From Candidatus Heimdallarchaeota archaeon (GTDB lineage: Archaea; Asgardarchaeota; Heimdallarchaeia; Heimdallarchaeales; Heimdallarchaeaceae): a DNA stretch of 53,817 nucleotides. Numbering within the stretch: position 1 is the first letter of the stretch; each line of letters opens with the position of its first letter. Made by a program: the position numbers and the translations under genes. This document shows positions 1 to 53,817 of this stretch, in pieces. Location of the stretch: positions 1 to 53,817 of the forward strand of contig JABCTC010000023.1 in the NCBI GenBank assembly GCA_018238545.1. The letters run 5' to 3'. The notes beneath the pieces were generated by a model. That model was given only the letters and a program-made list of their open reading frames with translations, was not told where the DNA came from and searched no databases.

Positions 1-1062
1 TTCACACTCTTTGACCATTTCATGCAGAGTGTCCCTCAGTTAGTTAAAGGTCTCCCAGTAGCAAAAGTTGTTCCATTACCATTTAAAAGAAAAAAGAAAG
101 GAAGATTACCCATAAAATTGTTAATGAAAAAATATTATGTTATCGCCCGTCAAGGGAATGCAAAAACACTAACAGCACAAATTAATAAACAAGGATGGAC
201 AGAATTAGGTTTTCCCCAGAAAGGGAAGAAGAAACTTGTTGCAAAAACACTTTCCCCCTCCAAAGTACGAGAGTATATTCACAATGGCGCAGAGATCAAA
301 CTTTTCCAAGTTAGCAGTGGTCAAGCACCTAGTTACAAACCTCGAGTGGATGTCGTTCTCGAGGGAGCAATGGCCTGTTTCCACTCCTCTACTCTTCTCC
401 ACACTTATCTCCCGCTTATCTCAGGTCGGAAGAAAGCTATTCTTGGTCTAGATATTAACCGCTTAGGAGTACATATGTTGGCATTCAACACCTCTGTTTC
501 TCTCCCCCCAGACCTCTTGCTTCTAGCTGAACGTTATACTCATCTCAGCAATAAGGTTCTCCCTGAACTCCATCGGGGGTTGATGCGCAAACGCAAAGCT
601 CGAGATACTCTTGGTTTCTGCAAGTTGCAGGGAGAGCTCAATAGAGTTTATACTCGTCGCATGCGAATCATTCGCGAGCTTACTCGCTGTTTACCACCCT
701 TTCTTGCTGCAGTCATAGCGAAAAAACAGTGTAAGACCTTGAAGATTGAGCAGTTAACTGTTGACCCCTCAGGTACCAAAGGGGCTTTAGCTAAAGCTAT
801 TTACACCATGCCCGATAATCTCTTCATCTACCAGAAATCTGTCTGGTTAGCTTCTCAAGAGTTAGGTTATCAAGTGCAATTAGAATCTGTTAGTCCTTAC
901 CATACTAGTACTATTCATTATGGTTGTGGAGGAACGTTAGTTCGCAACCAAAGCCAGTATGATTATACTCCTTGCAAAAAGTGTGGACGAAAAGTTAACA
1001 CTCATACTAATGCCGCACACAATATTGCTTCTCTGTCTGGTACAATCCTTCCTTCCTTATAA
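1..1062 (+). CDS. tnpB: TnpB-like RuvC/zinc-ribbon protein, divergent; probably 5'-truncated by the window edge
   Basis: RuvC-I LGLDIN, RuvC-II KIEQL, SPYHTS, HxxC..CKKC zinc ribbon, RuvC-III-like HTNAAHNI. The frame is open from base 1 to the ATG at 22. Confidence 0.75.
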   Translation, partial: FTLFDHFMQSVPQLVKGLPVAKVVPLPFKRKKKGRLPIKLLMKKYYVIARQGNAKTLTAQINKQGWTELGFPQKGKKKLVAKTLSPSKVREYIHNGAEIKLFQVSSGQAPSYKPRVDVVLEGAMACFHSSTLLHTYLPLISGRKKAILGLDINRLGVHMLAFNTSVSLPPDLLLLAERYTHLSNKVLPELHRGLMRKRKARDTLGFCKLQGELNRVYTRRMRIIRELTRCLPPFLAAVIAKKQCKTLKIEQLTVDPSGTKGALAKAIYTMPDNLFIYQKSVWLASQELGYQVQLESVSPYHTSTIHYGCGGTLVRNQSQYDYTPCKKCGRKVNTHTNAAHNIASLSGTILPSL

Positions 1063-1146
1063 TCCTCTTCCCCTCACCGCACGCGAGGGGACCCACCTAA
1101 ACGACGGTTAGACCGCCTCTGGCAAGTTTGACCAAGTTTCATAACG
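1063..1146 (+). ncRNA. Putative omega-RNA scaffold / right end of TnpB element
   Basis: GC-rich stretch directly after tnpB: hairpins CCCCTC/GAGGGG (1070-1090) and CGGT-TAG-ACCG (1105-1115), and CAAGTTT direct repeat (1123, 1133). Position matches where TnpB guide scaffolds lie. Confidence 0.45.
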
Positions 1147-1238
1147 TGCGTTGGGAGAAAGAAATATGCTAAAAGAGAAAAATCGCCAAAGAACTAAATT
1201 AATAAACATCTTAACGATAATGAGGATGGTAAATTTGC

Positions 1239-3095
1239 ATGAGTGTCTCGCAAGAAAAATCTTCTAAGAAAGTTATATCTGTTTTAATTATTGTTTTTAT
1301 TGTTATTGCAGCGTTTACATCCATATTTATTTACTGGTTTAATATTCCACAAAACAATCGTGGTTTGTTTGGCACAACATTACGTTATTACACTAAAGGG
1401 ACTGAGCGCCTTTATTATGAAGAGTATTCAAAATCTATTGCACAAGATATGAGAGAGATAGGTATTGATGTCACAGAATTGCCCACGGAATATGCGGTGT
1501 TTTTGGAAAATATATTCAGCGACAAAGACTTCGATTTAGCTATAATCGAATTGGAAGGGACAACTGCTCCTCATTTAGAATTTTTATTCAAACAAGGAGC
1601 TAGCTTGAATATTTTCAAGTTTAATGATACTTATGATGAGGGATATACTACTGATTTGTTAAATAATATTTCAAAAACTACTGATTTTTATGAAAGGAAG
1701 AATATGTTCTATTCTGTTCAAAATCATTTAATGACCAATATCTTGCCTATGGTTCCTCTTTTCACACCAGTTAGAACTTTTATTTATTGGGATAATTTGA
1801 GATATTTCAATCCCAATTTTGGTTTAGCAGATTCATTGCCCTATATGCAATTTAGTGGTCTTCATCAAAGCCAAACAGCTGTAGATGAATTGAACATTGG
1901 TGTACTTGGGAAATGGATTGACTTCAATCCACTAACCGTGGTGGAGAATGGAGAAAAATTAGTCTTGTCTCTAATTATGGACAAACTCACTACTATAGAT
2001 GACAAAGGAACTCCAACACCTTATGGAATCATTGACGATTGGGATTATGTTAATTCAACTTTTCTTAAATTACACGTTCGAACGGATGCTATATGGCAAA
2101 CAGACTATGAAGAATTATATGAAAATGAACCCTTCACTGCTGAAGATGTTATTTTCACTCTTGATTTGATGCTTGCTCAACAAGCTAACCGGAACTATGA
2201 AAAATTAAAATGGATTGATTCTTATGAAATTGACATTATAAACAATAATTATGTCAACGTGTATATAGATTCAGATCCCAATACAGTTGAAAAAGAACCA
2301 TATGCGTTTGCAATAGAGGATTTGTCAGTATATCCTTATCCTGAGCATTATCTTAATGTGTCTTCTTCAATAGATCAAATTCTTGATTCTTCTAGATGGG
2401 AAAAATTTGGTGAAATTCCCTTTGGTACTGGAAAATATGTTTATTCATTAACAGAAAGTGATCCAAACTTAGCTCTAGTATTTGATAAACACGCTAATTG
2501 GTTCAATGTAGGAGCTATTGATGGATCTTCATTATCTGTGGATTTTAATACAATAGAATTACAAAAATATTCGGATTCATATGCCATGAGACTGGAGATG
2601 CAAGAAGGTTCTCTTGATATCGCGGATTTTGGTAAAGACCCTGTTGCTGAAGACTCTTTTACACCCTTGGGTACATTCAGAACAGGTTTCAAATTGGAAA
2701 ACTCAATAGTTTTTCTAGCATTTAATCTTGATAATCAATATTTTGGAGGAGAAAATAATCTTATTCCTACAGCTGATTTGGAAACATCTAAAGCATTGGC
2801 AATAAGAAAAGCTATAGCAACTATTATAGACAAAACGAAAATCAACACACAATACCATAAAGGTATGTTCAATATTACAGATACTCCAATACCAACTTAT
2901 TTCAAAGATTACTATTATCCAAATGTTCCACGGTATGAACGTAGCATTGATCAAGCTATAGACTTTCTGGAACTAGCAGGTTACAATTTCACAGTTTCAG
3001 AAAATCCAGCACCTTTCAACTTTATCAGTGCTGGTTTTGGATTAGTTGTAGCATCTATGTTTGTAATGATTGTTTCTAGGAAGAAAAAGAAGTGA
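1239..3095 (+). CDS. Family-5 (OppA/DppA-like) ABC solute-binding protein, circularly permuted, with N- and C-terminal TM helices
   Basis: Motifs EPFTAEDVIFT, GTGKY, LAFN..IRKAIA..ID, FLELAGY, QDMREIGIDV, LPMVPLF; hydrophobic segments at both ends. Confidence 0.85.
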   Translation: MSVSQEKSSKKVISVLIIVFIVIAAFTSIFIYWFNIPQNNRGLFGTTLRYYTKGTERLYYEEYSKSIAQDMREIGIDVTELPTEYAVFLENIFSDKDFDLAIIELEGTTAPHLEFLFKQGASLNIFKFNDTYDEGYTTDLLNNISKTTDFYERKNMFYSVQNHLMTNILPMVPLFTPVRTFIYWDNLRYFNPNFGLADSLPYMQFSGLHQSQTAVDELNIGVLGKWIDFNPLTVVENGEKLVLSLIMDKLTTIDDKGTPTPYGIIDDWDYVNSTFLKLHVRTDAIWQTDYEELYENEPFTAEDVIFTLDLMLAQQANRNYEKLKWIDSYEIDIINNNYVNVYIDSDPNTVEKEPYAFAIEDLSVYPYPEHYLNVSSSIDQILDSSRWEKFGEIPFGTGKYVYSLTESDPNLALVFDKHANWFNVGAIDGSSLSVDFNTIELQKYSDSYAMRLEMQEGSLDIADFGKDPVAEDSFTPLGTFRTGFKLENSIVFLAFNLDNQYFGGENNLIPTADLETSKALAIRKAIATIIDKTKINTQYHKGMFNITDTPIPTYFKDYYYPNVPRYERSIDQAIDFLELAGYNFTVSENPAPFNFISAGFGLVVASMFVMIVSRKKKK

Positions 3096-3098
3096 TGA

Positions 3099-3821
3099 AT
3101 GATGAATACTATAAATGAACTTACAGAAATAAACCTAAAAAACAAAGTTTTACTTCAAGCTTTTAGCGGGAGTGGAGCTATTGGAACGTTACTCACAGCA
3201 TTTTTAACAAAATCTTTAGAAATGGAACAAGTAGCCGTTTTACACCCAAAGAATGTTGCTCCTGTTGCAATTGTAAAGAAAGGGAAAATAGAGAACCCAA
3301 TAAGGATTTTTCAGTCAGAACAATTTGCTCTAATGTCATGTGAAGTAAGTATACCATACGAAGAATTACCTGAGTTCCTAGAAATACTTGTAGATTTTTA
3401 TATCAAACAAGGTGTTTCATATATTGTTCCTGTAGGTGGACTTCCGATTTTCCAAAATCCCAATGGAGAATCAAAATGCGTCGGTGTATCAGCTGATGAT
3501 TCATCTCTAAAATTTCTAGAAGAGAAAGGTGTAGAGTTGTTAGATGAAGGAATAATCTATGGTTCAGTTGTAGAAACAATGGAATTGTGTCAAGCTAAAG
3601 GTTTCAAGAACTGTTTTTCACTGATGGCAGAATGTGATCCTAGTGTACCTTCTTACCAACCAACAAAAGAAATTCTCAAAGCTCTTGGTAAATTATTCGG
3701 GCTGGAATATGACGAAGAACAATATGAAGAAATTATTTCTGTCATAAAGAAAAGAATAGAAGAAAGTTCTAAATTAATTAGAGAAGAAACTATCGATAAA
3801 ACAAGAGAAAGCCATCTATGA
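3099..3821 (+). CDS. PAC2-family proteasome assembly chaperone-like protein
   Basis: AFSGSGAIG N-terminal motif, PIRIF, VGGLP, G.IYG pattern; typical length. Confidence 0.75.
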   Translation: MMNTINELTEINLKNKVLLQAFSGSGAIGTLLTAFLTKSLEMEQVAVLHPKNVAPVAIVKKGKIENPIRIFQSEQFALMSCEVSIPYEELPEFLEILVDFYIKQGVSYIVPVGGLPIFQNPNGESKCVGVSADDSSLKFLEEKGVELLDEGIIYGSVVETMELCQAKGFKNCFSLMAECDPSVPSYQPTKEILKALGKLFGLEYDEEQYEEIISVIKKRIEESSKLIREETIDKTRESHL

Positions 3822-3989
3822 TGAGTTTTTGTCTATTAGAACCTTTTTCATCTATTTTCTTGTGAATTGTAGTGAAAATACCCTGATTCTCATATTATTC
3901 CCACAGAAAAAATTAATGAATCGCCCGGAACTGCTAGAAAAGTCAGAGAAGGGATTTTTGTCGAGTTTCAGTGCCTATTACTCTGGTCA

Positions 3990-4005
3990 GAAAAAAGTTT
4001 AAATA
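3990..4005 (+). promoter_or_regulatory. Archaeal BRE/TATA promoter for the downstream ncRNA
   Basis: GAAAAAAG followed by TTTAAATA (3998-4005); predicted start about 4028-4030; no credible CDS downstream on this strand. Confidence 0.6.
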
Positions 4006-4027
4006 GGTTGGAGTTTCTGTTCTAATA

Positions 4028-4314
4028 GTTAGGGTAGTTCAAACAAGGCAGATAAAGGGGAACTGCAAACTGAACAGGAAGAGTAATCCGATGCTTAACC
4101 CCCTCAAGGGTGAACTCGGGAACAATGGTTGAACCCCTTTTTAAATGGTTTGAACCCCCATTGGGCTTAGATAAAGACCTCCTAAGTCCGAAATCCCCCA
4201 GAACCAGACTTAGTCTGGAATCAGAAGAATTTCTTCTGTCTGCCAGAACCCCAACCAAAAACCCAAAGCGTCGAGTAAGAATTTCCTTCCTGTTCAGGCA
4301 GAAATCCCTTTTTT
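4028..4314 (+). ncRNA. Structured ncRNA precursor with bulge-helix-bulge motif in a degenerate tRNA-Cys(GCA)-like frame; predicted 235-nt excised/circular RNA 4069-4303
   Basis: 12-bp perfect stem 4070-4081/4286-4297, 4-bp helix CTGC/GCAG with AAA bulges at 4067-4069 and 4302-4304, outer GGGG/TCCC-type stem, several inner hairpins with G-U pairs favouring the + strand, and a T6 run at the end. Confidence 0.7.
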
Positions 4315-4332
4315 CAATTCATTCTTCTTTCA
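4309..4332 (+). terminator. Oligo-T / pyrimidine-rich archaeal terminator
   Basis: TTTTTT immediately after the closing stem, followed by a T/C-rich tract. Confidence 0.5.
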
Positions 4333-4428
4333 TTAAAAATATGGTAATTTTAGAAGATAATAGATAAAACGAAGAATTAATACATTTCTTACATTCTTTT
4401 ACCATGTTATATTTTTCAATATTTCTTT

Positions 4429-4755
4429 CTAACTAACTCCTTCAGCTAGTAGTTCTCCTATCGCTTCTGTTGTCATGCTAAACACAGACAAGATTTCTTC
4501 CTTTGAGTGTAAAATTTCGTAAAGATTTTTAAGCTTCAAATCTTTACCTTTGGCATCTTTTAGAATGATTTCATATCCCAAACCTTTACCCAAATTTTTC
4601 TCATCATTAATCCAATCTTTTTGTTCATCAAAAAATTGTGAGAGAAAGCATTTGATACTATTCACATCATTAAGTTTGTAATGTGCTAATTCCAAACTCT
4701 TTTCCTTATTTTCGGTTAATATTTTGAAGATCAATTTCCAAGTCAAATTTTTCAC
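4429..4755 (-). CDS. Hypothetical protein
   Basis: 108-aa ORF with host-like composition; GTG start; no recognised motif. Confidence 0.6.
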   Translation of the reverse strand: MKNLTWKLIFKILTENKEKSLELAHYKLNDVNSIKCFLSQFFDEQKDWINDEKNLGKGLGYEIILKDAKGKDLKLKNLYEILHSKEEILSVFSMTTEAIGELLAEGVS

Positions 4756-4820
4756 CTAATTTTCTTTTCATTATTATTATTCTCAAATTGACTTAAAAAG
4801 GAGGCAATTTTGTCTTCGAG

Positions 4821-6247
4821 TTTATGAATATGTTTTTGTCTTTTTGTCTTATTTGCTTGTAAAACTAGTAACATTTTAGTGATATTACGGGTGTTTTTAT
4901 AATGAACTCTGGGTCAACGAAAGATGGCAAAGGTACTGCGTGCAGAGCGTATAGAAGTGACGTATCATCCAGCATTAAGCAGAATCTGTCATCAAGCAAA
5001 AAATCTCCATAATCGAGCAAATTTTCTGATAAAAACCTCTTTGAAGCAAACAAGTACGCTTCTCTTTTACTATGATCTTGACAAACAGTTGAAACAGGAG
5101 GAGTGCTACAGAGTCCTTCCGGCTCATGTTGCACAACAGACGCTCAAACTCCTTTCTAGAACTTGGAAGAGCTATTTCCAAGCTAAACAAGAGTGGAAGA
5201 AGAAACCTACATTGTTTTTTGCCATGCCTAAACCACCTAGCTACAAAAAGAAAGATGGAGAAACAGTAGCCATCTTCACCAATCAACAAGCGAAGATAGT
5301 CAATGGATGGCTAGTGTTACCTAAAAAAGTGAAGTACACCTACAAGACAAGACTAACAGCTCAAGCAGAGCTAAGAGAAGTTAGAATCATTCCTCGAAGG
5401 ACACATTACACCCTTGAACTTGTTTATTTGAAGAGTATACCAAGTCTTAGGAAGAAGATGACCAGAAAAGGAGCGATAGATCTAGGGATGGACAACCTTG
5501 CCGCTTTCGTGGATAACCTCGGAGGAAGGCCGATTGTTATCAAAGATGCAGGGAAGGGGATAAAATCCATTACGCAATATTATTTGAAAGAACAGAAAAA
5601 ATTACAAACACAGTATAGTCAGCAGCAGAGAAAACAATTGCAATCGAATAATCGTCTGAAATATGGTCCAGCTTATTACAAACTCAAAGAAAAGTGGAGA
5701 AGAAAGCTAAATGATGCTATCCACAAATTAACCAAGTATCTGGTAGACTTGTGGGTCGAACGAGGGCTCCATGAAGTGGTAATAGGCTATAACCCGTTGT
5801 GGAAACAAGGAGTGCATTTCTGGAAGAAAACTACCCAGATGTTCGTCACCATTCCCTATCTAAAAATCATTGATGTGCTAAAATATAAAGGAGCTGAGCG
5901 AGGGATAAAAGTGGAGACCATCCCAGAAGAATACACTTCTAAAAGCAGTTTCCTGGATAATGAGTTCCCTAAAAAACGGAAAAAGTACAAGGGAAAAAGG
6001 ATTCACCGAGGGTTGTTCCGTTCTGCTGCTGGTCACTTGATCAATGCTGACGTTAATGCCGCATACAATATTCTGATAAAAAGCGATCCGAAAGCACTAC
6101 CTAAACGTAGTGTGAACGGGGTAGGAGGATACGTGATGTATCCACTAAGAGTGAGTATAGAGTGTCTTCGCCCCATATCATGACCTCTAAGCACGACATG
6201 TACCTAGCTTTGTCTAATAAGACAAGAAGACAAATAAGCATCATAAA
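4821..6247 (+). mobile_element. Non-autonomous TnpB-only insertion element bounded by imperfect inverted repeats
   Basis: Inverted repeats 4821-4853 and 6216-6247 flank a single tnpB; visibly higher GC than flanks; no transposase inside. Confidence 0.7.
4924..6183 (+). CDS. tnpB: RNA-guided endonuclease TnpB (IS200/IS605/IS607-associated), rearranged-RuvC type without zinc finger
   Basis: AKNLHNRANF, AQQTLK, GAIDLG, VVIGYN..WKQ, EEYTSKSSFLD, GKRIHRGLF, INADVNAAYNI. Confidence 0.92.
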   Translation: MAKVLRAERIEVTYHPALSRICHQAKNLHNRANFLIKTSLKQTSTLLFYYDLDKQLKQEECYRVLPAHVAQQTLKLLSRTWKSYFQAKQEWKKKPTLFFAMPKPPSYKKKDGETVAIFTNQQAKIVNGWLVLPKKVKYTYKTRLTAQAELREVRIIPRRTHYTLELVYLKSIPSLRKKMTRKGAIDLGMDNLAAFVDNLGGRPIVIKDAGKGIKSITQYYLKEQKKLQTQYSQQQRKQLQSNNRLKYGPAYYKLKEKWRRKLNDAIHKLTKYLVDLWVERGLHEVVIGYNPLWKQGVHFWKKTTQMFVTIPYLKIIDVLKYKGAERGIKVETIPEEYTSKSSFLDNEFPKKRKKYKGKRIHRGLFRSAAGHLINADVNAAYNILIKSDPKALPKRSVNGVGGYVMYPLRVSIECLRPIS

Positions 6248-6343
6248 CCATTTTAGGTGATTCTTCCAATTTATCTGCGAACTAAAATCTATAAGTTTTT
6301 AAAGTATCTCTGAACCGATAATTCAGATTATCTAGGTGTTTTT

Positions 6344-6526
6344 ATGGGTCACGGATCATTACAAAAAGCAGGAAAAGTAAGGAAGCAAACTCCTAAAGTT
6401 ACAGCGAAAGAAAGAAAAAGTCCTATTCCTCGTAGAGGACTTAGAAATAAATATGTCAAGAGAATAATTCTTGGAAAATATGCTGGTCAACCTGCAAGTA
6501 TGGGTGCTAAGCGTCGATCCCGATAA
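6344..6526 (+). CDS. rps30e: 30S ribosomal protein eS30
   Basis: [17 protein letters not shown] signature. Confidence 0.95.
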
Positions 6527-6555
6527 TCCTTTCATTTTTAAGAGAACGAATTTCG

Positions 6556-8163
6556 ATGAAGAATCCAGAATCAGCTCTCATTGATATTAAGGAAGCATTA
6601 CTTCACCTTAATATTGTTACTGAAGCTAATTTAAATCAAATAAAGAGAGGAATTGCTAAAAAATATCATCTTGACTCTTTTCCAAGGAACAGTGATATTT
6701 TGGCTATTTGTACAGAAGAAGAAAAACATAAACTGTTACCTATTTTAATGAAAAGAAAAGTGAGAACTCTTTCTGGTGTAGCTGTTGTCGCAGTTATGAC
6801 TAGACCATGGGAATGTCCACATGGGAAGTGTATAGTGTGTCCAGGTGGTCCCGATAATGATCGCCCTCAGAGTTATACTGGTTATGAACCAACCACTATG
6901 AGAGGCATTCGCAATAATTATGACCCATATCTTCAAGTTCAAGAGCGGATAAGTCAATTAGAGGCAATAGGTCACTCTGCTGAAAAGATTGATGCTATAA
7001 TAATGGGTGGGACATATACTCACCAACCCTTAGAATATCAGCAAGAATTCATATTGCGTATGTTTGATGCTATGAATGGTGTTGCTTCTACAAATATTCA
7101 AGAAGCTCACAAATTAAATGAGACAGCAAAATATCGCTGTGTAGGATTAACTATAGAAACAAGACCTGACCAGATTTCCCACGATAAAATTGACCACTTG
7201 ATAGATTTTGGTGTAACTCGTTTGGAACTAGGCGTACAATCCGTTTTTGACGATGTTTTAGAGAAAATGAACCGTGGTCATGGAACAAAAGAAATTATTG
7301 ATTCATTTAAATTTACAAGAGATTCAGGACTAAAACTAACCGCACATATGATGCCAGGTTTACCCGGATCATCTTATGATAGAGACATAGCTTCCTTTTA
7401 CCACTTATTCAATGATGGCCGATATCGTCCTGATGAGCTTAAGATTTACCCAACCATGGTTATTCCAGGAACGCAATTACATGATGATTATATTGCAGGA
7501 GATTATGTCGCTTTATCGAATGAAGAAACAGCAAAACTGGTCGCTGAAATCAAAACTATGGTTCCTCCTTATGTTAGAATTAAGAGAGTTTTAAGAGATA
7601 TACCTGCCCATCAAATAGCTGGTGGTCCAAATAAAAGTGACCTTAGGCTTGACGCACAAGCTATTCTAAAACGTGAAGGGAAGAAATGTCGTTGTATCCG
7701 TTGTAGAGAGGTTGGACGCCATGTTTATCAGAACAAAGGCGATCTTGATATGAATTCCATCCATTTTGTTCATCGTAAATATTCTGCTAGTGAAGGGACA
7801 GAACACTTTCTTTCTTACGAAGAAGTTCAAAATGATGTTATAATTGGGTTTTTGCGCCTTCGTGAATTAAGCAAAGATATAATCAGGACAGAGTTTATAG
7901 AAGAACCAACAATAGTAGTTAGAGAACTTCATGTGTATGGAGAATCTTTAGAGTTGCGTTCTTCTAGTAATAAACCAGTTCAGTGGCAACATAAAGGCTA
8001 TGGGAAGAAACTACTATTAGATGCTGAAAGTATAGCTGTAGACAATGGTTACGACAAGATATCTATCATTTCAGGAGTAGGTGTTAGAGAGTATTATCGG
8101 TCACTTGGATATAAATTAGATGGGCCTTATATGTCCAAATCACTCAAGGGTTTAGAAGGGTAA
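6556..8163 (+). CDS. elp3: Elp3 tRNA uridine(34) acetyltransferase (radical SAM + GNAT)
   Basis: RTLSGVAVVAVM, CPHGKCIVCPGG, QSYTGYEP, ETRPD, RELHVYG, QHKGYG, ISGVGVREYY. Confidence 0.97.
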   Translation: MKNPESALIDIKEALLHLNIVTEANLNQIKRGIAKKYHLDSFPRNSDILAICTEEEKHKLLPILMKRKVRTLSGVAVVAVMTRPWECPHGKCIVCPGGPDNDRPQSYTGYEPTTMRGIRNNYDPYLQVQERISQLEAIGHSAEKIDAIIMGGTYTHQPLEYQQEFILRMFDAMNGVASTNIQEAHKLNETAKYRCVGLTIETRPDQISHDKIDHLIDFGVTRLELGVQSVFDDVLEKMNRGHGTKEIIDSFKFTRDSGLKLTAHMMPGLPGSSYDRDIASFYHLFNDGRYRPDELKIYPTMVIPGTQLHDDYIAGDYVALSNEETAKLVAEIKTMVPPYVRIKRVLRDIPAHQIAGGPNKSDLRLDAQAILKREGKKCRCIRCREVGRHVYQNKGDLDMNSIHFVHRKYSASEGTEHFLSYEEVQNDVIIGFLRLRELSKDIIRTEFIEEPTIVVRELHVYGESLELRSSSNKPVQWQHKGYGKKLLLDAESIAVDNGYDKISIISGVGVREYYRSLGYKLDGPYMSKSLKGLEG

Positions 8164-8208
8164 TCTTATAATAATATCTGTGAGATTCTTCTTGAATAAT
8201 AGATTCAT

Positions 8209-9228
8209 GTGTTCACTATGCCTGCGAAAAAAAGAGAATTGATGATGCAACAAGTCAAACAATTACTAAATACTGCAGGTTACAGTATTGTTCAACTATC
8301 TCTAGAAAGTAAAGCTTGTTTTGATATTATAGCAAAACGATTAGATAAATTACTCATCATCAAACTCTCACCTTACATAGATAGTTTTAGCCGGGATGAT
8401 TCACACGAATTAAAGAATGTTGCCTCCTTTCTAAATGCATCTCCCTTAATAATAGGTGAACGAGGAAAACGTTTTGATGAACTTAAGGATGGATTGGTTC
8501 TATTACGGTATGGAATGCCTGTGGTTGGACTTGAAACTTTTACAAATCTTATTAGTCAAGGAATGCCCCCAATTGTATATTGTAGCCGTGGAAGATACTT
8601 TGTTCAAATTAATAGAAAGCTTCTTCGACAATCTAGAGTAGAAAAGAACCTAAGTTATGCAGATTTAGCTCAAAAAGTTGGTATGCTACGAGAAGATATT
8701 TCTGTATCTCGAAGAACTATTTATGAATATGAACACTCTATCAATCCTCCTCCCGAAATTGCTGTTATTCTAGAAAATATTTTAGAAACTCCATTGGCAG
8801 AAGGGATAAAGATTTTCGATCTTGAAATAGAGACCGAAGAAAGACCAAAATATTCTGTTGACAATCTTTCTTCAATGAAAGAAGATGTATCAAAGATTTT
8901 GCAAGATTTAGGTTTTATTAGCCAATTTTGGACAAAATTATCTCCTTTTGATGCATTCGGTGAACACCAGAGTCATGATGTGCGTAGTGGTCTCAACGTT
9001 CTTGTTTGTGTATCTGATGATTATGACAAGCGAGTTATCAATCGTGCGGTAATGACTCAAAGCATTGCTTCTTTCACAAAACGAAGAGCAATAATGATTG
9101 TTGAAGAGGACAAAGAGGACCCTCTTACTCAGACTATGCCAACTTTCACCATAGATGAACTTCAACAGATGAAGAAAGCTTTTGATTTAGTGAAAAGATG
9201 GGTAAAGAAATATTCTGACTTAAAATAA
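8209..9228 (+). CDS. Archaeal Cro/C1-type HTH transcriptional regulator with nuclease-like flanking domains
   Basis: CFDIIAKR, ASPLIIGER, LRYG, HTH LSYADLAQ..VSRRTIYEYE; usual neighbour of elp3/fibrillarin. True start may be the ATG at 8218. Confidence 0.8.
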   Translation: MFTMPAKKRELMMQQVKQLLNTAGYSIVQLSLESKACFDIIAKRLDKLLIIKLSPYIDSFSRDDSHELKNVASFLNASPLIIGERGKRFDELKDGLVLLRYGMPVVGLETFTNLISQGMPPIVYCSRGRYFVQINRKLLRQSRVEKNLSYADLAQKVGMLREDISVSRRTIYEYEHSINPPPEIAVILENILETPLAEGIKIFDLEIETEERPKYSVDNLSSMKEDVSKILQDLGFISQFWTKLSPFDAFGEHQSHDVRSGLNVLVCVSDDYDKRVINRAVMTQSIASFTKRRAIMIVEEDKEDPLTQTMPTFTIDELQQMKKAFDLVKRWVKKYSDLK

Positions 9229-9259
9229 AATGAAAAGGTTTAGAAGATTTAAATCTAGT

Positions 9260-9958
9260 TTAAACCTTCTTTTGACCAACAATTACGATATGATCTTTTT
9301 CATAAGGTTCGATATCTATTTTCTCGAGAATTGTTAACCCAGCAGATTCCAGATCTTTTGTAACTTCATCGAAGATGATTTTGGGGTCTTTGGTCACATC
9401 TATGCTCCTTGCCTTAACAGCAAAGAAAAAGTAACCATCCTTTTTGAGAAAAGTTTGAACATTATCTTTTAAAATTTCAGCTTGTCTTGGTTGGGCAACA
9501 TCTTCGTAAACAACATCAACTAAAGGGACAGTAAAACTGTATTCTTCAGGAAACCTTGCATCTGCAAGTATAGGGATGATGTTTTTTCGTCTCTCTGCAA
9601 CTGCTACTAAATCTCTGAGAGAGCGTGCTGAAAATTCTACTGCAAAGATTGAACCATCTACTCCAATCATATCTGAAATGTGTGAGACTGTAGTTCCTGA
9701 AGCAGCACCAAGATATAGGATTTTAGAACCTTTGGTAAATGGAAAATTTTGTAAATCTTTCATGATTGCTGAACCTAATTTGCTTTTGTGTGGATCAAAT
9801 GTTCTGTATTCAATACCTTCCTTGGAAACTAAACGTTCTGTGTAAACTTTTTTACCGGGTTCAGCATTGATAGTCGCTAAACGAGTACTTCCATCTTTTG
9901 TTTTCAACCAGAACAGATTTGGATGTGGGTGTTTGTGTACTTCTGGCATAATTATCAC
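9260..9958 (-). CDS. flpA: Fibrillarin-like rRNA/tRNA 2'-O-methyltransferase
   Basis: LYLGAASGTTVSHISD, AVEFS, NIIPILADAR, DVAQPRQ. Confidence 0.97.
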   Translation of the reverse strand: MIIMPEVHKHPHPNLFWLKTKDGSTRLATINAEPGKKVYTERLVSKEGIEYRTFDPHKSKLGSAIMKDLQNFPFTKGSKILYLGAASGTTVSHISDMIGVDGSIFAVEFSARSLRDLVAVAERRKNIIPILADARFPEEYSFTVPLVDVVYEDVAQPRQAEILKDNVQTFLKKDGYFFFAVKARSIDVTKDPKIIFDEVTKDLESAGLTILEKIDIEPYEKDHIVIVGQKKV

Positions 9959-11250
9959 CTTCTACGTGGGTAAGAACTTTTTCCTCCTTTCTTCTTAGGA
10001 TAGTATGGCTTCTTACCTTTCCCTTGTTTTCTATATTGTGGTTTAATTTGAGGACCTTTGTGTTGTCGAGGTTGGAATGATCTGTCAATAGGTGGTTTCT
10101 TTCCTTCTGGAGCTTCTTTGTATTTCTTTTTAATTTCCTCAACCTTTCTATCTACTTCCAATTTCAGCTGATCCCCAATAAATTCACCTTGAAAGAAATC
10201 AACTCTACCCGCGATTGTTAGCCGTCCTGCAATAGCTCTAGAGATATTTCCCCTCTGCCACCATGGACAACCATGAAGTTCAGGTATCTGGTAGATAATA
10301 CCATGTTTTGGTGGTTTAGCACCAGTTTTTAGAGCTCTAAACAGCGCTTTTTCTGCTCCTAACAATTGAATTGTTGATGCAGGTTTCATTGCTAATTCTC
10401 GAAGACCACCTGCAAGTGCTATTAATCTAGCAGCTATTGGCGCACCTACTATTGCTTTCATATTTGGTGCAATTCGTGAAATTTCTCTGCCTATCCAAGC
10501 TTCTAGTTTATCTCGTTCTTCATATAAATCGATCATACGAAGCGATAAATCTTGAAGTGGGTGCAAGTCATTTTCTGTAAAATTTGCTCCCATAGAATTT
10601 CTTGCAAGGTTTACAATACGCTTGCTTTTCTCATTTGAAAAACCAAATAATCTTACATTTTCTTCAGTGAAATTGTCTTTTGTACCAATTGTGGTTATTA
10701 TTTTACATAAAGTAAGATGATTTTGAACTTCTCTCATTATTTCAGGAAAATGAACTCCATACCATTCACTAATTCTGGCAGAAAATAGATTGGTGGTCTT
10801 ATCAATATCATCCATTGAAAGAATAGCGTGAACAACGTTTTTATCCACTCTCTGAGAACTGTGCGCTACACGTTTTTTAGAAAGACTAATACCAACCTCT
10901 CTTACCAATTCCTGATACTCTTTTTCATCTGAAATATAGTCCTGTTGAATTAAGTTGTGAAAAAGATTTGTAAGAAATTGTTTGTAAAACTCTGAATTAA
11001 CATTAACCTCCGATTTCTTGCCTTTACTTCGAACATAATTAACTACATCAGCGCTATTGGTTTCTATAATCTCTTCATCAATTTCCTTTAGTATCATTTG
11101 AAGTTCTTCTGAAATGGCGTAAACTGATAAATTGTGTATCTTAACAGCAATTTCTTCTGCTTTCTTAGGGTATGCAATGAATGTCTTCAACACATCATTT
11201 GAATCATAAACAAAGAAGCCAGCGACATTAACGTAAACTTTGATAGACAT
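9955..11250 (-). CDS. nop5: C/D box RNP protein Nop5 (Nop56/58)
   Basis: EWYGVHFPE, IAPN, PASTIQLLGAEKALF, PKHGIIYQ; basic tail; overlaps fibrillarin. Confidence 0.96.
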   Translation of the reverse strand: MSIKVYVNVAGFFVYDSNDVLKTFIAYPKKAEEIAVKIHNLSVYAISEELQMILKEIDEEIIETNSADVVNYVRSKGKKSEVNVNSEFYKQFLTNLFHNLIQQDYISDEKEYQELVREVGISLSKKRVAHSSQRVDKNVVHAILSMDDIDKTTNLFSARISEWYGVHFPEIMREVQNHLTLCKIITTIGTKDNFTEENVRLFGFSNEKSKRIVNLARNSMGANFTENDLHPLQDLSLRMIDLYEERDKLEAWIGREISRIAPNMKAIVGAPIAARLIALAGGLRELAMKPASTIQLLGAEKALFRALKTGAKPPKHGIIYQIPELHGCPWWQRGNISRAIAGRLTIAGRVDFFQGEFIGDQLKLEVDRKVEEIKKKYKEAPEGKKPPIDRSFQPRQHKGPQIKPQYRKQGKGKKPYYPKKKGGKSSYPRRR

Positions 11251-11321
11251 CTCTCTTCTTAAAACAAAGAAAAAAAGGAGATAAAAAAGATTTTGATAAT
11301 AAGGTGAATTTATTAATAATC

Positions 11322-11609
11322 TTAAGCAGTAATGGGTTGGTTAGTTTTTGTTTTAGTTATTAGATTCTCTAAAGATGTGTCCATTTCAGGATTTATACCA
11401 ATTAAAGCTGATCGCATATCTTCAAAGTTTGCTCTATTAACTAAAACTGTTCTGTCTAATAATTGTCTAACAGTGTAGCGAATAGCTCGAGGTTTTTTCT
11501 CGTATAAGCTTTCAATAATCTCTTTTTGAGTTAGTGCTCCTTTGTTTTTTAACAATTCAATCACTTCGAGTGATCCCTTTGGTAGTCTTTCTCTTTGCAT
11601 TTTTTTCAC
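11322..11609 (-). CDS. Small winged-helix (MarR-like) DNA-binding protein
   Basis: LLKNKGALTQKEI...RAIRYTVRQL..D.R pattern. Confidence 0.75.
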   Translation of the reverse strand: MKKMQRERLPKGSLEVIELLKNKGALTQKEIIESLYEKKPRAIRYTVRQLLDRTVLVNRANFEDMRSALIGINPEMDTSLENLITKTKTNQPITA

Positions 11610-11742
11610 TTTTTCCGTGTGTGTGATATATTCGCACTCTATGTGTAACTGGGACGCACACGTATATATAGTTTTTCTGTGCGGTAAGATGCACAGCCGT
11701 CAAGCTGCAAAATTTGCAAAAAAGAAGGGGAAAAACTTTAAT

Positions 11743-14658
11743 TTATTGCTTAGGGTGAACCTTGGAAAATCTAATTCTTAAAACTGGAACAAGAACAATG
11801 GTAACAAAAATAAATAAAATAATCCCTGTTGCTATCTGTTGAATTAATGGAAGTTGTTCCCACAATAAAACATTACAGAAGATTTCATTTCGTCCATCCG
11901 TTATAGTATGATTCACAAGTTCTAATGGGACATAAATCGTATGTAGACCATATTGTTCAAGAGTTACTGTTGTTTCGTATTTGAGATTCTGACCATTAAA
12001 CAGTAAAACAATGTGATTAAATGAGTTGTCTGGATGTAGAATAGTTGCATATACTCGATTGTCAGGTAATATGACCACTTCCCCATCCTTATCTTTTATG
12101 TTGATACCTATCCTAAACTGTTCTCGGATTAGAACCTCACTGTTTTCAGATTGTAAATTGATTGTAGGTCGATGTGTAGAAATTAACCAGTTAAATGTAT
12201 CATTAACAAGTTGAAGATTGTTTGAATCCTGTGCCAATACGTATCTATAACTTTTAGCTAAACCTACACGAAGAGGATTGAGTTCCATAGTATCTACAAT
12301 TAACCCTAAATCTGTAAATGGATATCCTGATCCAAACATTATTACTTTTCCTTGATCAATTACTGTAGATAATGCTGCATTGAACGATATTTCTGTCCCA
12401 TCAATCTCTGAATTGAAGGTGGCAACTACTTTGTTCTCAAGGTTTTCATCTGAAGTAAATCTTAGAGGCCATCCCCAGAATAGAAATGAATCAGTTGAAA
12501 TGAAATCGATGTCACTTTGAATGTTACCGTAATATGGAACATAATCAATTGGTACGGTGTTTCCTACACTTGCGTTAAATAATTCTAAAATCTGATTACA
12601 AGCATAATAATTGCTTGATAATATTGGATCATCTTCAACATTATCAACCTCAACAAATCTGTGACTATTAACTAGAAATAGTAAAGATCCTCCTGATGAA
12701 ATGAAGTCATATATAGTGTTCAACTCATCTACGGTATAATTTAGTTCAGGGTCAGAAATTACTAATATATCAGTATTATTTAATTTAAGTGAACCTTCCT
12801 TTTGATATGAAACGTGAAATCCTCTATCCTTTAGAACCCGCGAGGTAAAACTATGGGCTCCAAAAGGTGTTGAAGCATCAAACCAAATATTCTCTGTTGA
12901 ATTTTCATGAGATATATCAAATAAAACATTTCCACCATAGATTCTTGTTTGAATTTGAATATTCATCTTACTAGTTACACCATCATCATTTGTAAAATCA
13001 ATTGACGAGATAATGTTAGTAATTCTTTGTGTTAATGGTAAACTGATGTTAAATGAGATGTGGTTCCACCCTGCTGTAACATCAAAATAATCTGCTATTT
13101 GTATTTTACTGGTATACCTAGGGGCATTAGCATATATTCTTTGATCACTTGACGAGATGAGTTTAATCTTGAATTCTGTAGTCGTTCCTTCGACACATTC
13201 ATAAAAGTAGGTATTTTCAGGTGAGATTCGTCTAGGATTAATTGAAAAAACATCTAATGATTGTTTCTCATTTATATATTGGTAAGCTTCGTATGGATTG
13301 ATGATACCGTTACCTTGAGCTAATATCGGTGCATAAATATCATTAGCGGTTTCGAAGATCGCTGTTTCGAAAACATGAGAGTTTGAATCAGGGAATGCCT
13401 CCATTAACAGAGCAATAACACCTGCGACAATTGGTGCTGAAACTGATGTACCAGAAACATATCTTATACCACCATTTGATGCATCACTTCCACTAATAGA
13501 ATTACCAGGGGCAATAATATCAACACCAGCAGAGAAATTCATTGTTAATCCTCTAGAAGTATACACCGCTAGATTGTTTAGATTACTTGCAGCACCAACA
13601 GATATTACATAATCCCACAAAGCTGGTGCACCAGCTGAGTTCCCAGATGGACCATAATTGCCTGCAGAAGCAATTACTGGTATTCCTCTTCTCCCAGCTT
13701 CATACATTAATTCTTCAATTGGATCTCCAATTGCAGCAAAAGTTACAGAAGTTAAGCTTGCTGAGATAATATCAACATCTCGAAATATGGCGTATGTGAA
13801 ACCATCAATTAACCAAGCATCTTCACCAAAGCCAGTTTGATCTAGTACTTTAATATTAACAATACTCGCATCAGGTGCAATTCCATAATCATTAGTTTGA
13901 ATAACCCCTTGTCCTGAAGTATACTTACCATTGCCTGCGAGCACAGAAACGATATGTGTTCCATGACCACTCATATCTTGAATATCTTCAGACATATTTG
14001 CTGATACCCAAGCTGTTACAATCTTTTCTTCATCATAATGGAGAAGTGATTGTAGTGCAGGTGCAACAGAATTGTTCACTCCACTATCTAAAACTGCAAT
14101 GGTAATACCATATCCAAAGTAACCCTCGTTATGAATTCTATCAATTTCCAGCGCATGTCTGAGTTCTGATAGTTCTGTTTGACCTGATAATTCAATATCA
14201 ATATTCTGAGGAACTGAATATGAATTTGTTCCAATTGGATAGACGTACTTTATTCTGAAATCATCGAAATTTAGCTTCAGAATTTGATTTGAATTGTAAA
14301 TAATGGTTAGTGCTGGAATAACTTTGTTAATCTCTTCGATAAATAAACCATTTCTTGTTGCATATTCTTGAAAACTATTCCTTTCTTCAAAACTAAAAAA
14401 TGAAATAAATGCTCTATTGTTGAATTCCATTAATTTCGTTGCAACAGATTTAGAACTCATAGGTTCCTTCCATCTTTCTTCTAGCATGTTTGTTGCTATA
14501 CCTTTATCTAAGTTTGATTTTAGTAGGTTTGATAAATCTTCAAAATAACTGGGCATATCTTGCGAATTGTTAGTATTTTGTGCAACTACAGCGTTTAATG
14601 TACTAAATGGAAATAATAGTAAAATAAAAATTGAAAGGAACAATGGTTTTTTTTCCAT
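11743..14658 (-). CDS. Membrane-anchored S8 subtilase with site-1-protease-like domain architecture
   Basis: Signal peptide; triad VLDSG / GHGTH / SGTSVSAP; oxyanion AGNYG; later VLFDISH..ILVISDPE..GGSLL domain; C-terminal TM helix. Confidence 0.88.
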   Translation of the reverse strand: MEKKPLFLSIFILLLFPFSTLNAVVAQNTNNSQDMPSYFEDLSNLLKSNLDKGIATNMLEERWKEPMSSKSVATKLMEFNNRAFISFFSFEERNSFQEYATRNGLFIEEINKVIPALTIIYNSNQILKLNFDDFRIKYVYPIGTNSYSVPQNIDIELSGQTELSELRHALEIDRIHNEGYFGYGITIAVLDSGVNNSVAPALQSLLHYDEEKIVTAWVSANMSEDIQDMSGHGTHIVSVLAGNGKYTSGQGVIQTNDYGIAPDASIVNIKVLDQTGFGEDAWLIDGFTYAIFRDVDIISASLTSVTFAAIGDPIEELMYEAGRRGIPVIASAGNYGPSGNSAGAPALWDYVISVGAASNLNNLAVYTSRGLTMNFSAGVDIIAPGNSISGSDASNGGIRYVSGTSVSAPIVAGVIALLMEAFPDSNSHVFETAIFETANDIYAPILAQGNGIINPYEAYQYINEKQSLDVFSINPRRISPENTYFYECVEGTTTEFKIKLISSSDQRIYANAPRYTSKIQIADYFDVTAGWNHISFNISLPLTQRITNIISSIDFTNDDGVTSKMNIQIQTRIYGGNVLFDISHENSTENIWFDASTPFGAHSFTSRVLKDRGFHVSYQKEGSLKLNNTDILVISDPELNYTVDELNTIYDFISSGGSLLFLVNSHRFVEVDNVEDDPILSSNYYACNQILELFNASVGNTVPIDYVPYYGNIQSDIDFISTDSFLFWGWPLRFTSDENLENKVVATFNSEIDGTEISFNAALSTVIDQGKVIMFGSGYPFTDLGLIVDTMELNPLRVGLAKSYRYVLAQDSNNLQLVNDTFNWLISTHRPTINLQSENSEVLIREQFRIGINIKDKDGEVVILPDNRVYATILHPDNSFNHIVLLFNGQNLKYETTVTLEQYGLHTIYVPLELVNHTITDGRNEIFCNVLLWEQLPLIQQIATGIILFIFVTIVLVPVLRIRFSKVHPKQ

Positions 14659-14822
14659 ACATTAGAAATAAGCTTATTGCTTTTAGATATTTCTCTAGTA
14701 TTATATATATCTTCTAATTTATTGTCGGATGAATTACAACCCAGATGAAGTTTTTTTAATTGTCTTTCTAATGGAAACTCTTATATTTCAAAAATTTCGA
14801 TGACTTTTAAGGTGAAATAACA

Positions 14823-15218
14823 ATGCCCTCTCAATGGTTAAAAAGGTCCCGAAAGAAACTATCTGGTGGTTTAATTAGACAAGCAGCATCAAAGAAAAAA
14901 AGAGATTTGGGGCGTTATCCAGCAGAAACTCATATTGGTACAAGAAAACTCAAATCTATTAGAACAAGAGGTGGAAACAACAAACTCCGCGTTTTGAGAG
15001 ATGAGTTTGCTAATGTTTTAGATCAGTCAACAGGTATTTCACAAAAATCAAAAATTCTCAACGTTTTGGAAAACAAAGCTAATCGTGAATATGCAAGAAG
15101 ACGTATTATTACAAAGGGATGTGTTTTAGATACCGAACTTGGAAAAGTACGTGTCACAAGCAGACCTGGTCAGCATGGAATTATTAGTGGTGTTTTAGTA
15201 GATAAAAAAGAAGAGTAA
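14823..15218 (+). CDS. rps8e: 30S ribosomal protein eS8
   Basis: RTRGGNNKLR, IITKG, VTSRPGQHG. Confidence 0.97.
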   Translation: MPSQWLKRSRKKLSGGLIRQAASKKKRDLGRYPAETHIGTRKLKSIRTRGGNNKLRVLRDEFANVLDQSTGISQKSKILNVLENKANREYARRRIITKGCVLDTELGKVRVTSRPGQHGIISGVLVDKKEE

Positions 15219-15262
15219 CCTCTTCCAAATATTTTTAATAATTAATTCACAAAGGCTATATT

Positions 15263-15610
15263 ATGTTGCGGAAAACTCGCTCATTTGTTCTCTATCCAGA
15301 ATATTTTGATAAGAAGTTATCAAGGAAAGATGGTAGGAAAGTACCAAGAAGTAAAGCTGTTGAAGATTGCAAATTGTCAAAAATTGTTTACGCATGCAAA
15401 TATCTTGAATTGAATTACACGATTGAAAAAGACAAACAATATTCAAAGAATTGGTGGAAGAGCGAAGGAAGGGTTGTGGTTAATCCTGAAGGTATCGCTA
15501 ATAAAACTGAACTAATCAGAAAAATTACCAATGTTGCGAGAAAACTAAAAAGGGTTGAAAAGCCTACACAGAAGAAAACGAAGAACAAACCAAAGCAACC
15601 AAAAAAGTAA
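15263..15610 (+). CDS. srp19: Signal recognition particle 19 kDa protein
   Basis: LYPEYFD..SRKDGRKVP..AV; W...GRV; follows rps8e. Confidence 0.92.
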   Translation: MLRKTRSFVLYPEYFDKKLSRKDGRKVPRSKAVEDCKLSKIVYACKYLELNYTIEKDKQYSKNWWKSEGRVVVNPEGIANKTELIRKITNVARKLKRVEKPTQKKTKNKPKQPKK

Positions 15611-15646
15611 ATGTTACCAATAATCTGAATACTGGAGTTGTAAATT

Positions 15647-15961
15647 TTGGAACAGTCAAGAATAAAGAAACTAGGAAGAGTTTTACATAGAAGTGATTTA
15701 GGTCATGCTATCCTTAAAGATCCACCAAAATTACCCAAAATTGGATCAGATGTTGTTAATGAAAACATGGAACATATAGGCATTGTTAATGATATCTTTG
15801 GTCCGGTAAAGGAACCATATGTAAGCATCAGAGTGAAAGAGGCGTGGGACGAAAAAATTACATCTAACACAATGCTTTATGTTATTGATAAAAGAAGATC
15901 AGATGTAAGGCGAAGAAAAAGAAAAAGCTCGCCTAAACCTTACAACAAATCTAAGGAGTAG
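15647..15961 (+). CDS. gar1: H/ACA RNP protein Gar1
   Basis: LGRVLH, PKIG, IG.V.DIFGPVKEPYVSI. Confidence 0.92.
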   Translation: MEQSRIKKLGRVLHRSDLGHAILKDPPKLPKIGSDVVNENMEHIGIVNDIFGPVKEPYVSIRVKEAWDEKITSNTMLYVIDKRRSDVRRRKRKSSPKPYNKSKE

Positions 15962-16171
15962 TTTTTTTAAACATATATCCTTCCGTTTATGTCGGGTTTA
16001 TTTTTGACATTTTCTTGCTATTATTATGAAAGTTCGATTCAAATTTTTTTAGAACGGTATCAACACTTAAATACTGTAAAATGGAATGTATTATTTGAAG
16101 ATTTACAGTTTGAATTTGGGCTATTGTGTTGAGAAAACATTAGTACTTAGATTCGATATTTGTAATATGGT

Positions 16172-16636
16172 GTGATGAAGATGATCCCGACACAGAGGAT
16201 AAAAATTGTAAGGAACTATAGCAGTGCATTGGGGGATGAAATTATAGAGCTTATAGATCGTACATCAAACAAACAGTTACTATTTAGAGAAGTACTTGAT
16301 TTATTAGGTCAGCATGAATCAATCAAACATAAGATTGATGAATTACTTTATTCGAATATGATACTAAAAATCCCAATAAGAATTGGAAATGTTAAGGACT
16401 ATGTATTAACAATTCCGAAGAAGGAAGAAACAGGTTGGTTAACGCTGACATGTTCATGTTTTACATGTGACAGAACTGAAGAATGTGAGGTTAATAATCC
16501 TGTTAATCCAGTATCGTGTAGATCATTTAACGAATGGTTAATGGAAGAAGATGGAACAGAAAAAATTAGACCATTTAAATTCGTAGAATTTGACATCTTA
16601 GACGAAGATGAAAAAGTAAGAATTCCAATGAAATAG
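16172..16636 (+). CDS. Rpc34/TFE-beta-like protein (wHTH + C-terminal 4-Cys Fe-S motif)
   Basis: CFTC-x4-C-x7-P-x2-C-x4-EWL resembles the C-terminus of Pol III C34/RPC39 and archaeal TFE-beta; lies near gar1 and trm1. Confidence 0.78.
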   Translation: MMKMIPTQRIKIVRNYSSALGDEIIELIDRTSNKQLLFREVLDLLGQHESIKHKIDELLYSNMILKIPIRIGNVKDYVLTIPKKEETGWLTLTCSCFTCDRTEECEVNNPVNPVSCRSFNEWLMEEDGTEKIRPFKFVEFDILDEDEKVRIPMK

Positions 16637-16708
16637 TTTTTTTTTCTTGATAAGTAAGTCTTATCAATATCATTTTTTATTGTTCTTAAAATAGAATAAA
16701 GTGGTATT

Positions 16709-17320
16709 GTGAAAGAAGATTTCTATTACCAAAAAGCAAGATCCATGGGATATCGATCTAGAGCTTCTTTTAAATTATTACAAATTAACAATAAGTTCAG
16801 TGTTTTTCGTAAAAGTCAAATCATTATAGATTTAGGTGCATCACCTGGAGGGTGGTCTCAGGTTGCTTCTCATCTTGTTGGGGGGAATGGTAAGGTGATT
16901 GCTATAGATAAAGCATACATCACTCCATTTAGAGAAAAAAACATTGAAATTTTGAATAAGGATATTCTAAATCGGAATCTCCCCACAATTATCTTGGAAA
17001 CTTATAGAAAGGTTGATGGATTAATATCAGATTGTTCACCTAACATATCTGGCGATTTTAGCAGAGATCATTCTATTCAGATATCCTTAGCTAGAAGAGC
17101 ATTAGCACTTACTCAATATCTACTCAAAGACGAAGGTTTTTTCATTTGTAAGCTGTTTCAAGGAACTGAATTACAAGAGTTCATTAAGGAAATGAAAGAG
17201 CATTTTAAGATTACAAAGTTGTATAAACCAGCTGCATCTAGAAAGAAAAGCGCAGAAATATATGTAGTAGGATTAAAATATACAGCTAGTAAAGGTTCTT
17301 CTGTAGAAATTGAGAAATAG
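16709..17320 (+). CDS. rlmE: 23S rRNA 2'-O-methyltransferase RlmE/FtsJ
   Basis: YRSRASFKL, DLGASPGGWSQ, SDCSPN.SG, KP.ASR..SAE.Y. Confidence 0.95.
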   Translation: MKEDFYYQKARSMGYRSRASFKLLQINNKFSVFRKSQIIIDLGASPGGWSQVASHLVGGNGKVIAIDKAYITPFREKNIEILNKDILNRNLPTIILETYRKVDGLISDCSPNISGDFSRDHSIQISLARRALALTQYLLKDEGFFICKLFQGTELQEFIKEMKEHFKITKLYKPAASRKKSAEIYVVGLKYTASKGSSVEIEK

Positions 17321-17331
17321 GAGTAGTCGCG

Positions 17332-18513
17332 ATGGAAATCTCTGAAGATTTGTGGCAGCAAGTAACAGAGGGTAGTACCTCTTTCTCAATATACGTAGAT
17401 GCTGATAGAATCTATGATGCTTCCGTTTTTTATAATCCTAAAATGGCAATCAATAGAGATCTCACATTACTGATTCTATCTTCAATCATTAAAATAGAAA
17501 AGAAACGAATTTGCTTCCTAGATCCATTTGCAGGAACTGGAGTTCGAAGTTACCGGATTATAACTGAATTGCCTCAAGATTCTGTAGAAAAAGTTGTTGC
17601 AGGAGACATTAATCCTATAGCCGTTAATATTATTACTAGAAATTCAAACAACTTGAATTATGATGAAATATTGGAAATTAGACACTCGAATGCAATTGAT
17701 ATTCTTGATTCTTTGCCGAAAAAGAAAGACACGGTTCATATTATTGATTTAGATCCCTTTGGGTCACCTATTGAGTATATAGAAGAATCACTACGATCTT
17801 TACGAATAAATGAAGGATATCTTTTTGCAACAGCAACAGATTTACAAGTGCTATGTGGTAAGTTCCCAGATTCATGTTATCGAATTTACAACGCTATTCC
17901 AACTCGATATTTTCTATGTCACGAAGTTGCATTACGAATTTTGGTCTATAATATGATAATTAGTGCTGGGAGATTAGGATTAGCTGTGGAACCTATTCTT
18001 TGTTATAATCACGAACATTATCTAAGAGTTAAGGTTAAGGTAAAAGAAAGTAAAGAAGTTGCTAACCAACAGCATAAAAAACTGGGATTTGTATATTTTT
18101 GTAAGAAATGTTCCTATATAGAAACAGTAGAATTATCTGATGATTTAGTGGACGCTTCATGCACTAACTGTTCTGAAAAGCTAGAAAAGGCAGGACCATT
18201 GTGGCTTGGGAACCTTTATAATATTGAGTTTATTGAACAAATGAAAAAGGATATTGGGCAGCTTACATTACATCATGAGAAGAAGATTGAGAAAGTACTA
18301 AGTTTAATTCTGGGTGAAATTAACTCCCCTCCTTTCTTCTACTATATTCCGTTTATTCTTCGTTTCTGTAAGAAAGAAGGGATATCCTTAAACCAAATCA
18401 TTGATTCATTAAGATCAAAAGGATTTCTAGTTTCTAGAACTATATTTGATCCTCAAGGACTAAAAACAAATGCGTCATATAATGAAATAGTAACTGTAAT
18501 AAAGCAATATTAG
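17332..18513 (+). CDS. trm1: tRNA (guanine26-N2)-dimethyltransferase Trm1
   Basis: VFYNPKM..NRD, GTGVR, IDLDPFGSP, TATD, GPLWLG, KTNA. Confidence 0.95.
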   Translation: MEISEDLWQQVTEGSTSFSIYVDADRIYDASVFYNPKMAINRDLTLLILSSIIKIEKKRICFLDPFAGTGVRSYRIITELPQDSVEKVVAGDINPIAVNIITRNSNNLNYDEILEIRHSNAIDILDSLPKKKDTVHIIDLDPFGSPIEYIEESLRSLRINEGYLFATATDLQVLCGKFPDSCYRIYNAIPTRYFLCHEVALRILVYNMIISAGRLGLAVEPILCYNHEHYLRVKVKVKESKEVANQQHKKLGFVYFCKKCSYIETVELSDDLVDASCTNCSEKLEKAGPLWLGNLYNIEFIEQMKKDIGQLTLHHEKKIEKVLSLILGEINSPPFFYYIPFILRFCKKEGISLNQIIDSLRSKGFLVSRTIFDPQGLKTNASYNEIVTVIKQY

Positions 18514-18532
18514 AGGTAAGACGGTGATTTAG

Positions 18533-19213
18533 ATTTCAAAAGATTCAAAGAGATATATTGTTGGAATAGATGAAGCTGGAAGGGGTCCAGTTATTGGTCC
18601 TCTTGTGATTTGTGCTTATGTGGTAGAATATGAAAAACACCAAGATTTAAAGAAAATGGGGGCTAAAGATTCCAAATTGTTATCTAAAAATCAAAGAGAG
18701 AATCTCTATCCTAAGTTAAAAAATATCGCTACTGAAATTAAAGTTAAAAATCTATCTGCAGCAGAAATTGATGAATTAAGAAAACGCATCTCTTTGAACG
18801 TAATTGAGCAACAAATCATGCTCAAACTTACCAAAGATGTGAAACATGATCTCGAAGCGATTTATATTGATGCAGCAGATGTAAACGAGAAAAGATTCGG
18901 TCTAGTTTTTGAAAAAGAGTTTCCTAAAGCAAAAGTTTTCTCCAAACATCAAGCAGATAAACATTTCCCAGTAGTCTCAGCAGCTTCTATAATTGCCAAA
19001 GTAGAGCGAGATCGTGCAGTTAAATCTTTGAGTTTAAAAATGGGTGAGGATATAGGTTCTGGATATCCAGCTGATCCAAAAACAAAGAAATTTCTGAAAA
19101 AATATTTTGCTAAACACAAGAACTTCCCTCCTTTTGTGAGAGAATCTTGGGATACAGCTAAGAGAATAAGAAAAGAACATTCAGATTCAAAACTAACGGA
19201 TTACTTTGGTTAA
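18533..19213 (+). CDS. rnhB: Ribonuclease HII (start extended to a probable ATT codon)
   Basis: In-frame GIDEAGRGPVIGPL lies upstream of the track's 18605 start; DSKLL, IDAAD, VSAASIIAKV.RD, GSGYPAD. Confidence 0.93.
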   Translation: MSKDSKRYIVGIDEAGRGPVIGPLVICAYVVEYEKHQDLKKMGAKDSKLLSKNQRENLYPKLKNIATEIKVKNLSAAEIDELRKRISLNVIEQQIMLKLTKDVKHDLEAIYIDAADVNEKRFGLVFEKEFPKAKVFSKHQADKHFPVVSAASIIAKVERDRAVKSLSLKMGEDIGSGYPADPKTKKFLKKYFAKHKNFPPFVRESWDTAKRIRKEHSDSKLTDYFG

Positions 19214-19905
19214 GAGAAATAATGCTTATCTTCTTTCTCTTCTAATTGCTCGCTGTCTTCTATAATTGTGCTTAATTTTCTCTTTTTAAATATTAAAGGA
19301 ATAATTAGACCACTAATCAAACCAATAGCATGGGCAAATACATTAACATTGATTCCTGCTGAAAATCCTAAGAAGATTGCACCTATTCCAATGTATATCC
19401 ATAAACTCTTTTTTTTCTCTTCTTGATAAGCTAAAATCAAATCAGCTCCCAGTAAACCAAAAATCCCACCACTAGCACCAGCACTGATGGTAGCTAAACC
19501 AAATGCAAATAGAGTTAAAATGCTCCCCAGCAATCCAGACAAAATAAAAATTAAGTAATATTGCCACGAGAAGAATTTTTCCTCTGCTCTCAATCCATAG
19601 ATGAAAAGAAACAAACTATTTGAAAGGAAATGTATTAAATTTGTATGAACAAAAATAGAGGTAAACAGCTGATATATATGTCCTTCATAAACCCTCCAAT
19701 TAGCTTGTCCAACTGTAGCTAATAATTCATTAGAAATGGTAAACAAACTAATTAAATCATAAATTGGATAGAAAACTATCGTTAAAATTGATAATATAAT
19801 ATAAACTACTAAGATTATTAAGAAAATGTTTCTAGTAGGAAGGTTTGTTCTCCAAAAAGATTTGAAGGTAAATTCTTTATCCTCTTCCACCATACTTTGT
19901 TTCAC
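19210..19905 (-). CDS. Rhomboid intramembrane serine protease
   Basis: H..LIHFLSN, GASGG, AHAIG; multiple TM helices. Confidence 0.92.
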   Translation of the reverse strand: MKQSMVEEDKEFTFKSFWRTNLPTRNIFLIILVVYIILSILTIVFYPIYDLISLFTISNELLATVGQANWRVYEGHIYQLFTSIFVHTNLIHFLSNSLFLFIYGLRAEEKFFSWQYYLIFILSGLLGSILTLFAFGLATISAGASGGIFGLLGADLILAYQEEKKKSLWIYIGIGAIFLGFSAGINVNVFAHAIGLISGLIIPLIFKKRKLSTIIEDSEQLEEKEDKHYFS

Positions 19906-20255
19906 AACTTAGGTAATATAAACATGTTGAAAAGTAAAAAAAGGCGATTATTTTGTCTCCTGAATTGAATAGAACACACAAGATTCTACACCTTCTGTGA
20001 TTATGGCCTTACGTGCCTTAACAAATCCAACTATAGTACTTAAAAAATCTGAAACCTGTTTGGTTTCAATGTAAAAATTTAATCTATTACATACTTAGTG
20101 AGAAAATCTATATTAACCATAGGTAATGACAAAAAATTATACATTAGTCTGAAACCTCTTGTAATCTAAATATACAGTGAAAGAAGCTATTATTTCTCTA
20201 GAATATCAATTGACAATCTTTTTATTGCAGATTTTTTTTCTCTGCTTGAATCAAA

Positions 20256-20750
20256 ATGGACTATAGTGGTATGCCAATTGCAAAAGTAAATGAAGCAGGT
20301 GATATCACGATTCTCAAACATATCTATTTCGAATGCACAGCCAGTTGTTCAGATTGCTGTCGTGTGAATTCTATTCCAGTAACCGAGAAAGATGCCCAAA
20401 GGTTATTGGATAATGGACTTGAGGTAGATCAATTTTTAGAATCTTTAAGTCCTGTACTTATTCCTAGTACTAATGTCAAAGGAGGTTTTATCAAAGCTCA
20501 TATGCTCAAGAAAAAACCCTTTGTAAAGGAGTGTGTATTCTTAGATAGCAATCTATTATGCAAAATTCATTCATTCAAACCTCTAGCATGTCGATTATAT
20601 CCGTTTGCAGTCAGAAAATCAGATGAAGGATTCATTGCAATAATTCACCCGGATACTATCTGCACGTTTATAGACATTGATGTAAAGGAAGCAAAATCAA
20701 ATACTATAGAGATTGTTCAAAATCTTATCTCCTTGTTATCATTGGAGTGA
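20256..20750 (+). CDS. YkgJ-family cysteine-cluster (Fe-S/Zn) protein
   Basis: FECTASCSDCC, CVFL..CKIH..KPLACRLYPF. Confidence 0.88.
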   Translation: MDYSGMPIAKVNEAGDITILKHIYFECTASCSDCCRVNSIPVTEKDAQRLLDNGLEVDQFLESLSPVLIPSTNVKGGFIKAHMLKKKPFVKECVFLDSNLLCKIHSFKPLACRLYPFAVRKSDEGFIAIIHPDTICTFIDIDVKEAKSNTIEIVQNLISLLSLE

Positions 20751-20879
20751 AAATACTATGTCTGAAAAATCTTCTATTTTATATGTGAATTTCAAAATTA
20801 TATGTCGAAGATTATATATGCTGTAAAGTATATCTTTACGATAAAAAAATTTATCACTAATTAATGTGGATGTTGGATA

Positions 20880-22250
20880 ATGAGTTTGTTTAAGACCAAT
20901 TTTATGAAACTAGTAGAAGCTTATTTACAAGATCAAGGGTTCACTGTTGAACTTTGTAATATCTATACAAGAGGTGTTGATTTCTATCAAAGTTACAAAA
21001 GAATCATAATCTGTGCCTACAAAGATAATCTCCTATTATGTATCAGAGCACGTAGTGGAGATATTAGTGATCCTTTCAGAGGATCAGAAGACCAAATAGA
21101 ATTGAAGCTTCAAGAACCTGCTCTTAAACTACTGAGTTGCGTGCTCTCTCTTAACTCTGGAATAGATCCTATTTATTGTGAGAAATTTGAAGGTATGACA
21201 GCTGTGCCTATTATTATAATGGAAAAGTCATCTCGGTCTCATCCATTATATTATTTCTTTGATGGCGAAGCTAGAGAATCAAAAGACTGGTATAAAAAGA
21301 AAAATGTGGTTTACTTACCATGGGATTGGATTAAAGAATTTTGGAATATGGATTTTGAGGAATCTCTCAAAACTCAAGGATACAGCGTTTCTAAACCCAT
21401 AGAATATGAGGAATCTGAACATATTAGAACTGCTGTTACAGAACTTGAAGAGATTTTTGCATCTAGACGAATTGGTGTTATAAAATCTGTTTATCTCTCC
21501 AAACCCACTCTTCCCCCATTGGTTTTAACTTTAACAAACAACAATCAAATGATGATTTTCATGGTCGATGAGTCTGATGAAACTCTACATCCAAAGTTGA
21601 TGGATTTTGCTGTTTACTATTTTGGAGCTAAAACTCAGAAGTTTCCGTCAACTGCAAATGCAATGTTTTTCAATATCATAACAAAAGAACCGAAAGAAAG
21701 TTTTCTTCAACCTTATCTACCAAAGGATAATGAATTTGTAGAGAAAAATTTTGATAATCCCGTAGTAATTAAGACTACAATTAAAGGTTTTAAACAACTT
21801 CTTGAGGTAGCTAAACCTGCGGAAATTGCCTCTATTCACCAGTTAAGTACGATTCCGAGTATGGAAGTAGATTCACTTTTACGTGTGTCATCAGGTTATT
21901 GGTTCTCAGCTATTTTCGAAAAAGGCAAAAAACGAATGAAAAGATTCTTTTCCACAAAATGCCCTTTTTGTTCAAATTCAATAGTTAGTCATCAACTTCC
22001 AAACAAAGTTCTCTCTAAACTAAAATTGGATGTTGATTTGAGTAAAGAAAATTTCTACGCTACCTACTGTGACAATAAAAAACTAGGGTGTGGCATGGGT
22101 TTTGTTGTCGTTAAGGACATATTTCACGGTGGCATCCATGGAATATTTACTGGGGAAGCGCACCAATATGCTCACGAAGTCGATAACGCAAAACAGAAAA
22201 TCAAAGATATAGGTTTAGAAGTTCAATCGTTTCAACATATTCCCACTTAA
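20880..22250 (+). CDS. Hypothetical protein; possible degenerate restriction-endonuclease-like folds plus C-terminal Cys cluster
   Basis: Long ORF; N-terminal LVEAYLQDQGFTVE; CPFC...YC-x6-C near the C-terminus. Confidence 0.6.
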   Translation: MSLFKTNFMKLVEAYLQDQGFTVELCNIYTRGVDFYQSYKRIIICAYKDNLLLCIRARSGDISDPFRGSEDQIELKLQEPALKLLSCVLSLNSGIDPIYCEKFEGMTAVPIIIMEKSSRSHPLYYFFDGEARESKDWYKKKNVVYLPWDWIKEFWNMDFEESLKTQGYSVSKPIEYEESEHIRTAVTELEEIFASRRIGVIKSVYLSKPTLPPLVLTLTNNNQMMIFMVDESDETLHPKLMDFAVYYFGAKTQKFPSTANAMFFNIITKEPKESFLQPYLPKDNEFVEKNFDNPVVIKTTIKGFKQLLEVAKPAEIASIHQLSTIPSMEVDSLLRVSSGYWFSAIFEKGKKRMKRFFSTKCPFCSNSIVSHQLPNKVLSKLKLDVDLSKENFYATYCDNKKLGCGMGFVVVKDIFHGGIHGIFTGEAHQYAHEVDNAKQKIKDIGLEVQSFQHIPT

Positions 22251-22253
22251 GAT

Positions 22254-22643
22254 CTAAATGGGTGCAAACTTGTATCCATATCGAATTAAACCTTCTGTAC
22301 CATTTCTAGCTAGTACACGGAAAACCATCCTTACATCCCCTCCTTCTTTTACTTCATTCAGATTACAGTCAACGATTTGGCCAGTAATTTTGACGCCATC
22401 ATCCAGTTCTATTATGGCGATTAAGTAAGGGGTGCTGCTCATCATTTCATCTGTAGTTTGAGTAACAATTGAGAAATGCAGTATTTTTCCTGTTGTAGCA
22501 AGTTTGTATTCTTTCACATTTTCGCTTCCACACTTTGTACAATTCTCTGTGAAAGGAAATTGTTTAGTCATACAATCTGAGCATTCAATTCCTATTGCCA
22601 AATATTTGCCTCGTTTTTCTCTCCAAATTTTGGGTGGTTCCAT
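22254..22643 (-). CDS. DUF35 Zn-ribbon/OB-fold scaffold protein of the thiolase/HMG-CoA synthase complex
   Basis: CSDC..FP..CTKCGS, PY..AIIELDDG, G.I.YGYKF; in operon with thiolase and HMGS. Confidence 0.92.
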   Translation of the reverse strand: MEPPKIWREKRGKYLAIGIECSDCMTKQFPFTENCTKCGSENVKEYKLATTGKILHFSIVTQTTDEMMSSTPYLIAIIELDDGVKITGQIVDCNLNEVKEGGDVRMVFRVLARNGTEGLIRYGYKFAPI

Positions 22644-23824
22644 TATTTTTTCACCTCTTCTTTTCCAAGAACATTTACGTAAGTTATGGCTCCTGTCCCC
22701 ATTACATTTTGTGTCAATCCGTAGTTAATAGAACCAACTTGACGTTTACCTGCTTCTCCTCGCATCTGTTCTACTATCTCAATGATTTGAGCGACTCCAG
22801 TTGCACCGAATGGGTCTCCTCTTGCTTTTAATCCACCACTTGTATTTATGCTCACTTCACCATTTAGCTCAGTTAAGCCTTCTTCAGCAGCTTTTCCTCC
22901 TTCACCTTTCCTAAAGAAACCAAGATCTTCAATAGCAAGTATTTCACCTATGGGGTATGAGTCATGAACTTCGGCTACATTGATATTTTCTGGTTTAATG
23001 TTTGCCATTTTATATGCTGTAGCTGCTGCTGTTTTTGTAGCATTTAATTCAGTTAATGAATTACGATGATGTAATGCTAAATTATCTGAGGCATAACTGG
23101 ATCCTAAAATTGGAATTTTGCTGCTTATATCATTATTATGAAGTATAAAATCTTCTGAAGCTAAAATAACAGAGGCACTTCCATCACAAAAGGCAGCAGA
23201 ATCAAATTTACCTATTGGATCAGCAATTCTTTTTGCATTAAGGAATCTTTCAATTGCAATTTCTTTTCTGAATTGAGCATTAGGATTATTAACACCATTT
23301 TTGTGGTTTTTTACTGGAACAGATGCAAGTTGTTCCATGGTTGTTTGAAATTCTTTCATATGAGCTTTAGTTAGTATTGCATAGAGACTTGTTAGTGTTG
23401 CACCCATCTCAAATTCCCATTGATAATCAATAGTTGAACCTAGGATTCTTTCAACTACACCTACATTAACAAAATCACTCAATTTCTCAACACCTACTAC
23501 TGCCAAACAGTCATAAACTCCACTCAATATGCCAAGATATGCTTGATGAAATGCTGCAGATCCACTGGCGTTTCCAGCTTCAATTCGAACATGAGGTGTT
23601 TTTATGTTGCTCTCCCTTAAGCAATTGGCTCCTATGGTTGGTTGTGAATTTGAACCTGAAACTAATGATCCAATAAATGTACTTTGTACTGATTCTTTCG
23701 GGATTTTGGAATTTTCAATTGCAAGTGTTAATGCTTTTGAAGCTAGTTTGCCTGAGCTATTTTCATAACTTTCTCCAAAACTTGTTATTCCTGTTCCAAT
23801 TATAAACACATTACGTTTTGCCAT
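22643..23824 (-). CDS. Archaeal acetoacetyl-CoA thiolase homologue with substituted catalytic residues
   Basis: Thiolase fold motifs GVEK, KNHKNG..NP.A, DGSA, AEVHD, NTSGGLKA.G.P.GATG; see findings. Confidence 0.88.
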   Translation of the reverse strand: MAKRNVFIIGTGITSFGESYENSSGKLASKALTLAIENSKIPKESVQSTFIGSLVSGSNSQPTIGANCLRESNIKTPHVRIEAGNASGSAAFHQAYLGILSGVYDCLAVVGVEKLSDFVNVGVVERILGSTIDYQWEFEMGATLTSLYAILTKAHMKEFQTTMEQLASVPVKNHKNGVNNPNAQFRKEIAIERFLNAKRIADPIGKFDSAAFCDGSASVILASEDFILHNNDISSKIPILGSSYASDNLALHHRNSLTELNATKTAAATAYKMANIKPENINVAEVHDSYPIGEILAIEDLGFFRKGEGGKAAEEGLTELNGEVSINTSGGLKARGDPFGATGVAQIIEIVEQMRGEAGKRQVGSINYGLTQNVMGTGAITYVNVLGKEEVKK

Positions 23825-23828
23825 TTAC

Positions 23829-24869
23829 TCACCTCAAAATCCCCTTAAATCTTGCATACTTTCCATATTCTATGTACTCTATTTGGTTTAGATAATATTG
23901 AGTGTCATATTTGTATGGACGAATACTGTTTATTGATTCTGTAACTGTAAATGAAAATGAATCACTTCCTGCTCCACTTCCATAGGATGTTAATAATATT
24001 CTATCTCCAGGATTAGCGTGGTTAAGAACATTAGCGAACCCTAATATTGAAGAAGCCGAATAAGCATTTCCCATTTGTTTGCAGATTAATCCTAATTCAA
24101 CTTGTTCTTTTGAAAAACCTAACATTCTCGCAGCAACTTGAGGAAATTTAGCGTTAGGTTGATGGAAAATAACATGCTGATAATCAGAGGTTTTTGTTCC
24201 TAGTTCTTCCATCAAACCTTTTGAAGCATCAATTGTATGCTTAAAATAAGCAGGCTGTCCAGTGAATCTAACGCCGTGCGAAGGATAAACTGCTCCTTCC
24301 CTTCTCCAAAAATCAGGCATGTCTGTTGTAACTGAATAGGTTCCTTCCAGTTCTGCTATGATATTCTCTGAACCTATTAGAAAAGCTGCACTTCCTGCTC
24401 CTGCTGTATATTCCAATGGATCCCTTGGTCTTCCTTGACTACTATCAGCTCCGATAGCAAGTCCTAGAGAAATCATTTTTGATTTAACTAGTCCAAAACA
24501 CATTTGCATTCCCGCAGTTCCAGCTTTGCATGCAAACTCTAAATCAGCAGCTGTCAGAGTTTTTTCTACATCTAGAGCTGCCGCAACAATTGTTGCCGTT
24601 GGTTTAACTGCATAGGGATGAGATTCACTCCCCACATAAATTGCCCCTATATCATTTTCCTTACCCTTCCATCTGCTAATAGCATTTCTAGCAGATTCAA
24701 CCGCCATTGTAGCTACATCTTCATCTGGTCCTGGAACGGATTTACTATGTATCTGAGATTGAGCCTTTATTTCATCGGGATCTTCTTCCCATACCTTTGC
24801 AATCTCCTCTATCTTAATTCTATAACGTGGAACATAAGAACCATATGAAACAATTCCAACTTTATTCAT
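23829..24869 (-). CDS. Hydroxymethylglutaryl-CoA synthase (archaeal type)
   Basis: GSESHPYAVKP, EFACKAGT, DFWRR, FHQPN, SYGSGAGSD. Confidence 0.96.
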   Translation of the reverse strand: MNKVGIVSYGSYVPRYRIKIEEIAKVWEEDPDEIKAQSQIHSKSVPGPDEDVATMAVESARNAISRWKGKENDIGAIYVGSESHPYAVKPTATIVAAALDVEKTLTAADLEFACKAGTAGMQMCFGLVKSKMISLGLAIGADSSQGRPRDPLEYTAGAGSAAFLIGSENIIAELEGTYSVTTDMPDFWRREGAVYPSHGVRFTGQPAYFKHTIDASKGLMEELGTKTSDYQHVIFHQPNAKFPQVAARMLGFSKEQVELGLICKQMGNAYSASSILGFANVLNHANPGDRILLTSYGSGAGSDSFSFTVTESINSIRPYKYDTQYYLNQIEYIEYGKYARFKGILR

Positions 24870-25001
24870 GATTATACCTTTGTTTCTTGAGTGATAGATG
24901 CAATAGTAATAATATCTGAATGTTTTCTATTATTAGACACAATAAGTCTTACCTCTAATTAAAATTTTGCCAATCAAGATGGAAGTGTAGATAGAAATAT
25001 T

Positions 25002-25688
25002 CTAACTACTTTCAGAATTGTTACTGGATTTTCTTGTAATTACAACTTTTGCAGGTTTAATAACAACATCTTCTAGAATGAACCCAATTGAAACTACATC
25101 TGCTATTGTATTGGTTTCAACTTCATCATTTTCAATAATGTGGATAGCTTCATGATATTGTGGGTTGAAAATTTCCTTTTCAGGTTCAATAGTTTTAACA
25201 TTTAGTGATTCAAATGTTGCTTTCAAATTACTAAATACTAAGTTAAGAGCTTCTTTCAAACTTCCAATATCAGGATTATCATTAAATGAAGTAACAGATC
25301 TATCTAAATCATCATAGAATGATAAAAATCTTTCAACTATTTTCATTTTACTTTGAAAACTTGACCATTCTTGATCTTTATAAGCTCTTTTCTTGTAATT
25401 CTCAAAATTAGCCTGAACCATCTGTGCAGTCTTTAAATAATCACTTTTTTCCATGTTTGATTGCTTTAGCTCTTTGAAAAGACTCATATATTTTTCAACA
25501 GCTTTGTCAGTCTTATTTTTCGCAATTAAATGTTGAAATTCTTCTCTTATTTTGTCCATCTCTAACTTTTCATAATCAACCTTCTCAGGTTCTTTAATTT
25601 CAGCTTCTGTAATGTCTTCAATATCCTCTACATCGACTTCAATTAAATCATCAGTAGACTTTTTATTAGTTTTTTCGTTTTCGCTCAT
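25002..25688 (-). CDS. grpE: Nucleotide exchange factor GrpE (start likely MSENEK at 25688)
   Basis: ANFENYKKR, FNPQYHEA, GF.L.D.VIKPAKVV; AGGTGAGG ribosome-binding site before 25688. Confidence 0.9.
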   Translation of the reverse strand: MSENEKTNKKSTDDLIEVDVEDIEDITEAEIKEPEKVDYEKLEMDKIREEFQHLIAKNKTDKAVEKYMSLFKELKQSNMEKSDYLKTAQMVQANFENYKKRAYKDQEWSSFQSKMKIVERFLSFYDDLDRSVTSFNDNPDIGSLKEALNLVFSNLKATFESLNVKTIEPEKEIFNPQYHEAIHIIENDEVETNTIADVVSIGFILEDVVIKPAKVVITRKSSNNSESS

Positions 25689-25906
25689 GAGAGAGCCCTC
25701 ACCTTTAAATGTCGATTTTTTCAAGAGTTTACTGACATTTAAAATCTTCCATTCAACCATTTTTATTAAATGACTATATTATTACGAAACTAATTGTTTT
25801 TAATTTGAAGAAAACAAACATTTATGTATACAAGATAAATGGAGGCAACTAGCGGGTAAATGTAACTTATGCCCTTGATTTCAATCTTGAACATAGTAAC
25901 TTAAAG

Positions 25907-27136
25907 GTGATGAATATGCCTGAGAAAGGAGAAAAATCTACAGAAGAAAATAAAGAGATACTTAAAGAATTAATAAGGAAACTACACGATGGTGTGAATC
26001 CAGAGGAAGTTAGGAAAGAGTTCAAGATATCAATCAAAAACATGACAACTATTCAATTTGCGAATGCTGAAGCGCTTTTAATCAAGGAAGGCATGCCTGC
26101 AGAAGAGATTCATCACATGTGTGATGTTCATTTAGCAGTATTAGCAGAAACACTAACAGAAGATGTAAAATTAGCTCCTGAAGGTCACCCAGTTAACATT
26201 TTAATGCAAGAACATGCAATTCTTCTAAAATATGCAAATGAATTAAGAGATTTGTATAAAGACATTAGAGAGAAGTCCAAATACGCCGAAATTTCAAAAG
26301 AGCTCGAGAAAATTACTTCTATAATTGATCACTTTAAAGCTTCATCCAGTCACTACATTCGAGAAGAAAACATACTGTTTTCATATTTAGAAAAACATGG
26401 TGTTACACAACCTCCCAAAATAATGTGGATAGATCACGATAGAATTCGTGACATTGAAAAGAACCTTTATTCATTATTAGAGAAAAAGGAAGAATTAGAA
26501 TATGAAGAATTTGTTAAACTCTTCCATAACTATGCACATGGTTTGGCAGAAATGTTAGCTAGTCACTTTTCCAAAGAAAATAAAGTTCTATTTCCAACAG
26601 CAATGCAAGTATGTACCGACGATGAATGGATTGAAATGAGGAATCAATTCGATGATATTGGTTACTGCTGTTTCACTCCTGAGCTTCCAGATGTTGAGCA
26701 TAAGGAAGAAGAAGAAATTAAAACCTCTTCTAGAATTTCTGATGCTTTGGACTTTGGAACAGGTACTTTAACATTTAACGACTTGAAAATGATGTTTGAG
26801 ACTTTACCTGTTGACATAACATATGTTAGCAAGGATAACACTGTCAAATTTTATAGTGAAGGTGATAGGATATTTCCTCGCGCTCCAAGTATAATCGGAC
26901 GTCTTGTAGAAAATTGTCATCCTGATAAAAGCGTTGATAGAGTTCTTGAGATTATTGAAAATTTTAAAAATAATACACTAGATAAAGCAGAATTCTGGTT
27001 AGAAATGGAAGGAAGGATAATATACATCCGCTATTTCCCGATGAGGGATTCCAAGGGGGAATATCAAGGAGTTCTAGAAGTTACTCAAGATATAACTCAA
27101 ATTCGTAAAATTGAAGGAGAAAAACGTCTCCTTTAA
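25907..27136 (+). CDS. DUF438 + hemerythrin-like + PAS domain protein
   Basis: LHDG, MCDVH, GHPV..LMQEH, HYIREEN.LF, MWIDHD, H..KEN..LFP, LPVDITYV, RIFPR..IIGR.V.NCHP, GVLEVTQDI. Confidence 0.88.
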   Translation: MMNMPEKGEKSTEENKEILKELIRKLHDGVNPEEVRKEFKISIKNMTTIQFANAEALLIKEGMPAEEIHHMCDVHLAVLAETLTEDVKLAPEGHPVNILMQEHAILLKYANELRDLYKDIREKSKYAEISKELEKITSIIDHFKASSSHYIREENILFSYLEKHGVTQPPKIMWIDHDRIRDIEKNLYSLLEKKEELEYEEFVKLFHNYAHGLAEMLASHFSKENKVLFPTAMQVCTDDEWIEMRNQFDDIGYCCFTPELPDVEHKEEEEIKTSSRISDALDFGTGTLTFNDLKMMFETLPVDITYVSKDNTVKFYSEGDRIFPRAPSIIGRLVENCHPDKSVDRVLEIIENFKNNTLDKAEFWLEMEGRIIYIRYFPMRDSKGEYQGVLEVTQDITQIRKIEGEKRLL

Positions 27137-27182
27137 TTATTTAGCAAAAATAAGATTTTTAAATCATTAAGTTAACTTCCAC

Positions 27183-27261
27183 TTGGCCAGAGCTTATCAT
27201 AGACCTCTCAGAGCAATGTTATGGCTAGCGGTGAAGAGAGTGTGCTCTCTGGCCAATAATT
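27183..27261 (+). ncRNA. K-turn-containing hairpin; candidate H/ACA guide RNA or L7Ae-binding 5' leader
   Basis: 10-bp stem 27183-27192/27247-27256, internal loop, CTCTC/GAGAG stem capped by tandem GA/AG with GGT bulge, ATA after the stem, TTTAAA box about 25 nt upstream. Confidence 0.55.
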
Positions 27262-27274
27262 GTGAGTGGTAAAA

Positions 27275-27889
27275 ATGAAAATTATAGTTCTATCAGGTCT
27301 CCCCTTAAGTGGAAAAACAACATATGCAAAAAAACTAGGTCCTAAATACAAAATGCCTTTGTACGAAACAGGGGCAGAAGTATTGGAAGAAGTTACAGGA
27401 AGAGGTTTAGAATTTTCACCTGAAAATATTAAGAAAGTTACTGATGAATGCAAGAAAATTTCTGATAGTTACTTTACTGAAAGATTAATTAAGAAAGTAG
27501 ATGCTCTAACTGCTGATATATCTGGTGTATTTTTATCTGGTTTAAGGGCGGTTTCTGAAATTGAGGTTCTTAAAAAACATTATGGGGACGAAAATGTTTT
27601 CGTGATAGCTTTTCACACTTCTATGAAAACAAGGTTCAACCGTTTAAATAATGCTGATAGGGTTGCAGAAACAACAGGAGCAAAAGCAAAGGAAGATATT
27701 CTTCTGAGAAACTTTGACAATTTCCTTGCAAGAAACAAGAAAGAGCTAGGTTATGGAGTAGGTGATGTAATAGCTTTGGCTGATTATATGATGAGTACAG
27801 AAAATGAACTCTGGCCCTACGTTACCATTGAGAAGAATACTGAAGCTTTTGAGATTATTTTGAAAGAAATTCTTGGGCTAAAAGATTAA
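27275..27889 (+). CDS. P-loop nucleotide-kinase-like protein (dephospho-CoA kinase-like, UPF0200-type)
   Basis: IIVLSGLPLSGKTT, G.R..SE, R.KKELGYGVGDVIALADY. Confidence 0.78.
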   Translation: MKIIVLSGLPLSGKTTYAKKLGPKYKMPLYETGAEVLEEVTGRGLEFSPENIKKVTDECKKISDSYFTERLIKKVDALTADISGVFLSGLRAVSEIEVLKKHYGDENVFVIAFHTSMKTRFNRLNNADRVAETTGAKAKEDILLRNFDNFLARNKKELGYGVGDVIALADYMMSTENELWPYVTIEKNTEAFEIILKEILGLKD

Positions 27890-27962
27890 CAATCTTTCAT
27901 CTCTTCAATTATTGTCAATTATTATTTGCATTCTTTGAATAAATACCTTTATTTGTTACTTT

Positions 27963-28940
27963 ATGATTACTTGTATAAGGTGTATAATGATGGTTCATAA
28001 CCCATTTGATGATGAAAACTCAACTGATGATCCAAGAAAAGCAAAATTACGTGATCAGGCACAACAGCAGTTTATAGCGCAATTACAACAAACTATCGCT
28101 AATCAAAGCGCAAAAATAGAAAACTTCGAAGCTCAAATTCTTGAGATTAACAATATTATTGAACAGAAAGATTCTGAACTCGAAAACTATTCTAAACGTT
28201 TGGAAGAGCAACGTTATTACCATGAGGAAGACAAGAAATCTAGAAAAGATCGTGAACACGAACTCACTAAATTACTTCAACAAAAGGAGCTTGAAGTAAA
28301 GAAGCTAAAAGAAGCTCCTATAGCTCCTCAAGAAACACATTTTCCACCTCAGGAAGCATCAACTTCTGTTGTTGGAAACAAAGTGAATGAGTTCGTGGAA
28401 AGGATTATGGCATACTATAGGAAGCCTACAGATGATATTTTTGTTCATTCACTTCAAGGCTTAATAAAACACTGTAGTTCTCAAGGAACCATTGAACAAC
28501 AAATATTGGGTGTGCTTCTAAAATCTGAAATGCCATTAACTGAAGAGGATATAATTCAACAATTAAATTCAGATGTCCCTACAATAAATAGATCTTTGTT
28601 TAGATTAGTTCAGCAAGAAAATATAAAGAAAGTTGGTCAAGGATATGTAATCATCTCCTCTGATTTTGCAGAAATGACAGATATTAAACAAAATTGGGGA
28701 AGTCTTGCTCCTGAACAAATCTATGAGAACCTTCTTTCTGTTGTTTATGTAGGGGGGAATAGGGAAGAATTACTTGATGCATTTGCAAAGGCGAGGGACG
28801 CATTAATGGAAATGGGTGCTCTCTCGACTCTCGTAACTCATGAAATGAGTCAGCATGTCGATAAAATAAAAAAACATCCAATAGAAACACAGGATCTTGT
28901 GGAAACTATACAGAAATGGAAATCTGCAATCAAAGAATAA
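27963..28940 (+). CDS. Coiled-coil plus winged-helix hypothetical protein
   Basis: Q/E/K-rich heptads in the N-terminal half; ILGVLLKSEMPLTEEDI..INRSLFRLV..IKKVGQGY wHTH. True start is likely near 27988-27991. Confidence 0.65.
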   Translation: MITCIRCIMMVHNPFDDENSTDDPRKAKLRDQAQQQFIAQLQQTIANQSAKIENFEAQILEINNIIEQKDSELENYSKRLEEQRYYHEEDKKSRKDREHELTKLLQQKELEVKKLKEAPIAPQETHFPPQEASTSVVGNKVNEFVERIMAYYRKPTDDIFVHSLQGLIKHCSSQGTIEQQILGVLLKSEMPLTEEDIIQQLNSDVPTINRSLFRLVQQENIKKVGQGYVIISSDFAEMTDIKQNWGSLAPEQIYENLLSVVYVGGNREELLDAFAKARDALMEMGALSTLVTHEMSQHVDKIKKHPIETQDLVETIQKWKSAIKE

Positions 28941-30717
28941 TTTTCATTCCAAAAGGTCCTCTAAAGATGAATTTTACATCTTTTTCTTCTACTTCTAGTA
29001 ATAAATCAATTGCATAACCATTTATTGTAGATTCATTTGGGATTACTGATTTTATTTTCCCCTCAAATATTTTTATTTGTCTTCCAGGGGACATATCGTG
29101 CTTCAATAGAGGATTTTTTAGTAGTATAGCGATTCTGGGTGAAAAATGTGGGTTTTTCAGAAGTAAATAGGTTTGAACTTGACCCTGTTTAACAGTTGTT
29201 CCACTGCTGTAGATATAAAACCAATCCTGTATAATGACTGGAAGTTGCTCTACAGATACAAACTCTTGAGTTGTTAATCTTCTTAATTCGTTCATATTCG
29301 TATAGGTAATTACTGGTAAATCATAAACACCCATTTTTTTCAAATCTTCAATGCCTTGATAAATTTCTTCAGTGCATGTTTCCTTAATTGAATGGTGTAA
29401 AATTACAAGAAGTTCTAGAGTGTCCTTTGCTAGCAAAGTCTCTTTAAGATTGATTGCAAGATAATGTGATTGCAGAAGAATTAGAAGAGCATGCTCAAAC
29501 TCCTCTCTTTGAAGTAACATATAACCTATCTGAATTAGTAGGGAAATTTCATCTTTTCCATCAATAGAAGCTTTCTTATCTATTAATCCACTTTCCATAA
29601 TAGTTGAAGCTAGAATCACTGCTCTTGTTAATCCAAATAAGTCTAAGCGGTTTTGCTTTTCGCATAATAAGAGAAATTTCTCAGAGTAGTAGCTTTTCAA
29701 TCTTTCATGCTTATTAGAAAGCAAGAAATAAATCATTCGCAAAAAATGTAAATCCATAAAAATATCAGAAACTAATGAAGGGAAAATAGTTGAAATCTCT
29801 GTGATTGTATTCAAATGGCTTTCCAATTTATCAAAATCAAGCAAAGTAAATTCTACAATACTGAGTAGAAATAATATTCGAGCTTTCAAACGTATAGCTA
29901 GTTCCTCAATATAACTCTCTTTATTAAATAGAGCAATTCTTAGCTCAAGAGATAAATCAGATAGAGCGGTGTAAGCTTCTTCCAACTCATAGTAAAGTCC
30001 TTCTAAACTGCCCTTTTCTAGTTGTTCTAGATAATTTGGAAATTCAAATTCAATCTCATTCATGAGATCAATTAGGCTATTTTCTTCATCTAAAAGATGA
30101 TAGTCGGATGGGGATTTGTCCGCTGGGACTTTTTTTGTTTCGCTAATATTTTGTAATACATTTATTGCATGTTCTTGGATTTTTTTTATCCTTGTTACTG
30201 GGTCATATGTTTGTCTCTTCTCAACTGAGTGACGAATTTCATCTGAAAGAATAGTATCATAAATCTTATTGAGTATTTTTTCGTTATCTGGATCTTTACA
30301 TGTAGTTTTCAGAAGAAAAACAAAAGATGAACTAATAAGAACGGGTATGTTTTCAAGTTCGCAGAATCTCACTAGTTTTAAATCACTTGTTATTACTGTT
30401 CCATTTATCTTTTTTGCTGCAAGAATGTTAGATAAATCGTTCATCTGAGGTGATTTTGACGCGTTTTCACCTATATTTTCCTTATATTTACGAATATCTT
30501 TGATTAATACTTTTTCGATTTGAACTGGAGGTTTTATCCTCCTTCTTAAATACCACCTGATTTCTTGAAGAATGAAATTAGTTACATAGAGTTCAATTTT
30601 CATATCTACTATTATTTTTAGAAACAGGTTAAAATCAGAGGGATTTTTCTCAAAACCACTAATGAAAAAGTTTGTATCTAAGATATATTTCTTGCTAGAA
30701 TTTGGTGGGGAACTCAC
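28930..30717 (-). CDS. PIN-domain protein with long helical (TPR-like) region
   Basis: YILDTNFF, LQEI, MND, ITSD acidic PIN residues; Leu-rich helical middle. Confidence 0.72.
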   Translation of the reverse strand: MSSPPNSSKKYILDTNFFISGFEKNPSDFNLFLKIIVDMKIELYVTNFILQEIRWYLRRRIKPPVQIEKVLIKDIRKYKENIGENASKSPQMNDLSNILAAKKINGTVITSDLKLVRFCELENIPVLISSSFVFLLKTTCKDPDNEKILNKIYDTILSDEIRHSVEKRQTYDPVTRIKKIQEHAINVLQNISETKKVPADKSPSDYHLLDEENSLIDLMNEIEFEFPNYLEQLEKGSLEGLYYELEEAYTALSDLSLELRIALFNKESYIEELAIRLKARILFLLSIVEFTLLDFDKLESHLNTITEISTIFPSLVSDIFMDLHFLRMIYFLLSNKHERLKSYYSEKFLLLCEKQNRLDLFGLTRAVILASTIMESGLIDKKASIDGKDEISLLIQIGYMLLQREEFEHALLILLQSHYLAINLKETLLAKDTLELLVILHHSIKETCTEEIYQGIEDLKKMGVYDLPVITYTNMNELRRLTTQEFVSVEQLPVIIQDWFYIYSSGTTVKQGQVQTYLLLKNPHFSPRIAILLKNPLLKHDMSPGRQIKIFEGKIKSVIPNESTINGYAIDLLLEVEEKDVKFIFRGPFGMKIIL

Positions 30718-32330
30718 ATGAATACACTCTTATGACGTCTTTTTCTCCAAATAAAATAGACTAAAAGAACATAAAAAACTATCTGCACAATGTTGGAAAA
30801 ACTGGCATTATTCAAATCTGGTTGAAATGAAGGCACTGTTAAATTAAGTAAATTGGATTCTATTAGATATTCAAAGAAATAATTGTTTCCCTTATCTATT
30901 TCTTCAGGGTCATAGTAGGAGTGAAAATGTTCTTGAAATGAGTGTGAAAAACCCTTCAGAAGTCCTTCATCAGAATAAGCTAACCACCCAGATGTGTTGT
31001 AATAAACTTCATTTACAAAGGTACGTGGAATAACTGTTTGAGTGTTATTTGCTTGGTATTTGAAAGATAAATCCCAAATTACATTGTGCATATTCTCTAA
31101 ATAATGATATTCAATATCAAGCTCAGCTCTCTCAATAGTATACAGTGTATCTGTAACCCCCTTCAGTACAAATTGATATCCATTTAACATATCTTCAAGT
31201 TGGTTGAAGAGTTCTTGAATCAGAATAATAGTACCTCCAAATCTTTCCCATAATGGTAAAAGAATCGGGGGCATTAAGGCTGTCCATGAATTATGAATGG
31301 GTGTATTTGTAGTGTAGAAATGGTTGATTGAGTCATAGATCCTCATGTTCCAATCAAAATCTAAACCTGATTCAAATAAAGCATACTGTATTCCTACTGT
31401 TTGGTTTAACTGATTGACCCAAATTGCCCAATCTCTTAATTGATCTTCTATTAAGCTTGAACCTGCATATAATTCAAAATCAGCTTGACTGTTATTTATG
31501 AAAAACCCAATTACTGGAACATCTATGGGTGAATCAATCTCTTCATAATCCTTTAATGAGAGTATTAATGTAGTTGATTCTTTCCCATAAGTAATATGAG
31601 CGGAAAAAGATTTCAGTATACCACTCTCTTTATTCCAAGAAGCTTTCATTGAAACTGCTGGTTCGATATTTGCTTCTAGAGAAACTGTAAAATCCTCATA
31701 ACCCTGATTAAATACATTTACTGAAAATGTTTGATCTAAAACCAATGCTGTAAATTCTGCTTCAAATCTTGTATAATCGTAATCTAAAACAATTGGCAAG
31801 AAATCAAATATGTCTAGATTTTGTAACATGCCACCAAAATTAGGTCTAGTTATGTTAGTAAATATTTTAGGAACTACTATGCTTGTTCCTGCTGGAAGTA
31901 CAACGTTAATAATTTCTTCCCCTACAGGTTGGAAGTTAAAATCAAATAAATCTAAGATAATATCGCTTGTTGTGTCTACTTCTACCTCAATTGACTCTGT
32001 AAGGAGGATATGGGTTTCTATTGCAAATATCGTTACATACATTAATTCAAATTTATCTTTTTCAATGAGATAAATATCTTGAAGTACAGTTTTTCTATCC
32101 TTCAATATGACATGCAATTCAGCGTTTGAGAGAGACCCCTTTATGTTGAACCCCATTTCTGAAAAAACGTTATCTAGATTGTCGCCTTGAACAATATTAT
32201 ATCTAAGTAAGTAACCTTTCTCATCAAAACTCATGTTTCGAAAATCATCTCCTGTTTCAGCTAATATTGTTGGAGCAGTAGGTAATAGGAGGGATAAAAT
32301 AATAATCCAAGTAAATATTTTATTTTTCAT
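30714..32330 (-). CDS. Exported protein with C-terminal membrane anchor (start likely MKNKIF at 32330)
   Basis: Signal peptide after MKNK; C-terminal TM helix followed by RKRRHK. Confidence 0.7.
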   Translation of the reverse strand: MKNKIFTWIIILSLLLPTAPTILAETGDDFRNMSFDEKGYLLRYNIVQGDNLDNVFSEMGFNIKGSLSNAELHVILKDRKTVLQDIYLIEKDKFELMYVTIFAIETHILLTESIEVEVDTTSDIILDLFDFNFQPVGEEIINVVLPAGTSIVVPKIFTNITRPNFGGMLQNLDIFDFLPIVLDYDYTRFEAEFTALVLDQTFSVNVFNQGYEDFTVSLEANIEPAVSMKASWNKESGILKSFSAHITYGKESTTLILSLKDYEEIDSPIDVPVIGFFINNSQADFELYAGSSLIEDQLRDWAIWVNQLNQTVGIQYALFESGLDFDWNMRIYDSINHFYTTNTPIHNSWTALMPPILLPLWERFGGTIILIQELFNQLEDMLNGYQFVLKGVTDTLYTIERAELDIEYHYLENMHNVIWDLSFKYQANNTQTVIPRTFVNEVYYNTSGWLAYSDEGLLKGFSHSFQEHFHSYYDPEEIDKGNNYFFEYLIESNLLNLTVPSFQPDLNNASFSNIVQIVFYVLLVYFIWRKRRHKSVFM

Positions 32331-35253
32331 CTGTATTACTCTCCATATTCTTTTTCTTCCTTTTACCGAATATATTTGTTTTAACTGTAATAACAATTGC
32401 AGGAGGAACGATAAACAATCTTGATATAAATACGTCTACGAGAATTCCAATACCTAGCCCTAATCCTATTTGTTGCATGTGAATCGATGAAGTAAAAACT
32501 AATGTAAAGTAGGTAGCAGCCATGACTATCCCTGCAACAGAGATATTGCTCATTGTTTGATCCACAGCAGCAACTATGTTTTTACTAACATTTTTATCTT
32601 TCTTATTGAGATCATTGAAAATCCCCAAAAACAAAACATCAAAATCTAACCCTAAAGCTATTAGTACTGTGTAAAGTAGTAGAGGAACTATCCAATATAT
32701 AGTCCCTCCCAAGAAGAAATAACCAACCCCCCCTAAGAAGCCTAGACTAATTCCTAATGAAATTAAAATTGTTACTAACACTCTAAAAGCCATAAGAATG
32801 TTTTTCATGAAGATGAAAAGGAGGACAAGAATGGTTATTGATGCTATTACTATAATGAGGAGGAAATCATCCGCTATACCTACTTTAGAATCGTAAAGAA
32901 TAGGTGCAAAACCAGTTAAGTAAATGTCCCAATCTTCGAAACCCTTCTCTTGCTTTTGTTCGATTATTATCTCTCTGGTTCTCTCTATTTGTTCATCTAA
33001 TCTTCTATCTCCTTCTTCGAAACTAGAACCAAGAATAAGTGTTCCATACGCAACATCAGGAAGTACAAAGTTCTTCATTAAAATTTGGATTTCCTCTGTT
33101 AAGAAATAAGAGCTGTTCTCATTACTTGTTGTATATGGTTCACCAATAGGATGACTTAATCCTATAACTCGCGTAAAATTAATTTCTGCTAATACCGTTT
33201 CCACCAATTCAAGAACAATATCTATAGATTCATAATTTAAACTCTGATTATCATGAATGAAACCTTCTCCTTCTGGGGTGTGAAACAATATTACTATTTG
33301 ACTAGTAAACTCAGATCCCATATGATGATTCAAAGCATCTATGCCTTGTCTACTTTGATAAGACTCTGGTGCAGTTGAAATCTGAGCATAATCAGTAGGA
33401 ACTAAAAGAAAGGCCCCTGTTCCTATTATAGCTAAAGCAAATGCAACAGCTAATACCTTGCCTGGATTCTTGACTGCTTTATTTACAATATTAATTACTG
33501 AAAACTTTGGCTTCTTTATTCTCTTTAAAGATAATTTCCATTTAGTTAGATACTTTGGATTTATCAGAAGAAGAATCGCTGGTACAACTGTTAGGGAAAC
33601 AACCATGCTTGTAAAAAAGCCAATTGCTCCTCCAAACCCCATTCCTGTCATAATTGAATATCTACTCAGGATGAAAGATCCAAATCCTACTGTAAGAGAA
33701 ATTGCAGATATGATGATGCTTTTAGAAGTTCTATTCAGAGTTTTCTTCAAAGCATCCATTCTACTCTTCCCTTCTTTAATGTGGATTAAATAATCTCCCA
33801 TGAGGAAAACGCAATAATCGGTCGTAGCTCCAAGTACGCTGACACTTAATAGAAGTAAGCTTGTGCTCGATAGACCTCCCACCATATTGCCTATTAAAAT
33901 GAATAGCAACCTTGAGATACTGAACGCTATCCCCAATACGAACAATTGAATTACTGGCAGAATAGGCGACCTGTAAACTAGAGCTAGAATTACAATTATT
34001 GTGATAATAATAATAATATCAGTTTTGTGAAGTTGTTCCATATAATCTAATGAAAGCTCTATTATGAATAGATTAATTCCTGTTACAAATAGTTCTAATT
34101 CATTATAATTCGCCTGCAAATCTTCCATAAAGTCAAGAAGTTCAATATATGCTTCTTTTCCTATCTCATTTCTATGACTTAATGACATTCTAAATGTAAT
34201 TACTGTTGTATCAACAAGAGATGATTCATTTTTGTAGTTTGTATATTGTTTTAAGAATGTTTCAACTATTCCTAATGAGATAGGTGGTAGTTCAACTTCT
34301 CTCTTGAGAACATCCATTAGATACTTGTTTTTTGCATTAACATAACCCTCGATATCGCCATCAGCATACACTTCCTTAACAAAATTAATGCTAAAACTAT
34401 CGGTTGTGTTAAACAGAAATTTTGTGATTTTTATGTAAGCATACTCACTTTCGTCCCATCTCGTTTCATTAAAATCTTCTGAAATAGATAGCAATAATTG
34501 AAGATATCTTGTATCATCAACATAGTCTCCAAAAAGTGAATTGTTAGCTACTACAATGGTCTTACATAGATTTAGTACCTCTTGTGAAGTTGTTGGAAGT
34601 GTAAGGTTTGCAGATACTTTGAAACTTTCCGCTAATAAATCAAAGAAATCATATGCATTTGGTAAATATCTAGATTCATTATACGAATCCAACAAAGTAT
34701 CTAAGTGATTTTTTGTTAGAAAAGTAGTTGAATCCGTTGCTATATTGACATCTGTGGAAATGTTGAATCTATCTAGCCAGAGATTGGAAAAATAATCAAT
34801 ACCTCCCCAAATATAATGAACTGAAGAAAACGAAAGTTGTGTCGCAAACCATTGCAGGCTAAAAATTGTTCTTAATACATTATCTGCATCATCAAAAAGC
34901 GATGAATATGGTAGTTTAGAGGAAAGATAAGGACCAATCTTTGGATTACTAGTTATATTGTTTATAATGCTCGTAATAATTGCTCTCATTTCATCAGCGA
35001 GAATTGTACCATTTGGATTGTGAATTATTATCTGGAAACTACTATTATCTTCACTAAATTGACCTAAGATGTCTGCACCTTGGTCAGCTTCTTGAATATT
35101 TCCAGATGATATTAAACTAGAACTTTCATCTGCAACATAATCATTCAAATTGAAAATCTTATTTATATTTATTGAAACTATTAGAACCCAAAAAATGAGT
35201 ATACAGATCGATGCTACTCTATAGTTTTTCTTTAGCTTGTCTAGAAGTTTCAA
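32320..35253 (-). CDS. MMPL/RND-family transporter
   Basis: Two repeats of 1 TM + loop + 5 TM; LVYRSP..P, GATTDYCVFL, LGLDFDVLF. Confidence 0.9.
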   Translation of the reverse strand: MKLLDKLKKNYRVASICILIFWVLIVSININKIFNLNDYVADESSSLISSGNIQEADQGADILGQFSEDNSSFQIIIHNPNGTILADEMRAIITSIINNITSNPKIGPYLSSKLPYSSLFDDADNVLRTIFSLQWFATQLSFSSVHYIWGGIDYFSNLWLDRFNISTDVNIATDSTTFLTKNHLDTLLDSYNESRYLPNAYDFFDLLAESFKVSANLTLPTTSQEVLNLCKTIVVANNSLFGDYVDDTRYLQLLLSISEDFNETRWDESEYAYIKITKFLFNTTDSFSINFVKEVYADGDIEGYVNAKNKYLMDVLKREVELPPISLGIVETFLKQYTNYKNESSLVDTTVITFRMSLSHRNEIGKEAYIELLDFMEDLQANYNELELFVTGINLFIIELSLDYMEQLHKTDIIIIITIIVILALVYRSPILPVIQLFVLGIAFSISRLLFILIGNMVGGLSSTSLLLLSVSVLGATTDYCVFLMGDYLIHIKEGKSRMDALKKTLNRTSKSIIISAISLTVGFGSFILSRYSIMTGMGFGGAIGFFTSMVVSLTVVPAILLLINPKYLTKWKLSLKRIKKPKFSVINIVNKAVKNPGKVLAVAFALAIIGTGAFLLVPTDYAQISTAPESYQSRQGIDALNHHMGSEFTSQIVILFHTPEGEGFIHDNQSLNYESIDIVLELVETVLAEINFTRVIGLSHPIGEPYTTSNENSSYFLTEEIQILMKNFVLPDVAYGTLILGSSFEEGDRRLDEQIERTREIIIEQKQEKGFEDWDIYLTGFAPILYDSKVGIADDFLLIIVIASITILVLLFIFMKNILMAFRVLVTILISLGISLGFLGGVGYFFLGGTIYWIVPLLLYTVLIALGLDFDVLFLGIFNDLNKKDKNVSKNIVAAVDQTMSNISVAGIVMAATYFTLVFTSSIHMQQIGLGLGIGILVDVFISRLFIVPPAIVITVKTNIFGKRKKKNMESNTDEK

Positions 35254-35428
35254 ATTAATCTACTCTAAATCTCGTATTATTGTTTATAATTTTATTTATG
35301 GTATTTCGCATCTTACCGAGCAATTTTTAAGTAACTAAAAACTTCAGCACATAGACATCTTAAGTTGATAAATCAGCTACCAACTCATTGTGAATTTCAA
35401 ATATATTACATCTATCTGTGGGGTAAAA

Positions 35429-36124
35429 ATGAACAAAAACGGAAAAGAAAAGAATTCAGGGGAAAATAAACCTATTCGTTCTCTAGCTTATGATGAACGC
35501 ATCAAAAATTTGGCTAATCAACAAACTGAACATTCTGCAATTATCTTAGCTATGCAACTCATGGTTGAGAATCTTCAAACCAACATTCAACATATGATGG
35601 AACATTATGAATATGTTCAACAAGTTAGAGATAGACTACTGGGCGATATTCAAAACAAGAAAAGGATCTATATCCTAGCAAGTGGTCGAAGCGCAATGGT
35701 TGGTCAAATGTTCCAAACAAGACTCGAACATTTTGGAGTAGAATGTCGTTTTATAACCAACACTAGGTCTGTTCCAAGATTAAAAGAGGAAGATAGCATT
35801 ATTGTAGTAAGTGGGTCTGGAACTACACCTATTGTCAAAGCAATGTTGGAAACCTATTTGATTTATAATCCATTTGTGATTGTCTTGACTAGTTATCCAC
35901 AAAGCTTGATTGGACGATTAGGAGATGTTACGGTGAAAATAAAGGGAAGAACAAAATCTGATTTAAATCGAAGAAGTAAAGGATTAGACAGTACTTTAGC
36001 TCCTGAAGGAACTGCTTTTGAACAAGCTGCTTTAGCTTTTCTTGATGGTATTGTTGCTGAGCTTGCTGTATCTCTGCATAGAGATGAAAAAAGTCTATCT
36101 GAACTACACAATCAAGGTGTATAA
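35429..36124 (+). CDS. hxlB: 6-phospho-3-hexuloisomerase-like SIS-domain protein
   Basis: SGRS, VSGSGTT, TS.PQS.IG, LAPEGTAFE; ATG at 35429 is the likely start. Confidence 0.8.
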   Translation: MNKNGKEKNSGENKPIRSLAYDERIKNLANQQTEHSAIILAMQLMVENLQTNIQHMMEHYEYVQQVRDRLLGDIQNKKRIYILASGRSAMVGQMFQTRLEHFGVECRFITNTRSVPRLKEEDSIIVVSGSGTTPIVKAMLETYLIYNPFVIVLTSYPQSLIGRLGDVTVKIKGRTKSDLNRRSKGLDSTLAPEGTAFEQAALAFLDGIVAELAVSLHRDEKSLSELHNQGV

Positions 36125-36281
36125 GAAATTTTTCAAGAAAAGCTATATTTTCATGCTTTTTTTGACAAAAATCTAGTTGAAACCATAGTAAGATTTAATA
36201 GATTTCCAAAACATAAAAGAATTAGACTTCACACTCGAAAAGATTTTATAAATAGAAATCTTAATTCGAAGAAGCAAACTA

Positions 36282-37064
36282 TTGGTGGCAAGAAACACGA
36301 TGTCAGGAAAATTAACTATCAAAGATATCTTCAAGGTTGATGGTTCCGGAATTCCTTACCTTAAATTGGTAATTTATGGTCCTTCTTTAGCTGGAAAAAC
36401 AAGTATGCTTACTGTTTATAACGTACTAAGAAAAGTTGAAGATCCTGAAACTATATATTCCTCATTAAAGAAAATTGATGACCCCAGTGGGAGAACTATA
36501 TTTTATGATCAAAGCACTTTTGAGTTACCAAAAGGTCAAGGAGTTAGCGTTCCAAAACTTCGCTATCAAGTGTGGACAGTTGCTGGACAGAAAAGACATT
36601 ACATACAAAGAAAAGTAGTTCTTGAAGGAGCCGATGGCTTAATTTTCATGTTTGATCCTAGTAAAAACATGTGGGATGATAATGTCGAAAGCCTAGCAGA
36701 ATTAATATCTTTGAAAGGTGATGTTTTAGGTAAATCATTGCCGTTTATAATAGTATTAAACAAAATAGATATGCCTGCAGAAGATAGAACTCCTACAGAT
36801 AGGTTCCTTGACATGTTAGTTGAGAAAAAATTAGCTTCGAACAAAGGTGATGCTTATATGAGAGTAATTGAAACTTCCTGCCTCCAAGCTAGAAACGAGC
36901 TTATGACATTACTCCGCAGTCCAGATATCAAATCTAAACTGGATGAATATGGGCGGTTACAGAGAGGAGCAAGACCTTTAAGTGTTCAAAAAGTTGCACA
37001 GCCAATTGAGCAATTAACAAGGGAAATTATTATACAAAGGGTTAAATCTGCTAAACCAGCATAA
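36282..37064 (+). CDS. MglA-like small GTPase, paralogue 1
   Basis: G1 GPSLAGKTS, G2 RTIFYD, G3 TVAGQ, LEGADG, G4 NKID. Confidence 0.85.
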   Translation: MVARNTMSGKLTIKDIFKVDGSGIPYLKLVIYGPSLAGKTSMLTVYNVLRKVEDPETIYSSLKKIDDPSGRTIFYDQSTFELPKGQGVSVPKLRYQVWTVAGQKRHYIQRKVVLEGADGLIFMFDPSKNMWDDNVESLAELISLKGDVLGKSLPFIIVLNKIDMPAEDRTPTDRFLDMLVEKKLASNKGDAYMRVIETSCLQARNELMTLLRSPDIKSKLDEYGRLQRGARPLSVQKVAQPIEQLTREIIIQRVKSAKPA

Positions 37065-37092
37065 TTCTTCTTTACTTCTTTGAGGGTATGAT

Positions 37093-37776
37093 TTGCGGCT
37101 TGATACTGTAACTCGAATAATTTTAGACCACATTTTACAAAAAAATGACTTTGATATACCTAAATTTTCACAAAATGAAAAATTCAAATGCCAGTTGATT
37201 CTTCAATCAATCAATTATTCTCTTGATGGATTTTTTAATGAGACAGAGTTTAGTGAAAATGAGAAAGGAAGGATAGTTTATACATTATTGAAACAAGGGA
37301 AAGATGCGTCACTAATTCTTGAAAAGCTCGATTGGCAAGGTTTTGAACATATAATAAGTGTAATCCTTGATGAGAACAATTATTCTGTTTTGACAAATTT
37401 TAGATTTAAAGATGAGTTCACAAAATACGAAATTGATTTATTGGCATTTAAATTCCCGTATTTGTTTGCAATTGATTGTAAACGTCACAGTACAGGATTT
37501 TCTAGTTTTCTGAAGAGTTCTGCTGAGAAACAAAAAGAAAGAGTAGAAATTTTATTTGAACAAATCCCGATAATTTCAGAGTATTTAATATCGAACCTCA
37601 ACTTACCAATAAAAAGAAAAATATTCCTTTATCCTATGATTGTCTCTTGGAAGTCATATAACCTTAAATTCTACTCTGACATTCCAATTGTCTCTTATGA
37701 TAATTTATCAGGATTTCTGCAAGAGATAGATGAATATAGAGATGCTATGTTCAACCTTTCTTTAACTTTTGAATGA
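37093..37776 (+). CDS. PD-(D/E)xK restriction-endonuclease-like protein (Mrr/NERD-like)
   Basis: LDWQGFE, YEIDLLA, AIDCK. Confidence 0.8.
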   Translation: MRLDTVTRIILDHILQKNDFDIPKFSQNEKFKCQLILQSINYSLDGFFNETEFSENEKGRIVYTLLKQGKDASLILEKLDWQGFEHIISVILDENNYSVLTNFRFKDEFTKYEIDLLAFKFPYLFAIDCKRHSTGFSSFLKSSAEKQKERVEILFEQIPIISEYLISNLNLPIKRKIFLYPMIVSWKSYNLKFYSDIPIVSYDNLSGFLQEIDEYRDAMFNLSLTFE

Positions 37777-37880
37777 AAAATAACTCAATAATGTAGTTGA
37801 CTAATGATTCGAACTGACGAAATTCATTTATATTCAAATATCTTTATGTCTTAATAACATAAAGAATTGAGCTGGAGTAA

Positions 37881-39524
37881 ATGGCAGTAGAAACTGATAG
37901 TCCATTCGGTATAGTACGCTCACTAATCAAGAAATTTCTAGGAGATATGAGGATCGTTCGAAATTCATCAGAAGAGCAAACTAAGGCTAGAGCAGAAGAA
38001 ATAAAGAGTAACTCTCTTGCCCCCGGTAAAGCACAATACTCTGTTTCTGAAGTGGACAATATTATACGCAATTTCAAAAGTAGTTACGTAAATCTCTTTC
38101 GAGATATTCATCTTACTGTTGTAACTGAAAGTACATCAAAGATCAGACAAGGAATTGAGCAAGGTTTTGTCGATGCAGGTATGATAACAAAGGAAATGTT
38201 AGATGAGCTTGAAAAATTCAAAAAAGAAGCAAGCAAGATACCCGGATTAGAATCAAAAATCCAAGACGATTCTGTGAAAATTGATGAAATGAGTGACGCT
38301 TTAGGGAATTACAAAGCTGAAACCATTACTATACAGAATGAAATAACTGACCTTCAAACTGTTCTAATTAGCAAAGACCAACAGATAGATGAGTTATCTA
38401 AACGTGCAACCACAGTCGGTGTGGATCAAACAATCATTGAAAATAGAGATCAAGTAATTATGGAAAAAGACAGATTGGTTCATCAATTAAGTTTAGAGAA
38501 AAACAATCTCCAATCTGAGTTTAACAGACTTAAAATCGAACGTGATGCGATGGCTAAACACGTTGAAGAGATGGAAACTAAATTGCGATCTATGTCTTCA
38601 GAAGTGGCTACAAAAGAAGATAAACTATTCGATGATTTACAAAAACAATTGGATAAATCGCGTCAGACTAACTTTAATCTTAGAAATAAGATAGCTGAAC
38701 ATGAAGATACTATAAGAAATCAGAAAATTGACATTCAGCAAAAAGCTACACAAGTCGGATCTCTAAAACAGCAAATGGTCGCTATTCAAGAACAAGCAGA
38801 TGGGAAACAAGAGGAGAGCGATCAAATTGAAGCCTTAAGGAAACAGATACATGAAAGAGATTCAGATATGGAAAGACTAGCTGAAACTATGGTTGAGCTA
38901 CAACAAGACGTTAGCTCAAAAGAACAGGAAGCTCACACTCTTAAAACACAATCAGATGAACTCATGATGCAATTTTCAGAGAAAGAATCAGAAATGAACG
39001 ATATTCGTGAGATGGCTGAGAAGGCAACTATTGAAAAGGAGAGTTTAGAACAATCGTTGCTTGATAACGATGAAGTAATTCAAGATTTACGAGCAAAGTT
39101 TGATGAATCAAATAAAGAGCTAAATGCTACCAAGAACACTCTAGAAATCATGGAAAAGCAAGGTACAATGTCTTCTGAAGAGAAGTATCAATATGAGCTC
39201 AATGTTCAGAAACTACAAAAGAAAATAGATCAGACTAAAAAGACTCTAAAATCTGTTGAAGCATTTCTGAATACCGATCCAAAATATCGTGTCCTCTATC
39301 TATTAAATGACTTTCAAAGACCTTTAGTTCAGGAAGAACTAGCAAAAATCTTGAACATAAGTCATGAAATTGCTTCAAAATACATTTACGAACTTGATTA
39401 TTTTGGATACGTTAAGCAAAATATAGTTGATGGTAAGAATTTAATAGAATCTACCGCATTATTAACCCCTCCATTAACTCTTGAAGAACCTACAGAAAAA
39501 GAAGAAGAAGCTACAAAAGAATAA
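37881..39524 (+). CDS. Long coiled-coil protein with C-terminal winged helix
   Basis: About 350 aa of heptad-rich sequence, no Walker A; DPKYRVLYLL..EELAKILNI..IYELDYFGYV wHTH. Confidence 0.72.
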   Translation: MAVETDSPFGIVRSLIKKFLGDMRIVRNSSEEQTKARAEEIKSNSLAPGKAQYSVSEVDNIIRNFKSSYVNLFRDIHLTVVTESTSKIRQGIEQGFVDAGMITKEMLDELEKFKKEASKIPGLESKIQDDSVKIDEMSDALGNYKAETITIQNEITDLQTVLISKDQQIDELSKRATTVGVDQTIIENRDQVIMEKDRLVHQLSLEKNNLQSEFNRLKIERDAMAKHVEEMETKLRSMSSEVATKEDKLFDDLQKQLDKSRQTNFNLRNKIAEHEDTIRNQKIDIQQKATQVGSLKQQMVAIQEQADGKQEESDQIEALRKQIHERDSDMERLAETMVELQQDVSSKEQEAHTLKTQSDELMMQFSEKESEMNDIREMAEKATIEKESLEQSLLDNDEVIQDLRAKFDESNKELNATKNTLEIMEKQGTMSSEEKYQYELNVQKLQKKIDQTKKTLKSVEAFLNTDPKYRVLYLLNDFQRPLVQEELAKILNISHEIASKYIYELDYFGYVKQNIVDGKNLIESTALLTPPLTLEEPTEKEEEATKE

Positions 39525-39568
39525 AATTATATACCTTCTTTTTTCATTTATTTTAATGTGGGATTCTA

Positions 39569-40099
39569 ATGAATGATTCGAATAATGAAACTCAAGAAGA
39601 AAGGAAATTAATCGAAAAAATTATTGATAGGATTCAAAGCAGTCCTCATATTCAAGCATTAAAGGAGAGAATATTAGGAGAAAAAAACATTGCAATTATC
39701 GTAGATGGGCCGAATTTTCTCAGAAAAATTAAAGATAGACAAATTAAACTTGAGGAAATTGATGAGCTAGTCAAAGATTTGGGAAAACCTATCGTTAAGA
39801 AAGTAATTCTCAACGAATATGCAGGAGAAAAACTGATTAAAGCTATAGCTAATAGCGGATATGAGCCTATTGTTTCCCCCCACGACATTTATTTATCCAT
39901 GTCCATCGAAGTAATGGACGTATTAATGGAAAATCGAAAGATTGATTCCGTTATTATAGCATCTAGACATGCACGGACCGCACCTATACTGTTGAAAATA
40001 AAAGAAAAAGGGAAAGAAACTGCAATTGTTGGATTTGAACCTGGGATGAGTACCTGTGTAAAGAAAATTGCTGATCATTTTTTTATGATTACTTATTAG
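39569..40099 (+). CDS. NYN/LabA-DUF88 family protein, probably degenerate
   Basis: IIVDGPNFL, KEKGKET.IVG.EPG.S...K..AD.F. Confidence 0.78.
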   Translation: MNDSNNETQEERKLIEKIIDRIQSSPHIQALKERILGEKNIAIIVDGPNFLRKIKDRQIKLEEIDELVKDLGKPIVKKVILNEYAGEKLIKAIANSGYEPIVSPHDIYLSMSIEVMDVLMENRKIDSVIIASRHARTAPILLKIKEKGKETAIVGFEPGMSTCVKKIADHFFMITY

Positions 40100-41328
40100 A
40101 TTAAATCAATAATATTTTCAAGCATGACATGTGTTTCTTTTTGTTCGAAACGAGTTATCAGATGAGTATCTGCAGCTGTTTTTAGCTCTTCTCTTAAACG
40201 ATAATGAGCTTTCCTGCTGACGGTTTTCTTGAGCAAATACCGTTTCTCTTGCAACTGTTTAAGATGGTGAGATGCGGATGTTTTTTGGATACCTAAATTG
40301 TTTACAATATCATCGTAAGTAATTCCATGATCATAGGCAATAGATTTCATAGATATGAGTGCTAAAATGAATGTTTGAGTATTATCGTTTAGAGTAACTA
40401 GGTCGTAAAAATTTTTGTTCAAATTAATGCCTAGAAATGAAACAACATCATTAACGAGTGATTTTGAAGCAATATCTATGCCATTATAATAACAATCCTC
40501 ACATACTCTAGAACAGATTTTAATGGCGTTTAATAAGCTTCCACTTGCATTATTGGCTATATCAGTAAGAATCTCTATAGAGAATGGTTGTTGTATCTGT
40601 TTATTCTTGGACAATTTTAAAACAAGAATCTCAAGTATCTCTTCTTCTGTCAATGAGTTGATTCTTTCACTAGGTACTATGTGATTAATTAAATCATAAT
40701 TAGAATAAGCCAAACTATTTTTTAGCCGTGTCCATCCTGAATGGGAAAAAACAAATACAATTGACTTATTCTGGAAATCCCTTTCCATTGCATAACGAAA
40801 ATCTTCAAAAAATTCAACTAAATAATCCGCGTGGTCAATAATAATAAGCGATAAAGATTCTCCGCCAAAATCAGATTCACCAAGAATATTTCTAATATTT
40901 TGTATAGATTTAGCAATAGAATATTGTTGATCTGCAAATTCAACTAACTCTTTTGCATCGATAAAAGCTGTGTTTTGAAGTTTTTTGGATGTCTTAATAA
41001 TGTACCTGTGAGCAAGAGAAACTAAAGTGCTTATACCCGATTGACTGGAACCAAATAAAACCCCATCCATTATTATTCCCTCTCCGTTTATCTGTTTTTT
41101 TTCTAAACTCTGTGTGAAACTATTGTGGACTTTGTTGATGTATCGAATTACTTGTTTGAAGCGTGGTTCAATGAAACTTTCAGATTCTAGGTCTACTAGG
41201 GTTATATCTAGAAATGGATTAGCTTTAAATCCAAAAGAAACAAACGGATTTTGAGGTGTATATGAAATGCTGTCACTTTCTTTGATTGCTTCTCGTGCCA
41301 GTCTTTCAAATTTATCCATTATTACCAC
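40096..41328 (-). CDS. AAA+ (Cdc6/Orc1-like) ATPase fold plus C-terminal wHTH; degenerate Walker A
   Basis: FGFKANPF, GSSQSGIST, LIIIDHAD, ASGSLLNAI, ITYDDIV..LGIQKTSASHHLKQL. Confidence 0.7.
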   Translation of the reverse strand: MVIMDKFERLAREAIKESDSISYTPQNPFVSFGFKANPFLDITLVDLESESFIEPRFKQVIRYINKVHNSFTQSLEKKQINGEGIIMDGVLFGSSQSGISTLVSLAHRYIIKTSKKLQNTAFIDAKELVEFADQQYSIAKSIQNIRNILGESDFGGESLSLIIIDHADYLVEFFEDFRYAMERDFQNKSIVFVFSHSGWTRLKNSLAYSNYDLINHIVPSERINSLTEEEILEILVLKLSKNKQIQQPFSIEILTDIANNASGSLLNAIKICSRVCEDCYYNGIDIASKSLVNDVVSFLGINLNKNFYDLVTLNDNTQTFILALISMKSIAYDHGITYDDIVNNLGIQKTSASHHLKQLQEKRYLLKKTVSRKAHYRLREELKTAADTHLITRFEQKETHVMLENIIDLI

Positions 41329-41350
41329 AACAAGTATTATCTAGACAACA

Positions 41351-41417
41351 TCTGAACTGTTCGAATATTTGAACTTTTCGTATTATTCGAATTATTCGAA
41401 TTGTCAAACTTTCCGAC
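41351..41417. repeat. Tandem array of about 8 degenerate TTCGAA motifs, 8-9 bp period
   Basis: Units start at 41351, 41360, 41368, 41377, 41386, 41395, 41403, 41412, in a divergent intergenic region. Confidence 0.65.
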
Positions 41418-41447
41418 AATAATAATTGATAATGATAGAATTAAATT

Positions 41448-44400
41448 GTGAACAAGAAATATAAGGGTCTGACTGGACAAAGAAAAAGGCTTATAGATGT
41501 CTGTAAGTTCCTTCGGATAATGAATGACAGTTCACCGAAAAGAGCTCACCATAATCTTCTCTCTCAAAATCTTTTCATAATGACTCGAACATATTTCAGT
41601 TTCATCGCTTCTTCTTCAAAGAAGGAGGAAGAAGATCAGGTCAATATTTTCTGGAAAATTCTAAGCTTCGTTGTTCTCCCAATAACAATTTTCCTTCTTC
41701 CACTCTTTGATATCATTTTATTGATTTTCCTTCCTGGTTTGCATCTATTCAAGCCCTTATTTAAAGCAGGTTGGAAATACGGTTTTATTTCAGCAATTGG
41801 TGTTACTTTAGCTGTGGCTGTCATTACTCAATATGTGTTCTTCATTTATTCTTATCAATTTCAAGCTTTCAACTTATTTCTCGCAGACGAACCAAGAACA
41901 TACATTCAAGTGCAAGTTGAATCAACATACATACAACAAAGTTTCAATCAATACAATAGTTTTGATAGAATTGCTAATATTGCATTAAATTACATCAATA
42001 TGTCAGATCGTATTCTGCAGAGAGATTTGTTCTTCAAGAGAGGTATGTTCACGCAAACCTTTGATCCGATTACGAATGAAACGATTTTGCCAAATATACC
42101 TTTGATTGGTACGGAAGGCAAATTAAGGACTTATCTCTCAAATAATATTGCTATAGGTAGAGCTCCTGAAAATCCTTATGAGATTTTAGCAGTTGTTTCT
42201 TACGATTATTATAATCATTCTTCTATCCGTGTAAATAGTTCAATGAATTTATACATCCCAATTTCACTTACAAAAGATGCTTCTCTACATGTTCCTGATG
42301 CTTATACCACTGTAAATGTTTCTGGTATAGTTTTCTTAGATGAGCTATCAGATTATAACGTTCTTGGATCTAATATTGGAATCCCCTTGGAATACATTTT
42401 AGAACTAAATGAACGGGCGGCTGCAGTAACATGGTGGATAGGGGGAGCTAAAATTCTCCAATCAGTTGTAATGACTTATGGTCTAGCTACAATGAACGAG
42501 GACTTGTTTTATGATGTTAATGCAATTGATGCTTTTCATTTAGAGGATGAAATAAATACTATAAAATTAATTGGTGTGGAGCTAAAAGAATGGTATTTAC
42601 TACTTGCAGCCTACTCACAAGTTAGAATTAATTCTTTCTTAATTGATTTGTTGGAAAGCTTCCAAGATGAGTACAATCTGTATCAAACATTTATGTATTC
42701 TTTCTTATCACCGATTATTGCTCTAACTATCATTCTTACTGTTTATGCAGCTAATTTAGTAAGGAAGAAACGTGATCAACAGCTTACAATTCTTACAGAA
42801 AGAGGGGCTAAACGGAGTGAAATAGGTTCATATTTAACTTTGGAATCATTAATAATTGGAGGGGTATCTTTAGTATTTGGTGTTATAGTGGGTCTTCCCA
42901 TTTCTGCTCTTCTTACAAGAAGCTCAGGCTTTTTATCATTTTCAAACACAACTATTCCACTTCAAATTGACTTATCTTCAGTATATGTAGCTCTTATGGG
43001 TAGTGCAGGAGCGATATTATTAATTCAAATTGTAAACACGATTACACTTCTAAAAAAGAGAAGTATTGAAGATTATGGGAAAGTTGAGAAATCTCTTCCT
43101 AAATATTACAAATATTTTGTAGATATTATATTGATTGTATTTGGCGTTGTGTTATGGATTATTTACAAAATGCCAAGTTTAACAGCTTATCAAGATTTGA
43201 CTGCTAGATATGTAGGAATACCTGCAACAATTCTAGTAATGTTTGGCTCAATACTCTTCATGCAACGATTACTTCCCTTATTCTCTAAAGCAATTGTAAA
43301 AATAAGTACCACATTAAAAGCCGACATCGTCTCCTTAAGTGTAAGAGAAATCTCACGATACCAGAAAAGTTTTGTTAGATCGTCGATGATTTTGACTCTG
43401 TCTTTCTCCCTAGTAGTTAGTTCTATTGTTATCCCATATACCTATCAAACTTACAACACAGAAGGAGCATACTATGATTTAGGTGCAGATATAGTTATCC
43501 GCGGATTTCCTATTGATAATACATATCTGAAAACTGAAGTTGATGCTCTTCCTGAAGTTGAATCATCAACTATTGTGCGATTTGTTAATCTTAGAGATGT
43601 TCAAGGTGATCTTTCTATAACGTATTCTGTCCTAACGATAAATGTAACGGAATATGAACAAACAGCATACTTCAGAAAAGATTTTGCTAGTAAGCCTTTA
43701 ACAGATTTGATTACTCAATTGGATAACCCTCTCAAGGTTCTTGTGCAAAAGGATGAACTTGGGGTGTTAAATCAAAATATTGGAGATGAAATTAGTATCA
43801 CATATAGGGCTTATAATGAGAGTATGCGAGAAATAATCGGTTCTCCCTTTTTCTATGAGAATATGTCTGTTTCAGTTGTAGATGAATATAATTATTGGCC
43901 AGTACTTGTTAAAGAATTAAGTTTGGGTAATGTCAGGTCAATCTTCTATCATTTTGTTGCAAGTATCGAGTTTATGGATTATATTCAGATAGCTCCATTT
44001 GACGCGATTGATTATCTGTTCATTAAAGGTAATTCAAGTTATGAACTTGCTGACGTTACTGAAAGAGTTCTTTCACTTACTGGTGGAATTGTAACAAATG
44101 TAGAAGATGAAATATTTGTCAAAGAAGATAGTCCTCGTTCTTCTATTCTCTTTTCAGCAATCAATTCTACATTAATCATGTCATTTGCAATAAATGCCAT
44201 CATTCTTACTTTGTTTGCATCTATTCAATTAATTGACAAAGCTAGAGAAATAGCAACGATGAAAGCTATTGGTATTTCCACAAATCAGCTGCTCAAATAC
44301 TACCTGGCAGTATATCTTGCTCTTCTATTATTTACTACAATTTGTGGTTTAATAGTAGGTTATATAACATCAGCAATGCTCATGGGGGTATTAGCGACCA

Positions 44401-44555
44401 ATCGAACAGTACCTCCATATGCGATGGGATTCCCAATTGTACAGCTCTTGATATCAATGAGTGCCCTACTACTTGCCGCATTTATTGGGGCTACTGTTCC
44501 AACATTTAGTTCTTCCAAGGAGGAAATTGGAACGGAGTTGAGGCAATCAGCATAG
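41448..44555 (+). CDS. ABC transporter permease, FtsX/MacB family (duplicated)
   Basis: ERGAKRSEI..LESL, GADIV, REIATMKAIG; two FtsX modules. Start is uncertain (41520 or 41580 also possible). Confidence 0.88.
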   Translation: MNKKYKGLTGQRKRLIDVCKFLRIMNDSSPKRAHHNLLSQNLFIMTRTYFSFIASSSKKEEEDQVNIFWKILSFVVLPITIFLLPLFDIILLIFLPGLHLFKPLFKAGWKYGFISAIGVTLAVAVITQYVFFIYSYQFQAFNLFLADEPRTYIQVQVESTYIQQSFNQYNSFDRIANIALNYINMSDRILQRDLFFKRGMFTQTFDPITNETILPNIPLIGTEGKLRTYLSNNIAIGRAPENPYEILAVVSYDYYNHSSIRVNSSMNLYIPISLTKDASLHVPDAYTTVNVSGIVFLDELSDYNVLGSNIGIPLEYILELNERAAAVTWWIGGAKILQSVVMTYGLATMNEDLFYDVNAIDAFHLEDEINTIKLIGVELKEWYLLLAAYSQVRINSFLIDLLESFQDEYNLYQTFMYSFLSPIIALTIILTVYAANLVRKKRDQQLTILTERGAKRSEIGSYLTLESLIIGGVSLVFGVIVGLPISALLTRSSGFLSFSNTTIPLQIDLSSVYVALMGSAGAILLIQIVNTITLLKKRSIEDYGKVEKSLPKYYKYFVDIILIVFGVVLWIIYKMPSLTAYQDLTARYVGIPATILVMFGSILFMQRLLPLFSKAIVKISTTLKADIVSLSVREISRYQKSFVRSSMILTLSFSLVVSSIVIPYTYQTYNTEGAYYDLGADIVIRGFPIDNTYLKTEVDALPEVESSTIVRFVNLRDVQGDLSITYSVLTINVTEYEQTAYFRKDFASKPLTDLITQLDNPLKVLVQKDELGVLNQNIGDEISITYRAYNESMREIIGSPFFYENMSVSVVDEYNYWPVLVKELSLGNVRSIFYHFVASIEFMDYIQIAPFDAIDYLFIKGNSSYELADVTERVLSLTGGIVTNVEDEIFVKEDSPRSSILFSAINSTLIMSFAINAIILTLFASIQLIDKAREIATMKAIGISTNQLLKYYLAVYLALLLFTTICGLIVGYITSAMLMGVLATNRTVPPYAMGFPIVQLLISMSALLLAAFIGATVPTFSSSKEEIGTELRQSA

Positions 44556-44563
44556 GTGATAAT

Positions 44564-45445
44564 ATGTCGTTCATAGAAATACGAGACTTAATTAAGATTT
44601 ACAATCCCAAGGAATCAAATCTGAGAGTTCCAGCTTTAAGAGGAGTAGAACTTAATATTGAACAAGGTGAATTTATCTCCATAATAGGCCCTAGCGGAAG
44701 TGGCAAAACAACACTTCTGTTGATGTTAGCAGGTATGGCAGAACCTTCTGCGGGATATTTAAGAGTAGGTGATTTTAGATTAGATCAATATACTGAGGCT
44801 GACAGAAGTCATTACAGACGATTCAACGTTGGAACTTTGTGGCAAATACCTAATAGAAACCTAATTTGGGAAATTTCTGCTCTAGAGAATGTTGAAATTC
44901 CACTACGTCTACTAGGAACCCCAAGAGAACAGAGAATAAAGGAAGCCAAAGAGATGCTTGCTGAGGTTGGCATGGATCATAGAATGAACCATAAACCAAA
45001 ACAGCTTTCCGGTGGTGAAGTCCAAAGAGTGGGTCTTGCCTGTGCATTAGCACACAAACCTTTACTGCTTCTAGCTGATGAGCCTACAGGTGAGTTAGAC
45101 TCAAAAACAGCTGGAGAGTTACTTCGCTATTTTAAGCATCTTAATGATATAAGAGGAATCACTGCTATAATGGTTACGCATGATTTTGATGTAGCTAAGG
45201 CGACTGATAGGTTGATTCAGATTGTCGATGGGCGGATATCCGGATACTCTCCTACAGCTGATCTAAAAACTATTAGCGACATGCATCAAGTATACCTTGA
45301 CCGTTATGGGGGGCTTCAGCTTCCAAGGCACATAATTGATAAATTAGAAGTCCAACAAAAAATCTCTATCACAGAAGAGAATGGAAAGATAATTCTATCG
45401 CAAAATGGTGATTTTGTTGCATCAAAAAAAGTGAAAAAAGATTAG
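44564..45445 (+). CDS. ABC transporter ATP-binding protein (LolD/MacB-like) with C-terminal AbrB-like tail
   Basis: GPSGSGKTT, LSGGE, LLLADEPTG, VTHD; LDRYGGLQLP tail. Confidence 0.93.
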   Translation: MSFIEIRDLIKIYNPKESNLRVPALRGVELNIEQGEFISIIGPSGSGKTTLLLMLAGMAEPSAGYLRVGDFRLDQYTEADRSHYRRFNVGTLWQIPNRNLIWEISALENVEIPLRLLGTPREQRIKEAKEMLAEVGMDHRMNHKPKQLSGGEVQRVGLACALAHKPLLLLADEPTGELDSKTAGELLRYFKHLNDIRGITAIMVTHDFDVAKATDRLIQIVDGRISGYSPTADLKTISDMHQVYLDRYGGLQLPRHIIDKLEVQQKISITEENGKIILSQNGDFVASKKVKKD

Positions 45446-45508
45446 TCTCTACAATTATAGAAATCGAAATATATAACAACATGATTGAAATACAGAGTTT
45501 AGATTGAA

Positions 45509-45808
45509 GTGAAAAAACCAACTGGAGACAGAAAGCCTATAGAAGTGGAGAGATTCCCTAAAACGAAACAAAACCCCGATAAATTATTCAACTTAATCAT
45601 TTTAAAAATGATGGCTGCACTAGCTTTTAGTGTAGCACTACTAGTTGGAGGAGCAACTTTGCTTGTCTATTCATTGAATCCTTATGCTGCTGTAATTTTA
45701 GGTTTTGAGGAAGAAATTATATCTGTGTGGTCTTTTTTAGGTATACATATGACTCTACTAATGTTTTACTACGCCATTGCCCTTTTCAAATACATTGTCA
45801 GTGATTAA
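45509..45808 (+). CDS. Small two-TM membrane protein
   Basis: Two hydrophobic helices; co-oriented with neighbours. Confidence 0.6.
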   Translation: MKKPTGDRKPIEVERFPKTKQNPDKLFNLIILKMMAALAFSVALLVGGATLLVYSLNPYAAVILGFEEEIISVWSFLGIHMTLLMFYYAIALFKYIVSD

Positions 45809-45810
45809 TA

Positions 45811-46575
45811 ATGAAACTACAACTGGAGAAACTTAAGTTAAGAAAAAAGGATAAAAAGAAAATAGATTATTTTAGTTTATCAAATAAAGAAAAAATCAAA
45901 TTAATTGCAATTTTCTGCTTAAAGTGGGGATTAATTATCTTAATTCCAAGTTTTCTAGTTTGGGTTCTTCTACTTGTATTTACACCATATTTAGGCTCAT
46001 TTTTCTTCGAATATATATTGCAAATTATCCCTGCTGTTTTGTTGATATTAGGGGGTTGCATGGGTGGGTTAAGTAGATATAATATTCCACCGAAAATGAG
46101 AATAGTAGAGCCAGATGATCAAGCCGTAACACCTGCTAATTTTCAAATAAGGGTAAAATACGATCCAACAGATATAGACCCCACCTCAATAAGAATTGTA
46201 ATAAATGAGAAGGAACTTCAGGGAAAACTTGATGATACTGCTAATCAGCTCATCGTCCCCAAAATTTTCAAGTCTCCTCCTAAAAAAGCTGTTACAATGC
46301 TTTTAGAAGTTTCAGCAATTAGGAAAAATGGTAAGGAAGTTACTGATAAAATACGCGTTATTTGTGACCCAGAATCTGATGAAGAAGATTATATCGAATA
46401 TTGGGAATTCAAGAGAGAAGATAATACTTATTGGGGTAAAGAAATGAAAGCAGCAACTAGCCATGCAAGAAGAAGCTTTGTTTCATTACAATTATTAACT
46501 CTTGCAATAGTCCTTTTAGCAATTAATGCATTAGTTACTCAAATTATCTTTCTGATAACAGGGACTCCTTTTTAA
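45811..46575 (+). CDS. Membrane protein with internal beta-rich (Ig-like) domain
   Basis: Two N-terminal TM helices, PP.MRIVEP..IDPTSIRI.IN beta segment, C-terminal TM helix. Confidence 0.62.
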   Translation: MKLQLEKLKLRKKDKKKIDYFSLSNKEKIKLIAIFCLKWGLIILIPSFLVWVLLLVFTPYLGSFFFEYILQIIPAVLLILGGCMGGLSRYNIPPKMRIVEPDDQAVTPANFQIRVKYDPTDIDPTSIRIVINEKELQGKLDDTANQLIVPKIFKSPPKKAVTMLLEVSAIRKNGKEVTDKIRVICDPESDEEDYIEYWEFKREDNTYWGKEMKAATSHARRSFVSLQLLTLAIVLLAINALVTQIIFLITGTPF

Positions 46576-46648
46576 TAGTTTCATGTATTGCTAGTTTGTC
46601 AACATTTTTATTAGTACATAATCTAAATATTCTAAGAACGAGGTCTAG

Positions 46649-48865
46649 TTGATGTCAAAAAAACTAAAGGTATATTTCTACTTACTAAGTGCATTGTTAT
46701 TCATTCCATTGGTTTCTTCAAATACACTGTCATTTGATCAGGAGACTGATACGAATATACGCGCTGAAATTATCAAGGATCCAAGAGTACAGGCGATGAT
46801 TAAAGAGGATCCAATTAATCCTACGCAAATATTAAAACTGATAGAAAATCTGGAAAACGAGAAGAATCCACCTTCTGATCCTGAAGTTAGTATAGATACA
46901 ATAAAACGTGATGTTATTGATGAAGTACAAACCTTCTGGATGGTTACTGATTTTTCCCCAGTTACTTACAATCAAATAAGCGCCACATTGTTGGCAATAG
47001 GTGCTAATTCTTACATCTATATTGCTAGTGATGTTATAAGTTCAGTTGGAACTACTAATGCTCGAATTCGAGCTGAAGAATGGAGAGATGAGTTTGAAAA
47101 TAAAATTTATCCAAATAATCTCCTCTATTTTGGTGATCCTGACGGGTATCTAGGTGATATAGATGGTGATCACCATGTTACTGTACTTCTAGCAGACTTG
47201 GATGATGCTGCAGGCGTTGCAGGATATTTTGACCCTAATAATGAAAGATCAGGTTCAACTTCTAATACTCGTGAAATGGTTTATGTTGATTATGATTATA
47301 ACCGTTATAGTGTATTAGCTCATGAATTTCAGCACCTAATACACTATAATTATGACCCTTACGAATATTGGTGGGTAGATGAAGGTTGTGCAGAATATTC
47401 TGCTTATTTGAATGGTTACACTCTATCTACAAATCTAACCGAGTTTGCTCGAGATTATTTCCAACACAATCCTGAAGATTCCTTACTCTATTGGAATTAT
47501 TATGACCACGAGAATTCAGAAAACGTTAGATCTGACTATGGTGGAGCATATATGTTCATCTTTTATTTTGCTGAAAAATACGGATCAGATGCAGTTCGTA
47601 ATTTGGTTTCTGAAACGTTTGGCGGTCCATTAGGTATTGAGAATACATTAGATGGTCTAGGTTTTTCGATAGACTTCAATGAACTTTATCTAAATTGGGT
47701 TACAGCTTTAAATGTAGATGATCCTTCATTTGGTGGTGGACTCTATGGTTTCGAGAACCTTGATATAAGTATAGATTATGAGTTGATTTCCATCTTTCCT
47801 AATGTTAAAACTGACAGATTAAATCGTTTTTATGGCATGTATGTTGCTAAACTTGTTTCTCCAGGTGATTTTATGATACTCGAAATTACTCCTCCTGGTT
47901 CTTACTCACTTGCTATCTCTGTTGCAGTTCATGATATTGCTGGTTGGTCTGTCACTCAGGAAATTCTTGATACTGATATAAGTGTCCTGATAAATGGAAC
48001 CTTGGTGGATACTGTATATATTATTACTAGTATTGTTACTAGTGCAACTCCAGCTATTCCTCTAGCAGACTCTAGCCAATTCGGTTTAGGCTATACAGAT
48101 AATCTAGATTACACTTACATTCCTGGTAAGCCTTTAACCATCACAACTGGAACATTAAATTACCAAAGCAACAACTGGGATTTCTCCTTATATGATATTT
48201 ACATTGAGGATGAGAACAGTACTGAAGTAACAGATGCAAGTGGAATTTCTGTTTATGCCAAATTCGAAAAAAGTGGTTCGTCTTTGACCACTGAAAGCAT
48301 TGAAATGAATTATGATTCTACAAGCAAATGGAATGTTAATGAGAACTTGCAGTATTTCTTTGAAGGAGATTATGCGATTACTATTGTTGCTTCTGGCTCT
48401 GACCAATATGGTGAGCAGGAGTTATCCTCAATAAATATAGCACATATATTGGTAGTTGAAACCCCCATTATATCACTATATAATATTACTGCACTTTATG
48501 TCTTTACAAACTCATCATATACACAGCTTGGGGGTTGGCAAACCTTTACAGACGATGTAGAAGCTTATGTTCTACTATATGATGTTACAGATACACCTGT
48601 AGGTATTTTCGATATATTTTATAGGTCTTCATCTAATAGTTGGGAAAGTGATTTGCTTCTAATGCATGAGTATAATGGAGAATATTATATCAAAGTCAGT
48701 TTCAAATATGCAGGAAGGACAGTAAGATCTGAAGAATCTGATCACTTCCAATTAGAAGGGGAGATACCTACTCAAACAAATGGAATTGCATATCCTTTCC
48801 TCCCAATAGTTCTAATCATATCTTTAGGTGCTATAGTTTTCATAAAGAAAAAATTCAAACAGTAA
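46649..48865 (+). CDS. Secreted, C-terminally anchored zinc metallopeptidase (M30/M6-like)
   Basis: Signal peptide, AGYF, LAHEFQHLIH, WVDEG.AE, C-terminal TM helix + KKK. Confidence 0.85.
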   Translation: MMSKKLKVYFYLLSALLFIPLVSSNTLSFDQETDTNIRAEIIKDPRVQAMIKEDPINPTQILKLIENLENEKNPPSDPEVSIDTIKRDVIDEVQTFWMVTDFSPVTYNQISATLLAIGANSYIYIASDVISSVGTTNARIRAEEWRDEFENKIYPNNLLYFGDPDGYLGDIDGDHHVTVLLADLDDAAGVAGYFDPNNERSGSTSNTREMVYVDYDYNRYSVLAHEFQHLIHYNYDPYEYWWVDEGCAEYSAYLNGYTLSTNLTEFARDYFQHNPEDSLLYWNYYDHENSENVRSDYGGAYMFIFYFAEKYGSDAVRNLVSETFGGPLGIENTLDGLGFSIDFNELYLNWVTALNVDDPSFGGGLYGFENLDISIDYELISIFPNVKTDRLNRFYGMYVAKLVSPGDFMILEITPPGSYSLAISVAVHDIAGWSVTQEILDTDISVLINGTLVDTVYIITSIVTSATPAIPLADSSQFGLGYTDNLDYTYIPGKPLTITTGTLNYQSNNWDFSLYDIYIEDENSTEVTDASGISVYAKFEKSGSSLTTESIEMNYDSTSKWNVNENLQYFFEGDYAITIVASGSDQYGEQELSSINIAHILVVETPIISLYNITALYVFTNSSYTQLGGWQTFTDDVEAYVLLYDVTDTPVGIFDIFYRSSSNSWESDLLLMHEYNGEYYIKVSFKYAGRTVRSEESDHFQLEGEIPTQTNGIAYPFLPIVLIISLGAIVFIKKKFKQ

Positions 48866-48941
48866 TAATTTTTTCTCTTTCTTTTTCAATTCTTTACATA
48901 ATAGGCAATCGTTTATATAATAAAAAAAAGAATAATCTGAT

Positions 48942-49697
48942 ATGAGTCAATTAGAATTAAGTGATATCTTTTCTGTAGATAGAGAAGGAAAACCAACGAT
49001 GAAAATTGTTCTTTTTGGTCCCCCTTCAAGTGGCAAAACCAGTATGCTAACGGTTTTTAACGCTCTGCGTAGAATGGAAAACCCTGATACCATTGTTTCT
49101 AATTTATTGAAAATACAAGATGATTCTGGAAGAACAGTCTTTTTTGATCAAGGTGTCTTTCAAACTCCTCCCTTTAAGGGAAAGAAATTTGACAGGTTAC
49201 GATATCAATTATGGACCGTGCCAGGTGAAGACAGGCATAAAGTTCAAAGAGATATAATAATGTCAGGTGTCGATGCTGTTATACTCTTCTTAAATTTCGA
49301 AAATATTGCTAGACAACAGAATTTGGCCATTATACAAGAAGCTAAAGAGAAAATTGGTGAAAAGTTTGGCAAAAAAATTCCTGTTGTAGCTTATATCAAT
49401 AAATCAGATCTAGATAAGAATGAGTGTATTGATAAAAGAGAAATTATCAAGGATTTAATTAATGAAGGAGCAATTCAGAGTGACAAAGCAGCAAATGTTG
49501 TGATGACAGGAAGTTGTTTGAATGCTCGCAATGACTTACTTTCAATATTGAATTCGAAAAAACAAAAAGAGTATTTTGAATCTGATAGGTTGAGATTAGA
49601 TAAACGTCCAGAATCAGTCGGTTTGATAGTAAGACCAATTCAGAAACTTACACAGCTTGTTGTGGAACAAAGGTTAGAATATGTTCAGAGTATCTGA
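48942..49697 (+). CDS. MglA-like small GTPase, paralogue 2
   Basis: GPPSSGKTS, RTVFFD, TVPGE, NKSD; clearly similar to 36282..37064. Confidence 0.85.
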   Translation: MSQLELSDIFSVDREGKPTMKIVLFGPPSSGKTSMLTVFNALRRMENPDTIVSNLLKIQDDSGRTVFFDQGVFQTPPFKGKKFDRLRYQLWTVPGEDRHKVQRDIIMSGVDAVILFLNFENIARQQNLAIIQEAKEKIGEKFGKKIPVVAYINKSDLDKNECIDKREIIKDLINEGAIQSDKAANVVMTGSCLNARNDLLSILNSKKQKEYFESDRLRLDKRPESVGLIVRPIQKLTQLVVEQRLEYVQSI

Positions 49698-49804
49698 ACT
49701 GCCTTTTCCCAATCACTTTTGAAATTCATTATAATAATTGGAATGAAATTAAGACTTAATTAGCAAAAATGGCTAAAACTGATTCTTTCAAAAAGAGAAA
49801 GAAT

Positions 49805-50377
49805 TTAAAACTGAATGACATTATCCAAACTAATTTTTGCCAGTTCGTAAGGAGTGTTGCGAGGAATTTCTACTAAACGTAGTTCGAAATCTGCTCTTCT
49901 GAAATATCGATTTTCAAAGCCGAAATATTCATCCATAGTTTTACGTAACATTCGATTTAACGACTCTGTTATATCTCTTGTTCCGACTGGTTTATGATTG
50001 AAGTATTTCTCTTGAATGTTTTTAATTAGATCATATTTACTGAGCTTTGTTTGATCGCGTAAACGCAACAATTCTAGCATTAAAGCACTGCTAACCTGTC
50101 CAGAATAACAAGTTAATCGATTGATTATCCTCTTTTGTCGAACAGGATGTAATCCTTCCATATGAAATCGATCAATGCTCATAAATGAACCAGCACTATA
50201 AGCAATAATTAGCCCTAGTACTGTTGAGAACTCTCTGATTCGAATAGCTTCATTAAGCCGAACCCTTTTACCGTTCTCAGTGACGAATAGTTTAGATGAT
50301 TGCCGAAGAACTCGGTCAATCTGAGCCCTCACCTCTAATTCGTCCATTTTTTGCTGAAATACACCCATAGTAAACAC
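49805..50377 (-). CDS. Hypothetical protein (basic, helical)
   Basis: 190-aa ORF filling the gap; no motif recognised. Confidence 0.6.
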   Translation of the reverse strand: MFTMGVFQQKMDELEVRAQIDRVLRQSSKLFVTENGKRVRLNEAIRIREFSTVLGLIIAYSAGSFMSIDRFHMEGLHPVRQKRIINRLTCYSGQVSSALMLELLRLRDQTKLSKYDLIKNIQEKYFNHKPVGTRDITESLNRMLRKTMDEYFGFENRYFRRADFELRLVEIPRNTPYELAKISLDNVIQF

Positions 50378-50648
50378 CTTTACAGAATGTAATGTAATTG
50401 TAAAGAGTCATATGCACTTATATACTTTTTTCTGAAATAACCTCTTCCTAAATATAAACTTGCTTCTAAATCTATAAACCTATATGTATAAACGAGAAAT
50501 AGGCTTCTAGTGGAGATTTTTTATTAATAAAAAGCGCAGTTTAAAATAGAAAAATAACTTCTGGTTTATAAACCATTTTCCTGATATTACTATGCTGACA
50601 AACACTTTAAATAACAAAAACTAAAGTAAATTACCGTGGTGAAAAATT

Positions 50649-51695
50649 ATGCCAATTGCTCCAATGACAAATGCTGTAGGTATCGATTTAGGGACTAGTA
50701 CAATCAAAGTTACATGTGGTGACATGAAATACAGGATCCCTTCTGTTATAGGTACTCCTAATCCTGGCTGGACAGGTATGGCTACCGACAAAAGCTGGCT
50801 CAACAATCTAATTATTGACGATGATGGAACTGATGTATATATTGGTGAATTAGCCAGATTGCAAAGTGAAATTAGAAAACCTTTAGCTTCTGAGGGTAAA
50901 ATGAAATCTGTTAAAAACAGCGTTCTTGCGCTCAAAGCCATTTTAAGTCTTATTATGAAATCAAATTATGAACAATTTGTTATTTCTACTGGTGTTCCAA
51001 TTGCAACTGGTGTTGCAGAAAGCAAAGAACTAATTAAAGGTTTGAAAGGCACTCATGAGATTAAAGTGAAAAATGATGCTACAGGCGAATCTAAACAAAT
51101 GAAGATTCTTGTCGAAAACTGTTTTGTTATGCCTGAACCATATGGAACTTATTGGTATACCCTCAAAAATAGTGGGGTAACTACTGCTGTTGATTCAATC
51201 ATTGTAGATATAGGTCACGGAACAACAGATATCCTCTGTATGTATAAAGGAAACATGATGAGAGCAGCTTCTGGTTCTCTTGAAGAAGCAGTTGACAGTC
51301 TTACTAGTGCTTTAGCAAGAGCTATTCAAGAAAAGACTGGAAAGATAGTTAGACCTTTTGATCTCATGATGGCAATAGAGAAAAGCAAAAAAAACCTACT
51401 AGTTGGTGGGAAAGCGATTGATATTGGTTCTGCCATGAGTCAAGCCGTTACTTCAATTGCTGACGTTATTGTAGATGAAAGCAACCGATTACTTAACAAT
51501 TTGCCTCCTGATGCTTGGATTGAAAAAGTGATAGTTTGTGGTGGTGGCGCCTATGTTTTTGGTGATTATCTTAGACAAGCTTTCTTTGATGCTAACATTG
51601 TTAAAAAACCAGAAGAAGTGTTAACTCCTCCTGATGCTGTTATGTCCAATGCAATAGGTTTTGAAATGATTGCAGCTACAAAATTGAAAAAATAG
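50649..51695 (+). CDS. Actin-fold ATPase, ParM/StbA/MreB-like
   Basis: Phosphate-1 GIDLGTST, IPS, VMPEP, phosphate-2 VDIGHGTTD, adenosine VCGGGA, NAIG. Confidence 0.88.
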   Translation: MPIAPMTNAVGIDLGTSTIKVTCGDMKYRIPSVIGTPNPGWTGMATDKSWLNNLIIDDDGTDVYIGELARLQSEIRKPLASEGKMKSVKNSVLALKAILSLIMKSNYEQFVISTGVPIATGVAESKELIKGLKGTHEIKVKNDATGESKQMKILVENCFVMPEPYGTYWYTLKNSGVTTAVDSIIVDIGHGTTDILCMYKGNMMRAASGSLEEAVDSLTSALARAIQEKTGKIVRPFDLMMAIEKSKKNLLVGGKAIDIGSAMSQAVTSIADVIVDESNRLLNNLPPDAWIEKVIVCGGGAYVFGDYLRQAFFDANIVKKPEEVLTPPDAVMSNAIGFEMIAATKLKK

Positions 51696-51755
51696 AAAGA
51701 TTTCTTTTCTATCTATTTCCTTTTTTATTTACTCTAATCCTCTTCCCTGATAATA

Positions 51756-52517
51756 CTATTTTTGTTCTTTTCTTTTCTCCGTTAATTTAATTGCATATCC
51801 TGGTCCAGCTATAAGATATATTATCATATAGACCGCTATTCCATAGGCTATATATTTCATTATAAAATCTGGTAGAACAACGAATCCCATTACTAACAGA
51901 GCAGTAGATATGATCCAGAACATATCAAATTTTGATGGAACTCCCTTGAATGAAGGAAAAGGTATAAGAGATATCATGAAACCAGAAACAATTACTGTTG
52001 ATATCAGTATAACCCATTCCTGAGTGTCTGAGAAAATTACTAAACATGAAAGAACCATCGCTGCAAAAGAGCTTGGTAATCCACTGAAGTAAGGTGTGTA
52101 TAGGGGATCTCTTTTGATAAACCTATACAGCCTAAACCATGCTGCACCAAGAAAAACTAGCCCCCCAACCACCCCTGCAACTACATTCCACCCTTCAACG
52201 TTCCATTGTGCAATTCTATAACCTATGTACGTTGCAGGAAATAATCCGAAGGCAAAAGCATCCATTATTGTATCGATATCAATAGCCAACTTTTTGCTAC
52301 CACTAATTCTTGCAAGCTTTCCATCTGCAAAGTCTAGGATGGAACATATAGCAATGAGTCTAGCGAACCAATATTCCATGTTTGGAACGTTAAGAAATGT
52401 TAACACTATGCCAGTAATTGCAGCTGCTCCATTTCCTACTGTGAATATATTAGCTAAAATCCATGCTGTTTTCTTAATCCATGGTTTTTGTAGAAAAGAA
52501 ACTTCTTGCCAGTTCAT
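51756..52517 (-). CDS. pssA: CDP-alcohol phosphatidyltransferase, archaetidylserine/phosphatidylserine synthase
   Basis: ANIFT..N, DFADGKLAR, D...D..AFG..PA, RL.RF, F.GLPS; adjacent to psd. Confidence 0.85.
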   Translation of the reverse strand: MNWQEVSFLQKPWIKKTAWILANIFTVGNGAAAITGIVLTFLNVPNMEYWFARLIAICSILDFADGKLARISGSKKLAIDIDTIMDAFAFGLFPATYIGYRIAQWNVEGWNVVAGVVGGLVFLGAAWFRLYRFIKRDPLYTPYFSGLPSSFAAMVLSCLVIFSDTQEWVILISTVIVSGFMISLIPFPSFKGVPSKFDMFWIISTALLVMGFVVLPDFIMKYIAYGIAVYMIIYLIAGPGYAIKLTEKRKEQK

Positions 52518-52526
52518 TTAATCACT

Positions 52527-53186
52527 TTATTCATTGAAAGTAGCTAATATAGTGAGTCCTGCTTTAGCATATTTAGGAACGGGATCAATCAGTTTGAAAT
52601 TTTTCAGACCTGAAACTTTCAAGTTTATTATAGAACCAAATCGGATAATTCCTATCAATTCACTTTGTTTAACTTCATCCCCTTCTTCTGGATATGCTAC
52701 AGTTCTTCTTCCATAAATCCCAGAAACTTGTGTAAACTCGGCAATTATTCCTAATTCATTGTTTTCTATTACGATTATATTTCTTTGATTTCGTTTTGCA
52801 TAGTTAGGAAAGTATACAGGCCAATGAGATCCTTTCTGAAAAGTAATGCTTTTCACAACTCCGTCAATTGGGCTTCTGTTCATGTGAACATTGAAAGGAG
52901 ACATCAGAATTTGACATGAAAATCCATCTTTCATTTTTTTGACATTCATCAGAGTACCATCAGCTGGAGCTATGATTCCTTTAGGATTAATAATGATATC
53001 TCTTTTTGGATCTCTGAAAGTCCAGAAGATAAAAAGCCCACAGAAGAGAATTACTCCAAGTATACCAAAGTGCCAGTATATTGGTGTGGGTAACAGAACG
53101 TAGATGAGAATTGTAGCTATTGTACAGAGAAACATAATTGAACTGATTATAGTGACAATCTTTAATGACCCTTTAGCAATTTTCAT
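52527..53186 (-). CDS. psd: Phosphatidylserine/archaetidylserine decarboxylase proenzyme
   Basis: FRDP, APADG, MSPFNVH.NRSPIDG, IRFGS self-cleavage motif. Confidence 0.92.
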   Translation of the reverse strand: MKIAKGSLKIVTIISSIMFLCTIATILIYVLLPTPIYWHFGILGVILFCGLFIFWTFRDPKRDIIINPKGIIAPADGTLMNVKKMKDGFSCQILMSPFNVHMNRSPIDGVVKSITFQKGSHWPVYFPNYAKRNQRNIIVIENNELGIIAEFTQVSGIYGRRTVAYPEEGDEVKQSELIGIIRFGSIINLKVSGLKNFKLIDPVPKYAKAGLTILATFNE

Positions 53187-53298
53187 TTTAACCCTCGAGA
53201 TGTGGAAATTTTAATAGCTAGAGAAAAGAACAAAACAACTATTAAAAATGTTATGCTAAAAGGATAAAATAAGAAAAAGATAAGAAAAAAGAAGACTA

Positions 53299-53817
53299 TT
53301 ATCTTCTTCTGCGCTTGATAATGGCGGTTATACTAGCAAGTGATAAAATGCTAAGTAAAATAGCTATAGAAGATATTGGTGATCCTCTAGGATTCTTTGT
53401 AGGAATAATGTAAGTCACATCTAGGGTATTCCCACCAAGGTCTATTGTTAGAATTCGTAGGACATTGTCGCCATCAATTAGACTAGACGTGAATATCACA
53501 AAAGTCCTTTTAGTATCCGAAACTATTGTAAAATCAATATTTTTGTCATTCAGTTTTACATTTAGTGCTACAATTCTACTGATTGGTTCAGTAACCGTGA
53601 AGTCTAATCTTGCTACTTCGGGTTTTGTATAGTTAACCCAAGTTCCAGTAGAAATTTCTGGAGGAGAATTGTCATATGTGTTTTCACTTACATAAAAGTC
53701 ATCTTCACTAGCTACTTTGAATTTGTATACGGCTTCTGTAGTATAATCCATTCTATATGAATAATATCCGGTTGATACTTCTATTAGAGATCCTGTTTCA
53801 GATCCTGTTTCTGCTAC
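53299..53817 (-). CDS. C-terminal part of a surface protein with TM + RRRR anchor (5' end outside window)
   Basis: Frame is open from 53751 to the window edge; DNSPPEI Ig-like segment; terminal TM helix + KRRRR. Confidence 0.7.
   Translation of the reverse strand, partial: VAETGSETGSLIEVSTGYYSYRMDYTTEAVYKFKVASEDDFYVSENTYDNSPPEISTGTWVNYTKPEVARLDFTVTEPISRIVALNVKLNDKNIDFTIVSDTKRTFVIFTSSLIDGDNVLRILTIDLGGNTLDVTYIIPTKNPRGSPISSIAILLSILSLASITAIIKRRRR

Follow-up and report, generated by a model that had tools for sequence, protein, structure and literature searches.

Genomic setting and architecture of the locus

The window, i.e., the whole stretch of 53,817 nucleotides that was analysed, is contig C63 of a 3.63-Mb heimdallarchaeal genome that is 92% complete. 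An RNA gene lies in the intergenic space that separates a PAC2 gene (3099-3821) from a 108-aa ORF on the reverse strand (4429-4755). Beyond this ORF come a TnpB element, rpS30e, and then genes resembling Elp3, fibrillarin, and Nop5, which were named from the appearance of their sequences. The 108-aa ORF has no Pfam match and is conserved within the genus, where it marks the far edge of a variable region. Two TnpB-family genes of the IS200/IS605 type flank the neighbourhood (22-1062 and 4924-6183), the second of them inserted between the 108-aa ORF and rpS30e.

The coordinates given in the preliminary description for the TATA box, the strands of the bulge-helix-bulge (BHB), the inner stem, and the T6 tract were all found to be exact. 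On the plus strand, a BRE-like purine run and a TATA box occupy 3989-4005, with the TATA sequence TTTAAATA at 3998-4005; this box is probably the promoter, and the precursor would then start ~25 nt past it. The 5' leader of the precursor (4030-4056, plus strand) is G/U-rich, variable, and covered by no RNA contig. The 5' strand of the BHB (4054-4069, plus strand) runs through the outer helix (outer strand at 4057-4062) and the CTGC of the central helix (4063-4066) into an AAA bulge (4067-4069), with a predicted cut at 4068/4069. It is followed by one side of a 12-bp closing stem, P1 (4070-4081 with 4286-4297). The 3' strand (4286-4308, plus strand) contains the P1 partner, the GCAG of the central helix (4298-4301), the second AAA bulge (4302-4304, predicted cut at 4303/4304), and the outer helix TCCC (4305-4308), after which a T6 tract (4309-4314) is the likely terminator; a T-rich end is present in all copies of the gene described below. 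The mature product delimited by the two cuts is a circular RNA of 235 nt (4069-4303, plus strand), in which ligation would cap P1 with the 7-nt loop GCAGAAA.

The predicted fold closes 4057-4308 with the outer helix, the 4-bp central helix, the two AAA bulges, and the 12-bp stem. A loose scan of the whole genome gave 139 BHB candidates, among which this one alone combines a 12-bp inner stem and a central helix made entirely of Watson-Crick pairs with an outer helix of 8 and a span below 500 nt. The fold of the circle has an energy of -70.1 kcal/mol (z = -6.0 relative to shuffled sequences), and the z-scores of the circles of seven relatives range from -3.2 to -7.0. The G+C content is 47% in the RNA region, against 34% upstream and 18% downstream. 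G-U pairs, the polarity of the bulges, the TATA box, and the T tract agree in indicating that the plus strand is the one that would be transcribed. The leaders (4020-4056 and its homologues) carry repeated GGTT or TTAGGG-like words, and their predicted pairing with the C-rich strands of the ring would be possible in the precursor.

Conservation and covariation of the RNA gene

DNA and model searches of 30 genomes of the family of Ca. Heimdallarchaeum, including this one (completeness 72-95%), revealed the element in 27 of the 29 other genomes and in all five genera. It is full length in 22 of these relatives, broken by a contig end in three, represented by its 5' part in one, and by copies of its 3' arm only in another, which gives, with this genome, a set of 23 full-length copies. 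The gene occurs once per genome and, wherever the loci are long enough to tell, is located upstream of the rpS30e-Elp3 block. At one locus (L026, ~1501-1545, genome G008), it stops after stem P2 and is followed by unrelated AT-rich sequence near a contig end, which may be an interrupted copy or a misassembly.

The TATA box also holds in the homologues, since TTTA(A/T)A(T/A)A is found 43-70 nt 5' of the central helix in 23/23 copies. The BHB had been described as a 4-bp helix that has, on each strand, a 3-nt bulge to its 3' side, and a covariation analysis of homologues had been proposed; with 23 copies from five genera, both the BHB and the stems proved to be conserved with compensatory changes. 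The central helix is 100% paired in the alignment of 23 sequences and shows two-sided changes (CTGC/GCAG, CTGT/GCAG, ATGT/GCAT, CTAC/GTAG, GTGT/GCAC). Both bulges are constant at 3 nt in the 22 copies that were parsed, and the predicted size of the ring varies between 213 and 290 nt. P1 has 99% of its cells paired and two-sided changes in 6 of 10 counted pairs. Over the whole structure, 97% of the cells are paired and 20 of 40 pairs show two-sided changes, compared with 2-9 when the partners are slid, counts in which the structure was taken from the consensus of the 23 copies and the relatives are not independent.

Outside the family, sequence-only models, which may miss diverged relatives, gave no convincing match in 52 other genomes of the class or in a sample of 137 non-family genomes of the phylum. 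The rpS30e-flanking loci of 28 genomes of other families contained BHBs only at chance level, and matches to the motif pattern outside the family were at the level of the controls. One bacterial motif match was rejected, being a GC-rich sequence without a BHB. The best explanation is a gene that is present once, is inherited vertically, and is dedicated to a circular non-coding RNA.

The circular joint in public sequencing runs

Parts of the stretch are contained in 18 public runs, of which 11 are on record as RNA. We examined the joint in four runs labelled as metatranscriptomes of sea-floor RNA, from four studies. In runs X2, X3, and X5, the sequence passes from 4301 back by 235 to 4067, which, given three ambiguous letters, is the same as 4303 to 4069; in run X1, the same joint is present as loose ends on both sides. 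The ambiguity lies in the three A's between GCAG and CTGAAC, which can be split in several ways, and within it the joint is consistent with ligation after the second base of each bulge. The three closed contigs are 265-266 letters long, i.e., the ring plus an overlap of 30 letters. Contig depths in the four runs are 345, 1568, 17, and ~140-480, values that rolling reverse transcription may inflate for a small circle. No contig piece starts before 4067 or ends past 4304, and the coverage of leader, trailer, and flanking genes (3500-4027 and 4336-4800) is nil in the four runs. The RNA data all take the form of contigs, from which neither the strand nor the level nor the ends of the RNA can be read.

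The excised circle of 235 nt at 4069-4303 that had been predicted from the BHB is thus matched by a joint at the predicted cut in four runs, and the search for its junction in RNA sequencing succeeded at the level of contigs, one of the four runs being flagged as probably DNA. The genome encodes EndA, in two subunits, and RtcB, and archaeal EndA and ligase are known to yield such circular products (PMC4731332; PMC7714728). Two near-equal RtcB genes are found near contig ends (C65:3630-4958 and C21:352-1680), reflecting either a real duplication or redundancy in the binning.

The helix with its bulges, the joint, and the two encoded enzymes are what is found in circular RNAs processed from a BHB by EndA. 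Our verdict is that the RNA is expressed as a circle and represents a new RNA family produced by a known processing route. Under the proposed mechanism, the TATA promoter would drive transcription, leader and trailer would form the BHB together with the ends of the RNA, EndA would cleave each bulge behind its second base, and RtcB would join the ends into the 235-nt ring. We regard identity and biogenesis together as very likely correct, with the roles of EndA and RtcB assigned by analogy with established archaeal biochemistry.

Anatomy and possible function of the ring

P1 and P2 close a multibranch domain with C-rich single strands. P2 (4088-4096 with 4266-4275, plus strand) has a conserved internal loop on its 5' side, is 100% paired, and shows two-sided changes in 3 of 7 pairs. 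It is followed, on the same strand, by the conserved motifs GGUUGAA and GAACCCC (4127-4160; GGTT(G/A)A in 23/23 copies), by a hairpin (4163-4189) with the loop motif GACCUCCU (4176-4183), and by a region (4196-4256) where CCCCAGAA (4196-4203; 23/23) and TCTGCCAGAA (4239-4248; UCUGYCAGAA in 22/23) enclose variable hairpins. Hairpins of ~20-35 nt are gained and lost freely in the multibranch domain, while the short single-stranded motifs stay. Each ring has 6-9 ACC and 4-7 AACC motifs, mostly unpaired. Neither a start nor a reading frame is conserved in the ring, whose lengths occupy all three phases; a coding role, including that of a minus-strand Shine-Dalgarno (SD) site for a small ORF, was accordingly rejected.

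The loop motif GACCUCCU is invariant (23/23), whereas variation is seen in its partner strand and in every hairpin around it. It is ~90% unpaired in the predicted fold of this genome, although its last two bases lie, paired, in the top of the stem, and it shares the 7 nt ACCUCCU with the intact 3' end of the 16S rRNA (anti-SD). The organism uses SD sites: GGAGG occurs 77 times near starts against a background of 6.5, and 27% of the ORFs, versus 6.5%, reach -6 kcal/mol or better when paired with the 16S tail. Of the ORFs, 6.2% offer the loop motif a start-proximal stretch to pair with at -8 or better, compared with 1.1-2.6% for control stretches elsewhere, an excess that is expected of any anti-SD-like sequence and does not imply binding. 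The loop at the junction shows no such bias. The match with the 16S covers 7 nt only and misses the part of the SD that is commonest here (GGUGA).

We suggest that the ring may be a nuclease-proof hub that keeps several C-rich single strands open, and that its invariant ACCUCCU loop could pair with strong SD sites of the AGGAGGU type and so damp initiation on a subset of mRNAs. A precedent is RsaE, in which unpaired C-rich motifs bind SD sites (PMC2790875). Like RsaE and related sRNAs of Firmicutes, the ring has several unpaired C-rich motifs in its most conserved parts, complementary to SD sequences, as is typical of sRNAs that mask these sites. However, such sRNAs are linear, bacterial, and unrelated in sequence, and SD binding was shown for RsaE whereas it is only predicted for the ring. 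The full explanation, in which a circular RNA gene has a loop that masks ribosome-binding sites in the manner of RsaE, remains tentative and in our estimate somewhat short of an even chance. We rank SD masking first because of the invariant loop matching the 16S, the use of SD sites by the organism, the excess of pairing between loop and starts, and the RsaE precedent.

Nearly as likely, if doubtful in itself, is that the same circular RNA serves as a sponge or scaffold for proteins. CsrB and RsmZ are protein-sponge RNAs in which a short motif is repeated between hairpins. The ring resembles them in having one short motif between hairpins, but the motif is C-rich instead of GGA and the molecule is circular. 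A single protein might bind in several copies to the RACC or GAACCC repeats of the ring, or a factor that recognises the 3' end of the 16S might be lured away by the ACCUCCU loop, acting as a decoy. The abundance of unpaired ACC and AACC motifs fits this well, as does the insertion and loss of whole hairpins between motifs that remain undisturbed. Moreover, an anti-SD-like motif, UCACCUCC, is also present in the leaders of the rRNAs (all five 16S leaders and several 23S leaders; L077-L081, L119-L122), which hints at a motif for protein binding or cleavage rather than for SD masking. On the other hand, a sponge does not need the exact anti-SD heptamer, and the candidate partner Ro60/TROVE is encoded in only 2 of the 30 family genomes, this one not among them. 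In the same rRNA loci (L077-L081, L119-L122), the processing stems of 16S and 23S share an arm, AAGAACUC, and that of 16S resembles a simple duplex lacking a BHB. Extra hairpins are inserted in or near the last 16S helix in three genomes (L081, L079, L080).

It is improbable that the ring is associated with ribosomes or with rRNA maturation, as a guide, a chaperone, or a displaced piece of rRNA. The position of the gene upstream of rpS30e and of the Elp3-, fibrillarin-, and Nop5-like genes favours such a role, and the 5S rRNA of the family would also pass through a BHB-like joint (see below). Yet the ring shows no complementarity to 16S, 23S, or 5S that recurs at a fixed position from genome to genome, it has no C/D boxes and no similarity to any rRNA, and the 16S and 23S genes, found elsewhere in the genome, match their models end to end.

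Relation to known RNA families

The unit had been described as a stand-alone, BHB-processed, non-coding circle of no known family, and this description is upheld by the lack of an Rfam match, the conserved structure, and the joint. An Rfam scan of the linear region 3000-5500 down to E = 5 gave three weak and irrelevant matches, all outside the unit. Could a permuted or heavily diverged SRP, RNase P/MRP, Y RNA, or tmRNA have been missed by Rfam? This seems quite improbable. The SRP RNA of Thermoproteus tenax is indeed permuted and circularised by such a route (Plagens et al. 2015, PMC4731332), and the permuted 5S of the family is also under the Rfam cut-off; that gene nevertheless still scores 31-35 bits, and the ring has no relevant match down to E = 5. 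Intact RNase P and SRP genes are found elsewhere in the genome (C125 and C124, respectively). A permuted SRP RNA would have helix 6 with its GNAR and the helix 8 motif, in a genome with no other SRP gene, whereas the covarying joint of the ring is a plain stem instead of SRP helix 8. An RNase P/MRP RNA would have a P4 pseudoknot with the conserved regions I and V, but the anti-SD-like motif has no GGAGGU partner inside the ring. The helix of P2 with its bulged C presumably resembles that of Y RNAs, against which stands the near absence of Ro60 from the family. The RUGAUGA and CUGA boxes and the conserved target complementarity of box C/D RNAs are not found either: the C box is absent, CUGA is altered in 4/23 copies, and there is no conserved match to rRNA.

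The 5S rRNA gene of this genome is circularly permuted (C59:16-203, with a partial copy at C29:1-137), as it is at L128 (~1480-1720) and in L127. Its 3' part comes first, followed by a TTCG loop closing helix I and by the 5' part, and the new ends lie in a BHB-like motif; rejoined at the predicted joint, it would give a sequence of 121-122 nt with the 5S fold. An earlier paper states that no 5S could be predicted for these genomes (PMC8813620). That the ring itself is the 5S was considered, as no 5S passed the cut-off, and was rejected once the permuted gene turned up. Since one genome has both the ring and a permuted 5S, we suggest that circularisation by splicing is a general habit of these cells and hides RNA genes from annotation.

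Among known systems, the SRP RNA of T. tenax is a close parallel: it is also a stand-alone, TATA-driven gene with a BHB between leader and trailer, cut by EndA, and circular when mature, but it is a permuted member of a known family, whereas the ring matches none and the SRP RNA is intact elsewhere. Archaeal BHB introns and circular pre-rRNAs (PMC7714728, PMC12918454, PMC12558985) share with the ring the 4-bp helix, the two 3-nt bulges, and the excised circle. These circles come from a tRNA, an rRNA, or an mRNA leader, whereas in our case the exons can be discarded and conservation resides in the excised piece. Sequencing of circular RNAs in Haloferax gave seven BHB circles, none of them from a stand-alone RNA gene (PMC7714728). 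The box C/D guide in the tRNA-Trp intron is, like the ring, a functional circle released by tRNA splicing; the ring differs from it in lacking a tRNA host, C and D boxes, and guide complementarity. Our literature search, outside of which most subscription papers fall, found no description of this RNA or of a stand-alone gene for a circle of no known family. The BHB circles known so far are introns or rRNA intermediates, apart from one permuted SRP RNA; this circle, in contrast, is the conserved product of its own gene. It belongs to no catalogued family, its hosts are close to the root of eukaryotes, and it illustrates the use of the tRNA-splicing machinery to build new stable RNAs. With this ring, the question of whether prokaryotes use circular RNAs to regulate translation can readily be tested.

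Cassette arrays downstream of the RNA gene

Within the genus of the window, the region just downstream of the RNA gene is variable. In at least eight genomes or contigs, it contains blocks of 0.4-8.8 kb, each closed by a direct copy of the last 30-60 nt of the RNA and of its terminator (arrays at L033, L034, L035, L038, L144, L146, and L149). The corresponding segment of the window (4272-4314, plus strand) is single-copy, this genome having no extra copy of the 3' arm, whereas there are six copies in G001 and four in G004. Each copy agrees with the allele of its own host, and the decay of the copies does not rise steadily with distance. The cargo consists mostly of secreted-looking proteins, including a family of ~222 aa and beta-helix proteins. 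No integrase was seen in or next to the arrays, and tyrosine recombinases are present in 2 of the 5 genomes examined. A very acidic protein of 270-320 aa is encoded at the distal end of the array in many genomes of the genus (e.g., 277 aa at L034:3539-4372) and has a homologue in this genome (C43, ~74879-75268). Its C-terminal domain is weakly similar to the DNA-binding Recombinase domain (PF07508, E = 3e-4), and it has no catalytic domain. Insertion at the 3' ends of tRNA genes is a known phenomenon, which these arrays appear to resemble.

Such a recombination hot spot at the 3' end of the RNA in relatives could fit with closed contigs that derive from an excised small circle of DNA, from a selfish replicon, or from an artefact of the library instead of a circular RNA made by the host; the contigs are moreover strandless, X2 is flagged as probably DNA, and the joint carries a 3-nt AAA overlap. 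This is nonetheless very unlikely. The joint is, to the base, the one predicted from the BHB, the other three runs are labelled RNA, the flanks have zero coverage, the gene is a single syntenic copy with a conserved promoter in five genera, and the viral contigs that were searched had no match to the 3' arm. Returning to the host-made RNA, the broadest reading of the data is that of a dedicated, stable, circular regulatory RNA, the sole product of its gene and made by the tRNA-splicing machinery, which would act in trans on SD sites or on a translation factor through its anti-SD mimic and whose 3' end would seed integrase-free cassette arrays, in a lineage close to eukaryotes. We consider it possible, at not quite an even chance.

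No support for a tRNA-Cys at the origin of the present unit

The preliminary description had taken the unit for a decayed tRNA-Cys that acts as a launch scaffold or, alternatively, for a fragment of a split tRNA. The resemblance of the joined exons to a Cys anticodon loop stands for this genome, where they read GGGGAA-CT-GCA-AA-TCCC and the splice position would be 37/38, but it is not conserved: TGCAAA is kept in only 17/23 copies, the others having GTA or ACA with a partner strand that has changed as well to keep the helix. The Cys-like GCA triplet is explained as a part of the central helix that changes together with its partner. The leader, which had been likened to an acceptor and D arm, is not tRNA-like and varies freely, differing in length and sequence between genera. 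ARAGORN found no tRNA in the window, and none in the spliced exons even with a relaxed score; there is neither a cloverleaf after splicing, nor a T arm, nor a partner half. The proposed search for an intact tRNA-Cys elsewhere in the genome found one (C68:51090-51163), to which the best local match of the unit is 8 nt. A decayed tRNA-Cys or split-tRNA half as launch frame is the least likely of the alternatives and is refuted for the present function, even if a remote origin from some tRNA intron is conceivable. The only partial duplicate of tRNA-Cys in the genome is an ordinary copy of its 3' part with the downstream flank (C49:57160-57235), likely the scar of an attachment site.

What the first reader, a model, noticed from the sequence alone, without database searches (positions are those of the whole stretch)
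4082..4285. Inside the predicted circle: multi-hairpin RNA displaying repeated GAACCC-like motifs (possible protein sponge/scaffold)
Seen: closing helix CGATGCTT/AAGCGTCG (4089-4096/4266-4273) flanked on both strands by GAGTAA. Hairpins are AATGG/CCATT, GGGCTTAG/CTAAGTCC, CCAGAC/GTCTGG and CAGAAGA/TCTTCTG. There is a direct repeat AATGGTT(T)GAACCCC (4124, 4144), and about 7-8 related words (GAACTC, GAACCCC x3, GACCTC, GAAATCCCC, GAACC, AAACCC) sit mostly in loops or linkers. GACCTCCT near 4176 resembles an anti-Shine-Dalgarno sequence. Inference by analogy to CsrB/RsmZ-type RNAs: multivalent binding of an RNA-binding protein, or base-pairing to G-rich targets.
Basis: partly seen in the sequence, partly recalled or inferred. 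Interest (0 to 1): 0.7.

Follow-up and report, generated by a model that had tools for sequence, protein, structure and literature searches.

The report
Circular Heimdall RNA with anti-Shine-Dalgarno loop
This is the gene for a previously undescribed folded RNA of about 235 nucleotides, found in one family of Asgard archaea; it is probably cut out and closed into a ring by the tRNA-splicing enzymes, and it keeps an unchanging loop identical to the ribosome's own message-recognition tail, so it may act on translation rather than as a simple protein sponge.

Summary
The hairpins and repeats are real (GAACCCC 3 copies against 0.15 in shuffles). [quoted passage not shown] The gene was found in 27 of 29 other Heimdallarchaeaceae genomes, one full copy where assembled, and not in other Asgard genomes searched. 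It has no Rfam match and is not the 5S, SRP or RNase P RNA, which lie elsewhere. The CsrB-like sponge reading is weak: CsrA was not found, GAACC copies vary from 1 to 4, and inserted hairpins split the word. Conserved instead are position-fixed elements: GACCUCCU (its last seven bases equal the 16S anti-SD tail), CCCCAGAA, GYCAGAA and a possible GGU/ACC pseudoknot. Best guess (about 0.33): a stable circular RNP that pairs its anti-SD loop with ribosome-binding sites; function is untested. In one genus the gene's 3' end is duplicated up to six times downstream, like tRNA integration scars. The scan found this RNA before in Ca. Heimdallarchaeum.

The parts
3990..4005 (+). Archaeal BRE plus TATA box (GAAAAAAG TTTAAATA), predicted promoter of the RNA
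   Evidence: Sequence; invariant or near-invariant columns in 23 homologues although the leader behind it varies in sequence and length. Function inferred.
4057..4069 (+). 5' half of the bulge-helix-bulge motif: outer helix strand, central helix strand CTGC (4063-4066), bulge AAA (4067-4069); predicted cut after 4068
   Evidence: Fold; central helix fully paired in 27/27 with C-G, A-U and G-C swaps; the only BHB enclosing under 700 nt in a strict genome-wide scan.
4069..4303 (+). Predicted mature 235-nt circular RNA (213-290 nt in relatives)
   Evidence: Follows from BHB geometry; EndA-family and RtcB genes are present in the genome. Circularity not observed directly.
4070..4081 (+). P1 5' strand, 12-bp helix with 4286-4297
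   Evidence: 12/12 pairs in 25 of 27 homologues, changes on both sides at seven positions.
4088..4096 (+).
   Evidence: Compensatory changes at three positions (U-A/A-U, G-C/A-U, C-G/U-A).
4126..4137 (+). First repeat: UGGUUG pairs with CAACCA (4252-4257) to close the multiway junction; GAACCCC follows, mostly unpaired
   Evidence: Folds; alignment.
4147..4159 (+). Second repeat: GGUUU (candidate pseudoknot strand for AGACC 4175-4179) followed by the GAACCCC strand
   Evidence: A GGU lies 28-29 nt before GACC in four of five genera, and the fifth pair covaries. Inferred, not shown.
4163..4189 (+). Hairpin P7 carrying the invariant GACCUCCU (4176-4183), whose last 7 nt equal the 16S rRNA anti-Shine-Dalgarno tail
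   Evidence: 27/27; 16S tail; stem 89.6% paired but covariation not above shuffles.
4196..4203 (+). Invariant linker CCCCAGAA, 18-23 nt after the start of GACCUCCU
   Evidence: 27/27.
4204..4238 (+). Two exchangeable hairpins (4204-4218 and 4222-4238); number and sequence vary between homologues
   Evidence: Spacing between the two CAGAA elements varies from 22 to 74 nt; alignment.
4242..4252 (+). Invariant GYCAGAA followed by a C-run; seven homologues insert a hairpin between the two
   Evidence: 27/27; insertions.
4266..4309 (+). 3' strands of P2 and P1 and 3' half of the BHB (GCAG 4298-4301, bulge 4302-4304, predicted cut after 4303); the stretch duplicated downstream in relatives as integration-type scars
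   Evidence: duplicates.
4309..4314 (+). U-tract, likely transcription terminator
   Evidence: Sequence; T-rich tracts follow the BHB in most homologues. Inferred.

Best explanation
Step 1 (strongly inferred): a short precursor is transcribed from its own TATA promoter, the splicing endonuclease cuts the BHB, and RtcB joins 4303 to 4069, giving a 235-nt ring; the flanking pieces are disposable. Step 2 (shown by covariation for P1 and P2, inferred for the rest): the ring is a rod that holds a multiway junction with fixed C-rich strands and exchangeable hairpins. Step 3 (inferred, untested): it is a long-lived RNP whose two CAGAA linkers bind protein and whose ACCUCCU loop, a copy of the 16S tail, pairs with Shine-Dalgarno sequences of many mRNAs, competing with or staging them for the 30S subunit. 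The loop is partly masked by its own stem or by a GGU/ACC pseudoknot, which could act as the switch.
For: BHB fully kept with compensatory changes while the flanks diverge and do not score as tRNA; EndA and RtcB present. GACCUCCU is one of the two longest words shared by all 27 homologues across five genera whose 16S rRNAs are 87-92% identical. The partners of UCCU inside the hairpin differ between genera (none, two or five pairs), so the hairpin does not explain its invariance. The host uses SD sequences (AGGAGG 42 vs 6, GGAGG 80 vs 9 in a control window). The loop pairs at -8 kcal/mol or better with 267 of 2742 crude start regions against 120 control windows. Opening ACCUCCU costs 0.4-5.6 kcal/mol against a -10.3 duplex. 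The RNA has too few G to pair its C-runs in cis (62 C, 46 G). Bacterial precedent: NfeR1/cuckoo RNAs (10.1101/2025.11.14.688489).
Against: ACCUCCU arises in 3-5% of shuffles of this C-rich RNA, so the match alone is modest. The invariant G before it differs from the 16S tail (C), and no called start site has the matching AGGAGGUC (0). There is a single anti-SD site, not the redundant ones of cuckoo RNAs. A closed ring is unusual for a regulator that needs turnover (own knowledge). No specific target stands out. The same 7-mer is the P4 strand of RNase P RNA in part of this family. No expression or binding data.
Confidence: 0.33

Rival explanations
1. A housekeeping structural RNP or ribozyme-like fold: GGU/ACC forms an H-type pseudoknot across P7, the C-rich and CAGAA strands make tertiary or protein contacts, and the anti-SD likeness is incidental.
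For: GGU sits 28-29 nt before GACC in four genera (45 nt in the fifth, after a duplication); the fifth pair is U-A, U-A, A-U, A-U, G-U across the genera, and this explains the invariant G in four genera. Fixed core with insertable hairpins. BHB processing shared with the 23S rRNA. Use as an integration site like tRNA genes. Location beside eS30, Elp3, fibrillarin and Nop5.
Against: Only three invariant pairs, with a G-G mismatch at the fourth in one genus; in Ca. Heimdallarchaeum the same GGU can also close the junction; UCCU stays unexplained; no partner protein or catalytic consensus identified.
Confidence: 0.27
2. A 16S-tail mimic for protein: the loop binds a factor that normally recognises the 16S 3' end (a Dim2/Pno1-type KH protein, Nob1 or a toxin RNase), buffering ribosome maturation or acting as a decoy.
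For: 11-nt identity with the 16S end and its next bases in this genome; small KH-domain genes present; 16S helix 45 carries lineage-specific insertions in this family.
Against: The GGAUC part of the tail, which Dim2-type proteins read (own knowledge), is not copied; no co-occurring factor was shown.
Confidence: 0.14
3. One reading: several equivalent GAACC(C) sites titrate one RNA-binding protein, as CsrB does with CsrA.
For: GAACC enriched (P 0.002) and three of four copies mostly open here; at least one GAACCCC in 27/27; lineage-specific duplications of the unit.
Against: No CsrA; one GAACC copy suffices in Ca. Heimdallarchaeum; insertions split the word; sites lie in linkers with distinct invariant flanks, not at the tips of like hairpins.
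Confidence: 0.12
4. A link to RNase P RNA: a decayed paralogue, or a partner that pairs with the P4 3' strand.
For: All 13 family members have UCAGGGGUA in the P4 3' strand, seen in none of 18 other genomes, and 9 of 13 have ACCUCCU in the 5' strand; the RNA is limited to the same family.
Against: No similarity by profile search (best E 19) or by pairwise alignment against shuffles in eight genomes; no P4 3' strand in cis; a complete RNase P RNA is present.
Confidence: 0.06
5. Antisense to tRNA T-arms (GAACCC is the complement of GGGUUC), acting on unfolded tRNAs or fragments.
For: 8-10 nt complements to the T-arm of many tRNAs; 16 of 42 tRNA calls contain GGGTTC.
Against: The longer complement is limited to two genera; the target is paired in folded tRNA; no tRNA variable loop matches GACCUCCU fully.
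Confidence: 0.04

Closest known systems
Permuted circular SRP RNA of Thermoproteus tenax (PMC4731332)
   Same: Stand-alone stable RNA circularised by the tRNA splicing endonuclease; ring closed at a helix tip.
   Different: No SRP match here; a normal SRP RNA exists elsewhere in the genome; no known linear ancestor.
NfeR1/cuckoo and AbcR1/2 sRNAs of Alphaproteobacteria (10.1101/2025.11.14.688489)
   Same: Ultraconserved anti-SD motif in a hairpin loop; C-rich unpaired strands.
   Different: Bacterial, linear, with several redundant CCUCCUCCC loops; here one ACCUCCU site, partly masked, in an archaeal BHB ring with a long closing rod.
CsrB/RsmZ protein-sequestering RNAs
   Same: Multi-hairpin RNA with a repeated short word.
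   Different: No GGA loops, CsrA not found, copy number down to one.
BHB-excised circles of archaea: tRNA and rRNA introns, pre-rRNA, the HVO_1309 5' UTR intron (PMC7714728)
   Same: Same excision signal and predicted circular product.
   Different: Here the excised piece is the conserved product and the exons are not; no C/D boxes, no reading frame, no host gene.

Membership tests
CsrB/RsmZ sponge RNAs | CsrA/RsmA protein encoded in the host | tested here: not met
   PF02599 in 0 of 5 genomes, two of them complete.
CsrB/RsmZ sponge RNAs | Many GGA motifs in hairpin loops | tested here: not met
   Loops and linkers are C-rich; shared words listed; folds.
BHB-spliced circular RNAs | Canonical 3-4-3 bulge-helix-bulge flanking the RNA | tested here: met
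   27/27 with compensatory changes.
BHB-spliced circular RNAs | EndA and RtcB in the host | tested here: met
   Two EndA-family genes and RtcB.
BHB-spliced circular RNAs | Ligated junction observed in RNA | not testable with these tools
5S rRNA (including permuted forms) | Rfam match, or the locus is the genome's 5S gene | tested here: not met
   No match; a permuted 5S gene lies on contig C59.
Archaeal SRP RNA | Helix 6 and helix 8 motifs, RF01857 match | tested here: not met
   No match here; SRP RNA on C124.
RNase P / MRP RNA | P4 helix formed in cis by CR I and CR V, with profile similarity | tested here: not met
   RNase P RNA on C125; no similarity above shuffles and no P4 3' strand.
Y RNA | Ro60 (TROVE) protein co-occurs | tested here: not met
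   PF05731 in 2 of 82 genomes, not in the window's.
Reverse-transcriptase template RNAs (telomerase, retron, DRT) | Co-occurring reverse transcriptase | tested here: not met
   PF00078 in 3 of 30 family genomes, none at this locus.
C/D or H/ACA guide RNAs | C/D boxes or ACA box and a conserved rRNA complement | tested here: not met
   No box among shared words; no complement of 10 nt or more conserved in position across 16S or 23S of five or six genomes.
Anti-SD antisense sRNAs (cuckoo/NfeR1, AbcR) | Conserved, accessible anti-SD motif in a loop | tested here: met
   27/27; opening cost 0.4-5.6 kcal/mol.
Anti-SD antisense sRNAs (cuckoo/NfeR1, AbcR) | Sequence family membership: repeated CCUCCUCCC hairpins, Rfam match | tested here: not met
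   Single site; no Rfam match.
Anti-SD antisense sRNAs (cuckoo/NfeR1, AbcR) | Pairing with and regulation of target mRNAs | not testable with these tools
   Only generic SD pairing could be computed.
tRNA intron in a degenerate tRNA-Cys gene | Spliced exons form a tRNA | tested here: inconclusive
   The junction resembles an anticodon loop with invariant U at position 33, but exons give no tRNA profile hit and only inconsistent low-threshold ARAGORN calls; a normal tRNA-Cys exists.

The most novel reading that the evidence does not exclude
A family of Asgard archaea makes a dedicated, covalently closed RNA that carries a free copy of the 16S anti-Shine-Dalgarno tail, gated by a pseudoknot, and uses it in trans to select, store or silence SD-led mRNAs: a circular, ribosome-mimicking translation regulator not described in archaea.
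Probability: 0.25. Interest if true: 0.85.

Novelty: new variant of a known kind. Interest (0 to 1): 0.62.

Why it matters
Few non-coding RNA classes are known from Asgard archaea beyond rRNA, tRNA, SRP and RNase P RNA. This one is conserved across a family, is processed like the lineage's 23S rRNA, and serves as an integration site in one genus, all marks of an important stable RNA. If the anti-SD loop works in trans, it would be a new layer of translational control in close relatives of eukaryotes, which lost the SD system. The defined core (four short invariant elements and a candidate pseudoknot) makes the function directly testable in vitro.

Tried and rejected
Rfam at gathering and E-value thresholds: nothing meaningful. 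Missing 5S rRNA: attractive because Rfam finds no 5S in this genome, rejected once the permuted 5S gene was found. SRP, RNase P, Y RNA, RT template and rRNA guide: rejected. Minus-strand RNA: z -0.9 and the promoter is on +. Distant homologues: sequence model over the 82 genomes of the class, motif pattern, eS30 neighbourhoods of 29 other genomes, a short structural model over 150 phylum genomes and 38 chosen ones; the weak hits I inspected were coding DNA, antisense tRNA or without flanking structure. GTDB, metagenome and viral pattern scans gave full homologues only of the Heimdallarchaeum type. No trans target combining two motifs stood out. No virus carrying the 3'-end site; no tyrosine integrase at the cassette arrays. 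Paper searches found no description of this RNA.

Full report
Setting. The window is contig C63 of an archaeal genome. Close matches come from records named Candidatus Heimdallarchaeota, including the complete Ca. Heimdallarchaeum aukensis and endolithica chromosomes. The finding lies between a PAC2-family gene (3099-3821) and, beyond a small ORF and a tnpB, the eS30-Elp3-HTH-fibrillarin-Nop5 cluster. The RNA lies on the eS30-Elp3 side of an ABC solute-binding, PAC2 or amidohydrolase gene in the relatives examined.

Observation. The + strand folds at z -4.0 and the - strand at z -0.9. GAACCCC occurs three times against 0.15 expected (P 0.0002) and GAACC four times against 0.64 (P 0.002); plain CCCC is not enriched. 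Three of the four GAACC copies are mostly unpaired in the circular ensemble and one is paired. Some details are private to this genome: GAGTAA on both strands is seen only here, and GAACTC in 4 of 27 homologues.

What it is. The finding is the inside of a larger unit. A BRE/TATA element at 3990-4005 is conserved while the leader behind it is not. A canonical bulge-helix-bulge motif encloses a 12-bp helix P1, and a U-tract follows at 4309. In 27 distinct homologues the BHB central helix is always paired, with C-G, A-U and G-C swaps; P1 has changes on both sides at seven positions and P2 at three. It is the only BHB enclosing less than 700 nt in a strict scan of the genome. Splicing endonuclease and RtcB genes are present. 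By established archaeal splicing chemistry (PMC7714728; PMC4731332) the product would be a ring of 4069-4303, 235 nt here and 213-290 nt in relatives. The joined flanks vary and do not score as tRNA, so the excised piece is the conserved product.

Distribution. Matches were found in 27 of 29 other genomes of the family, with one full copy where the locus is assembled, in all five genera, whose 16S rRNAs are 87-92% identical. None was convincing in the other 52 genomes of the class or in the phylum sample, and pattern scans of GTDB, metagenomes and viruses added only members of the same group. This means not found in those searched; a diverged form could be missed. Rfam has no match. RNase P RNA, SRP RNA and a circularly permuted 5S rRNA gene are encoded elsewhere.

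Anatomy of the core. The longest words shared by all 27 sequences are CCCCAGAA, GACCTCCT, GAACCCC and CAGAACC, and GYCAGAA is also universal. GACCUCCU and CCCCAGAA start 18-23 nt apart, while the hairpins between the two CAGAA elements span 22-74 nt. Extra hairpins are inserted at several points, including between GAA and the C-run. GAACC copies range from one to four. The P7 stem is kept (89.6% paired) but its covariation does not exceed shuffles. A GGU lies 28-29 nt before GACC in four genera and can pair with it across P7, with the fifth pair changing from U-A to A-U and G-U; this candidate pseudoknot would explain the invariant G in four genera, but it rests on few pairs.

The 3' end as an integration site. 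In genus g1 the last 35-50 nt of the gene recur downstream, up to six times in one genome, each copy carrying that genome's own variant and separated by 0.4-9 kb of variable genes. This looks like repeated integration at a stable RNA gene, as known for tRNA genes (own knowledge). No integrase was found at the arrays and no viral contig carries the site. The window itself has no duplicate.

How it may work. The last seven bases of GACCUCCU equal the 16S 3' tail, and the host uses SD sequences. The intramolecular partners of UCCU differ between genera while the bases do not, and the loop is cheap to open relative to an SD duplex. I therefore rank highest a circular RNP that pairs with ribosome-binding sites (0.33), by analogy with NfeR1/cuckoo RNAs. 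Against it: the 7-mer appears in 3-5% of shuffles, no called start site matches the invariant G, and no specific target emerged. The close rival is a structural RNP in which the pseudoknot is the point and the anti-SD likeness incidental (0.27). A 16S-tail decoy for protein (0.14), a CsrB-like sponge (0.12), a link to RNase P RNA, whose P4 in this family has the unusual strands ACCUCCU and UCAGGGGU (0.06), and tRNA T-arm antisense (0.04) follow.

Comparison with known systems. It is made like the Thermoproteus SRP RNA and archaeal pre-rRNA circles, and it may work like an anti-SD sRNA. It is not a member of CsrB (CsrA not found), Y RNA, RT-template RNAs, guide RNAs, 5S, SRP or RNase P. No paper describing it was found. 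Earlier notes of this scan report the same RNA in Ca. Heimdallarchaeum; they are not independent support.

Verdict. Observation confirmed; interpretation partly supported. A real, undescribed, family-wide archaeal RNA, probably circular, with function still inferred. Novelty: new variant of a known kind. Interest 0.62.

Noticed in passing
G000 contig C59:18-223; L034-L038, L042, L044; L040, L041, L043, L045-L047: Circularly permuted 5S rRNA genes, with helix I closed by a short loop; they explain why 5S could not be predicted in Ca. Heimdallarchaeum (PMC8813620). Already noted many times by the scan.
   Followed up: partly
L050-L051 (G001), L053 (G004), L317, L318, L319, L324, L325, L178: Arrays of variable genes (NosD-like beta-helix, HTH, membrane proteins) downstream of the RNA, each block bounded by a copy of the RNA's last 35-50 nt with varying left edges; no integrase at the array.
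   Followed up: partly
L031 and L392-L415 (RNase P RNAs of the family): Non-canonical P4: CR I reads GAGGAAC(C/U)(U/A)CCUGA instead of GAGGAAAGUCC, with UCAGGGGU as partner in 13/13.
   Followed up: partly
L033, L336, L337 (16S rRNA 3' ends): Lineage-specific hairpin insertions in or next to helix 45, just before the anti-SD tail, in G000, G024 and G001.
   Followed up: no
G000 contig C86, 16S at 10306-11816 (-) and 23S at 14042-17457 (+): 16S and 23S genes are divergently oriented; the 23S processing stem has a BHB, the 16S stem shows none in the predicted fold.
   Followed up: no
window 4924-6183 and 22-1062: Two tnpB-type genes without a transposase beside them; the first sits between the RNA and eS30 and is not at that place in the relatives examined.
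   Followed up: no
window 4429-4755 (-): 108-aa ORF without Pfam match; its homologue in G001 lies at the far end of the cassette array, next to eS30-Elp3.
   Followed up: partly
G000 contigs C65 and C21; C110: Two near-equal RtcB genes and one reverse transcriptase gene that is rare in the family.
   Followed up: no
L039 (G014:C117): A conventional-order 5S rRNA gene with a short insertion in one genome of the genus, possibly a binning contaminant.
   Followed up: no
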